Origin: a virus | Taxonomy: Duplodnaviria > Heunggongvirae > Uroviricota > Caudoviricetes | Virus record (IMG/VR): IMGVR_UViG_2751185958_000012 | Reading direction: 5' to 3' (one strand) | DNA: 6,929 nt | Part shown: piece after piece, positions 1-6,929 of the stretch | Layout: the number at the start of each line of letters is the position of its first letter | Numbering within the stretch: the stretch's first letter is position 1 | Notes under the pieces: model-generated | Databases searched by the model: none | What the model was told of the DNA's origin: nothing | What the model saw: only the letters and a program-made list of their open reading frames with translations | Translations under genes and position numbers: made by a program

Positions 1-96
1 GTAGCTGAACAGGAGGGACAGCTGATAGAAACAGAAGCCACTGGAGCACCTCAAAAACACCATCATACACTAAATCAGTAAGTTGGCAGCATCACC
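1..96 (-). mobile_element. IS1 left-end fragment; the element continues off the left edge of the window
   Basis: The reverse complement of 1..96 reads GGTGATGCTGCCAACTTACTGATTTAGTGTATGATGGTGTTTTTGAGGTGCTCCAGTGGCTTCTGTTTCTATCAGCTGTCCCTCCTGTTCAGCTAC. I recognise this as the IS1 IRL plus the start of insA (GTG at 41..39 on the minus strand, encoding ASVSISCPSCSAT). The terminus ...gcatcacc ends at position 96. Confidence 0.8.
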
Positions 97-144
97 GGCT
101 GGCTGCTATGATAAGGCGTCTTGTTTTTTAAGCGAGGAAAGATT

Positions 145-900
145 TTGAGTGCGGGACGCCTGAATAAAAAATCTCTGGGTATCGTGATGTTGTTATCGGT
201 TGGACTGCTTTTGGCGGGCTGTTCGGGTAGCAAATCATCCGATACAGGAACGTATTCCGGCTCCGTTTACACCGTGAAACGGGGGGATACGCTATATCGT
301 ATTTCGCGCACCACGGGAACCAGCGTAAAAGAACTGGCGCGACTGAACGGCATTTCCCCCCCTTACACCATTGAAGTTGGTCAGAAACTAAAACTGGGTG
401 GGGCGAAAAGTAGCAGTAGTACACGTAAATCAACCGCCAAATCAACGACCAAAACCGCATCGGTTACACCGTCATCAGCGGTACCGAAATCTTCCTGGCC
501 GCCAGTAGGGCAACGTTGTTGGTTATGGCCAACGACAGGGAAAGTTATCATGCCGTATTCGACAGCAGATGGCGGCAATAAAGGGATTGATATCTCAGCT
601 CCACGGGGTACACCTATTTACGCCGCGGGTGCAGGAAAGGTGGTGTATGTGGGCAACCAGCTGCGTGGCTACGGTAATCTCATCATGATTAAACACAGTG
701 AAGATTACATTACGGCTTACGCCCATAATGACACGATGCTGGTAAATAATGGGCAAAGCGTGAAGGCTGGGCAAAAAATCGCCACTATGGGGAGCACGGA
801 TGCGGCATCTGTTCGCCTGCATTTCCAGATTCGTTACCGAGCAACGGCAATTGATCCGCTACGTTACTTGCCGCCGCAGGGCAGCAAGCCAAAATGCTGA
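145..900 (+). CDS. ygeR: Outer-membrane lipoprotein with a LysM domain and a degenerate LytM (M23 peptidase-like) domain, YgeR
   Basis: ORF 121..900. The likely start is TTG at 145, preceded by GAGGA (134..138), giving 251 aa beginning MSAGRLNKKSLGIVMLLSVGLLLAGC. It has a lipobox LLAGC and a LysM segment YTVKRGDTLYRISRTTGTSVKELARLNGISPPYTIEVGQKLKL. An S/T/K-rich linker follows. The C-terminal M23-like fold (GIDISAPRGTPIYAAGAGKVVYVG...LHFQIRY) lacks the canonical HxxxD and HxH metal ligands. I recognise the sequence as E. coli YgeR, which neighbours glyU. Confidence 0.9.
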   Translation: MSAGRLNKKSLGIVMLLSVGLLLAGCSGSKSSDTGTYSGSVYTVKRGDTLYRISRTTGTSVKELARLNGISPPYTIEVGQKLKLGGAKSSSSTRKSTAKSTTKTASVTPSSAVPKSSWPPVGQRCWLWPTTGKVIMPYSTADGGNKGIDISAPRGTPIYAAGAGKVVYVGNQLRGYGNLIMIKHSEDYITAYAHNDTMLVNNGQSVKAGQKIATMGSTDAASVRLHFQIRYRATAIDPLRYLPPQGSKPKC

Positions 901-933
901 TGGCGAATTAATCAGCAGTCAGCAGCGCGGCAC

Positions 934-961
934 TTGCTAAGGAGAGCGTAAGGTTTATAAT
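934..961 (+). promoter_or_regulatory. Probable sigma70 promoter of glyU
   Basis: TTGCTA (934..939), a 16-nt spacer, then TATAAT (956..961). A GC-rich discriminator gccttacgc follows, typical of stringently controlled tRNA promoters. The -10 element lies about 18 nt upstream of the mature tRNA 5' end. Confidence 0.45.
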
Positions 962-978
962 GCCTTACGCATCTCGAA

Positions 979-1052
979 GCGGGCGTAGTTCAATGGTAGA
1001 ACGAGAGCTTCCCAAGCTCTATACGAGGGTTCGATTCCCTTCGCCCGCTCCA
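979..1052 (+). tRNA. glyU: tRNA-Gly, anticodon CCC
   Basis: A 74-nt cloverleaf folded by hand. Acceptor stem GCGGGCG/CGCCCGC, D arm GTTC-AATGGTA-GAAC, anticodon arm AGAGC-TTCCCAA-GCTCT with CCC at 1011..1013. Variable loop ATAC, T arm GAGGG-TTCGATT-CCCTT, encoded CCA end. Confidence 0.95.
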
Positions 1053-1186
1053 TGACACTTCTTAAAGTTCAATAACTTACTGAATCCTAAGGGATACGGC
1101 TTAAAGCCTTCCGAGAGTTTTACTCACTGTAACCAACACTGTGACTAACTTTGTTGAAGTAGTGAGCAGACCTAAGGTCTCAGTAC

Positions 1187-3465
<2,279 letters not shown>

Positions 3466-3471
3466 AGGGGG

Positions 3472-3494
3472 ACTAAACTATCACTATAGGGAGA
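3472..3494 (+). promoter_or_regulatory. T7-type single-subunit phage RNAP promoter (site B), predicted +1 G at 3489
   Basis: ACTAAACTATCACTATAGGGAGA versus T7 consensus TAATACGACTCACTATAGGGAGA. All 14 positions from -8 to +6 are identical (TCACTATAGGGAGA). Positions -12 to -9 read ACTA, versus CGAC in T7 and ACCC in T3. An exact 22-nt copy recurs at 4027..4048. Confidence 0.7.
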
Positions 3495-4027
3495 GACCCT
3501 AAGTCCCCCCGGCTTAATACAGCCACCGACCCACACATTCATTAAATCTCAGGCTTCCGGTAGCGGACCGATTGGAAACCATCCGCAATAAGCCTAGTGT
3601 TAAATCACCTTGGCCTGAGACCATTCCCTTTAACGTAGCAATCTCTCTCCTTTGACAGGCGGAGAACATCAGACCTCAGCGGAACTTCCGTCTATGAGAC
3701 CATCGGTGTGCGAGATTGTGAAGAACCAAGACATCATTGCTGAGGTCTGCCATCCATTGTGGACAGGCGGAAACTCAAAGAGGTTAGACCAGTAGTGGTG
3801 TCTGAGGTCGGACTTTGAGTCCTGACCAGCAGGCTGGAGGAGACCATGAGTTTATCTTGTTATGGATTGTGTTATCACAATTCCAATAAGAAGAACTTTA
3901 AGTCCAGCCTCCACTCCCGCCAACCCGAAGTAAACTATGGTCGCTATGATGTGGTCTCCATGCTTCGGGTCTTACTGGAAGTACTGAACACTTTCGCGTC
4001 AAGTTCTCCGAAGTTCATTCCTGTTTG
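3495..4027 (+). other. Untranslated, repeat- and stem-rich region downstream of promoters A and B; a possible phage-RNAP-made structured RNA or cis-acting replication/packaging region
   Basis: The only ORF is a doubtful 60-aa frame (3846..4028). TGAGACCAT/GAGACCAT occurs three times (3617, 3696, 3840) and GACAGGCGGA twice (3654, 3762). There is an 11-bp inverted repeat CAGACCTCAGC/GCTGAGGTCTG (3670..3680 / 3739..3749). A nested hairpin pairs AGGCTT...GCGGA..TGG-aaa-CCA-TCCGC...AAGCCT (3551..3595). ACTCAAAG/CTTTGAGT pair at 3773..3780 / 3813..3820. An AT-rich patch lies at 3846..3900. Confidence 0.3.
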
Positions 4028-4050
4028 ACTAAACTATCACTATAGGGACC
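4028..4050 (+). promoter_or_regulatory. T7-type single-subunit phage RNAP promoter (site C), predicted +1 G at 4045
   Basis: ACTAAACTATCACTATAGGGACC is identical to site B from -18 to +4. The predicted transcript 5' end can fold: GGACCA/TGGTCC plus TCTCGC/GCGAGA within 4046..4100. This resembles the 5' stem-loops of T7 late transcripts. The site lies 320 nt upstream of the AAGGAG-ATG (4365) of the Rha-like gene. Confidence 0.7.
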
Positions 4051-4364
4051 ATATCTCGCCTCTGACCTCCTGAGAGACGGCAAGCGAGAAACCGTGGTCC
4101 ACGCTAGCAAGCTAGCCACCAGCCTAAGGCAAGACAGCCTCTGGTCAGCCTGTGTGTTCTTTGGTCTCGTGACTTAAGTCTATCACCACACACGCTCGGA
4201 CATGCTGTCGAACCTTCATCTCTATGGTCATCGCAGACCACTAACCCCAATTACCTCAAGTCATTCTGTTTGCGTCCTGTTGCCTGCTGGTCTCCCTTTA
4301 CGTGGGGGCTTGAGTAGGTCAGTGGGGTGCGACTTCAGGGTGCAAACAAAAGGAGTACACGTAA

Positions 4365-5336
4365 ATGACCCAACAAGAAATCAGCGTCATTAACTGAACC
4401 GCCCCGGGAATCCTGGAGACTAAACTCCCTGAGAAAGAGGTAAACAGGATGACTAAAAATACTCGTTTTTCCCCCGAAGTCCGTCAGAGGGCGATTCGTA
4501 TGGTTCTGGAAAGTCAGGGCGAATATGACTCACAGTGGGCGGCAATTTGTTCCATTGCCCCAAAGATTGGCTGTACACCGGAGACTCTGCGTGTCTGGGT
4601 ACGCCAGCATGAGCGGGATACCGGAGGCGGTTCAAACCTCGACCAGCTTGTCTCCATGACCTCAATTGAAATTGCTGAGCTGACAGGCAAGGAGCACCGA
4701 AATGTCCTGCGTGATATTCGCAATATGGCTGAGGAGCTTAACGCGCTCAAAACTGAGCAGTGCTCAAAACTGAGCAGTCATATCGGGGTGACTAAAGATG
4801 TTTATCTAAACGCGCAGGGGAAACAGCAGCCTCTGTACCGTCTCGACCGTAAGCATACTTTTATTCTGGTCGCTGGCTATTCCGTTCACCTCCGCGCCAA
4901 GTGTTACGACCATATTCAGACGTTAGAGCGTCGAGTCCTTCAACTGGAAGACCAGAAGAAGCGAGCAGCCATTCAGTCTGCTAACCGTCGAGGCGTGACT
5001 TGGGGCGACTACTGCAAAACCTATGATCTACCCGCTCAGAAGCTAATGACCGCACTTCTCCAGCATCGTGGCCTCTTTCGTAAGAACCCAATCAGTAACG
5101 AGTGGTCTGTAAATCCGAAGTATTCCGACTGCTTCCGTATCATTAAGCCGTCTGACCAGAAGTTCTCAGCAGGTGGTTATAACTTTCGCTTCAACGCTAA
5201 GGGATTGGAGGTCTTCGGTAAGCCTGCGATAGTCGATAAACTGCGAGGCATCCTTATTGCCTTCACTGGCACCGACCAGCAGAAGCAAGAGCATCTCCTG
5301 AAGCAGGCCCAATCCGGCAAGCTGGAGGGACTCTAA
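4365..5336 (+). pseudogene. Rha-N / KilA-C (ANT) antirepressor-like phage regulatory gene, split after codon 10 by a 240-bp IS629 derivative
   Basis: AAGGAG (4350..4355) then ATG 4365 encodes MTQQEISVIN and runs into the TGA of the IS terminus. Removing 4395..4637 (the IS plus one AAC copy) restores an in-frame ORF: [40 protein letters not shown]... The N-terminal part is Rha-like ([16 protein letters not shown]). The C-terminal part ([29 protein letters not shown]...) resembles the KilA-C/ANT domain. Confidence 0.75.
4395..4634 (+). mobile_element. Internally deleted IS629 (IS3 family) derivative, 240 bp
   Basis: It starts TGAACCGCCCCGGGAATCCTGGAGACTAAACTCCCTGAGAAAGAGGTAAACAGGATGACTAAAAAT, which is the IS629 IRL and orfA start. 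It encodes [61 protein letters not shown], and similarity to OrfA stops there. Terminal 9-bp inverted repeats are TGAACCGCC (4395..4403) and GGCGGTTCA (4626..4634). It is flanked by direct AAC repeats (4392..4394 and 4635..4637). Confidence 0.85.
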
Positions 5337-5337
5337 G

Positions 5338-5529
5338 ATGATTGACCCGCGCACACCTGAGGGCCGCATGACTCTCCGTTACCGTGGCTACCGGACTGAA
5401 GTCCTCCTCAGAGAGCTTGGTCTAGACCCGGAAGATGAGACCCGCCAGCACCAATCACGAGACGAGCTGATAGTGCAACTGGTCGCTATGAAACTGCCGT
5501 CAGCTAGCAAGCTAGCGCCTAACCGTTAG
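5338..5529 (+). CDS. Hypothetical small protein, 63 aa
   Basis: GGAGG (5324..5328) lies 9 nt upstream of the ATG. The start sits 1 nt after the upstream stop (TAAgATG), so translational coupling is likely. I recognise no family. Confidence 0.5.
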   Translation: MIDPRTPEGRMTLRYRGYRTEVLLRELGLDPEDETRQHQSRDELIVQLVAMKLPSASKLAPNR

Positions 5530-5649
5530 CAGCTCACCTACTTAATACCTCATTTTAAACCTTTTGAGATGACCGATGCGGGGAGACGCCGCAGGACTAA
5601 ACACGCCTGTGGTCGACCGATAGTCTCAACCTCAAAGGAGTACCAGCAT

Positions 5650-6141
5650 ATGTTATTCAACAACAACGAATGGAAACTGTCAGTCACCGACATCGACCTT
5701 TACGCAAATACTTGCAAGCTGGACGGTCAGTCCTATCCGTTGTCGCTCGCTATCAAGACCCTCATTCCGGGCTATCTGTCAGGCCTGCCGTCTACCAGCC
5801 GCGAGGCAATGGAGTTACTGGAAGCTCTGGCTGAAGCTGGTGTAGCTATTGGCAACTTCTTCAGTAATGACCTGCTGACCGCCTACCAACGCCGCCAGAT
5901 GAATAAGCGTGTCGAGGCTGAGCGTATCGCTAAAGAGCTGGCGTCTCAGAAAGAGCGTACCCGCGAAATGTTCATGACCGAAGACGAATGGCAGAAAGAG
6001 CTACAGCGCCGCGAACAGGTCAAAGCTGAACGCCGGACATATGGTGAGAACCTCCGCAGTGCTACCCATTCCGCTGGTCGCTCACGTGCATCAATTATGG
6101 CTGACCTCGATAGTGGCGCTAACTGGATGGACAGCTTGTAA
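5650..6141 (+). CDS. Hypothetical protein, 163 aa, with a charged and probably coiled-coil C-terminal half
   Basis: The ORF is open from 5569, but AAAGGAGTAC sits 9 nt before ATG 5650 (MLFNNNEWKL...). This is the same AAAGGAGTAC context as the RBS at 4349. The segment RRQMNKRVEAERIAKELASQKERTREMFMTEDEWQKELQRREQVKAERR is strongly charged and helical in character. I recognise no family. Confidence 0.6.
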   Translation: MLFNNNEWKLSVTDIDLYANTCKLDGQSYPLSLAIKTLIPGYLSGLPSTSREAMELLEALAEAGVAIGNFFSNDLLTAYQRRQMNKRVEAERIAKELASQKERTREMFMTEDEWQKELQRREQVKAERRTYGENLRSATHSAGRSRASIMADLDSGANWMDSL

Positions 6142-6224
6142 GCAAGCGACCCTCATCTGAGAACACACGGTCCCTGACTGCCTGTTAGGGACTTCAAGTA
6201 TTTGACTCAAGGAGATTAATTATT

Positions 6225-6479
6225 ATGACCATGACAAAAGACGCTTTACAGTTTGGCATTGAGCCAGTTCGCATTACTGATACTGACAACATGCAGGTAA
6301 ACGAAGGTCTCCCGACTAACGCCGACCCTCAGGTCTATGCCTTCCAGTTAGCTAAGCTGGTGAAGACCATGCTCAATTCTGTACTTAAAGACGCTCAGGA
6401 TAACATTCCGTTCCCTGTAGAAGTCCTGCCGACCCGTAACAGCTTACCGACTCCAATCATTGCTCACACTCTGGCTGGG

Positions 6480-6482
<3 letters not shown>
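6225..6482 (+). pseudogene. Hypothetical island gene truncated at its 3' end by the IS911-like insertion (85 codons remain)
   Basis: AAGGAG (6209..6214) lies 10 nt before ATG 6225. The reading frame ends at TGA 6480..6482, which is the first three bases of the IS terminal repeat TGAAGTGG. The native C-terminus is therefore missing. Confidence 0.55.

Positions 6483-6929
<447 letters not shown>

Follow-up and report, generated by a model that had tools for sequence, protein, structure and literature searches.

What is the role of the 870 nt (positions 3495-4364) that precede the Rha-like gene in a small integrative island of E. coli? The island, which lies in the 6,929-nt stretch of DNA analysed here (the window), spans ~6.4 kb at tRNA-Gly and is bounded by a 17-bp attL/attR repeat; its genes encode an integrase, a homologue of the anti-T7 RNase RAZR (PD-T7-4) that adjoins the integrase gene, the Rha-like protein and an HK97-fold capsid protein. 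The initial annotation noted a lack of credible coding capacity in the gap and an accumulation of repeats and complementarities, which it took to be consistent with one or two structured RNAs made by a phage polymerase and, equally, with arrays of protein-binding sites. As detailed below, the gap appears to be the phage-switched control region of an island dependent on T7-like phages, and we consider it probable that it combines a structured non-coding RNA, driven by a phage polymerase, with a conserved hairpin in the leader of the downstream mRNA. The RNA behind the phage promoters belongs to no known family.

The island and its phage-type promoters

All three T7-type promoters found in the island sit in the gap, on the + strand. 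Promoter A (3442-3463; predicted +1 at 3460) is a weak or diverged T7-type promoter, AAACCCACACTATAGGGG, which in the window version has only weak phage matches; in relatives the same site is occupied by a cleaner ACCCTCACTATAGGGA promoter, a class with counterparts in 39-kb T7-like phages that infect Cronobacter, Escherichia, Enterobacter and Shigella. Promoter B (3471-3492; GACTAAACTATCACTATAGGGA), which we assign to the non-coding RNA, has a predicted +1 at 3489 and a predicted initial transcript GGGAGAGACC, and is followed at a spacing of 556 nt by promoter C (4027-4048; likewise GACTAAACTATCACTATAGGGA; predicted +1 at 4045), assigned to the Rha-to-capsid operon. Both B and C are identical to the promoter consensus of Kayfunavirus (K1F-like phages; EcoDS1). 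Promoter B matches the strongest promoters of these phages, being the EcoDS1 promoter upstream of gene 10A (25 nt identical) and agreeing with the EcoDS1 phiOR promoter at 29 of 30 positions, and it differs by one base from the Ro45Iw promoter ACTTAACTATCACTATAGGGA, which has been validated biochemically (PMC12272871). At the site of promoter C, relatives carry one or two promoters of differing classes. A scan of 2700-4500 for sigma-70-like promoters on the + strand returned none, and no intrinsic terminator was found on this strand, including between B and C. Together with the compensatory changes in the fold of 3536-3912 (see below), this promoter set agrees with the earlier proposal of a structured RNA made by a phage polymerase; the start, ends and abundance of the gap RNAs are predictions made from the DNA.

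Judged by its sequence, the island would class as a phage satellite, as it combines an integrase and att repeats with a partial virion set and helper-type promoters, and the most likely assignment is to T7-like phages, as a satellite not described before; a literature search returned no description of a T7-type satellite, of a satellite of T7-like coliphages or of chromosomal phage-polymerase promoters. Among the phage satellites used for comparison, i.e., P4, PICI, capsid-forming PICI, PLE and PICMI (PMC10803314), it resembles the group in being small, encoding an integrase, occupying a tRNA gene and combining a defence gene beside the integrase with a capsid-fold gene, and it resembles PLE and PICMI in that the presumed helper is a virulent phage. 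Unlike the group, it measures only ~6.4 kb and has its right-hand operon behind helper-polymerase promoters, several classes in tandem, with no sigma-70-like promoter in the scan. This operon encodes the Rha-like protein, two small proteins and the HK97-fold capsid protein. Classification as a capsid-forming PICI was rejected because the capsid-fold protein is the only virion component recognised: unlike such islands, this one has a single HK97-fold gene, and comparison of the island proteins with Pfam and PHROG recognised no portal, terminase, protease or head-tail connectors. For the 329-aa capsid-fold protein, a first AlphaFold model built from a shallow alignment was of no use (pLDDT 44), and a profile search of PDB sequences returned no match. 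Logan contigs of island size (6.4-7.8 kb), inspected for circular or excised forms, follow the chromosomal order and stop at the att repeats, which is neutral as to excision. The concatemer-junction (class II pause) signal ATCTGT(T) is absent from the gap, and the leading packaging or pause candidate is a CCCTATCTGTAT motif internal to the integrase gene, outside the gap.

Conservation, coding capacity and repeats of the gap

At least 80% of the region is present in 114 E. coli genomes and part of it in 377, with no annotated feature under the match among the matches listed. Intact islands are carried by, for example, E. coli 5444 (NZ_CP103515) and O26:H11 strain 11368. Further occurrences of the region are in Citrobacter, an Enterobacter record, Rouxiella and 23 metagenome contigs, and it is conserved despite differing flanking genes in relatives. 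In a contig scan with a 17-base pattern, almost all of the 120 matches were due to chance, the pattern being too short, and the real ones were L028 and L038. The RNA cassette is missing in L161 and L162; because some sister islands lack it, the cassette is accessory and not essential to the island family. In comparisons with phages, the promoters were the only matches of the gap, both in a blastn search of 50,697 phage records and in sensitive local alignments to the full EcoDS1 and T7 genomes. TAAGTC-type short motifs also seen at phage ends were considered and dismissed as being at chance level. An antisense role against the helper genome likewise found no footing, as the longest exact match to EcoDS1 on either strand is 12 nt and shuffles range from 11 to 17.

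The lack of credible coding capacity was confirmed, no gene being annotated in the gap in the records examined. The only open reading frame with a good Shine-Dalgarno sequence, a 60-aa frame at 3846-4028 (+ strand) whose ATG follows a GGAGG by 5 nt, is not a gene. It is hardly credible that a small protein, or a short peptide, is produced from this strong site: although most variants retain the first nine codons (MSLSCYGLC), at least four lineages have disrupted the frame independently, and the ATG is absent in L011 and L149. Moreover, independent 1-nt insertions and a 13-nt deletion make the length vary from 14 to 66 aa among 27 variants, the variable columns per codon position (39/28/31) show no third-position excess, and neither Pfam nor PHROGs holds a homologue.

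The repeats and complementarities listed in the initial annotation were all found, at most 1 nt from where it had placed them: GAGACCAT at 3617, 3696 and 3840; GACAGGCGGA at 3654 and 3762; an 11-nt inverted repeat at 3670-3680 / 3739-3749; CTGAGGTC at 3740 and 3802; and the complementary pairs ACTCAAAG (3773) / CTTTGAGT (3813) and GACCAGCAGGC (3824) / GCCTGCTGGTC (4282). The contention that their accumulation stands out holds in part. Compared with 1000 first-order Markov shuffles of the region, the longest direct repeat (10 nt; P = 0.29) and the number of repeated 9-mers (P = 0.29) show no enrichment and the longest inverted repeat (11 nt; P = 0.21) is unremarkable, so that the elements are singly at chance level; the sole, modest excess is in inverted 10-mers (9 vs 2.0 expected; P = 0.02). 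Two of the noted pairings fail in relatives. The 11-nt inverted repeat is paired in 83% of cells, has uncompensated breaks in most relatives and contains three positions that are unpaired in 9 to 15 of 24 sequences, and the 3824 / 4282 pairing is gone in several island types.

The same data bear on whether the gap is an array of DNA sites, bound by island or phage proteins (the Rha-like protein, integrase or excisionase, terminase), or a packaging signal. Such an array would account for two copies of GACAGGCGGA, three of GAGACCAT and the palindrome TTGTG-N4-CACAA, as well as for the same A-to-G change in both GACAGGCGGA copies of Rouxiella, and the island must have a packaging signal somewhere. 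However, the direct repeats do not exceed chance, and some of them fail to persist as repeats, the middle GAGACCAT copy (3696) being missing in half of the variants (those of type 2). Further, one-strand pairing that depends on G-U, together with compensatory changes (see below), is unexpected for duplex DNA, and the best packaging or pause candidate lies elsewhere, in the integrase gene. We therefore regard this explanation, which the initial annotation had placed on a par with structured RNAs, as very unlikely. An array of iterons or protein-binding repeats in particular was rejected, given the chance-level direct repeats, the unkept GAGACCAT copy and a search of the window with TRF that found no tandem repeats or iterons.

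Predicted folding of the promoter B and promoter C transcripts

The predicted transcript from promoter B begins with a variable segment (3489-3535, + strand), which is poorly conserved and carries many indels among 27 variants, and continues into a conserved core of ~375 nt (3536-3912), which folds into four domains specifically on the + strand. Domain 1 (3546-3621) is an extended hairpin that encloses two arms (3559-3594 and 3597-3608), in which the nested hairpin described at the outset is contained and the first GAGACCAT copy forms the 3' strand. Its 21 pairs are 97-100% paired, and its helix 28-32/48-52 shows two independent compensatory changes, from G-C to U-A in L007 and from G-C to A-U in L011. 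Domain 2 (3634-3723; helices 6-11) is branched and is the best-supported structure, with 28 pairs and 100% of cells paired; the first GACAGGCGGA copy provides the loop (GACA) and the 3' strand of the hairpin at 3646-3665. Two sequence versions of the domain occur, and each of the 12 base pairs that distinguish them is a compensatory change; pair 145/170 is seen as U-A, A-U and G-C. Since ~18% of its cells are G-U, the fold of domain 2 is workable on the + strand only. Domain 3 (3725-3808), in which the second GACAGGCGGA copy forms a loop and a 3' strand paired with UCUGCC (3746-3751), is 96-100% paired and almost invariant, a near-invariance that places it beyond the reach of covariation. Domain 4 (3832-3909) is an A+T-rich element and contains the sole A+T-rich dip of the gap (G+C down to 32% at 3840-3899), a run of 58 nt that is invariant in the first seven relatives and a palindromic hairpin, ATTGTG-TTAT-CACAAT (3864-3883). 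In L011, from Rouxiella, the arms of the palindrome are changed and their pairing is kept (ATTGTTT / AAACAAT), and L161, devoid of domains 1-3, retains the palindrome around another loop.

Covariation among relatives, which had been suggested as a check, argues for this fold. RNAalifold returned 111 pairs, 24 of them changed on both sides, and across 24 distinct sequences pairing holds in 98% of cells. Changes on both sides affected 23 pairs vs 9.1 +/- 1.3 in shuffles (0/500), a count in which independent events are few (~3 to 5), because most of the compensatory pairs represent one split between two sequence types, which recombine among islands. The covariation score was 0.163, vs 0.083 in shuffles (0/500) and 0.02-0.045 with slid partners, and the signal is concentrated in domain 2; domains 1, 3 and 4 are too nearly invariant to be proven in this way. 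Compensated pairs thus exceed the controls, as is expected of a structured non-coding RNA in general. Folding energies differ between the two parts of the region: 3489-4044 is more stable than shuffles (z = -4.3), as is its minus strand (z = -3.1), whereas 4045-4364 is not distinguished in this respect (z = -1.0). A DNA-level element would likewise account for the very high nucleotide conservation of 3846-3912.

The screen against Rfam, which had also been proposed, matched no family. With Rfam 15, tRNA-Gly was the sole match in the whole window at E <= 1; at E <= 10, the interval 3440-4400 gave only a chance snoRNA (13.9 bits vs a gathering score of 45); and the gaps of five sister islands gave no match. 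Likewise, a search for tRNA-like RNAs with ARAGORN found tRNA-Gly only, and a covariance model of domain 2 had no significant + strand match in the T7- or K11-promoter islands L159 and L160 or in a phage right end. Large, highly structured RNAs whose functions, where assigned, are tied to the virus life cycle are known from phages and other mobile elements, such as phi29 pRNA, GOLLD, ROOL and HEARO, and the present RNA is like them in size and setting; it has no Rfam match to any of these and, unlike them, occurs in other hosts and lies behind single-subunit-RNAP promoters on a chromosomal island.

The predicted transcript from promoter C opens with a 5' stem-loop (4046-4100, + strand), noted earlier and recovered in the minimum-free-energy fold, which covariation cannot probe because the sequence is identical in the relatives that share the stem. 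It is followed by a variable part (4101-4257, + strand), replaced or deleted in L005, L006, L007, L161 and L162, and by a universal leader hairpin (4260-4343, + strand) with a main stem at 4270-4287 / 4314-4332 and an inner hairpin at 4292-4295 / 4303-4306. This hairpin is common to all island types, including T7- or K11-promoter islands with other first genes; 97% of its cells are paired vs 36-50% with slid partners, and 11 of the 18 stem pairs alternate G-U with G-C or A-U. Downstream, an AGGAG Shine-Dalgarno sequence leads into the Rha-like gene, which starts at 4365 (both within 4351-4367, + strand), the equivalent ATG being the one from which RefSeq relatives are annotated as Rha family regulators; the gene matches Pfam Phage_pRha (E = 3.5e-18) and, as its best PHROG, the anti-repressor Ant. 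The estimate of one or two RNAs was therefore about right, the gap holding a non-coding RNA cassette and the leader (4045-4364) of the Rha-operon mRNA with its conserved hairpin.

A rival reading starts from the absence of a terminator between B and C. B transcripts should, on that account, read into the operon, and the whole could be a long processed 5' untranslated region of one transcript running from B through the operon, its hairpins being RNase III sites or elements that confer stability. T7 mRNAs indeed have 5' stem-loops and RNase III hairpins, and the leader hairpin is long and G-U-rich. Yet with promoter C as another complete promoter the operon has no need of the upstream 556 nt as a leader, and a branched multi-domain fold with invariant loops and a domain 2 that has been rewritten and refolded exceeds what stability hairpins need. 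Furthermore, gain and loss between the promoter clusters involve the whole cassette at once. A single untranslated region is thus unlikely, and we keep to a separate non-coding RNA followed by an mRNA leader.

The two parts could also communicate, through pairing of GACCAGCAGGC (3824-3834; arm 1) with GCCTGCTGGTC (4282-4292; arm 2). P1 c4 controls an ant gene, and the gap resembles the P1 c4 and P4 CI systems of immI-type control, whose RNA is encoded upstream on the transcript of the controlled gene, in that a non-coding RNA lies upstream of, and co-oriented with, an anti-repressor or Rha-type gene and contains a stretch complementary to the downstream leader. An antisense regulator of this kind, acting in cis or in trans, would open or close the leader hairpin and so control the Rha/Ant-like operon. 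The complementarity is perfect over 11 nt and extendable to 15/18, the likeness of arm 1 to the 3' strand of this hairpin could let it compete for the 5' strand, and the downstream gene is Rha/Ant-like. However, an inverted match of this length is at chance level in 870 nt (see above), and arm 2 is a part of the local, conserved leader hairpin. Arm 1 is invariant and arm 2 is altered, without compensation, in the L005, L007, L015 and L161 types (GCCTGCCGTC) and in L011 (GCCTTCTGGTC), variants in which the local hairpin is still paired; moreover, L006 has arm 1 and a leader that lacks arm 2, and L159 to L162 have arm 2 without arm 1. P1 c4 and P4 CI RNAs are about 77-80 nt long, are freed by RNase P cleavage and base-pair at the ribosome-binding site with conserved targets. 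Unlike them, the core here measures ~375 nt, its target would be 70 nt away from that site, relatives do not keep the pairing and there is no match to the Rfam C4 family. The long-range link was thus not upheld, and antisense control of the operon is quite unlikely.

Candidate roles and wider meaning

Under the favored reading of a phage-driven RNA with a separate leader, promoters A and B would be silent without infection and would fire once a K1F-like phage or, in relatives, a phage of the second class supplies its polymerase. They would then drive a self-contained non-coding RNA gene, a swappable cassette with a four-domain core, and promoter C would start the mRNA for the Rha-like protein, the two small proteins and the HK97-fold capsid protein, whose leader would present the 5' stem first and the long, G-U-rich hairpin last, just upstream of the ribosome-binding site. 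The RNA is probably made in large amounts early in infection and may be an accessory player in the conflict between satellite and helper. Any specific function assigned to it is tentative: we lean towards an RNA that binds proteins or acts as a sponge, or one that assists assembly as a cofactor, and not towards a cis regulator of the Rha leader, and the decoy, antitoxin and packaging-RNA roles suggested at the outset are guesses. Searches returned no partner or target, so that a function in trans is a guess. The leader hairpin, in turn, could be a processing or translation-control element, comparable to the RNase III hairpins of T7 mRNAs.

An alternative that we regard as possible, if on balance improbable, is that the gap serves as a cis-acting, helper-dependent T7-type replication origin, whose transcript would act as a primer or R-loop former in the manner of ColE1 RNA II, such that the phage replisome copies the excised island. 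No replication genes were recognised in the island, which must then borrow a replisome. As in the T7 primary origin (phi1.1A and phi1.1B plus an A+T-rich region), tandem phage promoters, here all those of the island, are accompanied by an A+T-rich element downstream, and the dip at 3840-3899 is the most conserved stretch of the gap, kept even in L161. In T7-promoter sister islands, this place is taken by a long A+T-rich array (47 bp x 4 in L160), and motifs of the L160 array resemble the T7 left end (score 41 vs a null maximum of 34). In T7, however, the A+T-rich region adjoins the promoter, following phi1.1B directly, whereas here it lies ~350 nt downstream, with a folded RNA in between and a G+C content of 45-57% over the first 350 nt after B. 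T7 origins have no need for a folded RNA, the gap has no sequence similarity to any phage beyond the promoters, the window lacks tandem repeats and iterons, and both module 1 and any obvious A+T-rich element are missing from L162. The likeness to RNA II is similarly divided. ColE1 RNA II is ~550 nt long, close to the 556 nt from B to the next landmark, and both are multi-domain RNAs of a few hundred nt that end near an A+T-rich or conserved DNA element; unlike RNA II, the RNA considered here shows no homology, would be made by another polymerase and is accompanied by no RNA I-like antisense promoter that we could find, and a priming role would be an analogy.

A more far-reaching version, to which we give similarly little weight, holds that the RNA is essential to an undescribed kind of satellite of virulent T7-like phages. 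Infection would be sensed via promoters for several phage polymerases, and the RNA would license either replication, as a primer or R-loop former at the A+T-rich element, or packaging, as a pRNA-like cofactor that steers the helper portal and terminase to the small HK97 capsid of the island; the pause signal in the integrase gene would mark the packaging site.

If the favored reading is true, the gap would contain a large structured RNA family without Rfam relatives found in other Enterobacterales and in more than 100 sequenced E. coli genomes, O26 and O103 STEC among them. Standard phages (K1F, T7 and T3) and sequenced strains make the system open to direct testing, and its promoter, RNA and leader modules may serve as phage-triggered expression parts. 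The islands themselves would form an unrecognised class in which cargo is placed under the promoters of the invading phage's own polymerase, tandem promoter classes constituting a very direct sensor of infection, and they would join this sensor with the known anti-T7 defence gene RAZR and a capsid gene.

The gap and its promoters

The gap at 3495-4364, which separates the DUF4145 gene from the Rha-like gene, is likely to hold a conserved non-coding RNA cassette with a + strand-specific fold, predicted to be gated by a phage polymerase; downstream of the cassette lie a further promoter and a leader hairpin that is found across the family. At least 80% of the gap is present in 114 complete E. 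coli genomes at 87-95% identity, and part of it in 377, with no annotated feature beneath it among the matches listed for these genomes. The region also occurs in an Enterobacter record, in Citrobacter (L038), in Rouxiella (L011) and in 23 metagenome contigs. Its variants are mutually mosaic, and 3536-4026 is kept while the left-hand gene alternates between RAZR (the DUF4145 gene) and an unrelated 202-aa protein, and the right-hand gene between Rha and unrelated proteins of 161-240 aa. In agreement with the initial annotation, which saw no credible coding capacity here, the sole GGAGG-preceded ORF discussed (3846-4028, with GGAGG 5 bases upstream of its ATG) is broken by indels. Among 27 distinct sequences it stops after 14, 15, 22, 24, 34, 42, 52, 60 or 66 codons owing to a 13-nt deletion and to 1-nt insertions that arose independently, and the ATG is missing in two of them. 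Because the frame is broken independently and variable columns number 39/28/31 at the three codon positions, this ORF was rejected as a gene.

The window has three copies of the motif CACTATAGGG, all on the + strand and within 3453-4047. Promoters B (3471-3492), upstream of the RNA, and C (4027-4048), upstream of the Rha operon, are the same 22-mer and match the Kayfunavirus (K1F-like) promoter set, present in 7-10 copies each in hundreds of phage records. Copies of this class are annotated as promoters in CR44b and in EcoDS1, a K1F-like phage of the presumed helper type, and 25 nt of B match, without a mismatch, the promoter that precedes gene 10A in EcoDS1; the Ro45Iw promoter ACTTAACTATCACTATAGGGA has been tested in vitro (PMC12272871). 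A second class, ACCCTCACTATAGGGA, which comprises the promoters of another group of 39-kb T7-like phages, is common in relatives, in tandem with the K1F class, before both the RNA and the operon. In more distant islands at the same tRNA (the related tRNA-Gly islands of E. coli AR435, L159, and O39:NM F8704-2, L160), true T7 (TAATACGACTCACTATAGGGAGA) and K11-type (AATTAGGGCACACTATAGGGAGA) promoters stand in tandem in gaps of 1 kb (L159:4013-5111 and L160:4088-5109). The promoter class seems to define which helper an island answers to. A simple scan of the + strand of the gap and of the island's right half found neither a sigma-70-like promoter nor an intrinsic terminator.

Two further candidate signals lie outside the gap. 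Directly 3' of the capsid-fold gene in the intact relative (L008:6160-6200), a hairpin GGTCAGAC...GTCTGGCC is followed by TTTATTTTG, an arrangement reminiscent of the T-phi terminator downstream of gene 10 in T7; the simple scan, limited to loops of 3-8 nt, did not pick it up, probably because this loop is longer. Within the integrase gene, CTCCCTATCTGTATT at 1693-1707 (also L008:859, L011:3727 and L160:2986) is like the concatemer-junction or class II T7-RNAP pause signal, which reads CTCTATCTGTATAAC at the annotated junction of EcoDS1 and CCCTATCTGTTACAG in T7. Every K1F-promoter island has TATCTGTAT, even the diverged island of Rouxiella, and the T7-promoter island L160 has CTCTATCTGTTAG at the equivalent place. 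This motif is a possible packaging or pause signal concealed within coding sequence.

Predicted fold of the non-coding RNA

One or two structured RNAs made by the phage polymerase had been considered for the gap, on a par with arrays of protein-binding sites. The predicted fold of 3489-4044 is more stable than shuffles (z = -4.3), as is that of its complement (z = -3.1), and 4045-4364 folds no better than shuffles (z = -1.0). Such single-sequence evidence is weak, and the case therefore rests on relatives. Across 27 sequences, RNAalifold predicts 111 pairs, 24 of them with a compensatory change. In a trimmed alignment of 24 distinct rows covering 3536-3913 of the window, standard pairs fill 98% of cells, and both sides have changed at 23 pairs, where column shuffles give 9.1 +/- 1.3. 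The covariation score is 0.163; shuffles give 0.083, none of 500 reaching the observed value, and sliding the partners by 1-3 columns gives 0.02-0.045.

Most of this signal comes from domain 2 (3634-3723), which exists in two versions differing at about one third of positions, with all 28 pairs standard in every sequence. Twelve of these pairs have changed on both sides, and one pair is found as U-A, A-U and G-C. The independent events are few, because the two versions represent one ancient split spread by recombination. About 18% of domain-2 cells are G-U, and several pairs switch between G-U and G-C or A-U, so that the fold is possible on the + strand only, the strand read from promoters A (3442-3463) and B. 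Domain 1 (3546-3621) adds two compensatory changes, which affect its inner stem and arose independently in L007 and in the Rouxiella island, and domains 3 (3725-3808) and 4 (3832-3909) are nearly invariant and thus offer none to score. Collectively, the K1F-type promoters and a + strand fold with compensatory changes argue for a structured RNA that would be transcribed by a phage polymerase.

The short repeats and complementarities described in the initial annotation all lie where it placed them. Their accumulation is not beyond chance for single repeats, a direct repeat of at least 10 nt arising in 29% and an inverted repeat of at least 11 nt in 21% of 1000 first-order Markov shuffles of 3495-4364; it is modestly so for inverted 10-mers (9 observed, 2.0 expected, P = 0.02). 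TRF found no tandem array in the window. Both copies of GACAGGCGGA have the same role, GACA forming a hairpin loop and GGCGGA the 3' strand that pairs with UCUCC or UCUGCC upstream, and in Rouxiella an A-to-G change is shared by the two copies. In domain 1, the first copy of GAGACCAT supplies the 3' strand; the second copy belongs to a domain-2 stem and is missing from type-2 variants. The ACTCAAAG/CTTTGAGT pairing is 97% kept in invariant sequences. The perfect 11-nt inverted repeat 3670-3680/3739-3749 fares poorly as a pairing, with 83% of cells paired and three positions broken in 9-15 of 24 sequences, while the local stems that compete with it are 100% kept.

The leader hairpin

Just upstream of the Shine-Dalgarno sequence, 4270-4287 pairs with 4314-4332 around an inner hairpin. 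This leader is the most widely shared piece of the gap, and all island types examined have it, regardless of their promoters or first gene. Among 14 variants, 97% of cells pair, versus 36-50% for slid partners, and 11 of the 18 stem pairs are G-U in some variants and Watson-Crick in others. The long-range complementarity claimed between 3824-3834 (arm 1) and 4282-4292 (arm 2) does not appear to be a functional pairing, since arm 2 lies inside this hairpin: when it changes, its local partner keeps pairing and arm 1 stays unchanged. An antisense link between the arms was accordingly rejected as the main reading; arm 1 does not follow arm 2, and each arm is found without the other.

The island and its exchangeable cassette

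The window is E. coli chromosome, in which actS and tRNA-Gly(CCC) (979-1052) precede the island. The integrase gene (1187-2794) is followed by the DUF4145 gene (2787-3446), with an 8-nt overlap at the integrase stop that has also been reported for PD-T7-4 homologues. The latter gene matches the PADLOC PD-T7-4 model (E = 2.7e-102); PD-T7-4, renamed RAZR, is a HEPN RNase that cuts single-stranded RNA when triggered by phage proteins, including the T3 and T7 portals (PMC13017515). This slot looks like a defence hotspot, because sister islands carry the unrelated 202-aa protein there. Between the Rha-family gene (start 4365) and the capsid-fold gene lie ORFs of 63 aa (5338-5529) and 163 aa (5650-6141), for which no informative homologues were found, precomputed Pfam matches giving only a faint DUF6971 for the latter; judged by position, the 163-aa product could be a candidate scaffold or decoration protein. 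The next gene (6225-6482, the first 85 codons only; complete at L008:5155-6144) encodes a 329-aa 'hypothetical protein' whose confident AlphaFold model (pLDDT 80.9, 36-sequence alignment) has 214 PDB matches at E <= 0.001, all HK97-fold capsid proteins or encapsulins among the matches listed. In distant homologues the C terminus bears Big_2 or Ig-like domains, which are frequent in phage structural proteins too. The modelled fold is of the HK97 capsid/encapsulin type, and the island would therefore encode its own capsid-like protein; no portal or terminase gene was recognised in it.

An intact relative of the island (L008) measures 6.4 kb and lies between copies of a 17-bp sequence that repeats the 3' end of the tRNA. 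Whole islands ending in att repeats occur as separate contigs in several public assemblies (Logan L012, L161, L162 and L163; 6.4-7.8 kb). L161 begins with the tmRNA 3' end, so ssrA is also an integration site for the family, and L004 is integrated in ynfF. With its RAZR match and its capsid-like protein, the island has the look of a T7-like phage satellite of very small size rather than of a plain defence island. The window's copy is probably defunct and no longer mobile, because the end of a full IS629 copy (6483-6929, minus strand) cuts the capsid-fold gene at 6483 and the Rha gene is interrupted; the gap itself is intact. The Rha insertion, 30 nt into the gene, is a 239-bp IS629 miniature (4395-4633) with ends TGAACCGCC and GGCGGTTCA, bordered by a target duplication of AAC. 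It joins the OrfA N-terminus of IS629 in frame to Rha, giving a fusion ORF (4449-5336), and the same insertion is present in IMG/VR contig L014.

The sister islands L161 and L162, with capsid proteins 87-92% identical, lack domains 1-3 entirely and keep promoter(s) and leader. In four metagenome variants the next promoter stands 95 nt earlier. A domain-2 covariance model gave no significant match in the T7/K11-promoter islands, which share a look-alike hairpin (CAUCC...GGCGGGAUG); ACTTAAAG and AATTAAAGA in the L159 and L160 gaps are similar to positions 262-290 and 409-498 at the left end of T7, scoring higher in local alignment than any shuffle. The slot between promoter clusters always holds several hundred non-coding bases, and its content is exchangeable, given the loss of domains 1-3 and the lack of a domain-2 match. 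L161 also retains the A+T-rich palindrome element of domain 4, and at the equivalent place in L160 there is an A+T-rich array of 196 bp (47 bp x 4). Such arrays, together with the lack of recognised replication genes in the island, fit the main rival, a T7-style origin in which promoters and an A+T-rich element would act with the RNA as primer. However, the 350-nt spacing does not fit, and the need for a folded RNA is left unexplained, making an origin improbable. An accessory trans-acting RNA, e.g., a protein-binding RNA, sponge or cofactor, is tentatively favoured, because the family can do without the cassette and exchanges it like cargo.

The Rfam scan matched no family to the RNA, no phage homologue of it was found, and no published description of such an island or RNA was found in the literature. 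We infer that the RNA would be made abundantly upon infection and would serve the island's dealings with its helper.
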